Positions 1 through 64,000 of a stretch of 64,000 bases of DNA are shown here, in pieces. Source of the stretch: an uncultured Chromatiales bacterium (GTDB taxonomy: Bacteria; Pseudomonadota; Gammaproteobacteria; SZUA-140); the NCBI GenBank assembly GCA_964437335.1, contig CAYTGL010000002.1, positions 66,734-130,733 of the forward strand. The letters run 5' to 3'. How positions within the stretch are numbered: position 1 is the first letter of the stretch; every line of letters begins with the position of its first letter. The notes under the pieces are model-generated. The model saw only the letters and a program-made list of their open reading frames with translations. It ran no database searches and was not told where the DNA came from. Position numbers and translations under genes: made by a program.

Positions 1-641
<641 letters not shown>

Positions 642-700
642 TCAAGCAAGCCGCTCCCCTGCGATTCAAGCGACACACAACCGTAGTATACCCCGCGCTC

Positions 701-2083
701 TCAGAACGGCAACGACAGCCGCGGATCGACCGCATGCAGCGCCCGTCTGAATCCTGTCTTGATCCGTTCGAGCGCCGCGTCGTCATCGGCTTCGAAGCGC
801 AGGATCAGCGATGGTGTCGTGTTCGATGCGCGCACGAGACCCCAGCCGTCCGGAAACTCGGCGCGCAGGCCGTCGATCGTGATGACCCGCGCGCCGTCGA
901 AACGCGGGTTCGCGAGGAAGCGTTCCATGAAGGCATGATTCTCACCCTCCTCGGCAAAGTCGAGGCGCAGCTCCGGGGTCGACACCGTATCCGGCAACGT
1001 CGCGAACACGGCGGCCGGCGGCCGCGGATCCCTGGCCAGAATTTCTATCAGCCGCGCCGCCGTATACAAGGCGTCGTCGAAGCCGTACCAGCGTTCCTTG
1101 AAAAAGATATGGCCGCTCATCTCGCCGGCGAGCGGCGCATCGAGTTCCTTGAGTTTGGCCTTGATCAGCGAGTGGCCGGTACGCGCCATGACCGGCTCGC
1201 CGCCATGCTCGCGGATCACGCGCTCGAGATGGCGCGAGCACTTGACGTCGAAGATGATCGGGGCGCCCGGCTTGCGCGACAGCACGTCGGCGGCGTACAG
1301 CATCATCTGGCGGTCAGGCCAGATCACCTTGCCTGTCGGATCGATGACGCCAAGACGATCACCATCGCCGTCGAACGCGAGGCCGAGATCGGCGCGGCGC
1401 GCGGCAACGGCGGCGATCAGATCGACGAGATTTTCAGGCTGGCTGGGATCGGGGTGATGATGGGGGAAGTTCCCGTCGACCTCGCAGTATAGCTCGACGA
1501 CATCGCAGCCAAGCGCGCGCAGCAGGCGCGGCGCGACGATGCCGGCGACACCGCTGCCGCAGTCGACAACGATCCTGAGCGCTCGCGCCGGATGGATGTC
1601 GCGGCATACCCGTGCGATGTAGTCGTCGATCGGCGCAATCTGGCGCGAGCCGCCGGGCGTATCCGCCTCATACAGATCGTCATCGACGATACGCTCGCGC
1701 AGGCGCTGGATACGGGCGCCGGCGAGCGTCTCGCCGCCGAGCATGATCTTGAAGCCATTGTAGTCCGGCGGGTTGTGGCTGCCGGTGACCATGACACCCG
1801 AACCGGCGCCGAGTTCGTGAGCCGCATAATAGAGCAGCGGCGTCGGGACCATACCCGCGTCGATAGTGTCGATACCGGCGCCGCGGATGCCGCGCCCCAG
1901 CGCCTCGACGAAGGCCGGACCGGACAGGCGGCCGTCGCGTGCGAGCACGACCGCGCCGAGGCCGCTGTCATGCGCCTCGCTGCCGATCGCGCGGCCGATG
2001 TCGAAGACGATCGCGTCGGTCAGCGTACGCCCGACGATGCCGCGGATATCGTAGGCCTTGAAGATCAGGGTAGAGATCATCAA
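701..2083 (-). CDS. algC: Phosphomannomutase/phosphoglucomutase (alpha-D-phosphohexomutase family)
   Basis: 460-aa ORF with KAYDIRG and the TGSHNP active-site serine loop. argB-algC-dut-coaBC synteny as in Pseudomonas. Confidence 0.9.
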
Positions 2084-2535
2084 TGCCGCCCGGAATGGCC
2101 AAATCCGCCAGCACCACGGTCACTGGCGGTAAATTCCTCGACGATCTTGAAGTCAGCCTGCACGACCGGCACGAAGACCATTTGCGCGATGCGCTCGCCG
2201 ACGGCGATCGAGAAGACCTTGTCACCGCGGTTCCAGCACGACACGAAGACCTCGCCCTGGTAGTCCGAGTCGATCAGGCCGACGAGATTTCCGAGCACGA
2301 TGCCGTGCTTGTGGCCGAGGCCGGAACGCGGCAGCAGCACTGCCGCGAGGCCGGGATCGCCGATATGGATCGCGAGCCCGGTCGGCAGCAGATGGGTCTC
2401 GCCGGGCCGGATCTCGAGCGGGGCATCGAGGCAGGCACGCAGATCGAGGCCTGCCGAGCCGGCGGTCGCATAGTCCGGCAGCGGGATTTCGCGCCCGAGC
2501 CGGGAGTCAAGGATCTTCAGTTGCACCCGCTGCAT
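2080..2535 (-). CDS. dut: dUTP diphosphatase
   Basis: 151 aa, with the [21 protein letters not shown] motifs. The stop overlaps the algC start (ATGA). Confidence 0.95.
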
Positions 2536-2618
2536 TGCGTGTCTCCGATAATTTTGTTGGGTGCGGTGAGACGAACCGCAGCAAACACGCCGATACGGTT
2601 CACTGCGCTCACCGCATC

Positions 2619-3830
2619 CTACATATTTGTCGCGGCAAATCGTTCGGCGATCAGGTCGATCAGTTTACGCGCGAGGCGGGCCTTGGGCATCAGCGGGAAA
2701 TCCTCGCTGCCACCGGACCAGAAAACCGTTACCTTGTTGTCGTCGCTGTCGAAACCGCTGCCGGGGCGACCGACAAGGTTCGCGACGACGAGATCGAGGT
2801 GCTTGTCGCGCAGCTTGGCCCGGGCGTTGGCCTCGAGGTCATCGGTCTCGGCAGCGAAGCCGGCCAGGAATGGAGCGCCTTCCCGCGCGGCGACCGCCGC
2901 AAGGATATCCGGTGTACGCTCCAGCTCGAGTTGAGTTACCGCATCGCGCTTTTTCAGCTTGCCCGATGCGACGCGCGCCGGACGATAGTCGGCGACCGCG
3001 GCGGCGGCGATGAAGATATCCGCGGTCGTGCATTCCGCGGCGACGGCATCATGCATCTGTTGCGCCGAATCGACCGGGATACGCCGCACGGCGCCATGCA
3101 GCGGCCGATCGACCGGGCCGCTGACCAATGTCACCGTCGCGCCGGCCTCGGCCGCGGCATTTGCGAGCGCATACCCCATCTTGCCGGAACTGTGATTGGT
3201 CAGGTAACGCACCGGGTCGATGGCCTCGCGGGTCGGTCCGGCCGTGATCAGCACCCGCCGCCCCGCGAGACGACCCGTCGCGAACAGCGCCCCGCCCAGC
3301 GCGACCAGTTCGTCCGGCTCGAGCATCCGGCCAGGACCGGTCTCGCCGCAGGCCTGATCGCCGCTGCCGGGACCGAAGACATGCACGCCCCTGCCGGCGA
3401 GTCTTGCAATGTTGTCCTGCGTCGCCGGATGCGCCCACATCACCCGGTTCATCGCCGGGGCGAGCGCGAGCGGCGCATCGCTCGCAAGCACCAGCGTCGT
3501 CAGCAGGTCATCGGCGATGCCTTGGGCAAGTTTGGCAATGATATTCGCCGACGCCGGCGCGATCAGGACCAGGTCCGCCCAGCGCGCGAGGTCGATATGT
3601 CCCATCGCAGCCTCGGCGTCCGGATCAAGATGACGGGTATGGACCGGCCGACCGGACAGCGCCTGCAGCGTCAGCGGCGTGATGAATTCGGCGCCGGCCC
3701 GCGTCAGCACGACCTCTACCGTCGCGCCGGCGTCGCGCAGGCGCCGGACCAGGTCGGCGCTCTTGTAGGCGGCGATGCTGCCGGTCACGCCGAGCAGGAT
3801 GTTTTTGTTTGCGAGGCTCATGGGGCTCAA
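2619..3830 (-). CDS. coaBC: Bifunctional phosphopantothenoylcysteine decarboxylase / phosphopantothenate-cysteine ligase
   Basis: 403 aa. N-terminal flavoprotein motif [13 protein letters not shown] and a C-terminal CoaB ligase domain. Confidence 0.95.
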
Positions 3831-3968
3831 TTATGCTTGAGGCGGATCCTGAAATGATTTCGGGCCTGAAAGATTTCGGGAAAGTCAGCCGGCCACAATA
3901 AGATAGCATACACGAACGCGCGCGCGAGACCGGCGGCGCGCCTCCCGTTCCTCATGTAACGACAAGGA

Positions 3969-4652
3969 GTGTCGATCATGGCGATAACCGACTGGCCCGC
4001 GGACGAGCGTCCGCGGGAAAAACTGCTGACCCGTGGACCCGCGAGCCTGTCCGATGCCGAACTGCTCGCGATCTTTCTGCGCACCGGACTGCGTGGCCTG
4101 ACGGCCGTCGATCTCGCGCGCGGCCTGCTGACCGAGCATGGCGGCCTGCGCAAGTTGCTCGACGCCGACGCGCGACGCTTCTGCGAGAGTCCCGGCCTCG
4201 GGCTCGCGAAGTACGCACAACTACAGGCGGTGCTCGAGATGGTGCGGCGCTATCTGCGCGAGACCCTGCAACGCGGCGACGCGCTGCGCAATCCGGCCGA
4301 CACCCGCAACTATCTGACTGCGCAGTTGCGCGACCGGCCGCACGAGGTGTTCGCGTGCCTGTTCCTCGATACCCGCCACCGGGTCATCGCCTTCGACGAG
4401 GTCTTTCGCGGCACGATCGACGGCGCGAGCGTCCACCCCCGTGAGATCGTCAAGCTCGCGCTGGCCCATAACGCCGCGGCGCTGATCTTCGCCCACAACC
4501 ACCCCTCCGGCATCGCCGAACCCAGCCAGGCCGACCTGCGCCTGACCCGCCGCCTGCGCGAGGCGTTGCAACTGGTCGATATCCGGGTCCTCGACCACCT
4601 GATCATCGGCGACGGGGCGGTCCTGTCCTTCGCCGAGCAGGGTTTACTATAA
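3969..4652 (+). CDS. radC: RadC-like JAB-domain protein (UPF0758)
   Basis: 227 aa with the HNHPSG JAMM motif. Sits in the conserved position next to rpmB-rpmG. Confidence 0.9.
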
Positions 4653-4734
4653 CCAAATAAGAATCAAATGGTTGGCGATCTTTATCGGGCCAGATCCGTT
4701 TGCTTGTCACCCTATCGATCGCCAGAAGCCGGTG

Positions 4735-4822
4735 ATCGTCCCGTTACGGGACTGTCGGCCGCAGGGATGCGGCCGTCAAGCGTACAGGGACGTATTCACA
4801 GCGTGTCCCGTAACGGGACGAC
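4735..4822. repeat. Palindromic intergenic repeat, copy 2 (outer stem gtcccgttacgggac / gtcccgtaacgggac)
   Basis: Same core as copy 1 with 2 substitutions, and a different outer inverted repeat. Lies between radC and rpmB. Confidence 0.8.
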
Positions 4823-4942
4823 CACCGGCTTCCCCACGGGTGCTAACGATAAAACGGATCCGGCCCCCGCAATCTTGTCCTTCCAGGCCCGATCTGATAT
4901 AAAGGCACGTTCAGATTTAGCTACCGGTTTGGAGTTGCTACG

Positions 4943-5179
4943 ATGTCCAGAGTATGTCAAGTCACCGGCAAGGGGCCGATGTCCGGCAACAACGTCTCGC
5001 ACGCGAACAACAAGACGCGGCGGCGTTTCCTGCCCAATCTGCAGTCGCGCCGTTTCTGGGTCGCGAGCGAGAACCGCTGGGTCAGGCTGCGCGTCAGCTC
5101 GCATGGTCTGCGGATCATCGACAAGCGTGGTATCGACAGCGTACTGGCCGATGTCCGCGGCCGCGGTATCAAGGTATAA
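4943..5179 (+). CDS. rpmB: 50S ribosomal protein L28
   Basis: 78 aa, [34 protein letters not shown]... Confidence 0.95.
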
Positions 5180-5191
5180 GGAGCCCCGACG

Positions 5192-5347
5192 ATGCGTGAC
5201 AAGATCAAGCTGGTCTCTTCCGCCGGAACGGGACACTTCTACACGACCGACAAGAACAAGCGCACGATGCCGGACAAGTTCGAGATCAGGAAATTCGATC
5301 CCGTCGCCCGCAAACATGTGATCTATAAAGAATCCAAAATGAAATAA
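5192..5347 (+). CDS. rpmG: 50S ribosomal protein L33
   Basis: 51-aa ORF (too short for the track) [51 protein letters not shown], 12 nt after rpmB. Confidence 0.9.
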
Positions 5348-5350
5348 ACA

Positions 5351-5383
5351 AAAAACCCGCCTCAGGCGGGTTTTTTGTTTTCA
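5351..5383. terminator. Rho-independent terminator (bidirectional) between rpmG (+) and argJ (-)
   Basis: aaaaaacccgcctcaggcgggttttttgttttc: a GC hairpin flanked by an A-run and a T-run. Confidence 0.8.
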
Positions 5384-6604
5384 GGTCCGGTATTCCGCGT
5401 TGATCTTCACGTAATCGTAGGACAGGTCCGTCGTCCACACCCTCGCCATGCCCTCACCGCGCCCGAGCGTGATACGGATCGAGATATCGCTGCGCTGCAT
5501 GACCATGCGCCCGCGCTCCTCGGTGTAGTCCGCGGCCCGCTCGCCGGCCCGGACGATGCACACGTCGTCGAGCCATATCGATACCCCACCGACATCGAGA
5601 CCCGCGAGACCCGCGCGCCCGACCGCGGCAAGTATGCGCCCCCAGTTCGGATCGCCGGCAAAGAACGCGGTCTTGACCAGCGGCGACAGTGCGACCGCAT
5701 AGGCGACTGCGCGGCATTCGGCGCGATCGCGCCCGCCGGCGACATCGACTGTGATGAAGCGCGTCGCGCCCTCGCCATCGCGCACGACCGCTTGCGCGAG
5801 CGCGGTGCAGACCTCGGATACGGCCTCGGCAAGCGCGGGATAACGGGGGTCCTTTTCAGAAGCGATCGGCGCCATGGCGGCGGCGCCTGTCGCGAGCAGG
5901 ATGCAGGCGTCGTTGGTCGAAGTGTCGCCATCGATCGTGATGCAGTTGAAGCTTTCGTCGACGGCGCGGCCGAGACAGCGCTGCAGCAGGCTCCGGTCGA
6001 CCCGGGCATCGGTCGCGAGAAACGCGAGCATCGTCGCCATGTCCGGATGGATCATGCCGGCGCCCTTTGCGATACCGTTCAGGGTTACCGTCGCGTCCCC
6101 GAGTTGCACCTGTTTCGACATCGCCTTCGCAACGGTATCGGTCGTCATGATGCCCTGTGCCGCCTTTGCCCAGCCGTCCGCCTGCAATTGCGTGAACAGG
6201 GAACCGGCAGCCGCCTGTATCCTGTCGACCGGCAAGGGCTCTCCGATCACGCCGGTCGAGAACGGCAGCACCGCCTCGCTGTCGCAGCCGCCGAGCGCCG
6301 CGACCAGGTTACAACATTCGGTGGCCGCCCGCAGACCGCCCGCACCGGTGCCGGCATTGGCATTGCCGGAATTGATCAGGAGATAACGCGGGGAGCTTCG
6401 ATCGAGATGCCGGCGCGCAAGCACGACAGGCGCGGCGCAAAAGGCGTTTCTGGTAAAGACAGCCGCACACTCCGTGCCGGATGCAAGCTCGATCAGCACC
6501 AGATCGAGGCGGTCCTTCTTCCTGATGCCGGCCGCGATTGCGCCGAGGCGAACGCCACGGACAGCGCGCAGCGCGGGCAGTTGTCCGCTCAGGCCAACCG
6601 CCAC
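5381..6604 (-). CDS. argJ: Bifunctional glutamate N-acetyltransferase / amino-acid acetyltransferase
   Basis: 407 aa with the [11 protein letters not shown] autoproteolysis motif. Confidence 0.95.
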
Positions 6605-6617
6605 GGGCTTACCAGAA

Positions 6618-9347
<2,730 letters not shown>

Positions 9348-9401
9348 CTAATTGAAATAGGTGAAGATGAGGAAAAAACAAGAGCCGACACGCCGTCGAC
9401 C

Positions 9402-10325
9402 CTACCTGGCTGCGCGGATATAGCTTGCGGGATCCACCGAACGACCGTTCTTGATCACCTCGAAATGCACATGGGGCCCGGTGGATCGTCCGGTGGTACC
9501 CATCAGTGCGATCAACTGTCCTCGTTCCACCACGTCTCCGGCCTTGACCATGTTCTTCTTGTTGTGCGCGTAGCGGGTAATATACCCGTTGCCGTGGTTG
9601 ATTTCTACCATGTTGCCATAACCATAGCGGTCGCCGGACCAGGTGACGACGCCGGCGGCGACCGCATGGATCTCGGTACCTTCCTTGCCGGCAAAATCGA
9701 GCCCGCGATGAAATTCGCGCGAACCGGAGAACGGATCGGTGCGCGCACCAAAGCCGGATGACGTCCAGCCGCCGTGTACCGGCCGTCCGGCGGGAACGAC
9801 ATCGAGAACCAGATTGCGGTTCATGAAGAAGAATTCGAGCGCGATCAGGCGCTGTTCGCGGTCATCGAGTTCGAACGCGAGCCGGTCGAGCGAACGGATG
9901 AAATCGGGCATGTCGATTTCCCGGGAAACTACCGAATCGCCCTGTGGCCCACCGACGCCTGGCGGCTGGCTGAAATCGAACTCGCCTTCATCGAGTTTGC
10001 CGATTTCGACCAGGCGCTGTCCGAGCGCGTTCAGACGAATTGCCTGGGCCTGCAGTTGCGCGAGACGCAGCGTCAGCGCATTCATCTCCTCGCGTGCCTT
10101 GCGGGTCGCCTGCGCAACTTCGACCCGGTTCTGCTCCATCTCCTGCTTCCATTCACCGGGCAGCAGATGACTCCGCATCTGGTTTTCTCCGATCTGGGTA
10201 CCAACGTATAGCGCCCCACCCGGCAATGCGGCCAGCACCAGCACCATTACCAGGACGAGCTGCCAGCCACGCAACTGGAACGACCCTGGTGTGCGTGAAC
10301 GCTTGGTATAAATGATAATGTTCAT
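9402..10325 (-). CDS. M23 family metallopeptidase (LytM/EnvC-like murein hydrolase activator) with N-terminal TM and coiled coil
   Basis: C-terminal M23 signature HRGLDFAG...YGYGNMVEINHGNGYITRYAH...GTTGRSTGPHVHFEV. Confidence 0.85.
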   Translation of the reverse strand: MNIIIYTKRSRTPGSFQLRGWQLVLVMVLVLAALPGGALYVGTQIGENQMRSHLLPGEWKQEMEQNRVEVAQATRKAREEMNALTLRLAQLQAQAIRLNALGQRLVEIGKLDEGEFDFSQPPGVGGPQGDSVVSREIDMPDFIRSLDRLAFELDDREQRLIALEFFFMNRNLVLDVVPAGRPVHGGWTSSGFGARTDPFSGSREFHRGLDFAGKEGTEIHAVAAGVVTWSGDRYGYGNMVEINHGNGYITRYAHNKKNMVKAGDVVERGQLIALMGTTGRSTGPHVHFEVIKNGRSVDPASYIRAAR

Positions 10326-10402
10326 TATGCTGATCAGTCCGGTTCATTCCGGGCGACTGGCGCCCCGTGGCAGGCGCGTCTGCAGCGGCCGCCCTGACAA
10401 TT

Positions 10403-10876
10403 ATGACAATCGACAAGAAAACTACTGCAATTTCCGTACACAGTATCCTGTCCGGCGACCGCGGCCCGCTACGGGCACTGGCCGAACATCGCGCGCGCCT
10501 CGCACGGGTCGAGGCGCTGATCAGCGATGCCCTGCCGGCGCCGCTCAACCACCATTGCCGGGTCGTAAACCTGTCGCGCGGCGTTGTGGTGCTTCACGCC
10601 GATGCGCCGGCCTGGATCACGCGGCTGCGATTTGACAGCCCCCGCCTGCTTGCCGCCCTGCGCGTTCACCCGGAACTGGGTGACATTCATGAGCTTCAGT
10701 TCAGAACGGCGCCGAAAGTCGATCACGGAGCGAGGCGACCGGACCCGCAACCGCCAGTACTACCGGCCGCGGCAGCGGCCCAATTACGCGCGACCGCATC
10801 AACGCTGTCCGAGCCGGCGCTGCGTGAGGCGCTGTTGCGCCTGGCCAGCCGGGCGGATCGGATCGATCGTGAATGA
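10403..10876 (+). CDS. DUF721 (DciA-like, COG5512) protein
   Basis: HCRVVNLSRGVVVLHADAPAWITRLRFDSPRLLAAL matches the DUF721 core. Same position (between lpxC and secA) as PA4404. ATG at 10403 chosen over the upstream GTG. Confidence 0.6.
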   Translation: MTIDKKTTAISVHSILSGDRGPLRALAEHRARLARVEALISDALPAPLNHHCRVVNLSRGVVVLHADAPAWITRLRFDSPRLLAALRVHPELGDIHELQFRTAPKVDHGARRPDPQPPVLPAAAAAQLRATASTLSEPALREALLRLASRADRIDRE

Positions 10877-10938
10877 GTGGCGCAAGGTACCGCGAGCGGA
10901 CAGCCGGCCTTACGGCCCGGAAAGAATCCCGGATCAAA

Positions 10939-11847
10939 TCAGGCCGTGATCGCCTGCACATAGGAGATCGGGATCTGATCCTGGTCCGTAAAAGTCACCA
11001 GTTCCCATGCATCCTGATTCGCGATCAGCGTACGAAGCAGGCTGTTATTCAGCCCATGCCCTGACTTGTAGCCACTGAAGGCGCCGATCAGGCTGTGGCC
11101 GAGCAGGTAGAGGTCGCCGATCGCATCGAGCACCTTGTGCTTGACGAACTCGTCCTCGTAGCGAAGGCCGTCCTCGTTGAGGACGCGGTATTCATCGACG
11201 ACGACCGCATTGTTCAGATTGCCGCCGAGCACCAGATTGCGCTCGCGCAGGCGCTCGTAGTCGCGCAGAAAACCGAAGGTGCGCGCGCGACTGATCTCCT
11301 TGACGAAAGAAGTCGTCGAAAAATCGACCGTCGCCTGCTTGGTGTGACTGCGGAAAGCGGGATGATCGAATTCGATCGTGAACGAAACCTTGAAACCTTC
11401 GAAAGGATCGAAGCGCGCCCATTTCTCGTCTTCCTCGACGACAACCGACTGCTTGATCCGAATGAAACGCTTCGGCGCATTCTGTTCCTCGATACCGGCC
11501 GACTGGATCAGAAACACGAAGGGACCTGCGCTGCCGTCCATGATCGGCACCTCGGCGGCGCTGAGATCGACATAGGCATTATCGATACCGAGTCCGGCGA
11601 AGGCCGACAGCAGATGTTCGACCGTTGAGATCCGGACAGCGCCATCGACGAGCGTCGTCGACAAGGTTGTGTCGCCGACATTGTCCTGGATCGCGCGGAT
11701 CTCGACGGGTGGCTCGAGATCGGTCCGGCGAAAGATGATGCCGCTATTGGCCGCAGCCGGCCTGAGCGTCAGATAGATCTTCTTGCCAGTGTGCAGCCCG
11801 ACCCCGGTGGCGCGGATGGCGTTCTTCAAAGTACGCTGTTTTATCAT
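10939..11847 (-). CDS. lpxC: UDP-3-O-acyl-N-acetylglucosamine deacetylase
   Basis: N-terminus [23 protein letters not shown] is identical in pattern to E. coli LpxC. Start set at MIKQ (RBS ggagaaggcagga upstream). Confidence 0.97.
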
Positions 11848-12010
11848 CAGTCCCTGTCCTGCCTTCTCCAAGTATGGCCGCCATCGCGGAAAAAAGGTGG
11901 GCCATCATATCACAGCACACCCGGCCTGCCCAAAAGGTGGGCTACCGGGTTATCGTCAGGAATTCCGCTTTTTACAATAACTCGTTCTCATTTTTGAGCA
12001 AAGCATTAAT

Positions 12011-13165
12011 TTAATCGGCCTGGCGGCGCAGGAAGGCCGGGACGTCGAGATAGTCCATATTGGTGCCGTCCCGCAGCGCGGACAGTTCATCGACCTGCTG
12101 GTTGCGTATGACTGTCGGCTTTTCCAGACGGTGGTAGTCGATTTCGCCGTTATTTCTGCGCACCAGCTTGACGGTCGCCTCCGCGGCCGGCTGGGCTGCC
12201 GCGCGCGCCTCGCGCCCGAGGCCGGTCGCAACGACGGTGACGCGCAGTTCGTCGCCCATGTCGGGGTCGATGACGGTGCCGACTACAACGGTCGCGTTTT
12301 CTGACGCAAACTCCTTGATTGTATTGCCAACTTCCTCGAATTCACCGATCGACATGTCGAGACCGGCGGTGACGTTGACGAGGATGCCACCGGCGCCCTG
12401 CAGATCGATATCCTCGAGCAGCGGACTTGCAATCGCGGCCTCGGCGGCGTCGCGGGCGCGATTCTCGCCGCGGCTGGTGCCGGTGCCCATCATCGCCATG
12501 CCCATCTCGGACATCACGGTGCGCACATCGGCGAAATCGACGTTTATCAGCCCCGGCCGGGTGATCAGTTCGGCGATCCCCTGGACCGCGCCCAGCAGGA
12601 CGTTGTTCGCCGACTTGAACGCGTCGAGCAGGGTCACCGATTTACCGAGCACCGACAACAGCTTCTCGTTCGGGATCGTGATCAGCGAATCGACATACTG
12701 GGACAGTTCCCGGATGCCGTCATCAGCGATCTGCGCGCGCTTGCGGCCCTCGAACGGAAACGGCCGGGTCACCACCGCGACGGTCAGAATGCCGAGTTCG
12801 CGCGCAATCTGCGCGACGATCGGGACGCCGCCGGTACCCGTGCCGCCGCCCATGCCCGCCGTGATGAACACCATATCCGCGCCCTGGAGCACCTCGGTGA
12901 TGCGATCACGATCCTCGACCGCGGCCTGGCGGCCGATAGCGGGATTCGCGCCGGCGCCGAGTCCCTTGGTGATGTTCGCGCCGAGTTGCAGCGTGATGCG
13001 CGCCGACGAACTCTTCAGCGCCTGCGCATCCGTATTGGCACAGATGAAATCGACGCCATCGATATTCGCGCACACCATATGCTCGACCGCGTTGCCGCCG
13101 CCGCCGCCGACGCCGATGACCTTGATGACCGCATTCTGACTGTAGGAATCCATTAATTCGAACAT
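12011..13165 (-). CDS. ftsZ: Cell division GTPase FtsZ
   Basis: GGGTGTG tubulin signature and [12 protein letters not shown]. Start taken at MFELMD. Confidence 0.97.
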
Positions 13166-13217
13166 TGCATCGCCCTCCTGATTTGATTGTGAATCGTCAC
13201 TCTGCACCTGGATATAA

Positions 13218-14453
13218 CTAGAAATTACCCTGAAACCAGCTCTTCATCCTCGACCAGATCCCCTTGACTCCCTTACCGCCGGGCAAGGCGGAGCGCTTTG
13301 CGAAACGCTGCTGATGCCCGTAGATCAACAATCCAACGCCCGTCGCGTGTATCGGATTTCGCACGACGTCCGCGAGCCCGCGGACGTCGTGCGGCATGCC
13401 CAGCCTGACCGGCATGTGGAAGACTTCCTCGGCAAGTTCGACGACGCCTTCCATCTTCGAACTGCCGCCGGTCAGCACGATGCCGGACGCGATCAGATCC
13501 TCGAAACCGGAGCGACGCAGCTCCGCCTGGATCAGCGTGAACAGCTCGTCGTAGCGGGGTTCGACGACCTCGGCGAGCGTCTGGCGCGCGAGCCGGCGCG
13601 GCCTGCGGTCACCGACGCCCGGGACCTCGATCGTCTCGTTCGGGTTCGCGATCTGGGTAAGCGCGCAGCCGAACTTCAGCTTGATCTCCTCGGCATACTG
13701 GGTCGGCGTGCGCAGCGCGACGGCGATGTCGTTCGTCACCTGGTCGCCGGCAATCGGGATCACCGCGGTATGACGAATCGAGCCGTCGGTGAACACGGCA
13801 ATGTCCGTCGTGCCGCCGCCGATGTCGACCAGGCAGACGCCGAGCGCCTTCTCGTCGTCGGTCAGCACCGAGTAACTCGATGCGAGCTGCTCCAGGATGA
13901 TGTCATCGACCTCGAGCCCGCAGCGGCGCACACACTTGATGATGTTCTGGGCTGCGCTGACCGCACCGGTGACGATATGGACCTTGGCTTCGAGACGCAC
14001 GCCGGACATGCCGACCGGCTCCAGGATCCCTTCCTGGTTGTCGATGATGAATTCCTGCGGCAGCACATGAAGCATCTTCTGGTCGGCCGGAATCGCAACC
14101 GCGCGCGCCGCGTCGATAACCCGCTCGACGTCTCCCGGCGTGACTTCCTCGTCACGAATCGCAACAATGCCGTGGGAATTGATACTGCGGATATGACTGC
14201 CGGCGATGCCGGCATAGACTGAATGGATCTCGCAGCCGGCCATCAGCTCGGCCTCCTCGACCGCGCGCTGGATCGACTGAATCGTCGATTCGATATTGAC
14301 GACAACGCCTTTTTTCAGGCCGCGCGACGGATGCGAACCGATGCCGATGATCTCGATCTCGTCGTTCTCGGTGATCTCGCCGACGATCGCGACGACCTTG
14401 GACGTGCCAATATCGAGACCAACGATCAGGTCTTTCTCGCCTTTCTTCGGCAT
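13218..14453 (-). CDS. ftsA: Cell division protein FtsA
   Basis: 411 aa actin-like ATPase, [11 protein letters not shown]...DIGGGTTD. Confidence 0.97.
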
Positions 14454-17169
<2,716 letters not shown>

Positions 17170-17173
<4 letters not shown>

Positions 17174-18663
17174 GCGGCACCTCCCTGCGCCAATGCCTTC
17201 GGGAGTTTCGCCGCGATCGACCCGATGTCTCCGGCGCCCATCGTCAGCAGGATATCCCCGTCGCGCAACCGACCGGCAAGCGCATGGATCAATTCCTCGG
17301 GATTCCCGACGAAGACGGGCTCGACCTTGCCGCGGGCGCGGATCGAGCGGCACAGACTGCGACTGTCGGCATTCGGGATCGCCGTCTCGCCCGCAGCATA
17401 GACCTCGAACAGCAGCAATTCATCGACGTCGGACAGCACCTGGCTGAAGTCGTCGAACAGATCCCGCGTGCGGGTATAACGATGCGGCTGGAATACGAGG
17501 ACCACGCGTCGCTCCGGCCAGCCGTCGCGCAATGCCTGTGTGACTGCGGCGATCTCGCGCGGGTGATGGCCGTAGTCGTCGATCATCAGCACGCGTCCTG
17601 CCGGCGTCGCGAGCTCGCCGTAACTCTGAAAGCGGCGACCAATACCGGCGAAGCACTCGAGCCCGCGCAGGACCGCGGCGTCCGGGATGCCGAGCGCATG
17701 AGCGACGGCAATCGCGGCGAGCGCGTTCTGAACGTTGTGCCGGCCGGCAAGATTCAGCCTGATGTCGAGTCCGCCGGCGGGGGCCGGGCGATCGACGACA
17801 AAGCGCGAGTTCGCCCCGGAATGCCGGATTTCACGGGCGCGGAAGTCGGCCTTTGCATCCAGTCCATAGGTGATGATCGGACGGGAGATCTCCGGGATCA
17901 GTTCACGGATCACCGGATCGTCGACGCAGACGACTGCAAGGCCGTAAAACGGCAGATGGTGCAGGAACTCGAGGAACGCGTGGCGCAGACGATTGAAATT
18001 GCCGCCGTAGGTCGCCATGTGGTCGGCATCGATATTGGTGACCACGGCAAGCAGCGGCTGCAGACGCAGAAACGAGGCGTCGCTCTCGTCGGCCTCGGCG
18101 ACGAGATAGCGACCGCTGCCGAGCCGCGCATTGCCGCCGGTGCTGTTGAGCCGGCCGCCGATCACGAAGGTCGGATCCAGCCCCGCTTCGGCGAGCAGGC
18201 TCGTGACCAGGCTGGTCACCGTGGTTTTGCCGTGAGTGCCGGCAACCGCGATGCCATAGCGAAAACGCATCAGTTCGGCGAGCATCTCCGCGCGCGGCAC
18301 GACCGGGATATGGTATGCGCGCGCGGCGACGATTTCCGGATTGTCGTCAGTGATCGCCGACGACATGACGACCACGTCGCAACCGGTGACTGCCGCCGCA
18401 TCGTGGCCGATCACGACGCGCACCCCGAGACCGCGCAGGCGACGCACCCCGGCGTTCTCGGCAATATCCGAGCCCGAGACTTCGTAGCCGAGATTCGACA
18501 GGACTTCCGCGATGCCGCTCATGCCGGCGCCGCCGATCCCGACCATATGGATGCGCCGGACGCGGCCCATGCGTACTTCGTCGCTCGCGGGTGCGCCGCT
18601 GACGCGGTCGTCGTCGCGTGCCGCGCGCAGTGATGATGCCGGCTGTGACTTGAACTCAGGCAT
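17170..18663 (-). CDS. murC: UDP-N-acetylmuramate--L-alanine ligase
   Basis: [20 protein letters not shown]... Start chosen at the ATG 2 nt after the murG stop; an internal start at ~18570 is possible. Confidence 0.93.
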
Positions 18664-19741
18664 GGGCCAGCTCCAGGCAATGACGCGCGACCTCGCCGGC
18701 GGCGTCCGGGCGCGCGAGCCGCCGCGCGGCCTGCGCCATCCCGAGCAGGCGGCCGCAGCCGTCATTACCAGTCAGGCGATCAAGATACTGCGCCAGCCGC
18801 TGCGACAGGCCTGCGCCTTCGGGCGCCAGCAGCGCCGCGCCGGCATCGACGAGCCAAGCCGCGTTGCGGGTCTGGTGATCATCTACCGCATGCGGGTATG
18901 GCACCAGGATCGCGCCGAGGCCCGCCGCAGTCAGTTCCGCGATCGTCAGCGCACCGGCGCGGCTGATCACGAGATCGGCCCAGGCATAGGCTGCGGCCAT
19001 GTCATCGATGAACGGCTCGACCTCGGCCGCCAGGGACCAGTCCGCATAGGCCCTGCGCACTTCCCCGTCGCGCCCCCGCCCGGCCTGGTGCCGGATCTGC
19101 GGACGCCGGGTCTCCGGCAGCGCTGCGATAGCAGCAGGCAAGGCGCCATTCAGACCGCGCGCGCCCTGGCTGCCGCCCAGCACGAGCAGGCGCAGGGGTC
19201 CGCTACGATCGGTGAAGCGCGCCTCCGGTGACGGCAGCGCGGCGATCGCGTCGCGCACCGGATTGCCGGTCACGACCGGCAGCAGGCGCGCCGGGATCGT
19301 CCCGGGGAATGCGATCAGAGTCCGGGTCGCTAATCGCGCGAGCCAGCGATTCGTCATCCCGGCGATCGCGTTTTGTTCATGAACCAGCAGGGGCTTGCGC
19401 AGCAGCCAGGTCACCAGGCCACCCGGGCCGGCGACGAATCCGCCCATGCCGAGGATCACCATCGGGCGAAAGCGCATGATGATCACCAGCGACTGCGCCA
19501 TCGCGAACAACAGCCGGAATGGCAGCAGCAGCCAGCCGATTACGCCCTTTCCGCGCAGGCCGCCGATCAATACGGTTTCGAGCGGGATCCCCGCGCGCGG
19601 GACGATACCGGCCTCGAGACCGTTCCGCGTGCCGAGCCACAGCACCTCGGCGCCCGCGGCGCGCAGGCGCTCGGCGACAGCCAGCGCCGGAAAGACGTGA
19701 CCGCCGGTGCCACCGGCCATGATCATCACGCGCGTCACCAT
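18656..19741 (-). CDS. murG: UDP-GlcNAc:undecaprenyl-PP-MurNAc-pentapeptide GlcNAc transferase
   Basis: [24 protein letters not shown]-terminus. The track ORF 18656..21139 is an in-frame read-through artefact. Confidence 0.93.
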
Positions 19742-20967
19742 GCGTCCTCCCGATCCAGGCCGAGCCGCCGGAACAGCGTCATCCGGGTCTCGTGATCGAT
19801 CCGGAGCAGCAGGGCGATCGCGACGCAGGAGATGACCAGGCTGGTGCCGCCATAACTCATCAGCGGCAGGGTCAGGCCCTTGGTCGGCAGCAGGCCCATG
19901 TTGACGCCGATATTGATGAACGCCTGCAAGCCGATCCACACGCCGATACCATAGGCGAGCCCTGCTCCGAACTGCTTTTCCGCGCGCTCGGCGCGGCGTC
20001 CGATCATGAAGGCCCTGGCGATGATGAATGCGAACAGCAGGATGACCGCGAGCGAGCCGGCGAGGCCGAGCTCCTCGGCAAGAACCGCGAACAGGAAGTC
20101 GGTATGGGCCTCGGGAAGATAGAAAAGTTTCTGGATCGAGCTGCCGAGTCCGACGCCGAACCACTCGCCGCGGCCGAAGGCGATCAGGGCCTGGGTCAAC
20201 TGGAAACCACTCGCGAACGGATCCGCCCACGGATCGATGAAAGTCGTGATGCGCGCGAGCCGGTACGGTGACGACACCGCAAGCGCCGCGAGTGCGGACA
20301 GCACGATCGCGATCAGGATCACGAACTGGCGCAGACGCACGCCGCCGAGAAACATCATGCACGCCGTGGTGCCGGCCAGTACCGCCGCAGTACCGAAGTC
20401 GGGCTGAAGGAGCAATAGCGCGCACATCAACGCAACGATGAGCATCGGTTTCGCGAAGCCGCTGACTGCGTTCCTGACCTCTTCTCCGCGCCGCACCAGA
20501 TAGGCGGAGAGGTACAGGATCATACACAACTTCGCGAGTTCCGCCGGCTGCACGTTGACCGGGCCGAATGACAGCCAGCGGGTGCTGCCGTTGACCTCCC
20601 TGCCGACGCCCGGCACCAGCACCAGGACCAGCAGGCCCAGCGCCAGCAACAGCAGCATTCCGCTGTAGCGCTGCAATATCTCGAGCGGCAGTCGCAGTAC
20701 GATAAAGGCCGCCAGCAGGCCAATGCCGGCGAACAGCGACTGGCGCATCAGGAAATGCCAGGGCTGCCCGATGGCGCGGTCCGCGATCGCGAACGACGCC
20801 GAGGCCATCATGACGAGACCAAGGCCAAGCAGTGTCAGCGCCGCCCACATCAGGGCCTTGTCGATGATCAGCGCCTCGGCGATCGGAGCGCGCGGCTTCG
20901 CGCGATTCAGGGTCGCGGGGATCCTCGTGCTCATGGCGCCAGTCCCCGGAACATGTCGACGAAGCAA
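19735..20967 (-). CDS. ftsW: Peptidoglycan glycosyltransferase FtsW (SEDS family)
   Basis: 410 aa polytopic SEDS protein in the canonical dcw position. Confidence 0.93.
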   Translation of the reverse strand: MLRRHVPGTGAMSTRIPATLNRAKPRAPIAEALIIDKALMWAALTLLGLGLVMMASASFAIADRAIGQPWHFLMRQSLFAGIGLLAAFIVLRLPLEILQRYSGMLLLLALGLLVLVLVPGVGREVNGSTRWLSFGPVNVQPAELAKLCMILYLSAYLVRRGEEVRNAVSGFAKPMLIVALMCALLLLQPDFGTAAVLAGTTACMMFLGGVRLRQFVILIAIVLSALAALAVSSPYRLARITTFIDPWADPFASGFQLTQALIAFGRGEWFGVGLGSSIQKLFYLPEAHTDFLFAVLAEELGLAGSLAVILLFAFIIARAFMIGRRAERAEKQFGAGLAYGIGVWIGLQAFINIGVNMGLLPTKGLTLPLMSYGGTSLVISCVAIALLLRIDHETRMTLFRRLGLDREDAW

Positions 20968-22346
20968 CGTCCGCGCTCTTCATAGTTGCTGAACATGTCG
21001 AAGCTCGCGCAGGCCGGTGACAGCAGTACACTGTCGCCGGGTTCGGCGAGTTGCGCCGCGCGCTCGACCGCCGCGCGCAGGTTAGGCGCATGTTCGGGCA
21101 CGACTGCGCCTGCCAGGGCCTGCTCGATGCGGCCGGCATCCGCGCCGATCAGCACGACCGCACGCGCCTTGCCGACCAGCGCGTCCCGCAACGGCGAAAA
21201 GTCCTGGCCCTTGCCGACACCGCCGGCGATCAGCACCACCTTGCCATCGAGGCCTTCAATCGCCGCCAGCGTCGCGCCGACATTGGTGCCCTTCGAATCG
21301 TTGTACCAGGCAACGCCACGGCGCTCGCCAAGCCACTGGGTGCGATGCGGCAGTCCCGGGAAATAGCGCAGTGCGCCCAGCATCGCGTCCAGCGGCAAGC
21401 CCGCCGCCGAACCGAGTCCCAGCGCCGCAAGCGCGTTGACGGCATTGTGCCGGCCGCGGAGATGCATCTCCGCGGCCGGCATCAGCAGCGCGCCGCCCCG
21501 GGCCAGCCAGGTCGCCCCGCCCTGCATTACAAGGCCGTATTCCATGTCGCCCGGCGGCGCACCGGCACCGAATGTCACGCGATCGCCGTCTCCCGGAATA
21601 TCGCCGCTGACCGCGGGATCGTCGCGATTGACGACACGCACGCACTGCCCGCGGTAGATGCGCAGTTTCGCCGCCAGATATTCATCCAGGTCGAGATAGC
21701 GGTCGAGATGGTCCGGAGAGATGTTCAGGATCGTTGCTGCGCGAGCCTCGAGACTGAAGGTGGTCTCGAGCTGGAAACTCGAAAGCTCGAGGACATACAG
21801 ATCCGGCGCTCCGTCCCCGAGCAGATTGAGTGCCGGCGTGCCGATATTGCCGCCGACGCGAACCTCGCGTCCGGCGGCGCGCGCCATTTCGCCGACCAGC
21901 GCGGTCACGGTGCTTTTGCCGTTCGAGCCGGTGATCGCAATCACCGGCGCATCGGCGCAGCGCGCGAACAATTCGATGTCGCCGATGATCGGGCGGCCGA
22001 GGCGACGCGCCCGGTCGAGGCAGGGATGGCGCAGCGAAAGACCCGGGCTGACGACGACCTGGTCGCAATGGTCGATCGCATCCATCGAGAAACCATCGAC
22101 GAACAACGGTACGTCGGGCAGCTCGCGACGCGCCGCCTCGAGCTGCGGCGGGGCCGCGCGACTGTCGGTCACCGCAACCTCCAGACCGAGATGGTGCAGG
22201 AAGCGCGCGCACGAAAAACCAGTCATGCCCAAGCCGATGACCAAGGTCCGGCCGGCAATTCCGAGCCGGGCGCGCAGAGCCGCCGTCGAGGGGATTTGGC
22301 CGCTCATGTCGATCGTCCTGTGTTCAGCGCCGCGTACCTCCATCAT
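20931..22346 (-). CDS. murD: UDP-N-acetylmuramoylalanine--D-glutamate ligase
   Basis: Mur ligase motifs. Start set at the ATGATGA overlap with the mraY stop; alternative ATG at 22307. Confidence 0.9.
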
Positions 22347-23425
22347 CGAATCTTCAAGCTCGCCAGTCCGATCAACACCAGGATCACCGTGATGATCCAG
22401 AAGCGCACAATGACCCGGGGTTCGGGCCACCCCTTGAGCTCGAAATGGTGATGCAGCGGCGCCATCCGGAAGACGCGCCGCCCGGTCAGCTTGAAGGACA
22501 CGACCTGGACGATCACCGACAACGTCTCGACGACGAACACGCCGCCCATGATTATCAGAACAACCTCCTGGCGCACGACGACCGCAAGTATGCCCAGCGC
22601 CGCCCCGAGCGCGAGCGCCCCGATATCACCCATGAAAACCTGGGCCGGATGCGTGTTGAACCAGAGAAAGCCGAGTCCGGCGCCGGCAATCGCGCCGCAG
22701 AACACGACCATCTCACCGACACCTGGCACATAGGGAATGCCGAGATACTCCGAGAATCGCGCGTGACCGGTCGCATAGGCAATGATGCCGAGCGCGCCTG
22801 CGACCATGACGGCCGGCAGGATCGCGAGCCCGTCGAGGCCGTCGGTCAGGTTGACTGCATTGCTCGCACCGACGATGACCAGGCAGGCGAACGGAACGAA
22901 CCACCAGCCGATGTCGATGACGACATCCTTGAAGAACGGTACGATGAACTGGGTCTCGATCGGCGTCTGCGCGCTCGAGTACAGGTAATACGCCGCGCAC
23001 ATGCCGATCAGCGTCTGCCAAATCAGCTTCGAGCGCGCGGACAACCCCCTTGAATCACCGATGATGAGCTTGCGATAGTCGTCGACCCAGCCTATCGCGC
23101 CGAACAGCATCGTGACGATCAGCACGACCCAGATATGGCGATTCGAAAGATCCGCCCACAGCAGCGTGCTGATGCCAATGCCGACCAGGATCATCGAACC
23201 GCCCATCGTCGGCGTGCCGGCCTTGCTGAGGTGCGTGCTCGGACCATCCTTGCGCACTGTCTGGCCAATCTGGTACTGACTCAGCTTGCGGATGATCACC
23301 GGACCGACGACAAAGGAGATGATCAGCGCGGTCAGCACACCGAGGATCGAACGCAAGGTCAGATAATTGAATACATTGAACCCGGTGTGGATCTGGGTCA
23401 GGTAGTCGGTGAGCCAGAGCAGCAT
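22343..23425 (-). CDS. mraY: Phospho-N-acetylmuramoyl-pentapeptide transferase
   Basis: 360 aa, [11 protein letters not shown]... Confidence 0.97.
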
Positions 23426-23426
23426 C

Positions 23427-24869
23427 TCAGCCTCCGGCCCGCATTTCGTGGGTGTACGCCTTGCTGCCGGCGCCCGCCGCGCCCGCGGTCAACGCGTCGA
23501 CGACGCGCTCCATGCGCGTGAAGCGCGAGCCCTTGACCAGCACGGTCGCCATCGCTGTGCCGGCGAGATCCGCGCGCAGCGCGGCGATCAAGGCCTCCTG
23601 GCTGTCGAAATGACGCGCGCCGTTGCCAAAGATACCGGCTGCGACGCTGGCCAGTTCGCCGACCGCGTAGATGCGGCTGACCCCGACCACCCGGGCCTGG
23701 CGTCCGATCTGTTCATGCAGCGCGCGGGCCGCATTACCGAGTTCGCCCATGTCACCGAGCACAAGCAGCTTATCGCCGCTGCCGCCGCAGGTCGCGAGCA
23801 CTTCGAGCGCGGCCTTGACTGAACCCGGGTTCGCATTATAGGTATCGTCAATGATCCGGATGCCGCCGATCCCGGGCTTGATCTGCAGGCGACCGGCAAC
23901 CGGGCGCATTGATGCGAGGCCGCGCACGATCTGCGCCAGTGACATCCCGAGCGCATGCGCCATCGCCGCCGCCGCCAATGCATTCATGACGTTGTGACGA
24001 CCCGGCAGTTGCAGATCGACTGCCGCGCGCCCGTCGGGCATACAGAGATCGAACGAGCACCCCGGGGCGTCGTTCGGCCGTACCGCCTGCGCCGTCACAT
24101 CGGCCGGGTGACGCATGCCAAAACTGACAATACGGCGCGCGCCGGCCATGACCTGCCACAGGCCGACCCGCGGGTCGTCGTGATTCATGACCGCGACGCC
24201 GTTTCCCGCCAGTCCTGCGAAAATTTCGCCCTTCGCGCGCGCGACGCCGGCGATGTCGCCGAAGCCCGCGAGATGCGCAGGCGCCGCGTTCGTGATCGCG
24301 GTGACGCTCGGCGTTGCGAGACTGACGAGATAGGCGATATCACCGGGCTTGCGCGCGCCCATTTCGATGACCGCGAAGCGATCACCGGGAGTCAACTTGA
24401 GCAGTGTCAGCGGAGCGCCGATTTCGTTGTTGAGATTCCCGCGGGTCACGACGCCCGGACCAAGCGCAGACAGGATGCCGGCGAGCATTTCCTTGACCGT
24501 GGTCTTCCCGTTGCTGCCGGTGATCCCGGCGACCGGGATGTCGAAACGGCTGCGCCACCAGGCCGCGAGTCGGCCCAGCGCAAGGCGGGTGTCGTCAACC
24601 CGCACAGCGGGCACATCGACGGCGACGTCCCGGTCGACGACGACCGCTACCGCGCCGGCGGCAACGGCCTCTGCGATGAACGCATGCGCATCGAAACGGT
24701 CGCCGCGCAGCGCGAAAAACAGGTCGCCAGGCGTGATCTCGCGAGTATCGGTCGACAGGGATCGCACACGCCTGTCCTCACCGCTCAGCCGGCCGGAGAC
24801 GGCGCCGGCGAGTTCCGACAGCCTCAAACCGCCGGCCAGTGTGACGCTCCGGGACGTCGCAACGCTCAT
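23427..24869 (-). CDS. murF: UDP-MurNAc-tripeptide--D-alanyl-D-alanine ligase
   Basis: 480 aa Mur ligase, [10 protein letters not shown]. Confidence 0.95.
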
Positions 24870-26431
24870 TGCTTGCGCTCTCCGAGTGCCGCAGAAACCT
24901 GTTCCTGATCGCTGAACGACAGGCGCCGTTCCCCGACGATCTGGTAATTTTCGTGTCCCTTGCCGGCGATCAGCACGACATCGTTGGCCCCGGCCATGGC
25001 GATCGCGCCGCGGATCGCGGCGGCGCGGTCCGGGACGACCTCGACCGCATCCGGATACTCGATGCCGGCGCGGATTGCGGCGATGATCGCATCCGGATCC
25101 TCGTCGCGCGGGTTATCGCTGGTCACTACGATGCGATCCGCCAGTCGCGCCGCGATCGCGCCCATCAGCGGCCGCTTGGTCTGGTCGCGGTTGCCGCCGC
25201 AACCGAATACGCACCACAACCGACCCTTGCAATGCGGGCGCAAGGCCGCGAGCGCCTCATTGAGGGCGTCCGGGGTATGGGCGTAATCGACGATGACCAG
25301 CGGCAGCCTGTTCACCCCGCCGAAGCGCTCCATGCGTCCGGATACCGGGCGAACCACCGACAGCCTTCCGAGTGCTTCGTCGAACGGGATGTCCATCATC
25401 AATAACGCCGACAGCACCGCGAGCAGGTTCTGCGCATTGAAGCTGCCAAGCAGCGGCGCCTCGAGACGTCCCGCGCCCCAGCTCGACTCGATATCGAGTA
25501 TCAGGCCGCTAGCCGACAGCGCGACATTGACGGCATCGATATGAAACTGGGCATCGAGTCCCGCATTGAAACCTGAATTGAGTTTGGCGGCCGGATCTCC
25601 GAGGCCATACGCGACGCAGCGGATACCCGGCGCGAGATTGCCCACCAGCTCACGGCCGAAGGGATCGTCACGGTTCAGTGCCGCAAAGCGCAGTCCCGGC
25701 ATCGTGAAGAGCTTTTTCTTGGCCAGTCCGTAGGCAGCCAGATCGGCATGATAGTCAAGGTGATCGTGACTGAGGTTTGTGAACACCGCGCCGGTGAACA
25801 GGGTGCCGGCCGTACGGTGCTGCTCGAGGGCGTGTGACGACACCTCGATGACGACATGACCGACGCCGGCATCGCGCAATTTCGCGAGTTCCGCCTGCAG
25901 CGTTAACGCATCCGGTGTCGTATGCAGGCCGGGACGCAGCGCGCCCGGCTCGCCATAGCCCAACGTCCCGATCAGGCCGCAGCGATCGCCGCCGGCGGCC
26001 AGCGCATGCGCGAGATAATGGGAACAGGATGTCTTGCCGTTGGTCCCGGTGATGCCGATCACGGTCATGTCACGGGACGGTTCCCCGTGGAAACGGGCGG
26101 CGATCGGTCCCATCCTTTCGCGAAGCCCGCGAATCGCGATCGTCGGTATGGCCTGTCCTGCGCCCGTACGGTCGTCGCCGACCGCAGGATCCCCGGCATC
26201 AACCAGCACCGCGGCTGCACCGGCGGCGATCGCTTCGGCGATGAACGCAGATCCACTCGTGCGGGTGCCGGCGCAGGCGAAAAACAGGTCGCCTGGCGTC
26301 ACCCGCCGGCTGTCGAGCGCAAGTCCGCCGATCTCGCGATCCTCGCTCGGGGTGATTTCAGCGAAATCGCGCAGCAGACCGGACAGGCGCCGGATACCCG
26401 GCGCCGCGGGCGTCTGGCGGACGGTCATCAC
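24866..26431 (-). CDS. murE: UDP-MurNAc-L-Ala-D-Glu--2,6-diaminopimelate ligase
   Basis: 521 aa, GITGTNGKTS and the DNPR motif. Confidence 0.95.
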   Translation of the reverse strand: MMTVRQTPAAPGIRRLSGLLRDFAEITPSEDREIGGLALDSRRVTPGDLFFACAGTRTSGSAFIAEAIAAGAAAVLVDAGDPAVGDDRTGAGQAIPTIAIRGLRERMGPIAARFHGEPSRDMTVIGITGTNGKTSCSHYLAHALAAGGDRCGLIGTLGYGEPGALRPGLHTTPDALTLQAELAKLRDAGVGHVVIEVSSHALEQHRTAGTLFTGAVFTNLSHDHLDYHADLAAYGLAKKKLFTMPGLRFAALNRDDPFGRELVGNLAPGIRCVAYGLGDPAAKLNSGFNAGLDAQFHIDAVNVALSASGLILDIESSWGAGRLEAPLLGSFNAQNLLAVLSALLMMDIPFDEALGRLSVVRPVSGRMERFGGVNRLPLVIVDYAHTPDALNEALAALRPHCKGRLWCVFGCGGNRDQTKRPLMGAIAARLADRIVVTSDNPRDEDPDAIIAAIRAGIEYPDAVEVVPDRAAAIRGAIAMAGANDVVLIAGKGHENYQIVGERRLSFSDQEQVSAALGERKQ

Positions 26432-28224
26432 AGAACCTCCTTGCCGACGACCAGGCTTGAGGCCGGGATCGGCTCGGCGGCATTGACGCGAGCGGCGTCG
26501 AGCGATAGCGCATTGCCCCCCGCGGGACGCGGAGCTTCCGCCTGCAATCGACGCGACGGTACATCATCCGGTGTAACGCCGAGCATGCGCAACGCGCCGG
26601 TCATGACCTTCGAGAACACCGGGGCCGCGACCCGGCCGCCATAATACTCTTCTCCCTCGGGCTTGTTGATCACGACGACCATCGCGAGGCGCGGATCAGT
26701 GACCGGCGCGACGCCGGCGAACAGCGAGATATACCGGTCTTCGGTATAACCCCGGGCGCCGACCGCCATGACCGTGCCGGTTTTTCCGGCGACGCGGTAA
26801 CCGGACACCCGCGCCAGCAGGCCTGTGCCCTGTGCAGAGATTACCGATTCCATCATGCGCAGCACTTCTTCGGCAGTCCGGGGACTCATTGCTTGCGTGA
26901 CCCGTAACGCTTCTTCGCTCACGACGAAACTCGCCGGCTTGAAGCGACCGTGATCGCCAAGCACCGCATAGGCCTGGGCAAGCTGTAATGGCGTCACCGA
27001 CAGGCCGTAGCCGAAGGACAGCGTCGCGCGTTCGAGTTCGCGCCAGCGGCTGTAATGCGACAGCGTGCCGACGGCCTCGCCCGGGAATCCGGTACCCGAC
27101 AGCTCGCCGAAGCCGATCTCCGAGAACATGCGCCACATGCGCTCCGGCGGCAGCGCAAGCGCGATTTTCGTCATGCCGACGTTGCTCGACTTCTGGATGA
27201 CGGTCGTCAGATTGATCGCGCCGTAATTCGACAGATCGCGCACCGTGCCGTTGCCGACGCGGAGGAAACCAGGGGCGGTATTGATCAGGGATTCCGGACG
27301 GTGGCTGCCGGCATCGAGCGCTGCCGCGATCGTGAACGGCTTCGCAGTCGAGCCGGGCTCGATCAGATCCGTCACCGCGCGATTGCGGAACGCGTCGGCG
27401 CGGATATTGCCGCGGTTGTTCGGATTGAACGACGGCTGATTCGCCATCGCGACCACCTCACCGGTACGCACGTCGATGACCACGACGGATCCGGATTCGG
27501 CGCGGTGTAACTGCACCGCGGTCTTCAGTTCACGATAAGCGAGATACTGGATGCGGCGGTCGATGCTGAGCTTGAGGTCCTGACCGGGTTCCGGCTCCTT
27601 GATGCCGGCGACGTCCTCGACGATGCGGCCGTAACGATCCTTGAGGACCCATTTCGAGCCGGTGTGTCCCTGCAGCCAGCGGTCATAGGCGAGCTCGATT
27701 CCCTCCTGTCCCTGGTCATCGATATTGGTCAGACCGACGAGATGCGCGGCGACCTCGCCTTCCGGATAATAGCGGCGATATTCGCGTTGCAGCGACACCC
27801 CGCGCAAGCCGAGCGCCATGACCCGCTCCGCAACCGGCGGATCGACATGTCGTCTCAGATAAACGAATTCACGTCCGGCGCGCTGCTCTATCCGCGCCCG
27901 CAGGTCGCTTGCCCCGACGCCGAGCGCGGCAGCCAGTTCGGGCCAGTGCTCGCGCGACTCGAGCAGTTCCTGCGGATTGCCCCAGATCGAATCGACCGGA
28001 ATGCTGACCGCGAGCGGGTCGCCATTACGATCAGTGATCATGCCACGATGGGCCGGCATGACCTGGGCGCGCAGGTGGCGCGCGTCGCCCTGGTCCTGCA
28101 GGAAGGCCCGGTTCATTACCTGCAGATCGAGCGCCCGCCAGCCGAGCGTGCCGGTCGCGATGACCAGAACGGTCAGCACCAGCCCCAGGCGAAACGGGTG
28201 TATGAGTCCGCTGTCTCTGCTCAT
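26428..28224 (-). CDS. ftsI: Peptidoglycan D,D-transpeptidase FtsI (PBP3)
   Basis: 598 aa with the STAKP (SxxK) transpeptidase motif. Confidence 0.95.
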   Translation of the reverse strand: MSRDSGLIHPFRLGLVLTVLVIATGTLGWRALDLQVMNRAFLQDQGDARHLRAQVMPAHRGMITDRNGDPLAVSIPVDSIWGNPQELLESREHWPELAAALGVGASDLRARIEQRAGREFVYLRRHVDPPVAERVMALGLRGVSLQREYRRYYPEGEVAAHLVGLTNIDDQGQEGIELAYDRWLQGHTGSKWVLKDRYGRIVEDVAGIKEPEPGQDLKLSIDRRIQYLAYRELKTAVQLHRAESGSVVVIDVRTGEVVAMANQPSFNPNNRGNIRADAFRNRAVTDLIEPGSTAKPFTIAAALDAGSHRPESLINTAPGFLRVGNGTVRDLSNYGAINLTTVIQKSSNVGMTKIALALPPERMWRMFSEIGFGELSGTGFPGEAVGTLSHYSRWRELERATLSFGYGLSVTPLQLAQAYAVLGDHGRFKPASFVVSEEALRVTQAMSPRTAEEVLRMMESVISAQGTGLLARVSGYRVAGKTGTVMAVGARGYTEDRYISLFAGVAPVTDPRLAMVVVINKPEGEEYYGGRVAAPVFSKVMTGALRMLGVTPDDVPSRRLQAEAPRPAGGNALSLDAARVNAAEPIPASSLVVGKEVL

Positions 28225-28490
28225 GGGCGGACGATAACGATCCGTTCGGCGGGCGGGAGCGTCATATCAAGACGGTCGCGCGCGATACGCTCGACCCGGG
28301 TCGGCGTCGCCCAGGCCGCCTGCTCCAGCGTCAGCTTGCCCCATTCGGTGTTCAGGTCATCGCGCTCCGCCTTGAGCGCCTCGAGCTCGATGAAACGCTG
28401 GCGGTTTTCATGCTTGGTGGTGACAACGCCAAGCGCCGACGCGAACACGCAGACGGCCAGCACCAGCACCACGCCCTGATGAGCGGTCAT
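28221..28490 (-). CDS. ftsL: Cell division protein FtsL
   Basis: 89 aa, single TM plus coiled coil, between rsmH and ftsI. Confidence 0.9.
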   Translation of the reverse strand: MTAHQGVVLVLAVCVFASALGVVTTKHENRQRFIELEALKAERDDLNTEWGKLTLEQAAWATPTRVERIARDRLDMTLPPAERIVIVRP

Positions 28491-29425
28491 TGCAGCTTCT
28501 CCGCGACCCGCAACACCGCGCTGCGCGCCCGCGGATTACGCTCGATTTCGGCGGCGCCGGGATGAATCGCCTTGCCGATCGCGCGCAGGCGCGGGCGGCG
28601 GGCGGTATCGGGGATCGGCATCCCGCGCGGGAATTCGTCGCCACGCGCCTGTCGCCGGATAAAACGCTTGACGATGCGATCCTCGAGCGAGTGAAAGCTG
28701 ATCACCGCGAGGCGTCCACCCGCCCCGAGCAGATCGATCACCTCATCGAGGCATTGTTTGAGGGCTTCGAGCTCATGATTGATGTGGATACGTATCGCCT
28801 GGAAGGTACGCGTCGCCGGATCCTTGCCGGGCTCGCGGGACGGGTTTGCGCGCGCGACGACGGAACGCAGATGCGCTGTCGTCCGCAGCGGCTGTTGCTG
28901 ACGCTCGGCGACAATCGCACGCGCGACGCGCTTCGCAAAACGCTCTTCGCCGTATTCGCGCAGCACCTGCGCGATCTCGGCCTCACGTGCATGCGCAAGC
29001 CAGTCTGCCGCCGACTCGCCGGCGCCGGGATCCATGCGCATGTCGAGCGGACCGTCGCGCATGAAGCTGAAGCCCCTGCGCGGGTCATCGAGTTGCGTCG
29101 ACGAAACCCCGAGATCCATCAATACACCGTTAACCTGTCCCGTAATTCCCAGTTCCGCGGCCACCGCCGCAGCACCTGCAAACGAACCGTGTCGCACGGT
29201 GACGCGCGCATCGGTCCCGAAGCGTCCCCGCGCGGCCGCGATCGCCTCGGGATCCTGATCCATGACGACGAGACGCCCCGCGGGCCCCAGTCGTTCCAGT
29301 ATCGCCGCGGCATGGCCGCCCCGACCGTAGGTCAGGTCCATGCAGAGGCCGCCGGGGACGACCGCCAGCGCCTCAAGTGCCTCGTATAACAGAACGGGGC
29401 GATGCAGCTCCGCTTCGACAACCAT
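28487..29425 (-). CDS. rsmH: 16S rRNA (cytosine1402-N4)-methyltransferase
   Basis: Start taken at MVVEAELHRPVLLYEALEAL, just after the mraZ stop. Confidence 0.93.
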   Translation of the reverse strand: MVVEAELHRPVLLYEALEALAVVPGGLCMDLTYGRGGHAAAILERLGPAGRLVVMDQDPEAIAAARGRFGTDARVTVRHGSFAGAAAVAAELGITGQVNGVLMDLGVSSTQLDDPRRGFSFMRDGPLDMRMDPGAGESAADWLAHAREAEIAQVLREYGEERFAKRVARAIVAERQQQPLRTTAHLRSVVARANPSREPGKDPATRTFQAIRIHINHELEALKQCLDEVIDLLGAGGRLAVISFHSLEDRIVKRFIRRQARGDEFPRGMPIPDTARRPRLRAIGKAIHPGAAEIERNPRARSAVLRVAEKLQ

Positions 29426-29429
29426 CGCG

Positions 29430-29882
29430 TCATAGTGAAAACGTACTGAGGAAATCCGACAGTCGCTGATCACCCTGCTCACCCTTCAGCAACCGGCCGC
29501 ACTGGTCATTCCATGCCTGCTCGTCCCACAGCTCGAACTTGTTGACCTGACCGATCAGCATCACGCGCTTGTTCAGTCCGGCGAAATCGCGCAGTGGCGG
29601 CGGCAGCAGAATACGGCCGTTGCCGTCCATCTCGCATTCTGTTGCAAGACCGATCAGCAGGCGCTGCAAACCGCGCGTCCGTTCATCAAGATTGGGAAGA
29701 TCCGACAGTCGCTGTTCGATGGTTTCCCACACCGGCTGCGGATACAGCAACAGACAGCGATCGCGATCGCCGGTGATGACGATGCGGCCCTGGCAGGCAT
29801 GCTGAAGCAGATCCCGATACCGGGCCGGTATCGACATGCGACCCTTGGCGTCGAGACTCAAGGCGCTGGCGCCACGAAACAC
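29430..29882 (-). CDS. mraZ: Transcriptional regulator MraZ
   Basis: (V/M)FRGASALSLDAKGRMSIPARYR matches the MraZ N-terminus. Likely GTG start. Confidence 0.9.
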   Translation of the reverse strand: MFRGASALSLDAKGRMSIPARYRDLLQHACQGRIVITGDRDRCLLLYPQPVWETIEQRLSDLPNLDERTRGLQRLLIGLATECEMDGNGRILLPPPLRDFAGLNKRVMLIGQVNKFELWDEQAWNDQCGRLLKGEQGDQRLSDFLSTFSL

Positions 29883-29919
29883 GGGCAGTGTCTCCCCCAA
29901 TCTAAAGTTCCCACAATTA

Positions 29920-29972
29920 ACCACTTATCACCACTTGTTGCCACTATATACACCTTAAATCCACTGTCAAGC
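29920..29972 (-). promoter_or_regulatory. dcw (Pmra) promoter with putative MraZ operator: five GTGG direct repeats at exact 10-bp spacing
   Basis: Minus-strand reading: TTGACA-(16-17 nt)-TATAGT, then GTGGatttaaGGTGtatataGTGGcaacaaGTGGTGataaGTGGttaa. Plus-strand CCAC/CACC units sit at 29922, 29932, 29942, 29952 and 29962. Confidence 0.7.
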
Positions 29973-30124
29973 CGAAAACGTCCCACCGGGAGGGATTTTT
30001 CCCCTTTATTGCTCAGCTACTTAGCTCCAGACCCCCGGAATGACGGCGTAGCTGCGCTGCCTCCCGAAAACTAAGGGAGATAAATCATCAGCTTGGGGGA
30101 AAATTGTGGGGTTATGTATAACGA

Positions 30125-30157
30125 ATGGGGTCAGCCCCTGAGGATCTGACCCCTTGT
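30125..30157 (-). terminator. Hairpin terminator following rnpB
   Basis: ggggtcagcccctgaggatctgacccc: inverted repeat GGGGTCAG/CTGACCCC immediately 3' of the RNase P RNA. Confidence 0.6.
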
Positions 30158-30158
30158 G

Positions 30159-30506
30159 AAGGAGGGAGCCGGCCTGTAAGCCGGGTTCTGTCGGGGACAG
30201 TCATTCATCTGGGTCGCGCGTCGCCGCGCGCCTCGAGCGACCTACCCGGGGACAGCGCGGGCCGCGCTATCGTCCCCCTATTTGGTCTTGCTCCGGATGG
30301 GGTTTGCACTGCCGCCGCGTGTTGCCACCGGCGCGGTGCGCTCTTACCGCACCATTTCACCCTTACCCGCGTTGCCGCGGGCGGTATATTTTCTGTTGCA
30401 CTTTCCGTCGGCTCGCGCCGCCCAGGCGTTACCTGGCATCCTGCCCTGCGGAGCCCGGACTTTCCTCCACGCCCACAGGCGCAGCGACTGTCCGGCCGAC
30501 TCCCGA
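30159..30506 (-). ncRNA. rnpB: RNase P RNA (bacterial type A)
   Basis: Reverse complement contains GGAGGAAAGTCCGGGCTCC, AAGGGTGAAATGGTGCGGTAAGAGCGCACC and ACAGAACCCGGCTTA, in E. coli M1 RNA order. P1 stem 5' GGGAGUCGGCC pairs with 3' GGCCGGCUCCC. Confidence 0.9.
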
Positions 30507-30566
30507 CACGCAGTATAGCAGGCGCCGCGCTGATCGCGTCCTGCGTTCAGGATTCCCTCCGTCGGG

Positions 30567-31415
30567 TCATCGCCGCCGAATGCCCAGACCCAGCTCGTAC
30601 AGGCGGTTTCTGCCGATGCCGGTCAGTTTCGCGGCGAGCACGGCGGCCTGCTTCAGCGGCAGTTCCTCGAGCAGAATCGCGAGCATGCGGCGCGCATCGG
30701 CCTCGTCGATGGCCGCTGATTCGTCGGCACCGTGGACGATAATGACGATCTCACCCTTTTGTTGCATCGGGTCCTGCCGCGTCCAATCGAGCAATCCACC
30801 CAGCGTGGCGCGCCTGATGGTTTCATGCAGCTTCGTGATCTCTCGCGCACAGGCCGCCTCGCGTTCCGCGCCGAACACATCGACCATGGCGGCGAGCGCC
30901 GCGAGCGCGCGGTGCGGGGCCTCGTAGAACACCAGCGTGCGCGGCTCGTCACGCAATTGCTCGAGTCGTTCCCGGCGATGGGCGGCACGCGACGGCAGGA
31001 AGCCTTCGAACACAAAGCGGTCAGACGGCAGGCCGGACACCGACAAGGCGGCGACCAGCGCCGAAGAACCGGGTATCGGGGAAACACGTATCCCGGCGTC
31101 ATGGGCGGCGCGCACGAGGTGAAATCCCGGATCGCTGATCAACGGCGTACCGGCGTCGCTGATCAGCGCGACGGAGTCACCACGCTGCAGACGCTCGATC
31201 AGGCGCGGCGTCAGTTCGCGCTCGTTGTGGTCGTGCAACGACAGGCACGGCGTCGCAATGCCGAAGTGACGCAGCAGTTGTCCGCTGCGACGGGTATCCT
31301 CGGCGGCGACGACATCGACCTGACCGAGCACCTCGAGCGCTCGCTTGGTGATATCACCAAGATGTCCGATAGGAGTGGCGACGATGTACAATATTCCCTG
31401 TTTTCCGATTGACAC
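30567..31415 (-). CDS. rsmI: 16S rRNA (cytidine1402-2'-O)-methyltransferase
   Basis: 282 aa tetrapyrrole-methylase fold, LYIVATPIGHLGDIT...AAEDTRRSGQLL. Confidence 0.93.
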   Translation of the reverse strand: MSIGKQGILYIVATPIGHLGDITKRALEVLGQVDVVAAEDTRRSGQLLRHFGIATPCLSLHDHNERELTPRLIERLQRGDSVALISDAGTPLISDPGFHLVRAAHDAGIRVSPIPGSSALVAALSVSGLPSDRFVFEGFLPSRAAHRRERLEQLRDEPRTLVFYEAPHRALAALAAMVDVFGAEREAACAREITKLHETIRRATLGGLLDWTRQDPMQQKGEIVIIVHGADESAAIDEADARRMLAILLEELPLKQAAVLAAKLTGIGRNRLYELGLGIRRR

Positions 31416-31462
31416 CTTCGATCCCCGTTCGGATACTTGAAGCCTTATGTCGTCTGCGCTCG

Positions 31463-31586
31463 TTTAAGGAGTTCGGAAGGCGGCGGTGATTACCTGACGG
31501 GACACGCTGTGAATACGTCCCTGTACGCTCGACGGCCGCATCCCTGCGGCCGACGGTCCCGTCAGGTAATCACCGCCGCCTTCCGG
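31463..31586. repeat. Palindromic intergenic repeat, copy 3 (reverse orientation, ~28-bp outer stems)
   Basis: gaaggcggcggtgattacctgacgggac-[core rc]-gtcccgtcaggtaatcaccgccgccttc, in the rsmI/lpoA divergent region. Confidence 0.8.
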
Positions 31587-31615
31587 TCTGATTCAGAGTT
31601 CACCCTTCACAGATC

Positions 31616-33481
31616 ATGTGTAAACCACAAGCGACACGCCATTTCATCGCGCTGATCATAGCACTCGTGATCGGGGGCTGTGCGGTCGGGCCGCCGGAAA
31701 AAGCCAGTGCGCCTTCCGCGAACGAGTCGTTGCGGCAGGCCGGGACGGCCCTGCAGCGCGCGGATTTCGAAGTCGCCGCCCGTTATTATCTCGAGGCCGC
31801 CGAAAGCGCCGATGAGGAGACGCGCCCCGATTACCAGTTGCTGGCCGTTTCGGCGCTGCTGCGGGGCAACCATATCGAATATGCGCAGCGCGTCATGGAG
31901 CGCATCGACACCAATCGCCTGGACCGGCTCGGAGAACTCCGCTGGCGAATCAGTACGGCGCGCATCGCGCTGGCGCAGAACCGGCCGGAGCAGGCATTGA
32001 ATGTCCTGCCGGCCGCGACCCCGGACGGGGTCCCGGACCCGTTGCGGGCCGAGGTCCATGAACTGCGCGCGGAGGCCCGCCATCGCACCGGCAATCCGCT
32101 CGAGGCGGCGCGCGAACACGTGCTGCGTGAAAGCTTTCTGCGCCCCGAAGACGAAGGCGAACGGAGACGCAGCCAGCAGGCGATCTGGCAGACCCTGAAC
32201 CTGCTGCCGGATGAGGTGCTGCGGCGGGAACTCGCACCTCCCCCGGATCCGTTCGATGGCTGGCGCGAGCTGACGCTGATCGCGCGTTCGACACAGACCG
32301 GGACGATCGATATATCCGGCATGATCAACGGCTGGCGTCAGCGTTATCCATCGCATCCGGCCTCCGCGAATATCATCGAACTCGTGCTCGCGCGGCAGCG
32401 GGAACAGGCCGGGCGTCCAATGCATATCGCGGTGCTGTTACCGCACAGCGGCCCGGCTGCCGAAAGCGCCGGCGCGCTGAGGGACGGCTTCATCGCCGCG
32501 CATTTCCACCGTGAAAACCGCGCCTACATGCCGGAGATCCGCTTTTACGACACCGGCCCCGACCCCGCGACGGTCACGCTTACTTATATGCAGGCGGTCG
32601 AGGACGGCGCCGACCTCGTGGTCGGACCGCTGACGCGCCAGGCCGTCACGCTGCTCGCCGAGAGCGGACGCATCAGCGTGCCGACGCTGACCTTGAATTA
32701 CAGCGAATCGAACCGCGGGACCGATCCCCGGCTGTTCCAGTTCGGCCTCGCGCCGGAAGACGAGGCGCGCCAGGTCGCGCAACGCGCGTGGCTGGACGGC
32801 CACAATCGTGCGCTCGCGATCGTCCCCCGGGACGAATGGGGACAGCGGGTGGCCGAGGCTTTCCGCACGGAGTGGGAGCAGTTCGGCGGCAAGCTGCTCG
32901 AGATTGAAACCTACCCGTCCGAGATCAACGATTTCTCCGATCAGATCCGGCGGCTTCTCAACCTCGACGAAAGCGAGCAACGCCATCGCGATCTCGCGAG
33001 GACCCTGCAACAGCCGCTGCAACACGAGCCGCGTCGCCGCCATGACGCCGACTTCATCTTCATGGCGGCCTTTCCGCGCCAGGCGCGCCTGATCCGGCCC
33101 CAGCTCGAGTTCCACTTCGCCGCGCAGTTACCGGTGTACAGCACCTCGCATGTGTTTACCGGAAAACGCAACCGCGACGACGACCGCGACATCGACGGCG
33201 TTATCTTCTGCGATCTCCCGTGGCTGCTGGAGGATACGAAACGCGCGGTCAAGCGTGACATCGAACGGGTATGGCCCGAACGCTCGGCGCAGTATGTCCG
33301 TTTCTATGCGCTGGGCGTCGACGCTTACGATATCATTCCGTACCTGAACAACCTGCGACTGTTCCAGTACGAACGCTACCAGGGGGCAACCGGCGTCCTG
33401 CAACTCGGCGACACCAATCGTGTCTACCGTCAACTGCCCTGGGCGCGGTTCAACAACGGGCTGCCCCGCCCCTATAATTGA
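31616..33481 (+). CDS. lpoA: Penicillin-binding protein activator LpoA (lipoprotein; TPR N-domain plus periplasmic-binding-like C-domain)
   Basis: 621 aa with lipobox LVIGGC. Divergent from rsmI and followed by yraN, as in the E. coli yraLMNP locus. Confidence 0.85.
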   Translation: MCKPQATRHFIALIIALVIGGCAVGPPEKASAPSANESLRQAGTALQRADFEVAARYYLEAAESADEETRPDYQLLAVSALLRGNHIEYAQRVMERIDTNRLDRLGELRWRISTARIALAQNRPEQALNVLPAATPDGVPDPLRAEVHELRAEARHRTGNPLEAAREHVLRESFLRPEDEGERRRSQQAIWQTLNLLPDEVLRRELAPPPDPFDGWRELTLIARSTQTGTIDISGMINGWRQRYPSHPASANIIELVLARQREQAGRPMHIAVLLPHSGPAAESAGALRDGFIAAHFHRENRAYMPEIRFYDTGPDPATVTLTYMQAVEDGADLVVGPLTRQAVTLLAESGRISVPTLTLNYSESNRGTDPRLFQFGLAPEDEARQVAQRAWLDGHNRALAIVPRDEWGQRVAEAFRTEWEQFGGKLLEIETYPSEINDFSDQIRRLLNLDESEQRHRDLARTLQQPLQHEPRRRHDADFIFMAAFPRQARLIRPQLEFHFAAQLPVYSTSHVFTGKRNRDDDRDIDGVIFCDLPWLLEDTKRAVKRDIERVWPERSAQYVRFYALGVDAYDIIPYLNNLRLFQYERYQGATGVLQLGDTNRVYRQLPWARFNNGLPRPYN

Positions 33482-33843
33482 ACGCGCAGGTCACGACGCC
33501 CGGGATCGGCCGACGCAGCGAGGACGCCGCACTGCGCTGGCTTACCGGACAGGGCCTGCAATTGCGCGAACGCAATTTCCGTTGCCGGCGCGGTGAGATT
33601 GATCTGGTCATGCAGGACGGCAGCTGCGTCGTGTTCGTCGAGGTCCGCTACCGCCGCGGCAGCCGCTTCGGCAGTCCGGCCGAGACCATCGACGGGCGCA
33701 AGCAGTCACGGTTGCGGATCGCGGCGCAGTATTACCTGCAACTGCATCCGGACACCGGCCGCGCGCCGGCGCGCTTCGATGTCGTCGCGCTCCGCCCGGG
33801 GTCGACCGGCCTGGATTTCGAATGGATCAAAAATGCTTTTTAG
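33478..33843 (+). CDS. yraN: YraN/UPF0102 family endonuclease-like protein
   Basis: 121 aa, GEIDLVMQDGSCVVFVEVRYRR. Confidence 0.9.
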   Translation: MNAQVTTPGIGRRSEDAALRWLTGQGLQLRERNFRCRRGEIDLVMQDGSCVVFVEVRYRRGSRFGSPAETIDGRKQSRLRIAAQYYLQLHPDTGRAPARFDVVALRPGSTGLDFEWIKNAF

Positions 33844-33915
33844 ATAGTTAGATAATAGGACGTCCAAAAGGGGTCAGACCTTGTTAATTTTATGCCACAG
33901 GAGCATGCCGATTAC

Positions 33916-34500
33916 ATGACCACCAGAGTACTGATACCGCTTTGCGCACTGCTGATGCTCGCCTCGACGACGGCGTGCGCTCCGCCATTGCTGATCGCAG
34001 GAGCCGGCGCTGCCGGCGCGGTAGTGGTGTCCGACCGGCGCACCACGCAGGTCCAGTTCGAGGATCAGAAAATAGAATCCGCGGCGATCGACGCGATCGG
34101 CGCCGATCTGCGGCTGTCCGAGGGCGTTCATGTGTCGGTGACCAGCTACAACCATGTCATGCTGCTGACCGGCCAGGCGCCCGACCAGACCACGATCGAC
34201 CGCATCATCCAGCACATGCGCGGCATCGACAAGGTGCGCAGCATCCACAATCATATCGAGACCCGTGCACCGACGACATTCAGCCAGCGCACCCGTGACA
34301 CTTTGACGACAAGCCGGGTCAAGAGCGTGCTGCTCGGCGAGGAAGGGCTGTCGTCGCTGCAGGTCAAGGTCGTCAGCGAAAATGACGTGGTTTATCTGAT
34401 GGGCCTGATCAGACGCAACGAGGCGGATCGCGTCGCCCAGGTCGTGCAGCAGGTCGAGGGCGTCAGACAGGTCGTGCTGATCTTCGAGTATATCCGTTGA
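33916..34500 (+). CDS. dolP: BON-domain outer-membrane lipoprotein (DolP/YraP/OsmY-like)
   Basis: Signal peptide followed by two BON domains, in the position following yraN. Confidence 0.8.
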   Translation: MTTRVLIPLCALLMLASTTACAPPLLIAGAGAAGAVVVSDRRTTQVQFEDQKIESAAIDAIGADLRLSEGVHVSVTSYNHVMLLTGQAPDQTTIDRIIQHMRGIDKVRSIHNHIETRAPTTFSQRTRDTLTTSRVKSVLLGEEGLSSLQVKVVSENDVVYLMGLIRRNEADRVAQVVQQVEGVRQVVLIFEYIR

Positions 34501-35888
34501 GCGCACTCGGCCGGGTAACCCTTACGGATCTTGCCGCGCTCCTCGCGCCGGGAGACCTGCTGACTGATCCCGTCGATTGCTGGCCCTATGGCTATGACAA
34601 CAGCCGCCGCCAGCATCCGCCTGACGCCGTAGTCTTCCCGCGCAGCCATGAACAGGTGCTCGGCATCCTGCGCCTGTGCAATCGCGACGGCGTCTGCCTC
34701 GTGCCGCGTGGCCGGGGCACCGGCACCACCGGCGCATCCGTCCCGACCCGCGGCGGGATCGTCCTGTCGCTCGAGCGGATGGAGCGTATACTGCGCATCG
34801 CGCCCGGCGACCGCTTGATCATCGTCGAACCGGGCGTCACGAACCAGGCCGTTCAGGACGCGGCCGGCCAGGCCGGACTGTTCTGGCCGCCCGACCCGAC
34901 CAGCGCCGCGTATTCGACGATTGGCGGCAATCTCGCCTGCAACGCCGCCGGCCCGCGCAGCGTCAAGTACGGAACGACGCGCGAAAACGTGCTCGGCCTG
35001 CGCGCGGTCACCGGCGCGGGCCGGGAGATCCGCACCGGCGTACGGACCAGCAAGGGCGTCGTCGGCTACGATTTGACCCGCCTGCTGATCGGATCCGAGG
35101 GCACGCTCGCGGTCATCACCGAGGCGACGCTGAAACTGAGCCCGCTGCCCGAAGCCAGACGCACGATGCAGGCGGTATACGACTCGGTACACGCGGCCGC
35201 CGAGGCCGTATCGCGGATCATGGCCCAGCCGGCGACGCCGTGCGCGCTGGAATTCATCGATGGCCGCGCGATCGATATGATCCGCGAATATTCAAGCGCC
35301 GAACTTCCGCTTGGCGCCGGCGCCCTGCTGATGATCGAGGTCGACGGCATGGCGAGCGCGCTCGACGCGGATGCCGCAGCCGTGCGCGCCGCGGCGACGC
35401 TGCCCGGCCTGCTTTCGTTCAGTACCGGGAAGACCGCGGACGAAGCGGCAGCCCTGTGGGCGACGCGCAAGGCGCTGTCACCGGCGCTGCGCAAAATCGC
35501 GCCGAAAAAGATCAACGAGGATGTCGTGGTGCCGGTCTCGGCGATCCCGGCGCTGATCGCGGGGCTTGACGATCTTGCACAGGAATTCGGCGTCATGATC
35601 GTCAATTTCGGTCATGCGGGCAATGGCAACATCCATGTCAATTTGCTCGTCGACCCGGACGATCCGCGCCAGATGGCGCAGGCGGAGCCGTGTTTGTCGC
35701 GGGTATTCGATCTGGTGCTTTCGCTCGACGGCACGCTGTCGGGAGAGCACGGCGTTGGCATCGAAAAGCGCGCCTACGTCGACCGCGAAATCGACCCGGC
35801 CGCGATGGAACTGATGCGGGGGATCAAGACGCTGTTCGATCCGGCCGGGATACTGAATCCGGACAAGATGTTCCCCGACGCAGGTTAG
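34497..35888 (+). CDS. FAD-linked oxidase (GlcD / D-lactate dehydrogenase family)
   Basis: 463 aa with an N-terminal PCMH-type FAD-binding domain (RGRGTGTTG) and a C-terminal FAD-oxidase domain. Confidence 0.85.
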   Translation: MSALGRVTLTDLAALLAPGDLLTDPVDCWPYGYDNSRRQHPPDAVVFPRSHEQVLGILRLCNRDGVCLVPRGRGTGTTGASVPTRGGIVLSLERMERILRIAPGDRLIIVEPGVTNQAVQDAAGQAGLFWPPDPTSAAYSTIGGNLACNAAGPRSVKYGTTRENVLGLRAVTGAGREIRTGVRTSKGVVGYDLTRLLIGSEGTLAVITEATLKLSPLPEARRTMQAVYDSVHAAAEAVSRIMAQPATPCALEFIDGRAIDMIREYSSAELPLGAGALLMIEVDGMASALDADAAAVRAAATLPGLLSFSTGKTADEAAALWATRKALSPALRKIAPKKINEDVVVPVSAIPALIAGLDDLAQEFGVMIVNFGHAGNGNIHVNLLVDPDDPRQMAQAEPCLSRVFDLVLSLDGTLSGEHGVGIEKRAYVDREIDPAAMELMRGIKTLFDPAGILNPDKMFPDAG

Positions 35889-35897
35889 GGTTGCAGT

Positions 35898-36305
35898 CTA
35901 CTTGACCAGCTGCAGATGCCGTCGCCCCTTCTTCCGCGATGGCGTGGGGGGTTCCGGAGGAAGCTGCGTCGCGGCGCTCGCGGTCACGCCGTTCTCGCGC
36001 TCGAACACCATGCCCTTGCCGTTTTCCCGCGCATAGATGGCAAGCACGGCCTGTACCGGGATCGCGACCTCCTGGCTTTTACCGCCGAAGCGCGCGCTGA
36101 ACGAGAGCCAGTCGTTGTCCAGCCGCCAGTGGCTGACCGCGCGCGGGCTGATGTTCAGGATGATCCTTCCGTTCTCGACGTGCTGTACCGGGACATTGGC
36201 GCCGGGAAACTCGGCGTTGACGAGGACATAGGGCGTCAGGCCGTTATCGGTGATCCACTGGTGAATCGCGCGGAAGATATAGGGCCGGCTCGATGTCATG
36301 CTCAT
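35898..36305 (-). CDS. sspB: ClpXP adaptor / stringent starvation protein B
   Basis: MSMTSSRPYIFRAIHQWITDNGLTPYVLV aligns with the E. coli SspB N-terminus. RBS GGGGTGA upstream. Confidence 0.9.
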   Translation of the reverse strand: MSMTSSRPYIFRAIHQWITDNGLTPYVLVNAEFPGANVPVQHVENGRIILNISPRAVSHWRLDNDWLSFSARFGGKSQEVAIPVQAVLAIYARENGKGMVFERENGVTASAATQLPPEPPTPSRKKGRRHLQLVK

Positions 36306-36321
36306 CTTGATCACCCCGCTA

Positions 36322-36957
36322 TCAGATCCTGACCTTGGCAAAGTCCTGCTCGGCCTCCGAAAGACTGGCCTTGAACGATGGCCTGCTGAAGATGCGCTCG
36401 GCGTAACGTAACAGCGGCTTCAATTGTGACGGCAACTCCACGCCGAATTGCGGCAGCCGCCACAGGATCGGCGCCATGCTGCATTCGATCAGCGCAAATT
36501 CGTCGCTCATGAAATAGGGCTTCTTCGCGAGGATAGGCGCCAGCATCGTGAAATCGTCCTGCATCATTTTTCTGGCCTTGTCCGACCGGTCCCGGTCGTT
36601 GCCGGTCAGGTCGCCGATCAGGCTGTACCAGTCCTTGTCGATGCGGTGCAGCATCATCCGGGTCCGGGCGCGTGACACCGGGTCGACCGGCATCAGTGGC
36701 GGATGCGGAAAACGCTCGTCGAGATATTCCATGATGATCATCGAGTCGTAAAGCACGAGATCCCGGTCGACCAGTGTCGGCACGGAGGTGTAGGCGTTGA
36801 TGTCGATCAGATCTTCGGGCGGGTTATTGATATCGACGTCGATAATGTCAGCCGAAATGCCTTTCTCCGACAGGACGATGCGGACACGGTGGCTTAAAGC
36901 GCAATCCGCCCTCGAATACAGGGTCATAACAGGCCTTCGAGCGGCTGATATCGCCAT
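36322..36957 (-). CDS. sspA: Stringent starvation protein A (GST family)
   Basis: MAISAARRPVMTLYSRADCALSHRVRIVLSEKGI matches E. coli SspA. 212 aa from the ATG at 36957. Confidence 0.93.
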   Translation of the reverse strand: MAISAARRPVMTLYSRADCALSHRVRIVLSEKGISADIIDVDINNPPEDLIDINAYTSVPTLVDRDLVLYDSMIIMEYLDERFPHPPLMPVDPVSRARTRMMLHRIDKDWYSLIGDLTGNDRDRSDKARKMMQDDFTMLAPILAKKPYFMSDEFALIECSMAPILWRLPQFGVELPSQLKPLLRYAERIFSRPSFKASLSEAEQDFAKVRI

Positions 36958-37139
36958 ACGACACATCTCCCCGGTATTATTATCGCAGTGCGAGTCAGGG
37001 AATCTTACCACAATCGCGGCAGGCGCGTCATAAACGAGTCTCATTCGCGTGTACCTGGCGCAGTCTGGCCCCATGGGATCAGCCGGCAGCGCAAGCTGGA
37101 TGAATACTGCTAGAATGGCCGCCAGTTGTGAACGGTGGA

Positions 37140-37259
37140 ATCGCGCCCGGGGCGGGTTACTTCGTTACGGGACACGCTGTGAATACGTCCCTGTACGCTC
37201 GACGGCCGCATCCCTGCGGCCGACGGTCCCATAACGAAGTAACCCGCCCCGGGCGCGAT
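37140..37259. repeat. Palindromic intergenic repeat, copy 4 (reverse orientation, ~33-bp outer stems with one mismatch)
   Basis: atcgcgcccggggcgggttacttcgttacggga-[core rc]-tcccataacgaagtaacccgccccgggcgcgat, in the sspA/TraB divergent region. Confidence 0.8.
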
Positions 37260-37302
37260 GCTGGTTTGATAGCTACGGTTTTTCAATTCTGCCCAGACAT
37301 CC

Positions 37303-38541
37303 ATGACGTCCGATACCGCAGTCGCCGCTCTCATCGGCGACACCGAGCCGTACTTCACGATCGAACATGATGGCCGGCGGCTTACCGTGCTCGGGACCGC
37401 GCATATCTCGCGAACCAGCGCCGACAAGGTCACGGAGCTGATCGACCAGGGCGGCTATGATGCCGTCGCGATCGAGTTGTGTCCGAGCAGGCACAATGCA
37501 CTGATGAATCCCGACAACCTGTCGCGGATGAACCTGTTCGACGTATTCCGGCAGAAGAAGGCGGCGATGGTCGCGGCGAGCCTGGCGCTGGCCGCGTATC
37601 AGCAGCGCATGGCGGAACAGCTCAATATCAGACCGGGCGCGGAGATGCTGGCGGCGATCGATGGCGCGCGGGCGCGGCATCTGCCGGTGCTGCTGATCGA
37701 TCGCGAAATCGCCATCACCTTGCGCCGCGTCTATCGCAATGTGCCGTGGTGGCAGCGTCTGAATCTGGTATCGGGACTGCTGGCAAGCCTGGTGACGTCG
37801 CGCAAGATCTCCGCGGAGGAAATCGAACGCCTCAAGGAAGGCGATATCCTCGAGTCGACGTTTTCGCAGTTCGCCGAGCAGTCGAAAGATCTCTATATCC
37901 CGCTGATCGACGAACGGGACCGCTACATGTCAGCGCGACTGGTCAAGGAATTCGGCAATGGGAATCATCGCAACATGCTCGCAGTCGTCGGCGCCGGGCA
38001 TTTGCGCGGGATCAGCGGCTATTTACCCGAATACCTTGAATCTTCGATCCTGATGCCGCCGGACAAGACGATCAGCGATCTCGACGAGGTGCCGCCGCCG
38101 AGCCGCTGGCCGAAGTTGATTTCCTGGGTGGTCGTGCTGCTGATCCTGACCGGCTTCGCCATCGGATTTTCTCGCGGCCCGGAACTCGGCCTGCGCATGG
38201 TGATCGACTGGATCGTCATCAACGGCGGACTCGCCGCGCTCGGCACGATACTGGCCGGCGGGCATTATCTGACGGTCATAGGCGCGTTCGTGGCGGCGCC
38301 GCTGACGTCACTGAATCCGATGATCGGGGTCGGGATGGTGACCGCGGTCATCGAGACCTGGGCGCGCAAGCCGCAGGTCGGGGATTTCGCGCAATTGCGC
38401 AAGGACACCGCGAGCTTCAGCGGCTGGCGCCGCAACCGCGTGGCACGCACACTGCTGGTCTTTCTGTTCAGCACCCTCGGCTCGGCGACCGGCACCTATC
38501 TGGCCGGCTTCCTGATCTTCCAGCGCCTGATGCAGCAGTGA
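37303..38541 (+). CDS. TraB/GumN family protein with a C-terminal membrane domain
   Basis: 412 aa with the GTAHIS motif typical of TraB/PrgY/GumN. Confidence 0.8.
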   Translation: MTSDTAVAALIGDTEPYFTIEHDGRRLTVLGTAHISRTSADKVTELIDQGGYDAVAIELCPSRHNALMNPDNLSRMNLFDVFRQKKAAMVAASLALAAYQQRMAEQLNIRPGAEMLAAIDGARARHLPVLLIDREIAITLRRVYRNVPWWQRLNLVSGLLASLVTSRKISAEEIERLKEGDILESTFSQFAEQSKDLYIPLIDERDRYMSARLVKEFGNGNHRNMLAVVGAGHLRGISGYLPEYLESSILMPPDKTISDLDEVPPPSRWPKLISWVVVLLILTGFAIGFSRGPELGLRMVIDWIVINGGLAALGTILAGGHYLTVIGAFVAAPLTSLNPMIGVGMVTAVIETWARKPQVGDFAQLRKDTASFSGWRRNRVARTLLVFLFSTLGSATGTYLAGFLIFQRLMQQ

Positions 38542-38554
38542 CGGGGTCAGGCCC

Positions 38555-39289
38555 CTAGTCAACAAAGGGCCCGTGCTGGCGGATCGGCTCACGATGCGGT
38601 TTGCCGAAGCAGAACATCAGGCGGCACTCCTCCCAGGCCTCGATCATCAGCGTTCCGGGATCATCAAAGAAACCGGCGCAATCATGGTCGAGCGCCTTGC
38701 CGCCGACGGCGGCCGAGCCTTCCGCCGCGTAGATCAGGCCGCGATATCCCGACGGGATCGCCTCACGAAAGGTCACACCCGGATCGAGGTGGACATCGAG
38801 ATACAGTACCGGCGTATGCAGTCGCATCGGTGAGCCCTTGCCGACAATCGTGATGGTCCTGCCCCCCTCGAACTTTCTCACCGGCAACTCGTCGATGTCG
38901 ACCTGCTGATATTCCGGTTCGAGACTCTTGTGCTTCCCCGGCAGGTTGATCCACAACTGAATCCCGCGCGTCACGCCATCACCGACCGGCATTTCGGAGT
39001 GTGTGATACCGCGTCCCGCGGTGAAGCGCTGCGCGCCGCCCGCGAGTACCGTGGAGCGATTGCCGAGGTTGTCTTCGTGGCGCATGCCGCCCGAGAACAG
39101 ATATGTGATCGCTTCGAAGCCGCGATGCGTATGATCAGGCAGGCCGGCATCCGGCGTGATCGAGAAGTGATCCCACAATACGAAGGGATCGAAGTTCATC
39201 CAGCCGGACACGGGCATCAGACGCCTGACATCGACGCCAGCCCCTTCCTTCATTTCGGTCGCACGACGGAACTCGGGATTGGCGCTCAT
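38555..39289 (-). CDS. Pirin family cupin protein
   Basis: 244 aa, HTHRGFEAITYLFSG... Confidence 0.9.
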   Translation of the reverse strand: MSANPEFRRATEMKEGAGVDVRRLMPVSGWMNFDPFVLWDHFSITPDAGLPDHTHRGFEAITYLFSGGMRHEDNLGNRSTVLAGGAQRFTAGRGITHSEMPVGDGVTRGIQLWINLPGKHKSLEPEYQQVDIDELPVRKFEGGRTITIVGKGSPMRLHTPVLYLDVHLDPGVTFREAIPSGYRGLIYAAEGSAAVGGKALDHDCAGFFDDPGTLMIEAWEECRLMFCFGKPHREPIRQHGPFVD

Positions 39290-39451
39290 GGTTTGCTCCT
39301 TGAATCGTATTGGCCGGTCAGAGCCGTATTATCCACGCTTTCCCCGGATAAAAAAGGGTAACCTGGGGTCAAACCGGATGACTTTGCTTTCAATACACGC
39401 GCCGTGCCCATAAAATGCAGGACAAGCAACACAGGATTATCAGGAGAAATA

Positions 39452-40201
39452 ATGACGAATCGTGTCTGGCCAGCCAGTGTCCTGCTGTTTCTGTTGTCCG
39501 CCGGCGCCGCGGTCGCCGGCTGTGACGACCCGCCGGCCAGAAACGTCATCTGGATCAACTGCGACAAGAGCGGCATCGACCTCAGCGGCGCCGATCTGCG
39601 CGGCGCGGTCATGACCCGCGCCAACCTCGGGAACGCCAACCTCGGCGACGCCGTGCTGACCGGAGTTGATTTCAGTTTCGCCCGGATCGAGGGCGCGCGT
39701 TTCGACAGCGCCCGCATCGACCATGCGCGCTTCATCAGCGCAGATCTCGGCGGCGCGAGCTTCAGGGATAGCATCCTCGACGGGACGAGCTTCAATCGGG
39801 CGCGCATGGCAAAGGCCGATTTCAGCGGTTCGAGCCTTCGTAACGCTTCGTTCTACCAGGCGGAGATGAGCGGCGTCTTCATGCGCGGCGCGATATTACA
39901 TGGCGCGAACCTCATTCAGGCGACACTGAGCGGCGCCGACTTCACGGGGGCCGACCTCAGCCGTGCCGATCTCGAGCGTGCGCAACTCGAAAACGCGTCG
40001 TTCAGAAGCGCGATCATGCGCAACACCCGTCTCGAAAGCGCAAACCTGCAGTCCGCCGATCTGCGTGACGCCGACATGACGAATGCCGTGCTGGTCCGGG
40101 CCGAGATCCGCGACGCAATGTTCGACGGCGCGATTCTCGATACGGCACAGTGGGTCAACCGCCGCCGCTGCCGCACCGGATCGATCGGCGACTGCCTCTG
40201 A
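39452..40201 (+). CDS. Secreted pentapeptide-repeat protein
   Basis: Signal peptide MTNRVWPASVLLFLLSAGAAVAG, then ~40 tandem A(D/N)LxG pentapeptide repeats. RBS aggaga upstream. Confidence 0.85.
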   Translation: MTNRVWPASVLLFLLSAGAAVAGCDDPPARNVIWINCDKSGIDLSGADLRGAVMTRANLGNANLGDAVLTGVDFSFARIEGARFDSARIDHARFISADLGGASFRDSILDGTSFNRARMAKADFSGSSLRNASFYQAEMSGVFMRGAILHGANLIQATLSGADFTGADLSRADLERAQLENASFRSAIMRNTRLESANLQSADLRDADMTNAVLVRAEIRDAMFDGAILDTAQWVNRRRCRTGSIGDCL

Positions 40202-40204
40202 AAA

Positions 40205-41353
40205 TCAACTAAACGGCGGCGGGACCTGCGCGGCCAGCTTCTGTCTCTCGGCGACTGCCTCGCCGGTCAGCGCGAAACCGAGCAAATCCCCTTGCTTCGA
40301 CCGGAACAGCGCGCGCATTCCGTTGCCGACGCGCGTCGCCTCCCATTCTCCCTCGCTGTCAGGCGCAGGCGGGCATACGATCACCGGATGCGCCGGCGTC
40401 TTGACGACGACCGGCATCACCGGATACTCGACCCGTGCCGGCTCGCCGGCGAGCGTTTTGCCGAGCGCGTGCGCGCCGAACATGATCGGCATGACGAAGG
40501 GCAGCACCCGCCCCCTGTGCTCCGCGCAGTCGCCGATCGCAAAGACACCGTCCGCGCTGGTGCCCAGATAATCATCGACGATGATGCCACGCCCGGTGTG
40601 AATGCCGGCCTGCTCGGCGAGCGCGATGTTCGGACGCAGACCGATCGCCGAGAGGACGACATCGGTCTCGATCTCACTGCCATCGGCCAGACTGAGAATA
40701 TAGCGGTCATTGCGCCGCATGATCGCGCGAACCGAGGTGCCGAGGCGCCACTCGATACCGGCGTCCGCGAGCGCCTGCCTCAGCAGCGCACCGGCCTGTG
40801 GCGGCAGCAGGCGCCCGAGCGGCGTCTCATCAGGACCGATGACGGCAACCTTGCGGCCGGTCGCGCAAATATCGTTCGCGAACTCGCAGCCTATCAGCCC
40901 CGGCCCGATTACGCTGACATGACGGGCGCCGGAAACCGCCTGGTGGAAACGCGCGAAATCCTCGAGCGAGTTGATGGTCAGTATCTCGCCCGCAGCATCG
41001 CCCTCGATTGGCAGCGCAATCTGGCTCGCGCCGACCGCGAGCACGAGGCGGGACCAGTCATGTGTCCCCTCCGCCGTACGCAGCGTGCGGGCGGCGATAT
41101 CGAGGGCGGTGACCGTCGTATGTGGCCTGATCTCCGCCTTGAGCTGCTCGGCCATCTGCAGAGGGCCGGCGCTCGCCAGTTGCGCGGGCGTCATGCCGCG
41201 TCCGAGTGCATTCGACAGCAGCGGTTTCGAGTAGAAAGCGCCGCCATCGGCAGTCAGTAACAACAACGGCGCAGCACCATCGTGCTTGCGATATTCCTTC
41301 GCAACGTGATAGCCGGCGAGCCCGCTGCCGATGATCACGACGGGCGCGCTCAC
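40205..41353 (-). CDS. FAD/NAD(P)-dependent pyridine nucleotide-disulfide oxidoreductase (rubredoxin/ferredoxin reductase-like)
   Basis: 382 aa with two Rossmann motifs, VVIIGSGLAG and VSVIGPGLIGCE. Confidence 0.8.
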   Translation of the reverse strand: MSAPVVIIGSGLAGYHVAKEYRKHDGAAPLLLLTADGGAFYSKPLLSNALGRGMTPAQLASAGPLQMAEQLKAEIRPHTTVTALDIAARTLRTAEGTHDWSRLVLAVGASQIALPIEGDAAGEILTINSLEDFARFHQAVSGARHVSVIGPGLIGCEFANDICATGRKVAVIGPDETPLGRLLPPQAGALLRQALADAGIEWRLGTSVRAIMRRNDRYILSLADGSEIETDVVLSAIGLRPNIALAEQAGIHTGRGIIVDDYLGTSADGVFAIGDCAEHRGRVLPFVMPIMFGAHALGKTLAGEPARVEYPVMPVVVKTPAHPVIVCPPAPDSEGEWEATRVGNGMRALFRSKQGDLLGFALTGEAVAERQKLAAQVPPPFS

Positions 41354-41540
41354 CGGCGCCCCCGGTGTCTGTGTTCCTGCAGCCCGGGCCTCATCGTGTA
41401 TAATCTCCTCCGGTAACTGAAATTACCCGGCAAGTATATCCGCTTCCCGACCCCGCCTCACGGGAATACCCGCGCCGACAGCAGGAGAACAGACGGCGCG
41501 AGGCAACGAAATTCACGGGCGAAACCTGCATATCACTGAC

Positions 41541-42284
41541 ATGAGCCACTGGGTACAAGGACACATCGTCGGCAAGCGGAACTGGACCGACAATCTGTTT
41601 TCACTGCAGATCGACGCGCCGGTCGAATCTTTTCGCGCCGGGCAGTTTACCCAGCTTGCGCTCGACATCGACGGCGAGCGTATCGGACGGCCGTATTCGT
41701 TCGTCAACGGACCCGACGAGCGCCCGCTGGAGTTCCACTTCATCACGATCCCGCGCGGCCCGCTGACCGACCGCCTGCAGCATCTCGATACCGGGGACAC
41801 CATCTGGATTGCCGCGCGTCCGGCCGGGTATTTCACACTGGATGGCGTCCGTGATGCAGCGCACTTGTGGCTGATGGCGACCGGCACCGCGCTCGGCGTA
41901 TTCCTGTCGCTGCTGAAGACCGACGAGATTTGGCTACGCTTCGGTAAAATCATCCTGGTCCATGCCGTGCGCACGCGCAACGAACTGACCTACCAGGAGG
42001 AGATCCGGGCCCTGCGTGATCGCCATCCGGACCGCTTCACCTGGGTACCGTTCGTCAGCCGCGAGGACACCGACTTCGCGATCCGCGACCGTATCCCGAA
42101 TGCGATCCGGAACGGCCGCGTCGCCGCAGCGGCAGGCGCGCCGTTGCGGCCCGACGATTGCCAGGTCATGCTGTGCGGAAATCCCGGCATGGTGCGTGAC
42201 ACGACACGCGTGCTCGAGGAACGAGGCTTCACGCGTAACCTGCGCAAGCAGCCGGGCAACATCACATCGGAACATTACTGGTAA
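41541..42284 (+). CDS. fpr: Ferredoxin--NADP+ reductase
   Basis: 247 aa with the RPYS FAD-binding motif and the C-terminal EHYW tail, as in E. coli Fpr. Confidence 0.93.
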   Translation: MSHWVQGHIVGKRNWTDNLFSLQIDAPVESFRAGQFTQLALDIDGERIGRPYSFVNGPDERPLEFHFITIPRGPLTDRLQHLDTGDTIWIAARPAGYFTLDGVRDAAHLWLMATGTALGVFLSLLKTDEIWLRFGKIILVHAVRTRNELTYQEEIRALRDRHPDRFTWVPFVSREDTDFAIRDRIPNAIRNGRVAAAAGAPLRPDDCQVMLCGNPGMVRDTTRVLEERGFTRNLRKQPGNITSEHYW

Positions 42285-42376
42285 GTGGAGCGCCGCCCTG
42301 AACGCAGCCGTTTTGATCTCATCACCCCGTGCTGACGGCTTAGACCCGCTCACTCGATTCCGGTATAATTCAGCTC

Positions 42377-42664
42377 ATGAACACCATCAGCGCGCCCCGT
42401 GACGATCAGGGGCTCATCGAGCATCATGCACAGCGCGCGCGCGCCGGACTGATCCCGAAGACCGGCGCGGTCAGGCAATACCCTGCGCCCGATAGCCATA
42501 CCTGCTTCGAGCCGGCGCGTGCGGCACCGATGACGCCGACCCCGGTGTCCGCGCGCCGCGCCGCGGTGTCCGTGTGGCGCGGGCCGGAACGTCGCAGGCG
42601 CCGCCTGCCGGTGCTGCTCGATACCCGCGTCATCGCTGACTGTTCGATCGACCTGCTGGCCTGA
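42377..42664 (+). CDS. Hypothetical small protein (95 aa), possibly leaderless
   Basis: High GC3 ORF. TATAAT at 42364-42369 ends 7 nt before the ATG. No recognised domain. Confidence 0.4.
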   Translation: MNTISAPRDDQGLIEHHAQRARAGLIPKTGAVRQYPAPDSHTCFEPARAAPMTPTPVSARRAAVSVWRGPERRRRRLPVLLDTRVIADCSIDLLA

Positions 42665-42693
42665 ACGCGCCACACTCTGACGTTACGGTTTCC

Positions 42694-43209
42694 ATGGCCC
42701 GAACTGCGCTCACCGCACCCCGACCGCTGTTCCTTGCCGGCTTCGTCGCTTGCACGGCGCTGATCGCAATCGCCCTGTATTTTCAGCATGTCATGTCCCT
42801 GGAGCCCTGCCCGCTGTGCATCCTGCAACGCATCGCAGTCATCGCGCTCGGCGTGATCTATCTCGCCGGCGCATTGCACGATCCCGGTCGGTTCGGGCGT
42901 CGCATCTATGCGCTGCTGGCGCTGTTGACGGCGGCCATCGGCGGGGCGATCGCCGGCCGTCATGTCTGGCTCGAGAATCTTCCCGAGGACCAGATCCCGG
43001 CCTGCGGTCCCGGACTCAATTACATGCTCGACAACTTTCCGCTGGCCAAGGCCCTCGAACTGGTCCTGCGCGGGTCGGGTGAATGCGCGGAAGTGACGTG
43101 GACCTTCCTCGGCCTCAGTATCCCCGCGTGGACGCTGGTCGCCTTCGTCGGCTTCGCGGGCCTGTCGCTGTTCCTGTTTTTTCGCCGTTTCGCGCGCCCG
43201 GCGTTCTGA
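42694..43209 (+). CDS. dsbB: Disulfide bond formation protein B
   Basis: 171 aa, four TMs, periplasmic Cys pairs CPLC and C..C (GSGECAEV). Confidence 0.92.
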   Translation: MARTALTAPRPLFLAGFVACTALIAIALYFQHVMSLEPCPLCILQRIAVIALGVIYLAGALHDPGRFGRRIYALLALLTAAIGGAIAGRHVWLENLPEDQIPACGPGLNYMLDNFPLAKALELVLRGSGECAEVTWTFLGLSIPAWTLVAFVGFAGLSLFLFFRRFARPAF

Positions 43210-43218
43210 AACACTTGC

Positions 43219-43986
43219 CTATCTCGCGACCTCGGCGGTCCGACTCTGCGCGTAGGCGTCCCGGATGAACACATAGGGATCGAGGGCGTCGCGCTTGATC
43301 GCCTCGTAGGTATCGCGATCCAGCGACAGGGTGTTGATGGCGTCGAAGGTCAACAAGCCGACCGATATCCAGTTGTTGTCGACCCTGGTCCAGACAGGGT
43401 CGAGCACGAAATCGTCGAATAGCGCGCCTGTCCCGTCGCGCAGGCTTGTCGGTCCGAACACCGGCATGACGAAGTAGAAGCCGTGGCCGACGCCGTAATG
43501 GCCGAGCGTCTGGCCGAAATCCTCCCGCTTTTCGCGTATGTCAAGCATCTTGTATGCCGGGTCGAACAGACCTCCGATGCCGATCGTGCTGTTGAAACCG
43601 AATCTCAGCAGCTCGTTGCCGGCATCGACCAGCTTGCACTGTAAGAGCGCGTTGGTGATCCTGATCGGCGCACGCAGGTTCGAGAAGAAATTGCGGGTCG
43701 CGGTCCGCACCGGGGTCGGGACCACGCGATACGCGCGCGCCACGGGTTTCAGAACGTAGAAATACAGGCGATCATTGAAGGCGTACATCGCCCGGTTGAA
43801 GGGTTCCAGCGGATCCGCGATCAGGGTAATGTCGTCGTCCCAGTCCTCATCCCACTCATCCGGATCGCCAGGGGCACCCTCCGTCTGTGCAAGCAGCGGA
43901 AAAGCGACCACGCAGGATAGAATGAACAACAACTGGAAGAGTCGTTTCACGCTCTTGGGTCGTGGAAAAACACGGCTATTCTGCAT
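43219..43986 (-). CDS. mlaA: MlaA/VacJ family outer-membrane lipoprotein
   Basis: 255 aa with lipobox ILSC and the conserved MlaA core (FNRAMYAFND...GLFDPA). Confidence 0.9.
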   Translation of the reverse strand: MQNSRVFPRPKSVKRLFQLLFILSCVVAFPLLAQTEGAPGDPDEWDEDWDDDITLIADPLEPFNRAMYAFNDRLYFYVLKPVARAYRVVPTPVRTATRNFFSNLRAPIRITNALLQCKLVDAGNELLRFGFNSTIGIGGLFDPAYKMLDIREKREDFGQTLGHYGVGHGFYFVMPVFGPTSLRDGTGALFDDFVLDPVWTRVDNNWISVGLLTFDAINTLSLDRDTYEAIKRDALDPYVFIRDAYAQSRTAEVAR

Positions 43987-44100
43987 TCAGGGACCTTTCA
44001 GGTCAACGATCTGTCTGGCGGTGGAGACGTTCGCGGCACTGGCGGCGCATTGTCACTCAGGTATAATCTGCTGTAATCATCGACAGTTTCGCCAGGCACC

Positions 44101-44499
44101 ATGAACAAGATTTCGAAACCCGCCGAGGAATGGCAGGCGCAACTGACCCACGAGCAGTTCATGGTGACACGCGCGGGCGCAACAGAGCCGCCGTACACCG
44201 GCGCACATCTCGACAACAAGGCCCGGGGTCGCTATCTCTGCGTGTGCTGCAAGTCACCGCTGTTTTCAGCGGAACACAAATACGATTCAGGCAGCGGCTG
44301 GCCAAGCTTTAATATGCCATTCGCCGATGATTCACTTGAATCGCTGCCTGATCACAGCCATGCAATGCGCAGAACCGAGATCCGTTGCGCCCGCTGCGAG
44401 GCGCATCTCGGGCATGTCTTCACGGACGGGCCGCCACCGACCGGCCTGCGTTATTGCATTAATTCCGCGTCGCTCGATTTCGAGCCGGGAAACGAATGA
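44101..44499 (+). CDS. msrB: Peptide-methionine (R)-S-oxide reductase
   Basis: 132 aa SelR domain with two CxxC zinc motifs and the catalytic RCxRCxxHLGHVF. Confidence 0.95.
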   Translation: MNKISKPAEEWQAQLTHEQFMVTRAGATEPPYTGAHLDNKARGRYLCVCCKSPLFSAEHKYDSGSGWPSFNMPFADDSLESLPDHSHAMRRTEIRCARCEAHLGHVFTDGPPPTGLRYCINSASLDFEPGNE

Positions 44500-44583
44500 T
44501 TGAATAGATGTGACTTTGGTAACGTTATGGATTAACTTGCGACCTACAATTCAATAATGCAACAGCTAAGGAGGTTGATCACA

Positions 44584-44928
44584 ATGAACAGAACCATCAA
44601 GGCCGTTTCAGCAGTGGCACTCACCGCACTGCTGGTCGGAGGTTGCGCCAGCACCTCTGAAATCGAACGCGTTTCCAACGAGGCCGCCGCCGCCCAGACC
44701 ACCGCAGATGAAGCCAAGCGGATGGCCCAGGAGGCGCTCGACGCTTCGCGACAGGCGAGCGCTGCCGCGAACCGCGCTCAAACGACCGCCCAGGAAGCAA
44801 ACACCAACGCAAACCAGGCCAAGGCCGACGCCGCCGCCGCCAAGACCGATGCCGCCGCCGCCAGGGATGCCGCCGCGCGCGCCGAGGAAAAGGCCGAGCG
44901 GATGTTCCAGCGGGCAATGACGAAGTAA
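44584..44928 (+). CDS. Lpp/OprI-like alanine-zipper outer-membrane lipoprotein
   Basis: Lipobox LLVGGC, then an Ala/Gln/Lys-rich coiled coil ending ...RMFQRAMTK, resembling Pseudomonas OprI. Strong RBS ggagg. Confidence 0.85.
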   Translation: MNRTIKAVSAVALTALLVGGCASTSEIERVSNEAAAAQTTADEAKRMAQEALDASRQASAAANRAQTTAQEANTNANQAKADAAAAKTDAAAARDAAARAEEKAERMFQRAMTK

Positions 44929-44940
44929 TACCCGGGGGTC

Positions 44941-44972
44941 GGACCCATCAGGGTCTGACCCCGTTTACAACA
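44941..44972. terminator. Bidirectional hairpin terminator between the convergent lpp-like and ldt genes
   Basis: cccgggggtcggacccatcagggtctgaccccg. Confidence 0.55.
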
Positions 44973-46173
44973 GGCACTCGGACAGCATGCCGTAACGATC
45001 GGCGGGAATGATCCTGCCGACATGTCCGGTTGATTGCCTGAGTTCGTCCAGCGCAGCACGCGCCTTGTTCTCATCGGCATAGGGACCGACGAGGACATGA
45101 CAAAATCCGTCATTGACGCGCGCCTGCACCGTGACCGGCGCCCCTACCCCGGACAGCTTGCTCGCCAGCCGGGACGCGTTGTCTTTGTTCGAAAAGGCGC
45201 CGATCTGTACCATCCAGCCCGTCAACGCGCCTCCCTGGTTCCGGGATCGCAGATCGCCGATCGGTTCCGGCATACCGGTATGTCCGCCCACGACCAGCGA
45301 GGCCGACTGCTGCACCTGCGTGATCGCCTCCGGCGGCGTCACTGCCTCGATTGCAGCGAGGATGGTCGAGAAATAATCGGCGGGCGGGCGATCCGGATCC
45401 TCGACCGGCGCATGCACCTCCAGGTACAGGCGGTCATTATCGCGTCCGAGTTTGAAGGGTTGATCGATGACCCAGACCGGCGCCGTTACCGGCACGATGC
45501 CGAACAGCGCCTCGATATCTTCCGGATACATCCGGATACAGCCATGACTGACGCGCATGCCGACTCCGAAGGCCTTGTTTGTACCGTGTATCAGGTAACT
45601 GGTCCAGCCAAGCCGTAGCGCATGTTTACCCAGCGGGTTGTCCGGACCCGGCGGCACGATGGCCGGCATTGGTGGTCGACCCGCTTCTTCATGGGCCTGG
45701 CGAATCGATTGGGGCACGGTCCAGGACGGATTCTCGATCTTGCCGATGACGGTCGTAATCCCGACCGGCGTGGACCAGCCCTCCTGACCGATGCCGATCG
45801 GATAAGTCATGACTACCGGTGCTTCGTCGTTATGGGGCGCCGGGTAGAAATACAGGCGCATCTCGGCAAGATTGACGATGATTCCCTCGCGCGGGGCGCT
45901 CGGCAGGGTATAGCGGGTGGGAAGTATGACCTCGGCGCCGACCGGTGGCAGCCACGGATCGATCCCGGGATTCGCGGCGACGATCTCGTTATAACCAAGG
46001 CCGTGCTCGCGGGCGATATCGATCAGGGTCTCGCCGTCTCTGACCGCGGTCGTCGTGATCTCGCCGACCAGGTCATTGCCAGGCTCCGGCAGCGGATAGG
46101 TCGCAGCAGTCGCCGCAAAGCTCGCCAGCAACAGCGCTGCGGCCAGCGCCCCGGCCAGCCAGTCGTTTCTCAT
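44965..46173 (-). CDS. L,D-transpeptidase (YkuD) with LysM and C-terminal SPOR domains
   Basis: Signal peptide, LysM (GETLIDIAREHGLGYNEIVAANP), YkuD catalytic SHGCIRM, and SPOR (WMVQIGAFSNKDNASRLASKL). Start set at MRNDWL. Confidence 0.88.
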   Translation of the reverse strand: MRNDWLAGALAAALLLASFAATAATYPLPEPGNDLVGEITTTAVRDGETLIDIAREHGLGYNEIVAANPGIDPWLPPVGAEVILPTRYTLPSAPREGIIVNLAEMRLYFYPAPHNDEAPVVMTYPIGIGQEGWSTPVGITTVIGKIENPSWTVPQSIRQAHEEAGRPPMPAIVPPGPDNPLGKHALRLGWTSYLIHGTNKAFGVGMRVSHGCIRMYPEDIEALFGIVPVTAPVWVIDQPFKLGRDNDRLYLEVHAPVEDPDRPPADYFSTILAAIEAVTPPEAITQVQQSASLVVGGHTGMPEPIGDLRSRNQGGALTGWMVQIGAFSNKDNASRLASKLSGVGAPVTVQARVNDGFCHVLVGPYADENKARAALDELRQSTGHVGRIIPADRYGMLSECLL

Positions 46174-46525
46174 TCGCCCGAACCTCCCCGCATCGGCGGC
46201 GATGTTAACACAGCGGGGTGTCCAGGCAGCCCGGACGCCGGGGCGCACAGCAATACCCGCAGCACCCCAGGAGCACTGTTCCGATAATGCCATCGAACGT
46301 ATCGCCATGCCGTGATGCCCACTAAATGTTCCTATTGTCTTCTAAAATAACGCCTTTTGTCTCGATCTTCGTTTAAGTCTCAAATTCCGCCCGCTCACCG
46401 CGCCGCGGAATTCCAGGCGGAATCACGGCGTCGAGCCTCAATAAATCCCCGCCATCGTACGCTATAAATCAGAAGGGGAAACGATACTGCAAGCCCTACG
46501 ATAATAACGACGAGAGACGCCGCCA

Positions 46526-47449
46526 ATGAAGACCAAGCCCGCTGCCGGAGACCGTATTGCCACACCCGAACCCGGGAACGGGGGTACGCTCCCGCTCGAG
46601 ACCGCCGAACTGTGGCTCAAGGACAGCGCCAGCCTGGTTTCGCCACCCGATATCTGCATCAAGATCTTCGAGCTGATGGAAACCAACCAGGCCTCGGCGC
46701 AGTCACTTGGCAGCGTCATCAGCCGCGACCCGAGCCTGACCGCGCGGTTGCTGCGCATCGTCAACAGCTCGTTTTATGGTTTCCCCCATCGCATCGATAC
46801 CGTTTCGCGCGCCGTTACCGTGATCGGCGTCAGCGAGCTGTACAACCTGGTGGTCACCGTCTCGGCAATCACTTCGTTTTCGAGGATTCCGAACTTCATC
46901 GTCAACATCGATACCTTCTGGCGCCACAGCGTTTCCTGCGGCATCCTTGCACGGGAGCTGGCGCGGCAATGCAGGGTGCTTCACCCGGAGCGCCTGTTCG
47001 TCGCCGGGATCCTGCACGATATCGGCAGCCTGGTGATGTATCATCGCGCGCCGGACCAGATCAAGAATCTGCTGCTTGCCGCGCAGGGCAACGAGACCAT
47101 CCTGCAGCATCTCGAACGCAAGGAGTTCGGTTTCAGTCATGCCGATCTCGGCGGCATGCTGCTCTCGCGCTGGCAGTTGCCGAAGCTGCTGCAGGAAGCG
47201 GTGCAATGGCACCACGATCCGGCCGCGGCGCCGGAGGCCCGGCTCGAGGCCGCGATCATCCATATTGCCGATGCCCTCGCCAACCGGTCCGAGCAGGGGG
47301 CATTTTATGCGATGCCCTCGCCGGACCTGTTCGTCGACAATGAGGCCTGGAATATCACCGGTCTCGATACGGATCCTGCCCGCCTGACGGACATCATCGA
47401 AGACACCCGCGAGCAGTATCGCGACGCCGTCAATCTGTTCGGCGCCTGA
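46526..47449 (+). CDS. HDOD domain protein (paralog 1)
   Basis: 307 aa, LLRIVNSSFYGFPHRIDTVSRAVTVIG...FVAGILHDIGSLVM. Confidence 0.9.
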   Translation: MKTKPAAGDRIATPEPGNGGTLPLETAELWLKDSASLVSPPDICIKIFELMETNQASAQSLGSVISRDPSLTARLLRIVNSSFYGFPHRIDTVSRAVTVIGVSELYNLVVTVSAITSFSRIPNFIVNIDTFWRHSVSCGILARELARQCRVLHPERLFVAGILHDIGSLVMYHRAPDQIKNLLLAAQGNETILQHLERKEFGFSHADLGGMLLSRWQLPKLLQEAVQWHHDPAAAPEARLEAAIIHIADALANRSEQGAFYAMPSPDLFVDNEAWNITGLDTDPARLTDIIEDTREQYRDAVNLFGA

Positions 47450-47578
47450 CCCCTGCCATCCATCCTCCGGCGCCGCCAGGCGCCGGGCGCCCGTGCACGC
47501 CTGCATTGGCCAAGTCCGCCGTAAATCCGTAACATACCAAGGAAGATCAACGGACAATCATGGACAGGACACTACGGC

Positions 47579-50557
47579 ATGACATCGGTCAAGAGCGAGC
47601 GATCCCCCCCCTCCGCAATAGCAGCCGCACAGACTGGCGGCGACTTCGAATGGGTGCGCAGTGAACAGATAGCCTCCCTCAATCTGACCGTCGAGGAATA
47701 CCGTCATCGCAGGACCGGGGCAAAGCATTTCCACCTCGCCAGCGACCACCCGGAAAATGTCTTTCTCGTCGCGTTCCGCACCGTGCCGATGGACTCGACC
47801 GGGGTCGCCCATATTCTCGAACATACCGCGCTGTGCGGCAGTGAACGCTACCCGGTGCGCGACCCGTTCTTCATGATGATCCGGCGCTCGCTGAATACCT
47901 TCATGAATGCGTTCACCAGCAGCGACTGGACCGCGTATCCATTCGCGAGCCAGAACGAGAAGGACTTCTACAACCTGATGGACGTCTATCTCGACGCGGC
48001 CTTCTTCGCCCGCCTCGACGAACTCGACTTCGCCCAGGAAGGCCATCGTATCGAGTTCGAGGATCCGGCGAACCCGGACAGCCGCCTGGTCTACAAGGGG
48101 GTCGTCTACAACGAGATGAAGGGCGCGATGAGTTCGCCGGTCAATACGCTGTGGCACGCACTGTGCGAGCATCTTTACCCGACCTCGACCTATCACTACA
48201 ACAGCGGCGGCGACCCGGAACGCATCCCCGACCTGCGTTACGAGGATCTGCAGAAATTCTACCGCTCCCACTATCACCCGTCGAACGCGATCTTCATGAC
48301 CTTCGGCAGACTGCCGGCGCATCGCCACCAGCAGCGTTTCGAGGAACGCGCGCTCGCGCGCTTCGATCGCCTCGACAGCCTGATCGCCGCGAACGACGAG
48401 CAGCGCCTGGCGGCGCCGGTAACGACCGAGCACAGTTACGCCCTCGATGACGACGGGGCCGGCGACAAGACCCATATCGTGCTCGGCTGGCTGCTCGGTC
48501 ATAGCACCGAACTCGAAGCGCTGCTGAAGGCGCACCTGCTGTCCGGCATACTGCTCGACAACAGCGCCTCGCCGCTGCTGCACGCGCTGGAGACCACCGA
48601 ACTCGGTACCGCGCCCTCGCCGCTGTGCGGGCTTGAGGATTCGAACCGCGAGATCGCGTTCGTCTGCGGGCTCGAGGGCAGCCGCCCGGAGCGCGCGGAG
48701 CAGGTCGAACGACTGGTCCTCGACCTCCTCGAGAAGATTGCGCAGCAGGGCGTCCCCCAGGAGATGGTCGACGCCGCGCTGCACCAGCTCGAACTGCACC
48801 GCCGCGAAATCGGCGGCGACAGCTATCCGTACGGATTGCAACTGATCCTCAGCGCGCTGCCGGCGGCCATACATCGCGGCGATCCGGTCGCGGCGCTGAA
48901 TCTCGAACCGGTGCTCGCGCGACTGCGCGAGGAGGTCAAGGACCCGGAGTTCGTGCCACGGCTGATACGCAGCCTGCTGCTCGACAATCCGCATCGCGTA
49001 CGCATGACGATGAAGCCGGATCCGGAGCTGAGCCGGCGCCGCAACGCGGCCGAGGCCGACCATCTCGCCGCGCTCAAGGCCGCGCTGAACGAGACGCAAA
49101 AACGGGAACTGGCCGACCGTGCCGAGCGCCTGCAGCAACGCCAGCACCAGCAGGACGACCCCGAAATCCTGCCGAAGGTCGGCCTCGACGACATCCCCGC
49201 CGAGATTCCGATCCCGACCGGCGTGCGCAAAAGCCTGCTCGGGCGGCCGCTGACGTTCTACCCCCAGGGCACCAACGGCCTCGTCTATCAACAGATCATC
49301 GCCGAGTTGCCCGCGCTCGACGACCGGCTGCTCGACCACTTGTCGTACTACACGCGCCTGCTGCCGGAAGTCGGCTGCGGCGGGCGCGACTACCTGAAGA
49401 CCCAGACCTGGCAGGACCAGGTCAGCGGCGGCGTCAGCGCCTACACGAGCATGCGCGGGCGCATCGACGACGTGCAGGATCTTCGCGCGCATTTCGTGTT
49501 GTCCGGCAAGGCCCTGTCGACCGAGCATGCGGAATTCTCCCGACTGATGGAGCAGACGCTGAACAGTGTGCGGTTCGACGAGTTGAGCCGCCTGCGGGAG
49601 ATCATCTCCCAGGAACGCGCGCGAATGGAGCAGAGCATCACCGGTCACGGCCACGCGCTCGCAATGTCCGCCGCGTCGAGCGGGCTGAGTCCGGCCGCTG
49701 CGATCAGCCATCGCTTGCGCGGACTGCTGGGGATACGCACGCTGAAGGCCTTCGACGATGGCCTCAAGGATCCGGCGGGGCTCGAGGCCTTCGCCGAGCG
49801 CCTGCGCGAGATCCATGGGCGGGTCCTCGCCGCGCCGCGGCAGTTCCTGCTGGTCGCCGAAGGTGATCGCGTCGACGCGCTGCTCGCCGACCTGGAACAG
49901 GTCTGGCGCGCCAGCACCGCAATGCCCGGTCTCGCGGCATCCGACCCTTACCGGCCCTTCCGCCGTGACCCGATACGGGAGCAGGTCCGTCAACTGTGGG
50001 TCACGAGCACACAGGTCAATTTCTGCGCGAAGGTCTACCCGACCGTGCCGGTCGAGCACCCCGACGCCCCGGCGCTCGACGTGCTTGGCGTCTTTCTGCG
50101 CAATGGCTTCCTGCACCGGGCCATCCGCGAAAAGGGCGGCGCCTATGGCGGCGGCGCCGGGCACGACAGTGATTTGGCCGGTTTCCGCTTCTATTCCTAC
50201 CGCGACCCGCGCCTCGAGGAAACGCTCGACGACTTCGATGCCGCGATCGACTGGCTGCTGAGTCATCCGCATGAGACGCGCCAGCTCGAAGAGGCGATAC
50301 TCGGCGTCATCGGTGGCATCGACAAACCCGGATCTCCGGCCGGCGAGGCGAAGGGCGCCTTCCATCATGGCCTGTACGGGCGCACACCGGAGCAGCGCCG
50401 ACGACATCGCCTGCGCATTCTCGATGTCACGATCGACGACCTGAGACGCGTCGGCGAAACCTGGCTGAAACCGGAACAGGCGAGCATTGCCGTGATCACC
50501 AGCCCCGATCGTCTTGAAAAGACCGGCGACATGGGCCTGGCGGTATTCCGCCTGTAA
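47579..50557 (+). CDS. M16C family metallopeptidase (presequence protease PreP-like)
   Basis: 992 aa with the inverted zinc motif HILEHTALCGS near the N-terminus and four M16 domains. Confidence 0.9.
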   Translation: MTSVKSERSPPSAIAAAQTGGDFEWVRSEQIASLNLTVEEYRHRRTGAKHFHLASDHPENVFLVAFRTVPMDSTGVAHILEHTALCGSERYPVRDPFFMMIRRSLNTFMNAFTSSDWTAYPFASQNEKDFYNLMDVYLDAAFFARLDELDFAQEGHRIEFEDPANPDSRLVYKGVVYNEMKGAMSSPVNTLWHALCEHLYPTSTYHYNSGGDPERIPDLRYEDLQKFYRSHYHPSNAIFMTFGRLPAHRHQQRFEERALARFDRLDSLIAANDEQRLAAPVTTEHSYALDDDGAGDKTHIVLGWLLGHSTELEALLKAHLLSGILLDNSASPLLHALETTELGTAPSPLCGLEDSNREIAFVCGLEGSRPERAEQVERLVLDLLEKIAQQGVPQEMVDAALHQLELHRREIGGDSYPYGLQLILSALPAAIHRGDPVAALNLEPVLARLREEVKDPEFVPRLIRSLLLDNPHRVRMTMKPDPELSRRRNAAEADHLAALKAALNETQKRELADRAERLQQRQHQQDDPEILPKVGLDDIPAEIPIPTGVRKSLLGRPLTFYPQGTNGLVYQQIIAELPALDDRLLDHLSYYTRLLPEVGCGGRDYLKTQTWQDQVSGGVSAYTSMRGRIDDVQDLRAHFVLSGKALSTEHAEFSRLMEQTLNSVRFDELSRLREIISQERARMEQSITGHGHALAMSAASSGLSPAAAISHRLRGLLGIRTLKAFDDGLKDPAGLEAFAERLREIHGRVLAAPRQFLLVAEGDRVDALLADLEQVWRASTAMPGLAASDPYRPFRRDPIREQVRQLWVTSTQVNFCAKVYPTVPVEHPDAPALDVLGVFLRNGFLHRAIREKGGAYGGGAGHDSDLAGFRFYSYRDPRLEETLDDFDAAIDWLLSHPHETRQLEEAILGVIGGIDKPGSPAGEAKGAFHHGLYGRTPEQRRRHRLRILDVTIDDLRRVGETWLKPEQASIAVITSPDRLEKTGDMGLAVFRL

Positions 50558-50580
50558 ACCGCCCTTACCGGGGATTCACC

Positions 50581-51381
50581 ATGCCGCTCCGGCTCAAAAC
50601 CCTGTGCCTGCCGCTACTCGTCGCATTCAGCGTTCCGGCGGCCCTCGCCGGCATCACCATCGAGAGCACCAGTGCCGATGGCTCGACCGGGCGCGTGCTG
50701 ATCTCCGGCGACCTGGCCCGGGTCGAGACCGGTCGACAGAACTTCTGGCTGCTGCTCGACCTCGGCGCCGGCACGATTCTCGCCGTCAACGACGTGGACC
50801 GGATCGCGATGGACATGCGATCGCCGATCCCGCGACGCATCGAGCATGACAGCATGGCGACCGAGGCCCCGCCGCTCATGATCCGTCTCGAGCAACATCA
50901 GGATGGCCCCGAGATCGCCGGCTTCAAGACCGTGCATTACCGGGTCATGGTCAACGACGTGCATTGCTATGATGAGTTCCTTGCCCCCGGCGCCCTCAAG
51001 GACAGCGGCATACGCGGTTTTGTTGCCGCGATGTCGGAAGGCTCGGACAATGAGCCGCAACGCGTGCTGATCCAGTTGACCGCGCCGGACAGGATCTGCG
51101 AGGCCGCAGACGACCTGATCGACGACCACTACCCGGTCGCGGGCATCCCGATGCGTACCCTCGACGCCAAAGGGGACCTGGTCCAGGAGATCACCCGGAT
51201 TGCGTTCGAACAGACGCACGCGCCGGCGCTGTTCCGGCTTCCGGACGGCTATCCGGTATTGACCCGCACCGAAGTCATGGAGCGCATGATCCACGATGAA
51301 ATCGATCTCGATGACCTGCAGAAAAGGCTCGATGAGATAGAACGCAGGATGCAGGCGGCGGAATTCGGCCGTGACAGCTAG
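50581..51381 (+). CDS. Secreted hypothetical protein
   Basis: 266 aa, signal peptide MPLRLKTLCLPLLVAFSVPAALA, no recognised catalytic motif. Confidence 0.5.
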   Translation: MPLRLKTLCLPLLVAFSVPAALAGITIESTSADGSTGRVLISGDLARVETGRQNFWLLLDLGAGTILAVNDVDRIAMDMRSPIPRRIEHDSMATEAPPLMIRLEQHQDGPEIAGFKTVHYRVMVNDVHCYDEFLAPGALKDSGIRGFVAAMSEGSDNEPQRVLIQLTAPDRICEAADDLIDDHYPVAGIPMRTLDAKGDLVQEITRIAFEQTHAPALFRLPDGYPVLTRTEVMERMIHDEIDLDDLQKRLDEIERRMQAAEFGRDS

Positions 51382-51406
51382 CGCGGACCGGCCGATCCGA
51401 ACCCCG

Positions 51407-52567
51407 ATGGATGCCCCGCTCGCGCTGCAGTATATCGACACGTCCGCCGCGCTCGATGCCCTCTGCGCCGAGCTCGCCGGCCACCCGTGGCTGGCGCTCG
51501 ACACCGAGTTCATTCGCGAGGATACGTATTTTCCGAAACTCTGCATGATCCAGGTCGCGATTCCCGGCATCACGGCCTGCGTCGACACGCTCGTGCTGCC
51601 GCAGCTCGACCCGCTGCTCGAACGCATTCATGACCCGGCGATCACCAAGATCTTTCACGCCAGCCACCAGGACATGGAGATCTTCTATCATCTCAGCGCT
51701 GGCCGCCTGCCGGGCCCGGTATTCGATACACAGCTCGCCGCGCCGCTGCTCGGCGCGCCGGGACAGGCGAGCTATGCCAGCCTGGTCAGCGACATGCTCG
51801 GTGTGACACTGGACAAGGCGCACGCCCGAACCGACTGGAGCCGGCGGCCGCTGTCAAAGGAACAGATCCAATACGCCGCCGACGACGTGCGCTATCTCGG
51901 ACCGCTGTTTCTGGAACTGCGCGACCGCCTCGTCGCGCGCGGACGACTCGAATGGCTGCAGGAGGATTGCCTGGCGGTTTGCGACCCGCGGCGCTATGAC
52001 AACCCGCCGGAAACCGCCTGGAAACGCATTCGCGGCGTCCACGACATGACGGGCGCCCAGCACCGGCTGCTGCGGGCGCTCGCCGCCTGGCGCGAGATCA
52101 CTGCGCGCGCCGAAGACCGGCCGCGCGGCTGGCTGCTCAGGGACGATGCGCTGGTCGATATCGCCCGGGTCGCACCGCAGAGCCGTGAACAGCTCGCGGA
52201 TCTGCGTTCGGTGCCCCGCAAGGCGGTCGAGCGCTATGGCGCGGCGCTGCTCGAGATCACCTGCTCCGTGCCGGCCGGCGACAGCAAGGCAGGCGACTCG
52301 GCCTTTGCCGGCGGGGAGCGGCTGACGGACCAGGAAAAATCCCTGCTCAAACGCATGACCGAACTGGTGCGGCGCAAGGCGGCGGAACATTCGATCGATC
52401 CGGCGGCGATCGCCACCCGCCGTGATCTGCTCGAACTGCTGCATGGCAGGCGGGCAGCGCCATTGCTCAAAGGCTGGCGCCAGGACATCATTGGCGCCGA
52501 TCTGCTGAAGCTGCTGCCCGCCGGGACTCGGGACCGGGATCAGAACCGCGCGTCAGCGTCAGCCTGA
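51407..52567 (+). CDS. rnd: Ribonuclease D
   Basis: 3'-5' exonuclease domain (LALDTEF...YAADDVRYL) plus HRDC. Start taken at [11 protein letters not shown] by alignment to E. coli Rnd. Confidence 0.9.
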
Positions 52568-53761
52568 GACCGGCCGGACCTTCGACGCGACGAGACGCGC
52601 ACGGCGGCGGGCATCCTCGATGTCGTCGCCATAGGCGAGCGCAACACCCATGCGGCGGTAGCGGAAGGATTCCGGCTTGCCGAACAGGCGCAGATCGGTC
52701 TGCGGCACCGCCAGCGCATCGGCGACGCCTTCGAAGGCGACGCCTCGCGCCTCGAGGCCGCCATAGATCACCGCGCTTGCGCCGGGACTCAGCAAGCCGG
52801 TGTCGACCGGCAGGCCGAGCACGGCGCGGGCGTGCAACTCGAACTCGCTCTGGCGTTGCGTCACCATCGTCACCATGCCGGTGTCATGCGGGCGCGGGCT
52901 GACCTCGCTGAACCAGACCTCCTCGCCTTTCACGAACAGCTCGACGCCGAAGATGCCACGGCCGCCGAGATTCGCGGTCACCCCAGCGGCGATCTCGCGG
53001 GCGCGATTGAGCGCGCGTGGCGGCATCGGCTGCGGTTGCCAGCTCTCGACATAATCGCCGCGCTGTTGCAGATGGCCGACCGGCTCGCAGAAGAAGGTCT
53101 CGATCCGGCCCTCGCGACCGGGGGCGCGAACCGTCAGCAAGGTGATCTCGTAATCGAAATCGACCCGCCCCTCGACGATGACCCTGCCCTGATTGACACG
53201 GCTGCCCTGCGCCGCGTACTCCCATGCCGGCGCCACCTCATCCGGGCCGGCGACTGATGACTGGCCCTTGCCGGACGAGGACATCACCGGCTTGACGAAA
53301 CAGGGGTAGCCGATGCCACCGTCTATTGCCGCGCGCAATTCGACAAGGCTGCTCGCGAATGCATACGGCGAGGTACGCAGCCCGAGCGCCTCGGCGGCGA
53401 GGCGGCGGATACCTTCCCGATTCATTGTCAGGCGGGCGGCGCGCGCGGTCGGGATTACCTCGGCGAGGCTGTCGGCTTCGATGTCGAGCAGCGCATCGGT
53501 CGCGATCGCCTCGATCTCGGGAACGATGATGCGCGGGCGCTCCCGTTCAACGAGGGCGCGCAGCGCACCGGCATCGCTCATGTCGATGACATGAGCGCGA
53601 TGCGCGACCTGGTGGCCCGGCGCATCCGCATAGCGGTCGACGGCGATGACCTCGACACCGAGGCGCTGCAGCGCGATGATGACCTCCTTGCCGAGTTCCC
53701 CGCTGCCGAGCAGCATGATCCTGAGCGCGGAGGGGGATAATGGCGTGCCGATCCGGTCCAT
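52559..53761 (-). CDS. purT: Formate-dependent phosphoribosylglycinamide formyltransferase
   Basis: ATP-grasp; [14 protein letters not shown]...[11 protein letters not shown] matches E. coli PurT. Start at MDRIGTPL. Confidence 0.93.
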
Positions 53762-53872
53762 ATTCCGTTTTCCAATGCCCCACAATGTGACGCAGTACCG
53801 CAGGCCCGCTTCAGTATCGGGGCTCGACGCCGCTAACAAGAGGTAGCTGACAGCACCGGCCGGACGAACCCG

Positions 53873-54232
53873 ATGTACCTGAGACTCGACCAGATCCCCA
53901 CGCTGCATACCCGGCCCGCGCAACTCGAGGCCCGGAATTACAATGCCATCCGCCTCGCCGTGATACGCGCGAACGGGACGCTGCGGATTCCGTTACCGGG
54001 TCTGCGCGGGATGGACATGATCCTCGACCGCCGGGCCTGGATCTGCGTCGACCGCACGTTCTACGATCTTCCGGTGCTGGCCTGGGCCGATTTCGGCTCC
54101 GCCGCGCGTGAAACCCTGCACCTGCCGGTCAGATGCCACGTCCATTATTACCACATCCATGCGGATTTTATTACCGGGGCCGTACTGAACGCGACGCTGA
54201 AGGCGGTCAACGCACGGAAAGCGCGCTCCTGA
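53873..54232 (+). CDS. Hypothetical protein (119 aa)
   Basis: High GC3 ORF divergent from purT and convergent with the HDOD gene. No recognised domain. Confidence 0.4.
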
Positions 54233-55148
54233 TCTGCTCGAGTACGTGTTCCAGCGCGGCATCGCGCCGCACCCTCAAACCGAGCGCCGAAGCCGCCGCC
54301 GCCACCTGCTCCGGCGCCTGAACCAGCATCTCGCCCAGCCGTCCCGCACCGAGACCGAAGGCCTCTTCCAGCAGCACGCGACAGTGCTCGAGTACCGTGG
54401 AACCGTCCTCGACGCGAAATACCGCGGTCATCCAGTCCGCTGCATACAGTGTTCGCGCCAGCGGCGAAACCAATGCGTGCTCAGGCGTTTCCGCCTGCCC
54501 GGCTTCTGGCCCCTCACGGCGATAATGATGCGTGCCGAGCGCCAGCCCGAGATCATCGGGCAGATCCCAGGCGTCCGCCAGCAGTGCGGCGACCGCGTCA
54601 TGCGTCATCCCGAAGCGATCGAATTCCATCGCGAGCCGGGCGTCGGGGTCGAGGCGACGCAGAACCGGCCAGCTTGCCGCCGCACCATGATCGAGATGCA
54701 GCATGACCAGCAGACCGAAGTCCTGCAGTATCCCCGCAGTAAAGCAGTCGTCGCGATCGAGGCCGGCGCGCCGCCCCAGCAGGCGCGCGCAGACCGCGCG
54801 CAACAGCGCGTCTTCCCAGAATTCCCCGCTGTCGAAACCGGGCGGCGCCTCGCGATGCATCGCGTCGCGCACCGTGAGGCACAATGCGAGATTGCGCACC
54901 GTCTTGTGACCGAGCACCGTGATCGCCCGGGCGATCGACGCGATCTCGTGCCCGGGACCGAAGTACGGAGAATTCGCGATGCGCAACAACTCGGCGGTCA
55001 GGACAGAATCGCTGGCCGCCAGACGGGAAAGCTCGGCACTGCCGAGATCGTCGCGCGTGCAGGCGTGCATGATCTCGAGCGCGATCCGGGGCGGAGACGG
55101 CAGATCGCTCGGCTTCAGCTTATCGAGTGACAGGCGGGCAGGAGGCAT
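54207..55148 (-). CDS. HDOD domain protein (paralog 2), last gene of the signalling operon
   Basis: 313 aa, LLRIANSPYFGPGHEIASIARAITVLG...FTAGILQDFGLLVM. Confidence 0.85.
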   Translation of the reverse strand: MPPARLSLDKLKPSDLPSPPRIALEIMHACTRDDLGSAELSRLAASDSVLTAELLRIANSPYFGPGHEIASIARAITVLGHKTVRNLALCLTVRDAMHREAPPGFDSGEFWEDALLRAVCARLLGRRAGLDRDDCFTAGILQDFGLLVMLHLDHGAAASWPVLRRLDPDARLAMEFDRFGMTHDAVAALLADAWDLPDDLGLALGTHHYRREGPEAGQAETPEHALVSPLARTLYAADWMTAVFRVEDGSTVLEHCRVLLEEAFGLGAGRLGEMLVQAPEQVAAAASALGLRVRRDAALEHVLEQIRSALSVR

Positions 55149-55169
55149 AAGCGGTGGCGGTCAGCGGAC

Positions 55170-55601
55170 TCAGCCCGCCTTCTGGATACCGTCCTCTTTC
55201 GTCGCGCTTTCCGGCTTCGAGGCCTTGAGTGCACCGGAGGCGTGAAATTTTTCGATGACATCATGGACCTTGCCGATCGCATACGGCTTCGCGATGAACG
55301 CGCCGGCGCCAAGCTCGATCGCTCTTTTGACATTGTCCATCGTGGTATGCGCGCTGACCATGACGATGAAGATATCGGCGTGCGTCTGCTTGAGCCTTGG
55401 CATCAGATCGAAGCCATTGCACGCGGGCATCTCGATGTCCAGAAACACGATGCCGGGCTTGATGCCCTCCAGTGTCGATTTGGCGACGTCTTCATCGGTC
55501 AGTGAGCGAATATCGGTATAGCCGAGGTTTCTGAGGATGCTCGTCAGCAGGCTGCGTGCCGACATGTCATCGTCGATCACCGTGATCGCGGTCTGTTTCA
55601 T
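55170..55601 (-). CDS. Single-domain response regulator (CheY-like REC)
   Basis: 143 aa with the DD pair (VIDDD), phospho-acceptor D in FLDIEMP, and conserved S/T...K. ATGA overlap with the upstream kinase. Confidence 0.9.
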
Positions 55602-57706
55602 TTTTGTGCTCCTCCCCGGTCGTCTCCGGATCCAAATGCCAGAATGTCCCTGATCGACTGCGCCACATTGGTACGAAGTTCCGCCGCTGCGTCGTAGCGC
55701 CCCGCCATGATCGCCGCTTCGAGCCGCCCGGCCAGCTCGCCGAGCGGCTGCCAGCCAAATCCGCCGGCCGCGCCCTTGAGACGGTGCGCCATCGCGCGAA
55801 TCTGCTCGTGGTCAATGCCGGCGGCGTTCGCGTCCCAGTCGGGCAGCGCCTGCCGCAACGATTGCAGAAATCCTGCGCGGGCCTGCAGATAGTCGGGATC
55901 AGCGTCGAGCGATATCACGTGCGCCGCCGGGCGAACGGGGCCATCGTCGCTGAAATAGTGGCCGAGCGTGGCGAGAAACCGCATGCGATCAAGCGGCTTG
56001 GTCAGAAAATCATTGCAGCCGGCCGCGACACAGCGCTCCCGCTCGCCTTCGAGGGCGCTCGCCGACAGCGCGATGACCGGCCGCGCAAAACCCGTCATGC
56101 GCAGCCATTCGACGGCCTCGAGACCGCCCATCTCCGGCATCTGCAAGTCGGTCATCATCAGGTCGAAGTCACCGGCCAGCGCCTGCTCGACCGCCTCCCG
56201 GCCATTGTCGACCTCGACGATCTCAATCCCGGTATCACGCAGATAGAGCGCTATCAGACGGCGAATGTTCGGGTCGTCCTCGGCAAGCAGCATGCGGCCG
56301 CGCATGCCGGACTTCAGCGACGCGCCTTCCGGCGCGGCAGCGACAGGCTCGCCGCGCGCAGGCACCACATCCACCAGGTCACCGGCGTCGATCGTTCCGC
56401 AGTCGATGATCACCGTGAAGCGACTGCCCGCACCCGGGATGCTCTCGACCATGATCGACCCGCCGAGGCGTTCGGCGAGCTGCTTCGAGATATGCAGGCC
56501 GAGTCCGGTGCCGCCGTATTTTCGCGTCGTCGAGGCATCGGCCTGGGTAAAGGGCTTGAACAGGCGGCGCTGCTGTTCCTGCGACAGGCCGACGCCGGTG
56601 TCGATGACGCTGAATGCGAGGGTTTTTTCGCGCGGGTCACAGGAAACCTCGACCCTGACGCTGCCGGTCTCGGTGAACTTGACCGCGTTGCTGCACAGGT
56701 TCAGCAGGATCTGCGCGAGCCGGGTCGGATCGGTCCCGATCTCGCGCGGCAGCGGGAAGCGGTAATCGACACTGAACGCGAGCCCCTTCTGCCGCGCGTG
56801 CATATCGATCAATGAAGTCACCCGCGCAACAATGTCGAACAGCGAGGCGCGCACGATCTCGAGCTGCAAGCGGTTCGAGTTGAGCTTGGACAGGTCAAGA
56901 ATGTCGTTGATGATCTCGAGCAGGTGCCGGCCGGTGCTGAATATCGTCGCGACCGCCTCGCGGCGTTCCGCGTCCGGCAGCGACTCGTCATGCAGCATCT
57001 CGGCAAAACCGATGATCGACGTCAGCGGCGTCCGGATCTCGTGGCTCATGTTCGCGAGAAACCGGCTCTTGGCCTCATTCGCCGCCTCGGCATCGGCGCG
57101 CGCCTGATCGAGCGCACGGGTGCGCTCGTCGACGATGCGTTCGAGATCGCGGTTCTGCTGGTGGATATAGCGATAGAGTTCGTGGTTTTCGATTGCGTTC
57201 GCGGCATTCGAGAGGATCATCGACAGCACCTGCTGCAGCGCATCGCGCAGCTCGGCTACGCCTTTGTCCAGAAATCCGATGTACATCCCGCGGATCCGCG
57301 AGCGAGTCGCGATGACCTGCATGACGAGCGTATTCCGGTCATCCGCGGTGCGCACCAGCAACGGGCGGGACTGGGTCAGCGCCCAGGAAAAAGCGCCACG
57401 CTCGATCTGATGATCGATCTCGCGTTCGATCGCGCCGCGTTTATCCTCGGGAAAACAGTCGTAGAGCTTGAAGTCATGGTCCTGTTCGTCGATGCGCAGA
57501 AAGGCGTACATCCGGTAGCCGAACAATTCTCTCAATCGCGGGCCGATTTCGCGCAGCACCGCGAACGGGTCACTGTTGTCGCGCAGCGAGGCGCCGGTAT
57601 CGACCAGGCCGGCGCCGATCTCGAGTGCTTCGATGAACCAGCCGCGCAGGGTTTCGAGCTCGCGAACATGCGTCTCGATATCGGTCGTGCGCGCCGGATG
57701 AGCCAT
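55598..57706 (-). CDS. Cytoplasmic hybrid sensor histidine kinase (GAF-like N-domain, HisKA, HATPase_c, REC, HPt)
   Basis: H-box [10 protein letters not shown]-box GGTGLGL, receiver [13 protein letters not shown]...[14 protein letters not shown], and a C-terminal HPt [11 protein letters not shown]. No TM segments. ATGA overlap with the upstream HDOD gene. Confidence 0.9.
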
Positions 57707-58596
57707 CACCCGGCCTTGCCGAAGATCATGCCGACAGCATCCTCGAACTGGCTTTGCACTTGCGTGAGGATCCATGGCAATACCGTCACCGGGAGACGCA
57801 ACTGATCCCAGGCGCGCGCATCGAGCGGCGGGACGAAGCGTTCGCCGCCGGCGCCCGATTCGAGCGTGTGCGCAATGATGTCTGCGACATGGACGATCGC
57901 GGCGCCGATGTGGCAGGCGCCGTCCGGCGGACAGGGCCGGTGATGCGAGCCGACCGCGATCGCAAGTGATTCGGGCAGGTTCCAGCGCCGCAACAAAGCG
58001 GCGCCGACATCGGTATGATCGAAGCCGAGCCGGCGGCGTTCGACCCTGTACAGCAATTCGCCTTCCGCCGCGCTCTCGGCGACCAGCGCAGGAAAGCGGT
58101 CGGGCAGCTCGGTGGCCATCACCAGGCGTCCGACGTCATGCAGCAGGCCGGCAATGAAGTAGTGCTCGACGTTGACTTCGCGGCGACAGGTAGCGATGAC
58201 GCGCGCGGCAACGCCGCAGGCGACGCTGTGACGCCAGAACGCATCGAGGCTCAGCGCATCGTCTCCGCTATCATCAAACAGATCGACGACCCCGGTCACG
58301 ACCGCAAGATCACGCAACTGATGCGTGCCGATGATCGTAACCGCACGGGTGATCGTGTCGATCTTCGCCGGGAAACCGTAGAGCGCGCTGTTCGCAAGGC
58401 GCAGCAAGCGGGCGGTCAGCCCGGGGTCTTCACCGATGATTCGGGCGACGTCGCGGTTCGAACATAACGGGTCATTGACGACCGCGACGAGGCGCTCACA
58501 GACCGTCGGCAACGACAACAGCCTGCTGACGCCTGCAACCAGCGAGTGCGCGGTCAGGGAATCCTCTACGAACGCCTGTCTGTTCGGCGCGTTCAC
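57706..58596 (-). CDS. HDOD domain protein (paralog 3)
   Basis: 296 aa, [27 protein letters not shown]...[14 protein letters not shown]. Likely GTG start overlapping the upstream ORF stop (GTGA). Confidence 0.88.
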
Positions 58597-58928
58597 AGTG
58601 CTTTCCGCAGCCGGAACCGGAACAGCTCCGCGATGACGGGATGGGACATGTCGGCATGGCGAAAGCGCGGCGCCAGGGATTCCCAGGCGGCCCGGTAGCG
58701 CTCGGCTTCGGCGTCCGCCGCGGGGTGATCATTCGCCACCGGTTCATTAACGGCGCCGTCGACACCGACCGAAAACACGCCCCAGGCCTTCAGCATGCGC
58801 AGGTGGTTCGGGGCGATGATCGTACCGGCCCCGAGTAATACGCGACCGTTCACATGGACGGCGTCGCGCGCGAGGACCATTCCGGGTTCGAGCTTGTCGA
58901 TTGTGATTTCGAGCATCGTCCAGTCCAC
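58593..58928 (-). CDS. Small hypothetical protein (DUF3391-like N-terminus), first gene of the signalling operon
   Basis: 111 aa. MLEITIDKLEPGMVLARDAVHVNGRVLL resembles the K-I-x-V-x-L-x-PGM-Y-V motif of the HD-GYP N-terminal DUF3391 domain. Confidence 0.5.
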   Translation of the reverse strand: MDWTMLEITIDKLEPGMVLARDAVHVNGRVLLGAGTIIAPNHLRMLKAWGVFSVGVDGAVNEPVANDHPAADAEAERYRAAWESLAPRFRHADMSHPVIAELFRFRLRKAL

Positions 58929-59135
58929 CTGCCGGCAGGGAACAGCGGGACCGGGGGCAGTCCCGGCCGCCTGTGGATTCTATCGGCGTGCCCGTCAAAG
59001 ACTTTAACAAGGTCAATGAGATACCGTGCCGCGCCGGGGCGTGGCCGCGGCCATTGCAATCGCCGCGGATTCCCCCCAGAATCGAAAACAGGAAACGGAT
59101 TCGTTCCACCGCTCGCAAACGAGAAGGAGGGCGCG

Positions 59136-59603
59136 ATGAAGATATCCGAAGTCATGACCACCGGCGTCATCAGCGCGCGTGAAGAAGATACCGTACGCAA
59201 GGTCATCGAATTGATGGTGATGCGCCACTGCGGATCGATCCCGATCGTCCGGGAGACCGACCGGCTGGTCGGCATCATCACGGTCCGCGATCTCCTGCTG
59301 CCGCTCTACCCGAACCTCGGCGACTACGTCCACGATAACGTCCGCGCGCGCGACTTCGAGGAGATGGAGATCGGTTACGGCAAGATGCTCGACCTCCCGG
59401 CCGCGGACATCATGACCCCCGACCCGATGACCGTGTCGCCGCAAGACCCGGTCCTCAAGGCCGCCTCCTACATGGGCCTCAAGAACCTCCGCCGCATCCC
59501 GGTCATCGACGAAGGCCGCCTCGTCGGCATGGTCAGCATCGGCGACATCAACCGCGGCCTGTTCCTGCGGCGGGGGTCGGACCGGCACATGCCATTGAGA
59601 TGA
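59136..59603 (+). CDS. CBS-pair domain protein
   Basis: 155 aa with two CBS motifs (MKISEVMTTGV..., ...AADIMTPDPMTVSP). RBS gagaaggagg. Confidence 0.9.
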   Translation: MKISEVMTTGVISAREEDTVRKVIELMVMRHCGSIPIVRETDRLVGIITVRDLLLPLYPNLGDYVHDNVRARDFEEMEIGYGKMLDLPAADIMTPDPMTVSPQDPVLKAASYMGLKNLRRIPVIDEGRLVGMVSIGDINRGLFLRRGSDRHMPLR

Positions 59604-59731
59604 ATTTCGCAGATCTGCTATTTGCGCGCGAGCGCGCGTTCCCCGAGCGGTAAAGCGCGTTGAGTCACCAGCGGCGACCTTCCCACGGGTTCCAAAGAAA
59701 TTTTCAACAGCAGGCCGTTCAGTCGCTTCCG

Positions 59732-62152
59732 ATGCGGATCGTGGCCAGGAAGTTCCGCTGTTCTGCGCTGATCATTGCCTTGCTCGCTTCAAGCGGTGCA
59801 GCTTCTTCCGCGACGGATGCTGCCGCGGCAACGGAAACCCGGTCCGGTTACCGGGAACCCGCCGCGGCGGTGACCGCGCTGCTCACCGCGCCTACCCCGC
59901 CTGAACCCTTGCTGCACGCCCGTTCAGGCCAGGTTGCGCTGCTCTTCCGGGAGCCCGTTATCAGCATCGCGCGTCTGGCCCGCCCGCACCTCGGCCTGGC
60001 CGGTTTTCGCTTCGACCCGGAATCGCAGACCTCGGGAGTCGCTCCGCTGATTTCGCGGATCGAGGTCGTGTCGTCCTCCGACCCGAAACGCGAGCCTTCC
60101 GTGTGGGTTCCCTCCGGGGACGCGGTGCTGGACTTCGTGCGTTTTTCCCCCGATGGCCGCACTCTCGCGGCCTTGTCCATTTCGGAAGGGCCGACGCGGC
60201 TGGTCGTATTCGATATCGCGAGCGGCCGGGAACAGGTGCTGAATACGCCGGTCAACCCGGCCTGGGGCGATCCCTGTCGCTGGGTGGGCAATGACGAATT
60301 GCTGTGCCGGGTCAATCCGGAAGATCGCGGCGCCCCTCCCGTCGAGCACCCGGCGCCCGCGGTGGTGGAGCATCTCGGCGGACCGGCGCCGATGCGTACC
60401 GCGCAGAACCTGCTGGAAAGCGTCTACGAGGACGAACTATTCGAGTATTACTTCAACGCTGAACTGGCCCGCATCGATCTTTCCGGCAAGCTGCGCCGCG
60501 TGCCGGGGCTGCATGGCCTGATCCAGAACCTGGAACCCTCGCCGGATGGCGCCTACGCGGTGGTGACGCGCATCCAGCGCCCGTATTCGCGACTGGTGCG
60601 CGCGAACCGCTTCCCGAGCTCGATCGAGCTCTGGGACCTCAAGCGCGGCGAGCGTTTGTATGCTTCCAGACTCAGCGGCTTCGGCATCGAGGGCGACGAA
60701 GATGACGAAGCGGACCAGGACCCGCGCCGCTCCACCTGGATGCCCGGAACGTCGAACACGCTGGGCTTCATCGATATAAGCCGCGACGCGGCCGGCAAGC
60801 GGGTGTACCGCTGGATGGCGATAACGGCGCCGTTCAAGGACACGCCGGTAGAGGTGGCCTCCAGCACCAAGCCGATCCAGCGTTTCGGCTGGAGCACCGC
60901 CGGCACTGCTTTTTTCAGCACACGTGGCGATTCATCTGAGGAAGTGAGCTACCAGGTGGTGCTGAAGGACGGCGTCAAACCGATCTGGAAAGGCGTTGCC
61001 GCGGACCGTTATGACAACCCGGGACGAGCGGTGCGGCTGGATGGCGCAGATGGCCCGGTGCTCGAAGCGGATGGCCGGATCTTCATCGCCGGCGACGGCT
61101 TGAGCGACCAAGGCCCGCGGCCTTTCCTCGACGTGTTCGACCTGAAGCAGCAGAAGGCGCAACGCGTATTCCAGGCCGACCCGGGCGTCTACGAAGCGGT
61201 GCTGGGCGTACTGGATGCGAAGCTGCCCACCTTCATCACCTCGCGCGAAACCGAAACCGAATCGCCGAATCTCTATCTGCACCGGGGCGCCAGTCGAATC
61301 GCGCTGCACAAGGTGCCCGACCCGTTTCCGCAGCTGGCCGGGACGACCCGCCGCGTACTGACCTATCACCGCGCCGACGGGGTAGCGCTCTCCGGCACGC
61401 TCTACCTGCCCGCGAACCGTCGCGAGGGCGAGCGGCTGCCGACGCTGATCTGGATCTATCCGACCGAGTTTTCGGATGCGGAACAGGCCGAGCAGATGGA
61501 TCTGCGCTTTTTCCGCTTTCACAAGGTGAAAGGGCCCTCGCCACTCGCAGCCGTCATCGCGGGCTATGCGGTGCTGCTGAATCCAACGGTGCCCATCATC
61601 CATGACGCCGGCGGCGCATCCAATGATTACATTCCGCAGCTCGTTGCCAGCGTCGAGGCGGCGGTCGATCACCTGGTCAAAATCGGCGTCAGCGATCCAA
61701 AGCGGTTCGCGGTGGCCGGGCGCAGCTATGGAGCATTTTCCTCGGCCAACCTGCTGATCCATTCCGATCGATTTGCCACAGGCATCGCGATGAGCGGCGC
61801 CTACAACCGCACCTTGACCCCGTTCGGCTTCCAGCATGAGCATCGCTCGTTCTGGGAGGCCACCGACTACTACACCAGCATCTCGCCGTTCTTCCACGCC
61901 GACAAGCTCAAGAAGCCGATCCTGCTGGTGCACGGCGGCAGTGATGAGAATCCGGGCACGATACCCTTCGGGGCGCGACGCTTTTTCCATGCGCTGTTGG
62001 GCGCGGGCGGTTCCGCGCGCTACGTCGAACTGCCCTATGAGGGCCATCATTACTGGGCGCGGGAAAACGTCCTGTTTGCCTCCGCGGAGATGCTCGACTG
62101 GCTGGAGCGCTGGATCGGACCGGGGGTCAGCGCTGCTCCGCCAGCACCGTAA
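59732..62152 (+). CDS. S9 family serine peptidase (prolyl oligopeptidase / dipeptidyl-peptidase-like; N-terminal beta-propeller, C-terminal alpha/beta hydrolase)
   Basis: Signal peptide MRIVARKFRCSALIIALLASS. Nucleophile elbow GRSYGAF, catalytic Asp/His region LLVHGGSDENPG...GHHY. Confidence 0.88.
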   Translation: MRIVARKFRCSALIIALLASSGAASSATDAAAATETRSGYREPAAAVTALLTAPTPPEPLLHARSGQVALLFREPVISIARLARPHLGLAGFRFDPESQTSGVAPLISRIEVVSSSDPKREPSVWVPSGDAVLDFVRFSPDGRTLAALSISEGPTRLVVFDIASGREQVLNTPVNPAWGDPCRWVGNDELLCRVNPEDRGAPPVEHPAPAVVEHLGGPAPMRTAQNLLESVYEDELFEYYFNAELARIDLSGKLRRVPGLHGLIQNLEPSPDGAYAVVTRIQRPYSRLVRANRFPSSIELWDLKRGERLYASRLSGFGIEGDEDDEADQDPRRSTWMPGTSNTLGFIDISRDAAGKRVYRWMAITAPFKDTPVEVASSTKPIQRFGWSTAGTAFFSTRGDSSEEVSYQVVLKDGVKPIWKGVAADRYDNPGRAVRLDGADGPVLEADGRIFIAGDGLSDQGPRPFLDVFDLKQQKAQRVFQADPGVYEAVLGVLDAKLPTFITSRETETESPNLYLHRGASRIALHKVPDPFPQLAGTTRRVLTYHRADGVALSGTLYLPANRREGERLPTLIWIYPTEFSDAEQAEQMDLRFFRFHKVKGPSPLAAVIAGYAVLLNPTVPIIHDAGGASNDYIPQLVASVEAAVDHLVKIGVSDPKRFAVAGRSYGAFSSANLLIHSDRFATGIAMSGAYNRTLTPFGFQHEHRSFWEATDYYTSISPFFHADKLKKPILLVHGGSDENPGTIPFGARRFFHALLGAGGSARYVELPYEGHHYWARENVLFASAEMLDWLERWIGPGVSAAPPAP

Positions 62153-62270
62153 GAATCGAATCCTGCATTTCGCGCTCGTCTTTGCGCCAGCAGCGTAGAA
62201 ACCATATCAGCCACCGGTTACCGTGGATCATCGCCGATCGATCCATTCGAAACATTACTTCCTTATTTTA

Positions 62271-62346
62271 TGGAGCTGGCGAGAGGAATCGAACCCCCGA
62301 CCGGCTGATTACAAATCAGCTGCTCTACCGACTGAGCTACGCCAGC
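62271..62346 (-). tRNA. tRNA-Thr (anticodon UGU)
   Basis: Reverse complement GCTGGCGTAGCTCAGTCGGTAGAGCAGCTGATTTGTAATCAGCCGGTCGGGGGTTCGATTCCTCTCGCCAGCTCCA folds into a cloverleaf: 7-bp acceptor, GTAGCTCAGTCGGTAGAGC D-arm, anticodon loop TT-TGT-AA, GGTTCGATTCC T-loop, encoded CCA. Confidence 0.9.
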
Positions 62347-62425
62347 GCTGTGGAAAGTGACCCGGCATTATACCCTGTCGCCGGGCTTGCTCCACACTGA
62401 CGACGGAAGCATACCTAGCGCCCGC

Positions 62426-63211
62426 TCAGCGGCAATCGACATCGCGCCACTCGATGCGCGGATCCATGTCGACGAGGGACGTGATCAGGCGTGTCATCGG
62501 GCGCAGGTCTTCGGCCTTGAGCGCGAGCCGCAGTGAATATGCGATCTCGGTACGGGTGCGCTCCCGCACGACCGGGACATATCCCTGCGCGATGATCTCG
62601 CGGCGCCGGTCCTCGAGCGTCGTCTGGCGGCTGTAGATGCCGAGCGAGATCGCGTGCGTGCCGTCTTCGAGCGGCGTGATCGCGATATCCTGGAGCCCCT
62701 TGTCATCCATCTCCCGCCGGATGCGCCGCGCCTCGGCGGCCGTATAGCGCCCCTCGAGCAGCACCCAGAAACCGGCCGGCACCTGACGACCGGTCTCCTC
62801 GATCTCCGCGTGGATCCCGGCCTGCACGGCAGTCCGGCGCGCGTCCTCGGCGACTTCCATTGATTCATACGGACCGGCAACGATACAGCGTTCGAGGATA
62901 CGCGCGGGTGATGCCGGCGCAGGCGGCGACGCAGGTCGCACGGGGGCGGGCGCCGGCAGTGGAGCCGGAGCCGGAGTCGGCACCGGCGCTGCCGCCGGCG
63001 GCGCCCCGGGCTCGGGCGGACGTTCGGTCAGTTGCGCGAGCGTCGTCTCCCGCTGCGCACGTTCAGAGAGCATCACCAGTTCCGCCACGCCGGGATCGGT
63101 CCGCGCAAAGACTTCCGCCGAGGCATCCATCTTCGAATAGGCGCCGAGCTGGAAATGCCAGGTGAAAAACGCGATGTTGCCGAGCAGCAGCAACAGGAAA
63201 AAAAATCTCAT
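62426..63211 (-). CDS. SPOR domain protein (DedD-like) with N-terminal TM and Pro/Ala-rich linker
   Basis: 261 aa; the C-terminal ~80 aa carry the SPOR fold pattern. ATGA overlap with coaX. Confidence 0.75.
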   Translation of the reverse strand: MRFFFLLLLLGNIAFFTWHFQLGAYSKMDASAEVFARTDPGVAELVMLSERAQRETTLAQLTERPPEPGAPPAAAPVPTPAPAPLPAPAPVRPASPPAPASPARILERCIVAGPYESMEVAEDARRTAVQAGIHAEIEETGRQVPAGFWVLLEGRYTAAEARRIRREMDDKGLQDIAITPLEDGTHAISLGIYSRQTTLEDRRREIIAQGYVPVVRERTRTEIAYSLRLALKAEDLRPMTRLITSLVDMDPRIEWRDVDCR

Positions 63212-63990
63212 GCGCTCTCCCCGGCCAGCACCACCAGACCATCCAGCACCAGCTCCGGCACATGATCATAACTTCCGGTCAACAGCGGCAGCACCGTCTC
63301 GGCATCCCCGCCGGTCAACAAGCAACGCACCCCGCCGTCCATCGCGGCCTGTACGTCGGCGGTGATCCGGTCGATCGAGGCGGCGATCGCATAACGCGTC
63401 CCGCCGATGACGCCGCCGGTCGTATCGCGCGCGAACAGCGGCGCATCGGCATCGCGCCCCGATCCCGCCCTGAATCCGGGTCCCGCATCAACTCCCGGGC
63501 GTATCCCCGCGGTACGCTCGATCAGTGACCGGCGCATCAACGCGAGCCCCGGGATGATCAGCCCGCCGAGATGCTCGCCGTCTGGCGCCAGCACGTCGAT
63601 CGTCAGCGCGGTACCGCAATCGATGACGCAGACCGGTCCATCGCAGGCATGGTGCGCGGCGATCAACGCGACCCAGCGGTCAGCGCCGAGCCGTTCGGGT
63701 TCGCGATAGGCATTGACGACGCCGCAGGCCGTGCGCTGCGAGACGACGAATTCGACGTCGAGCCCCCAGGTATCCTCGGCCCAGCCGGTCAGCAGTTCGG
63801 CAAAGCCGGCGCCGAGCACATTGACCGCGATGATGCGCCCGGGGCGCGGCAGCGGCGCCCAGGCCAGAGACAACGCCTGGACATCGCCGGCCTCACCGCT
63901 GTGCGCGATCGGCTCGCCGGCCTGCAGGACGCCGCCGACCAGACAGGCCCACTTGATCCGGCTGTTGCCGGCGTCGATGAGCAGGATCAT
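63208..63990 (-). CDS. coaX: Type III pantothenate kinase
   Basis: 260 aa, MILLIDAGNSRIKWA...VIDCGTALTIDV (ASKHA fold). Confidence 0.95.
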   Translation of the reverse strand: MILLIDAGNSRIKWACLVGGVLQAGEPIAHSGEAGDVQALSLAWAPLPRPGRIIAVNVLGAGFAELLTGWAEDTWGLDVEFVVSQRTACGVVNAYREPERLGADRWVALIAAHHACDGPVCVIDCGTALTIDVLAPDGEHLGGLIIPGLALMRRSLIERTAGIRPGVDAGPGFRAGSGRDADAPLFARDTTGGVIGGTRYAIAASIDRITADVQAAMDGGVRCLLTGGDAETVLPLLTGSYDHVPELVLDGLVVLAGESA

Positions 63991-64000
63991 GCCGGCACGC

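Follow-up and report, generated by a model that had tools for sequence, protein, structure and literature searches.

The window analysed here is a stretch of 64,000 nucleotides (64 kb) from an uncultured Chromatiales bacterium, and all positions are counted from its first letter. A core of 52 nt occurs four times in the window, where the chance expectation is 0, and the copies are divided equally between the two strands, as the original prediction had stated. All four are intergenic, lying at algC-argB, radC-rpmB, rsmI/lpoA and between sspA and a gene of the TraB/GumN family. Gene identities were taken from Pfam-labelled orthologous loci, reached through homologues of RadC and LpoA, and they agree with the gene pairs first named from the DNA.

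Each core is flanked exactly by inverted arms of 28-34 nt that are 93-100% complementary, with 52 nt between the arms, and these are the four longest local inverted repeats of the window. Scanning the window with our covariance model (R1) gave no copy beyond the four. In the list, the GGA strand is the strand on which the apical loops read GGA, and P2 and P3 are the two apical hairpins.

Copy 1, 549..656, plus strand: core 577-628; arms 549-576/629-656 (28 nt, 93% paired); P2 loop 587-592, P3 loop 610-615; R1 score 114.8 bits; flanked by the algC stop and the argB start, with both genes on the minus strand and the GGA strand antisense to them
Copy 2, 4725..4832, plus strand: core 4753-4804 (2 mismatches); arms 4725-4752/4805-4832 (28 nt, 96% paired); P2 loop 4763-4768, P3 loop 4786-4791; R1 score 120.7 bits; starts 72 nt past the radC stop, upstream of rpmB, in sense with both genes
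Copy 3 (the focal copy), 31474..31585, minus strand: core 31504-31555; arms 31474-31503/31556-31585 (30 nt, 100% paired); R1 score 124.6 bits; flanked by the starts of rsmI (31415, minus strand) and lpoA (31616, plus strand)
Copy 4, 37140..37259, minus strand: core 37174-37225; arms 37140-37173/37226-37259 (34 nt, 97% paired); P2 loop 37210-37215, P3 loop 37187-37192; R1 score 121.9 bits; between sspA and the TraB/GumN-family gene starting at 37303

The copies had been described as perfect palindromes around an invariant core of about 52 nt. The core does sit at the apex, but the stretches of 13 and 15 bp listed for two copies are parts of 28-bp arms with one or two mismatches. Likewise, the core is present in all four copies, but the true conserved unit is 58 nt (GAC, the core and GTC) and copy 2 departs from it: its two mismatches, C1>T and G26>A, are a single compensatory base pair (U1:A26) of the inner hairpin. 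Conservation among the window copies extends to the inner 5-9 nt of the arms, with ACGGGAC in three of the four.

Structure of the element

The layout common to the matches listed is a three-way structure, with a long stem P1 followed by the hairpins P2 and P3, whose hexaloops are of the type A-N-G-G-A-N and are closed by C-G. An element of the family measures about 110 nt, and P1 covers 27-34 bp that are 93-100% paired in nearly every copy. In the focal copy, given in the orientation of the GGA strand, the parts are as follows.

31556..31585, minus strand: 5' arm of P1, CGGAAGGCGGCGGTGATTACCTGACGGGAC, 30/30 complementary to 31474-31503
31530..31555, minus strand: hairpin P2, CGUC-GGCCGC-AGGGAU-GCGGCC-GUCG, with an internal U·U and the hexaloop AGGGAU at 31540-31545
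31514..31525, minus strand: hairpin P3, UAC-AGGGAC-GUA, with the hexaloop at 31517-31522
31504..31513, minus strand: 3' tail, UUCACAGCGU
31474..31503, minus strand: 3' arm of P1, assigned by pairing and covariation

The predicted fold of copy 3 has -89.3 kcal/mol (z = -11.7), and that of the opposite strand -87.1 kcal/mol. P2 is the same in all four window copies, copy 2 carrying the compensated pair described above.

Covariation supports all three helices. In the seed alignment (A1) 96.8% of the cells are paired and 35 of the 42 pairs show double changes; none of 500 shuffles was as good, and slid controls gave 36-45% paired cells. The larger alignment of 135 sequences (A2) has 93.2% of cells paired and double changes in 40 of 42 pairs. 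P1 covaries in 27 of 28 pairs in A1 and in 28/28 in A2, and P2 shows double changes in 8 of 10 pairs in A1. The register of P3 was fixed from copies lacking a 20-mer of the apex that had been used for searching; in these copies its stem covaries to CAC/GUG, CCC/GGG and UCC/GGA. The GC in the 3' tail may pair with the GC just 5' of P3 and thereby form a short helix enclosing P3. As read from the variants and not formally counted, the enclosing pair x:x' can be C:G, A:U or CC:GG, while the main type has G·A.

Across orders, the hexaloops and the P3/tail segment are much more conserved than the stem. The stem does have a consensus throughout the family: the 5' arm is rich in G, the inner end reads TTCC-RRR-AC and positions 17-19 are GGG. 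Together with the conserved inner 5-9 nt this contradicts the proposal that the arms are unrelated between copies. Of the explanations put forward at the outset, a structured RNA or protein-binding site is the one that the evidence favours, and the copies form a genuine repeat family whose apex is both structured and conserved.

Apical loops

The inner hairpin had been taken for an 8-bp stem closed by a GNRA tetraloop (GGGA). A census of 157 copies rules the tetraloop out and gives an A-N-G-G-A-N hexaloop closed by C-G: AUGGAU (54) and AGGGAU (44) are the most frequent loops, followed by AGGGAC, AUGGAC, AAGGAU and others. The P2 loop C-A-n-G-G-A-n-G is invariant in A1, though the search pattern did not demand those letters. 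Just before P2, (C/U)GUC is conserved, T33 being invariant and C34 nearly so in A1.

GGA is enriched on one strand of the apex, at 2.75 per apex compared with 0.25 for TCC (11-fold). Outside the 20-mer, GGA occurs 1.75 times per apex, shuffled sequences giving 0.9. Five apexes have large insertions; of these, L015, L097, L115 and L059 hold 4-7 GGA, mainly in added ANGGAN hairpins, and L067 has 2 GGA and 3 TCC. Subfamilies without the P2 stem still have 3-4 GGA.

By their letters the apex loops look like the CsrA/RsmE consensus rather than like GNRA. The consensus from CsrA SELEX and from RsmE is said to be RUACARGGAUGU or (A/U)CANGGANG(U/A), and one CsrA dimer reportedly bridges two sites that are 10-63 nt apart. 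The two GGA motifs of the apex are about 23 nt apart. A(N)GGA in apical loops has been identified as the CsrA recognition motif by CLIP-seq (PMC5207318).

Distribution

Searching with the apex 20-mer gave more than 119 loci in many gammaproteobacterial genera, including Marinobacter, Halomonas, Microbulbifer and Alcanivorax as well as Woeseiaceae and others. In fetched loci totalling about 0.9 Mb, model R1 gave 165 matches, 46 of them without the 20-mer, and these loci often hold 2-4 copies per 8 kb. By extrapolation, the dispersed copies of one genome probably number on the order of a hundred. When the element was compared by BLAST with plasmids, phages and E. coli genomes, no match turned up; the family is chromosomal and has no members in E. 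coli. The four window copies belong to a large, old family of intergenic elements in Gammaproteobacteria.

Paralogues within one genome have very different arms. In the Woeseiaceae, Alcanivorax and L134 subfamilies, arms are conserved among copies, and an outer inverted repeat TTCATGAAC is found only in the Woeseiaceae/L134 subfamily. The original prediction had set the family up as the opposite of a MITE, and had named conserved outer arms as the outcome that would speak against this; the Woeseiaceae and Alcanivorax copies have them.

Relation to known RNA families

At gathering thresholds, Rfam annotates none of the copies, either in the window or in 18 loci. Below the thresholds, the homologous copies L037, L078 and L092 match RF01731 (TwoAYGGAY; Weinberg et al. 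2010, PMC2864571) over the full length and on the GGA strand, with 41.8, 38.5 and 37.2 bits, where the threshold is 43. Window copy 3 has no match to RF01731 even at E <= 10. A sequence-only HMM gives a weak signal of 12 bits with the Psychromonas seeds of TwoAYGGAY, so the link to this class rests on the architecture, the loop motifs and the near-threshold scores of the covariance model.

TwoAYGGAY was originally described with two AYGGAY loops and with a P1 that is 'often very large (e.g. 24 base pairs)' (Weinberg 2010 supplement, PMC2864571). Our family likewise has two hairpins with A-Y/R-G-G-A-Y terminal loops under a very long P1, which in the window copies has 28, 28, 30 and 34 bp with few mismatches, and covariation supports P1, P2 and P3. 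The loops AGGGAU and AGGGAC of the window differ from the name-giving motif in having R instead of Y at position 2, but the seed alignment of TwoAYGGAY itself includes CAGGGAU and ACAGGGACGUA, and one Psychromonas seed has an identical GUACAGGGACGUA. Both families are gammaproteobacterial, have multiple copies per genome (in Psychromonas, within the seed) and show no fixed gene association. The window copies differ by their short P3 and their fixed 3' tail, and the 43-bit threshold is not reached. The family is a divergent, Rfam-unannotated subfamily of TwoAYGGAY. The original prediction had named a match of the core to a described repeat or sRNA family as a second outcome that would speak against it, and the relation to TwoAYGGAY (37-42 bits for related copies) brings this about in part. 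New with respect to TwoAYGGAY are the dispersed high copy number in many marine and soil Gammaproteobacteria, the mode of evolution, the wobble asymmetry and the head-to-head pairs, the latter three of which are treated below.

The sole Rfam match to a window copy is Ysr224 (RF02770, Yersinia sRNA 224), with 30.5 bits and E = 2.3e-5. Matches of 30.5-31.8 bits stay below its threshold of 70 bits, which no copy in the 18 loci reaches, and they are on the strand opposite to GGA. The reverse complement of Ysr224 reads hairpin-AGGGAU-hairpin and then CGAGCC-UACAUGGAUGUA-UUUACGGCG, that is, the same order of P2, P3 and tail. Ysr224 is among the sRNA families with most instances per genome (PMC9029176), which suggests that it is a repeat. 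It differs from our family in that the Rfam model is on the anti-GGA strand with an outer stem of just 6 bp, and in being described as a temperature-responsive sRNA and not as a repeat or CsrA ligand. Matches to miRNA precursors that appeared in E-value mode reflect generic similarity of long hairpins and were discounted.

Inheritance and loss of copies

At rsmI-lpoA, the sister genome L134 has an orthologue of copy 3 in which four arm pairs and one P2 pair are changed, all of them compensated. The closer relative L130 has at this site a decayed remnant consisting of the right arm and half of P2. A full copy in the distant L134 and a half-deleted one in the closer L130 mean that the copy was lost and not gained.

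Other sites were compared in the same way. L124 has kept the left arm of copy 1 in its algC-argB spacer, where the core and the right arm are absent. At the site of copy 4, L130 retains only ATCGCGCCCCGGGCGCGAT, a 19-nt palindrome made of the outer 9 bp of both arms. The radC-rpmB spacers of L122 and L124 have a different palindrome in place of copy 2. Direct repeats at the base of the hairpin, CCCTTG/CCCCTG for copy 1 and CGCCC/CGCCC for copy 4, were read from the sequences. The 'empty' sites that keep one arm (L124) or the outer 9 bp (L130) are best read as deletions and not as targets before insertion.

It had been suggested that a small element targets or creates palindromes: a mobile core of 52-58 nt would insert into local palindromes or generate them, for example by inverted duplication of a flank, and the arms would be derived from the target. 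The single arm in L124, the 19-nt palindrome in L130 and the sister genomes that lack copies 1 and 2 are what such a process could leave, but both 'empty' sites are also as expected from slippage between the short direct repeats at the hairpin base. A shared arm consensus with a G-rich 5' arm is not expected of random targets. Insertion into pre-existing palindromes was rejected as the 64-kb window holds no long palindrome without a core, and target-derived or self-made arms were rejected on the compensated orthologue in L134 and the remnant in L130, which prove loss. We consider this explanation highly improbable. No target-site duplication was found. The copies are inherited vertically at fixed intergenic sites. 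There the stems change through compensatory substitutions and the loops and the P3/tail segment remain constant, and when a copy disappears it does so by an internal deletion, of which remnants of the arms are left.

Strand asymmetry and orientation

Mismatches in P1 were counted with Watson-Crick-only scoring. On the GGA strand, 67 were of the G·U type and 8 of the A·C type in the first set, and 94 and 16 in all copies; after collapsing related copies the numbers are 83 and 15 (p = 1.4e-12). The stem of copy 4 has one wobble, a U·G on the GGA strand. Given this excess of G·U-type mismatches, the GGA strand is the one that is kept foldable as a single strand.

Relative to the flanking genes the copies are oriented at random (++ 32, -- 37, +- 28, -+ 14), two home-made gene callers giving no bias. 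The wobble asymmetry is just as strong in copies that run antisense to the genes on either side (24:5). Which strand is selected can therefore not be explained by simple co-transcription with host genes.

Conserved promoters or terminators beside the elements were not found, the information content falling to zero just past the arms, and there is no terminator-like site 3' of the elements. Three promoter-like sites point away from the GGA strand:

31409..31437, plus strand: TTGACA-17-GATACT, 10/12 matches, conserved in L130 and L134
685-712, minus strand: a similar, conserved site upstream of copy 1, which would transcribe the UCC strand
Copy 4: apparently also downstream of a promoter-like site for the UCC strand (read by eye)

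The first of these would, from its position, transcribe copy 3 opposite to the GGA strand as part of an lpoA leader, and its direction is evidence against simple sense co-transcription of this copy. In the published sRNA catalogue of Alcanivorax dieselolei, few transcripts contain the element and most of these run in the anti-GGA direction; one has its 5' end exactly at the base of the stem.

Comparison with intergenic DNA repeats

A strand-specific process acting on single-stranded DNA would predict orientation independent of genes together with G·T tolerance on one strand. The family could then be a DNA repeat like REP or REPIN, in which single-stranded DNA of one strand acts, or is maintained or mobilised, and a RAYT-like HUH enzyme or another hairpin-binding protein recognises the DNA by a feature that includes the GGA loops, the resemblance to CsrA sites being coincidental. 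Like REPs and BIMEs, the copies are abundant intergenic hairpins that tolerate G·T in their stems and persist vertically for long times; they are high in copy number, strictly intergenic and chromosomal. Of the pairs less than 400 nt apart, 16/18 are head to head (p = 2e-8), resembling REPIN/BIME doublets, and no promoter was found in the spacers of these pairs. The (C/U)GUC adjoining the P2 stem recalls the 'CGTC-tagged' REPs (PMC3733652); the survey of GTAG/CGTC REPs did not cover the genera studied here. The subfamilies with conserved arms and the outer inverted repeat are MITE-like. In a GC-skew test the GGA strand leans weakly to negative skew (88:61); as a replication-strand bias, 59:41 is weak.

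Other observations fit a DNA repeat less well. Among the ORFs between or beside the elements in about 1 Mb of sampled loci we saw no transposase or RAYT (translations judged by eye); the genes between neighbouring copies are housekeeping genes. The divergent arms of paralogues give no sign of recent copying in the window genome, and orthologues change in place by compensated pairs, implying constraint at each locus. The extra ANGGAN hairpins and the near-threshold scores with a Csr/Rsm clan are better suited to an RNA ligand. REPs are simple hairpins of 20-40 nt with a sequence conserved within the genome, whereas our element is a three-helix unit of 110 nt with an asymmetric two-hairpin apex and copy-specific stems. 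A REP-like DNA repeat is in our view unlikely.

ERIC, YPAL and Correia-NEMIS are said to be intergenic palindromes of 100-170 nt that are co-transcribed as long RNA hairpins and affect mRNA processing. The present elements are similar as intergenic palindromic repeats, and they could be generic mRNA hairpins of the REP, ERIC, YPAL or Correia kind, in which the P1 duplex works in either orientation as an RNase III site, a barrier to 3' exonucleases or a transcription roadblock, with the apex as an ancestral relic. This would agree with a P1 that is nearly always almost fully paired, with the equally good folding of the two strands and with the element-covering transcripts in A. dieselolei, including the 5' end at the stem base. 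It would also agree with the placement of copies, a few tens of nt from gene ends and also between cistrons of an operon (trpD-trpC), in either orientation. Left unexplained are the hexaloops and P3/tail that outdo the stem in conservation across orders, the 11-fold excess of GGA over TCC and the wobble tolerance of one strand, and we regard a generic hairpin as quite improbable. In ERIC, YPAL and Correia-NEMIS the terminal inverted repeats are the conserved part and come with target-site duplications, as in MITEs; in the present family it is the apex that is conserved, the stems change by compensated substitutions and the window copies have different outer arms.

A candidate CsrA ligand

TwoAYGGAY is placed in the Rfam clan CL00106, 'Csr-Rsm protein binding', and CsrA binding has been predicted for it (PMC4333381). 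It is quite possible, though we would not go as far as calling it probable, that the family is a divergent relative of TwoAYGGAY whose active form is the RNA of the GGA strand, with the two loops as a candidate site for CsrA/RsmA. The two loops would form a bipartite high-affinity site for one dimer, and P1 would be a clamp presenting the apex. Once transcribed, each copy would resemble CsrB/RsmZ reduced to a unit of two sites, and would titrate CsrA or bring it to the locus. As a duplex of at least 28 bp, P1 might also serve as an RNase III or exonuclease-barrier element. Neither the window nor the fetched loci contain a csrA gene, so that CsrA is assumed to be present in the host. In the searchable literature we found no test of CsrA binding for this family or for TwoAYGGAY, and no paper linking CsrA to REP, MITE or interspersed repeats.

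Several observations run counter to parts of this reading. The random gene orientation, the missing conserved flanking promoter or terminator, the promoter-like sites for the UCC strand, the mostly anti-GGA transcripts of A. dieselolei and the anti-GGA model of Ysr224 speak against a CsrA-binding RNA of the GGA strand. Membership in TwoAYGGAY has against it that the window copies themselves give no RF01731 match at E <= 10.

The sponge RNAs CsrB, CsrC and RsmX-Y-Z share with our family GGA in hairpin hexaloops of the (A/U)CANGGANG(U/A) type. Multiple loop-exposed GGA are found here as well, two per unit and, where the apex carries a large insertion, 4-7 in four cases out of five. The sponges differ as single-copy genes that have GacA/UvrY-dependent promoters, terminators and 5-22 sites. 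Our family has two sites per unit, many dispersed copies (on the order of a hundred, extrapolated) and a long closing stem, and it has neither a promoter of its own nor an intrinsic terminator.

A wider version of the CsrA-ligand proposal, which we find doubtful but worth stating, is a distributed CsrA/Rsm network of genomic two-site clamps, on the order of a hundred in number, whose GGA-strand RNA is made irrespective of how the neighbouring genes are oriented. RNase III cleavage of the 28-bp stem could free the apex, and head-to-head doublets would guarantee one sense copy in transcripts from either side. In this way the repeats would serve as a sponge across the genome, connect many operons to the Csr regulon, or do both. 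If true, bacterial interspersed repeats would acquire a new role, and the TwoAYGGAY class its first function. Should the loops indeed bind CsrA/RsmA, much of the Csr regulon or of its buffering would reside in interspersed repeats and not in a few sponge genes, in marine Gammaproteobacteria such as Marinobacter, Halomonas, Alcanivorax and Microbulbifer.

Regardless of the ligand, the TwoAYGGAY class is far more widespread than its Rfam annotation, as an old, vertically inherited dispersed repeat in which the ability of one specific strand to fold is maintained by selection. A proper Rfam family could be seeded from the covariance model and alignment obtained here, and the copies are a clean natural case of long stems held by compensatory change.

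Copies in the window

The window contains four occurrences of the 52-nt core, against 0 expected by chance, and in each case the core is enclosed by arms of 28-34 nt that are 93-100% complementary, bearing out the original observation of a four-copy core embedded in inverted repeats. The arm-to-arm distance is 52 nt in all four copies, the core filling the gap exactly, and the four elements take ranks 1-4 among the longest local inverted repeats of the 64-kb window. The feature is real and highly non-random. Gene names at the copies were taken from Pfam-labelled orthologous loci.

549-656 (+), copy 1: core 577-628, sequence match; arms 549-576 / 629-656, 28 nt, 93% complementary; algC-argB spacer, both genes on the minus strand, core strand antisense to both
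4725-4832 (+), copy 2: core 4753-4804, two mismatches; arms 4725-4752 / 4805-4832, 28 nt, 96% complementary; after radC and before rpmB, core strand sense to both
31474-31585 (-), copy 3: core 31504-31555, sequence match; arms 31474-31503 / 31556-31585, 30 nt, 100% complementary; divergent rsmI/lpoA spacer
37140-37259 (-), copy 4: core 37174-37225, sequence match; arms 37140-37173 / 37226-37259, 34 nt, 97% complementary; between sspA and a TraB/GumN-family gene

No long palindrome without the core was found in the window, nor was a fifth copy, using the covariance model with filters off. The true invariant unit is 58 nt, GAC + core + GTC. Copy 2 departs from it by C1>T and G26>A, which together make up a single base pair of the inner hairpin. 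The 58-nt cores of copies 1, 3 and 4 are identical and their arms roughly half diverged, whereas about six core positions separate copy 3 from its orthologue in a related genome (L134:9856-9968). This could be due to a genome-specific optimum or to concerted evolution.

The window also holds a class A RNase P RNA (30161-30503, -, 329.9 bits), a tRNA-Thr(UGU) (62271-62346, -) and, after rpmG, a bidirectional terminator-like palindrome AAACAAAAAACCCGCCT-A-AGGCGGGTTTTTTGTTT (5346-5380). A perfect 17+17-nt palindrome, TGCCGGCCGCGGAGATG/CATCTCCGCGGCCGGCA at 21448-21481 within long ORFs, scores 20 bits with the covariance model, purely as a hairpin.

Distribution of the family

We scanned 185,579 species genomes with the apex 20-mer GTACAGGGACGTATTCACAG, which matched at least 119 stretches. 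Among the matches listed, Marinobacter makes up the majority; the others come from Halomonas/Vreelandella, Microbulbifer, Alcanivorax, Saccharospirillum, Pseudohongiella, Woeseiaceae, Thiohalobacter, Acidiferrobacterales, one Lysobacterales MAG and unnamed gammaproteobacterial MAGs. Almost all of those listed share one layout, a left arm of 21-34 nt followed by a hairpin, AGCGUACAGGGACGUAUUCACAGCG and the complementary right arm, where the hairpin stem is variable, the loop is (C)A-N-GGA-N(G) and the arms are 52-54 nt apart in most copies. The covariance model (R1) matched 136 + 29 times in the fetched loci, and 46 of these matches lack the exact 20-mer. Two to four copies per 8 kb are often found in these loci. 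Extrapolating from the window (4 copies per 64 kb) and from the extra copies in the loci (about one per 20 kb) suggests a copy number on the order of one hundred in each genome.

The only 'viral' match (IMG/VR UViG 3300044223_000078, L001:150-400) is a truncated Alcanivorax-type copy. It retains P3, the tail and the right arm, adjoins a tRNA gene and is fused to REP-like tandem repeats of GTGGGAGCG.

Secondary structure and apex

The element consists of a long stem (P1, formed by the arms) closing an apex with two hairpins, P2 and P3; the core strand is called the GGA strand. In a seed alignment of 21 ungapped sequences with the structure drawn by hand, 96.8% of the cells are paired compared to 36-45% in slid controls. 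Two-sided changes are seen in 27 of 28 P1 pairs and 8 of 10 P2 pairs, and none of 500 shuffles was as good. On 135 distinct sequences, 93.2% of the cells pair and double changes are found in 40 of the 42 pairs.

A GNRA tetraloop had been proposed for the core hairpin; it is ruled out by the P2 loop census (AUGGAU 54, AGGGAU 44, AGGGAC 11, AAGGAU 6, and so on), the loop instead being an ANGGAN hexaloop closed by C-G. The positions of P2 that are invariant in the seed alignment, CAnGGAnG, were not imposed by the search pattern. The register of P3, UAC-AGGGAC-GUA, was set by copies that had not been picked via the 20-mer, and its stem covaries to CAC/GUG, CCC/GGG and UCC/GGA. Thus, P2 and P3 both show the C-G closed hexaloop A-N-G-G-A-N. 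A helix GCx ... x'GC, read by eye with no formal count, surrounds P3 and a 5-nt bulge; for x:x', also judged by eye, the main type has G·A, while C:G, A:U or CC:GG are seen in variant copies.

Each apex carries on average 2.75 GGA versus 0.25 of the complement TCC, and outside the 20-mer 1.75 GGA versus 0.9 in shuffles. Insertions of 40-120 nt are found inside P2 (L007:6256-6409, L015:6727-6894, L097:1521-1674, L115:3550-3681, L059:2602-2719, L067:420-582). Of five apexes with insertions of this size, four (L015, L097, L115, L059) bear 4-7 GGA, mostly as extra ANGGAN hairpins; the fifth, L067, has 2 GGA and 3 TCC, and its insertion is an inverted P3-like piece. Subfamilies without a P2 stem, such as Marinobacter GCGGAGCC-AUGGAUG-GCGGAGCC and the Alcanivorax and Halomonas types, retain three or four GGA.

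Comparison with known RNA families

At gathering thresholds, Rfam gave no match at the window copies or at the copies in the 18 fetched loci searched. In E-value mode the only match to a window copy was Ysr224 (RF02770) on the opposite strand, with 30.5 bits against a threshold of 70. The Ysr224 consensus, when reverse-complemented, has the same order of P2, P3 and tail as the element, and a review names Ysr224 among the sRNA families with most instances per genome (PMC9029176).

Copies with AUGGAY in both loops match TwoAYGGAY (RF01731) over its full length and on the GGA strand, with scores of 41.8, 38.5 and 37.2 bits where the threshold is 43. The consensus of that model has an outer stem of about 30 bp enclosing two hairpins with CAUGGAUG loops. 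A single Psychromonas genome contributes several copies to its seed alignment, among them one with GUACAGGGACGUA. Originally, TwoAYGGAY was described from Clostridia, Gammaproteobacteria and gut metagenomes as having two AYGGAY loops and a P1 that is 'often very large (e.g., 24 base pairs...)' (Weinberg et al. 2010, PMC2864571). We place the element in the TwoAYGGAY class, as a divergent member that Rfam does not annotate and that has the dispersed distribution of an old intergenic repeat.

Because TwoAYGGAY matches the CsrA motif twice, Gardner and Eldai predicted that it binds CsrA (PMC4333381), and CLIP-seq has located CsrA at A(N)GGA in apical loops (PMC5207318). RNA of the GGA strand would fold into a long stem whose apex would present two hexaloop hairpins of CsrA type, spaced by about 23 nt; as a bipartite site, these would suit a single CsrA dimer. 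CsrA binding by the element is a well-grounded prediction. No link between CsrA and interspersed repeats was found in the searchable literature.

Two further matches in the fetched loci, a Guanidine-I riboswitch (L092:2990-3100, 86 bits) and 5_ureB_sRNA (L018:3594-3877, 98.9 bits), are unrelated to the element.

Inheritance and loss of copies

The arms had been regarded as unrelated between copies. This does not hold, as they have in common the inner nine positions TTCC-RRR-AC, GGG at 17-19 and a G-rich 5' arm. Orthologous loci were retrieved via RadC and LpoA homologues. The rsmI-lpoA spacer of L134 (LpoA 79% identical) has a full copy in the same orientation as copy 3, from which it differs in four arm pairs, all four compensated, and in one P2 pair, also compensated. 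Two orthologous Marinobacter copies (L041 and L045) are three compensated pairs apart. In a closer relative (L130, LpoA 89%) an internal deletion of about 90 nt has reduced the copy in this rsmI-lpoA spacer to its right arm plus half of P2. All that the algC-argB spacer of L124 holds of copy 1 is its left arm, and the sspA-TraB spacer of L130 holds ATCGCGCCCCGGGCGCGAT, the outer 9 bp of both copy 4 arms. These last two remnants are exactly what slippage between short direct repeats at the hairpin foot would leave; such repeats, CCCTTG/CCCCTG in copy 1 and CGCCC/CGCCC in copy 4, were read straight off the sequences. Taken together, orthologous copies, compensated pairs and remnants point to copies that are old and vertically inherited, drifting by compensation and lost by deletion. 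With the arm consensus, they give no support to a mobile core that targets or creates copy-specific arms.

Copies within Woeseiaceae, and likewise within Alcanivorax, hardly differ in their arms, and one subfamily has an additional outer inverted repeat TTCATGAAC; recent MITE-like amplification thus took place in some lineages. The arms of Woeseiaceae-type copies (L006, L026, L046, L068, L089, L113, L120 and L134:19300-19490) are almost identical, with a further inverted repeat GGATTATTCATGAACG ... CGTTCATGAATAATCC outside them; the unit looks like a MITE of about 230 bp bearing the GGA apex.

Strand asymmetry, orientation and transcription

In scoring the arms, Watson-Crick pairs alone counted as matches, which gave G·T and A·C the same penalty. 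On the GGA strand, the arm mismatches comprise 67 G·T/T·G versus 8 A·C/C·A; for all model matches the figures are 94 versus 16, and after collapsing copies with similar arms 83 versus 15 (p = 1.4e-12). Since the arms are alike on both strands and the two kinds of transition should be equally frequent, the asymmetry must stem from the apex, which is itself asymmetric. It is thus on the GGA strand that the capacity to fold as a single strand is maintained.

A simple cis-acting mRNA element is at odds with several results. The copies are randomly oriented with respect to the neighbouring genes (++ 32, -- 37, +- 28, -+ 14), those lying antisense to both neighbours show the wobble asymmetry to the same degree (24:5), and no conserved promoter or terminator was found beyond the arms. 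From promoter-like sites just upstream of copies 1 (685-712, -) and 3 (31409-31437, +), kept in relatives, transcription would cross the element on the anti-GGA strand and make it part of the leaders of argB and lpoA. At copy 4 an upstream TGCTAGAAT (about 37108-37116, +), seen by eye, would read the anti-GGA strand toward the TraB/GumN-family gene. In the portion consulted of the Alcanivorax dieselolei B-5 sRNA list (PMC9788540, supplementary file 2), at least three transcripts overlap elements, mostly in the anti-GGA direction: sRNA761554 and sRNA2064319 cover whole elements in that direction, the latter with its 5' end exactly at the stem foot, and sRNA3332759 runs from within one element to just beyond P3 of the next.

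Element pairs less than 400 nt apart are head to head, with the 5' arms facing, in 16 of 18 cases, independent of gene direction (L022, L027, L032, L037, L058, L059, L062, L078, L086, L091, L095, L096, L099, L107, L109, L118). Their spacers are 35-295 nt long, and no motif was seen in them. Together with the random orientation, the gene-independent asymmetry, the lack of a conserved promoter or terminator and the largely anti-GGA signs of transcription, these pairs keep alive a REP/REPIN-like element acting as single-stranded DNA, against which stand a weak replication-strand bias (88:61) and the fact that no transposase was seen near elements in the fetched loci. A GGA-strand RNA stem with a predicted two-hexaloop CsrA site is the best-supported reading. 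Among the explanations first offered, that of a structured RNA or protein-binding site is supported.

A different REP-like palindromic repeat of GTAG type, GGGGTCAGAGTAGAC-TTCG-GTCTACTCTGACCCC, is present in sister genomes (L122:10680-10712 and 6555-6569; L124:10684-10716; L123; L125) and absent from the window. It occupies the radC-rpmB and argB-algC spacers, the sites of the GGA element in the window, which suggests repeat turnover at the same intergenic sites. Compared to L132 and L134, a synteny break falls right at the copy 4 spacer: these relatives have form I RuBisCO and cbbQ/cbbO beside sspAB (L132:16548-21677, L134:16616-21842), a place taken in the window by the TraB/GumN-family gene. 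Members of the clade are probably autotrophs.

Follow-up and report, generated by a model that had tools for sequence, protein, structure and literature searches.

A small DUF3391-like protein, an HDOD protein with a predicted di-metal site and a GAF-like kinase form a conserved cassette that may act as a cytoplasmic input module

In the H-NOX/HnoK and NosP/NahK systems, the gene of a small soluble metal-containing sensor protein directly adjoins that of a soluble (hybrid) kinase or, alternatively, of a GGDEF-EAL protein, which the sensor controls through protein-protein contact. An HDOD-only protein, MmoQ of Methylococcus capsulatus, is likewise encoded beside a kinase, the soluble multidomain hybrid sensor MmoS, and the two are presumed to form a two-component system (PMC7994243). 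SadB of Pseudomonas (YbaK-HDOD) is the one HDOD protein whose role has been demonstrated: it works as an adaptor in the proteolysis of AmrZ (PMC12075610). The original prediction for our locus, which took HDOD domains to have no established biochemical function, is slightly dated on this point. HDOD domains are not known to have enzymatic activity or to bind a ligand, and SadB works without its pocket (PMC12075610). The structure 3HC1, of Geobacter sulfurreducens NP_953345.1, holds two Fe ions via five His and one Asp (PMC12075610). As for DUF3391, almost all proteins with this domain carry HD-GYP according to a published survey, and in the Bd1817 family (DUF3391-HD-GYP) a small beta-plus-two-helix N-domain precedes an HD-superfamily multi-metal domain (bioRxiv 10.1101/2021.11.05.467447). 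We found no published description in the literature of the cassette analyzed here.

The locus lies on the minus strand at 54207-58928 of the window, the whole stretch of 64,000 nucleotides that was analyzed. The five-gene operon proposed for it is real and tightly packed, and all five co-directional ORFs are present at the coordinates given. They encode a small protein of 107 aa (58593..58916); HDOD1, of 296 aa (57706..58596); a 702-aa kinase (55598-57706), made up of an N-terminal sensor domain (aa 1 to ~200; 57107..57706) and a transmitter part, HisKA-HATPase-REC-HPt (55598..57106); a standalone CheY-like REC protein of 143 aa (55170..55601); and HDOD2, of 313 aa (54207..55148). For the small gene, ATG 58916 is the most likely start; it yields the 107-aa product deposited in the public protein collection, whereas the in-frame GTG 58928 would give 111 aa. 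Read from the sequence, the four junctions comprise three overlaps and one gap. The GTGA overlap of the small gene and HDOD1 (58596-58593), the ATGA overlap of the kinase stop and REC start (55601-55598) and the 21-nt gap between REC and HDOD2 (55149-55169) are as predicted. An ATGA proposed at 57706 is not: the HDOD1/kinase junction reads GGGTGATGG and is TGATG or GTGA, according to whether the kinase starts at ATG 57706 (1-nt overlap) or at GTG 57709 (GTGA). The ATG start yields the 702-aa kinase of the public protein collection record. The overlaps suggest that the five genes are co-transcribed. In all five proteins, 19-residue Kyte-Doolittle windows stay at or below 1.45, so that all are predicted to be soluble, including the kinase, as had been claimed.

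Our survey comprised 82 loci carrying eight phylum-level labels; of 436 genome matches, ranked by their similarity to HDOD1, it covered the best 80. Within this survey, the HDOD1 ortholog is immediately preceded by the small gene in 80 of the 81 loci with room for it and immediately followed by a GAF-like domain in 77 of 77 loci, regardless of the output domains. Spacing in the same set is 60 nt or less between the small gene and HDOD1 (76/80 loci) and between HDOD1 and the kinase (79/79). The conserved unit, as predicted from gene neighborhoods, is the small protein, HDOD1 and a kinase with a divergent GAF-like N-domain; gene order is thus kept far outside the strain, as a unit of three genes and not of the five first proposed. 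Such conserved synteny shows a probable functional linkage among HDOD1, the small gene and the kinase, and is silent on its direction. Promoter and terminator scans of the locus came out at chance level and, being uninformative, leave room for mere co-location, with the HDOD and small genes working in unrelated pathways and having nothing but their transcript in common with the two-component genes. This is very unlikely, since the order small gene-HDOD1-GAF-like kinase, at spacings of 60 nt or less, recurs in about 80 genomes with eight phylum-level labels and persists where the first two genes are fused; the protein identities of these loci, 42-57%, argue against recent copies of one mobile element.

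HDOD1 scores 211.1 bits for Pfam HDOD (PF08668; curated cut-off, 22.9 bits) and 36.5 bits for HD, and it lies above the NCBIfam HDIG cut-off. Residues H123, H153-D154, H194 and H218-H219, plus D239, make up a complete HD-type di-metal ligand set, of which H123, H153, D154, H194, H218 and H219 are invariant across 29 orthologs from many phyla. The closest solved structure is 3HC1; the ligand positions line up, and HDOD1 is predicted to have the same di-iron-type site of the HD superfamily. The general statement that HDOD domains lack catalytic residues therefore fails for HDOD1, which keeps the five His and one Asp of 3HC1, and for a third paralog described below. The Geobacter protein resembles HDOD1 in being a standalone HDOD protein of ~300 aa with five His and one Asp, but it is paralogous, not orthologous: on the family profile it scores 134 bits, and orthologs reach about 280-650 bits. 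In SadB, the N-domain is of the YbaK type, no kinase cassette has been reported, and the pocket is dispensable, whereas the HDOD1 ligand set is invariant across phyla.

Against Pfam DUF3391 (PF11871), the small protein scores 17.6-17.8 bits, with a gathering cut-off of 27.8. Its family comprises 2546 clusters at 50% identity; among 100 family members, DUF3391 is the sole Pfam family that recurs, matching 19 at E<=0.1 (best E, 6.9e-7). The predicted secondary structure of the domain fits the published description of DUF3391 (bioRxiv 10.1101/2021.11.05.467447). We regard the two as probably distant relatives, at a similarity below the curated membership threshold. In at least 10 of the top 150 clusters of the small family, a linker joins the small domain to HDOD in a small-HDOD fusion of 409-437 aa. 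An AF2 model of one fusion (pLDDT, 80.9; pTM, 0.78) shows the small domain as a short beta module with two long helices after it. In both of the two fusions that we looked up, a hybrid kinase is directly next, one of them with the same N-domain (208 bits). Since natural fusions exist, the small protein and HDOD1 may, on this indirect ground, be taken as one functional unit. The order of domains in these fusions is that of the Bd1817 family, compared by description; the partner there is HD-GYP, whereas here it is an HDOD domain without a GYP motif or an HD_5 match, and the small protein is usually a separate polypeptide below the Pfam threshold, unlike the DUF3391 of the Bd1817 family.

The kinase contains HisKA (aa 212-277; 56876-57073, minus strand; 80.4 bits), HATPase_c (aa 325-435; 56402-56734, minus strand; 104.5 bits), a REC domain (aa 473-579; 55970-56290, minus strand; Response_reg, 83.7 bits) and HPt (aa 613-682; 55661-55870, minus strand; Hpt, 39.3 bits), all matched by Pfam. 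The H-box MSHEIRTP (H222), the receiver motif MMTDLQMP (D520) and the HPt motif HRLKGAAG are all present. With all four domains above cut-off and the phospho-accepting His, Asp and His in place, it is a predicted hybrid histidine kinase with its own REC and HPt. It scores 158 bits against the NahK/ErcS C-terminal model (cut-off, 400). The N-terminal domain is cassette-specific, and its original description as GAF-like holds at the family level only: the window copy has no Pfam match at E<=1, while its orthologs match GAF_3 in 17 of 37 cases (best E, 3.3e-7) and GAF_2 in 12 of 37. A profile search of the PDB gave only weak matches, to GAF-containing chains, and a single-sequence model of the window N-domain has a pLDDT of 59, too low for interpretation.

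GAF domains are classic nucleotide binders, and one surveyed locus joins the cassette N-domain to GGDEF-EAL. Together with the complete metal-ligand set of HDOD1 and its HDIG match, this lends some appeal to a loop in which HDOD1 would be a metal-dependent phosphohydrolase of a nucleotide messenger (pGpG, a cyclic di- or mononucleotide or an alarmone) and the GAF-like domain would bind the same nucleotide, coupling its turnover to the relay. A published analysis has speculated on pGpG hydrolysis by HDOD (PMC2952852), and the small protein appears to be a remote relative of DUF3391, the N-domain usually found in HD-GYP phosphodiesterases (bioRxiv 10.1101/2021.11.05.467447). Yet hydrolase activity has been reported for no HDOD, HDOD1 has neither the HHExxDGxGYP motif nor an HD_5 match, the features of HD-GYP c-di-GMP phosphodiesterases, the cassette encodes no cyclase or synthetase, and the GAF-like domain is very divergent; we consider such a loop unlikely.

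The standalone REC scores 84.1 bits for Response_reg over residues 6-116 of 143, retains D10, D11, D54, S83 and K104, and is 84% identical in locus L001; it is a predicted CheY-like single-domain response regulator with no output domain. With H222, D520, HRLKG of the HPt and D54 all present, the complete His-Asp-His-Asp relay proposed for the kinase and this REC is plausible. HDOD2 scores 152 bits for Pfam HDOD and has no HD or HD_5 match in the Pfam search and no NCBIfam match. Two of the five His are lost from its ligand set (H123->D and H153->Q), substitutions shared by the orthologs in L083 and L085; SadB, like HDOD2, is without several metal-binding histidines. HDOD2 is present in relatives of 87% and 72% identity (loci L083 and L085) and missing from a 78%-identical relative in which the other four genes and the flanks are intact. 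Loci without HDOD2 are L001, L002 and nearly all distant loci surveyed among the best 80 of 436 genome matches; within 8 kb, only 6 of the 82 loci in that set have a second HDOD, one of them the ortholog of the third paralog. Because it is patchy among close relatives and its ligands are degenerate, HDOD2 is best classed as a clade-specific accessory gene outside the conserved cassette. The image of two HDOD proteins that frame the relay as its outputs holds in part only, and the two are not equivalent.

The same distribution bears on the model originally put forward, in which the GAF-like domain of the kinase is the sensor and REC or HPt, once phosphorylated, docks on HDOD1, HDOD2 or both, the outputs that carry out the response. 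The very name of the domain denotes an output domain, the HDOD2 gene begins 21 nt after that of REC, and the best PDB match of HDOD2 (3LJX; E, 1.1e-22) is MmoQ, itself HDOD-only and presumed to pair with the hybrid sensor MmoS (PMC7994243). MmoQ/MmoS shares with our locus the layout of an HDOD-only protein beside a soluble hybrid kinase, a likeness measured on the HDOD2-MmoQ structures only; no small DUF3391-like partner has been reported there, unlike in the cassette, and HDOD1, the conserved member, is nearer to 3HC1 than to MmoQ. Among the best 80 of 436 genome matches, 66 orthologous neighbor kinases carry HATPase_c (64), HisKA (63), fused REC (59) and Hpt (40), frequencies that are compatible with HDOD1 acting downstream of a relay. 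However, HDOD1 has no receiver domain, HDOD2 is missing where the relay is intact, and the gene right after the kinase is variable in this set (REC in 28 of 48 loci, Hpt in 11, others in the rest). Moreover, the N-domain still adjoins HDOD1 where the output is PAS-HisKA-HATPase without REC or HPt, PAS-HisKA_2 (HWE-type) or GGDEF-EAL, although such partners are few (six PAS kinases, one HWE-type kinase and one GGDEF-EAL protein among the best 80 of 436 matches). As predicted from its neighborhoods, HDOD1 has two invariant partners, the small protein and the N-terminal kinase sensor domain, and neither REC nor HPt is among them. Since this linkage holds without REC or HPt, it favors a putative input role for HDOD1 over one as phosphorelay output, and docking of the relay on HDOD1 seems improbable; for HDOD2 alone, an output role remains reasonable.

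The best explanation in our view, with a probability of about 0.5 for the whole, is that the region is one operon encoding a cytoplasmic His-Asp-His-Asp phosphorelay in which the small protein and HDOD1 would serve as an accessory input module for the kinase and HDOD2 would be a later addition. Complex formation, the direction of signaling with HDOD1 at the input, the kind of signal and the part played by HDOD2 are inferred as follows. The small protein and HDOD1 would form one functional unit, sensing at the predicted metal center a signal that may be redox, a gas or a small phosphorylated ligand, bound or hydrolyzed. The signal would pass via the GAF-like domain and set autophosphorylation at H222, from which the phosphoryl group could travel to D520 of the kinase REC, the HPt His and D54 of the standalone REC. 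HDOD2, a presumed later clade-specific gain with a crippled metal site, would most likely be a clade-specific partner or effector of phosphorylated REC, the two together amounting to the known REC-HDOD architecture divided over separate proteins.

This layout recalls H-NOX/HnoK and NosP/NahK, with the sensor role of HDOD1 hypothetical; H-NOX and NosP differ from HDOD1 in fold, and the cassette has no heme domain. Tentatively, in this widespread subfamily HDOD may be an input device, with a di-iron HDOD and its DUF3391-like partner acting as a new cytoplasmic sensor that controls a GAF-like domain on hybrid kinases, and sometimes on GGDEF-EAL proteins, in at least eight phyla. If so, H-NOX and NosP would be joined by a third family of stand-alone accessory sensors. 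The cassette points to HDOD acting at the sensing end of kinases and gives a concrete test handle for a long-mysterious domain.

The third HDOD paralog exists as predicted at 46526-47449, on the plus strand; it lies ~6.8 kb past the operon's 3' end rather than upstream. It has the same metal ligands as HDOD1, and neither a small gene nor a kinase adjoins it at 46526-47449; therefore, linkage to the cassette appears specific to HDOD1. An ortholog of this paralog carries a precomputed PF08668 annotation.

To our knowledge, HDOD is among the most common bacterial signaling domains without an established biochemical role. HDOD proteins encoded beside a phosphorelay could act on the sensing end of its kinase or downstream of the relay. 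The operon examined here comprises five minus-strand open reading frames in head-to-tail order. The first encodes a small DUF3391-like protein (58593-58928 if read from a GTG; the 107-aa product in the public collection begins at the ATG at 58916). It is followed by HDOD1 (57706-58596; 296 aa; Pfam HDOD, 211 bits, and HD, 36.5 bits), a hybrid histidine kinase (55598-57706; 702 aa; Pfam HisKA, HATPase_c, Response_reg, and Hpt, each above the cut-off), a REC receiver (55170-55601; 143 aa; Pfam, 84 bits), and HDOD2 (54207-55148; 313 aa), which matches Pfam HDOD with 152 bits and lacks an HD match. The relay residues are canonical, namely, H222, the Asp of TDLQMP, and the His of HRLKG in the kinase and D54 in REC. 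Reading the sequence confirmed the predicted GTGA junction between the small gene and HDOD1 (58596-58593), the ATGA junction between the kinase and REC (55601-55598), and the 21-nt gap ahead of HDOD2. An ATGA overlap had also been claimed between HDOD1 and the kinase; this is wrong, since the junction reads GGGTGATGG, which gives either a 1-nt overlap with the ATG at 57706 or a GTGA with the GTG at 57709. Promoter and terminator scans of the operon returned counts at chance level, uninformative on internal promoters, so it is only the gene overlaps that suggest a single transcript for the five genes. No 19-mer in any of the five proteins exceeds a Kyte-Doolittle hydropathy of 1.45; all are therefore predicted to be soluble, as had been stated for the kinase.

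We determined how this gene order is distributed among relatives. A scan with an HDOD1 alignment, with one genome per species, found 436 relatives; we kept and inspected the 80 best loci. Most are from metagenome-assembled genomes (MAGs), and their taxonomic labels, taken at face value, are Pseudomonadota, Thermodesulfobacteriota, Nitrospirota, Acidobacteriota, Verrucomicrobiota, Bacteroidota, Ignavibacteriota, and Gemmatimonadota. Neighbors were counted over 82 loci, using the window proteins as tblastn queries together with an HMM built from the small family. According to these counts, the small gene lies immediately 5' of HDOD1 in 80 of the 81 loci with room for it, and the kinase N-terminal domain lies immediately 3' in 77 of 77; the spacing is at most 60 nt in 76/80 and 79/79 loci, respectively. 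The 66 proteins encoded downstream of HDOD1 carry mainly HATPase_c (64), HisKA (63), a fused REC (59), and Hpt (40), with PAS (6), GGDEF plus EAL (1), and HisKA_2 (1) being rarer. The gene following the kinase varies, encoding REC in 28 and Hpt in 11 of 48 loci. Thus, of the five-gene order, the stretch from the small gene through HDOD1 to the kinase is kept among the best 80 of the 436 relatives, while the downstream receiver and HDOD2 vary. In some loci, the gene directly after the kinase is flagellum related, with a weak Flg_hook match in two of them (L087:4226-5986 and L088) and FapA in two loci of alignment A3; such genes may hint at motility as an output.

The N-terminal domain of the window kinase has no Pfam match, and a homolog search using this domain alone found none. 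Among 37 orthologous N-domains, 17 match GAF_3 and 12 match GAF_2, and a profile search of the PDB gave weak matches to GAF-containing chains and nothing stronger. A single-sequence model (pLDDT of 59) was too poor for a fold search. The domain, previously described as GAF-like, is best called a divergent GAF-like domain, a label that its orthologs support and to which the window copy adds no Pfam match. It is modular, since several different outputs follow it beside HDOD1 orthologs: PAS-HisKA-HATPase without REC in four loci (L012, L013, L016, and L047), PAS-HisKA_2 in L045, and GGDEF-EAL in L014, the sole locus in which the small gene is missing despite room for it upstream. This locus, from a gammaproteobacterial MAG, has the GAF-like domain fused to GGDEF-EAL, in place of the kinase, directly after the HDOD1 ortholog (L014:8001-10842).

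Across loci, the small protein, HDOD1, and the GAF-like domain are constant, while REC, HPt, the downstream receiver, and HDOD2 are variable. Given this pattern, we favor a reading in which the small protein and HDOD1 would form an accessory input module acting on the GAF-like sensor domain of the kinase. Such a module might sense redox or a gas through a putative di-iron center, or it might respond to a phosphorylated small molecule bound or hydrolyzed by HDOD1. H-NOX and NosP act as stand-alone sensors whose genes adjoin those of soluble kinases or GGDEF-EAL proteins, and the proposed module is predicted to follow the same logic. The phosphorylated-ligand option would overlap with a rival enzyme-plus-GAF loop and recalls an older speculation in which HDOD breaks down pGpG (PMC2952852). 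Alternatively, HDOD1 may have an output role, as most partner kinases retain REC and HPt (59/66 and 40/66); the constant trio leads us to favor input for HDOD1, and the output role proposed for HDOD proteins in the original prediction may hold for HDOD2 alone. If HDOD1 is indeed an input sensor, annotations of HDOD as an output would need revision in a family found in hundreds of environmental genomes.

Support for a metal center comes from conserved residues. In an alignment of 29 HDOD1 orthologs from multiple phyla, at about 50% identity, H123, H153, D154, H194, H218, H219, and H236 are invariant and D239 is nearly so. The nearest solved structure is 3HC1 from Geobacter (E value of 3.6e-38), in which five His and one Asp hold two iron ions (PMC12075610); these ligands align with HDOD1 H123, H153, D154, H194, H218, and H219. 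HDOD1 also passes the NCBIfam HDIG cut-off. In contrast, HDOD2 and its orthologs carry substitutions at the ligand positions (H123 to D, H153 to Q, and H236 to Y) and match none of the NCBIfam models. The earlier premise that HDOD domains lack catalytic residues is therefore false for HDOD1 and true for HDOD2, and one operon offers a natural contrast between intact and degenerate HDODs for experiments. We considered and rejected HD-GYP membership, as these HDODs have no GYP motif and no HD_5 match.

The proposed framing of the relay by two HDOD proteins is uncommon among relatives: a second HDOD lies within 8 kb in only 6 of 82 loci, one being an ortholog of a third paralog encoded elsewhere in the window. 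In a close relative (L001/L002; HDOD1 78% identical), the order is small (107 aa), HDOD (296 aa), kinase (697 aa), and REC (143 aa). Directly after REC come the 119-aa open reading frame, purT, and rnd also found at the flank of the window operon, with no HDOD2 in between. The other four genes can dispense with HDOD2. We considered its recent horizontal insertion; yet GC is ordinary, at 0.64 across 54-58 kb, and HDOD2 is present in the 87% (L083) and 72% (L085) relatives, a pattern that loss in one lineage would fit better, the simplest reading of its absence from L001/L002. HDOD2, whose closest similarity is to MmoQ, lies 21 nt after REC. It is most simply predicted to be a clade-specific partner of the receiver. 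In a 57% relative, an HDOD lies just after the REC gene on the opposite strand (L005:12225-13064, minus) and resembles the third paralog (41% identity) more closely than it does HDOD2; HDOD paralogs appear to cluster near the cassette in differing ways.

The small protein has no Pfam annotation in public data, and its DUF3391 match in the window (17.6 bits) falls below the 27.8-bit Pfam cut-off. Over roughly its first 45 residues, it also resembles part of RNA polymerase beta/beta' and of MoeA. Searching 1.84 billion representative proteins with a profile gathered 2,546 clusters at E values of ≤1e-3 and 1,027 at ≤1e-10, mostly 100 to 120 aa long. DUF3391 was the only recurring Pfam family among 100 members (19 matches; best E value, 6.9e-7). 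At least 10 of the top 150 clusters are 409 to 437 aa long. In the seven of these that were run against Pfam, the small domain occupies the N terminus and is followed by HDOD and HD above the cut-off, and an alignment of all 10 shows a Pro-rich linker that varies and leads into a complete HDOD bearing the HD ligands. In both fusions that we looked up, a hybrid kinase is directly next; the one in L087 has the cassette N-domain, which the family HMM scores at 208 bits. The AF2 model for a fusion protein (pLDDT of 80.9; pTM of 0.78) has short strands, one helix, and a pair of long helices before a helical HDOD, and this small-domain layout agrees with how DUF3391 has been described in Bd1817; according to the same paper, HD-GYP is present in almost all DUF3391 proteins (bioRxiv 10.1101/2021.11.05.467447). 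The pairing of a DUF3391-like domain with HDOD departs from that picture and widens the partner range beyond HD-GYP. A REC-HD_5 (RpfG-like HD-GYP) protein encoded a few kilobases from the cassette in another relative (L058:316-1848, minus) matches the small-protein HMM (E value of 1.5e-5), which links the module to HD-GYP proteins.

Two-component relays with accessory proteins are already known, as is each individual domain, and the finding is not startling. Searches of a literature collection that omits most subscription journals yielded no description of the cassette, and likewise none of the fusions or of the contrast between intact and degenerate HDODs. The cassette makes the question of HDOD function testable by specific experiments, providing a defined candidate partner in the GAF-like domain of the kinase, an obligatory cofactor protein that sometimes occurs as an HDOD fusion, and a metal site that is invariant.

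The third paralog (46526-47449, plus strand; 307 aa) shares 37% identity with HDOD1, retains every metal ligand, and passes the HDIG cut-off, and neither a small gene nor a kinase adjoins it. It lies beside a gene for a PreP-like M16 peptidase, an arrangement kept in L001. The 119-aa open reading frame (53873-54232, plus strand) has no Pfam match; it converges on the operon, shares 26 nt with the 3' end of HDOD2, also has gene calls in L083 and L085, and is 86% identical to its counterpart at the same position in L001, exceeding the conservation of HDOD1. Immediately upstream of the small gene, a divergent open reading frame (58854-59603, plus strand), probably overextended at its 5' end, encodes a CBS-pair protein, and the same divergent arrangement is found in L001 and L083 and not in L085.
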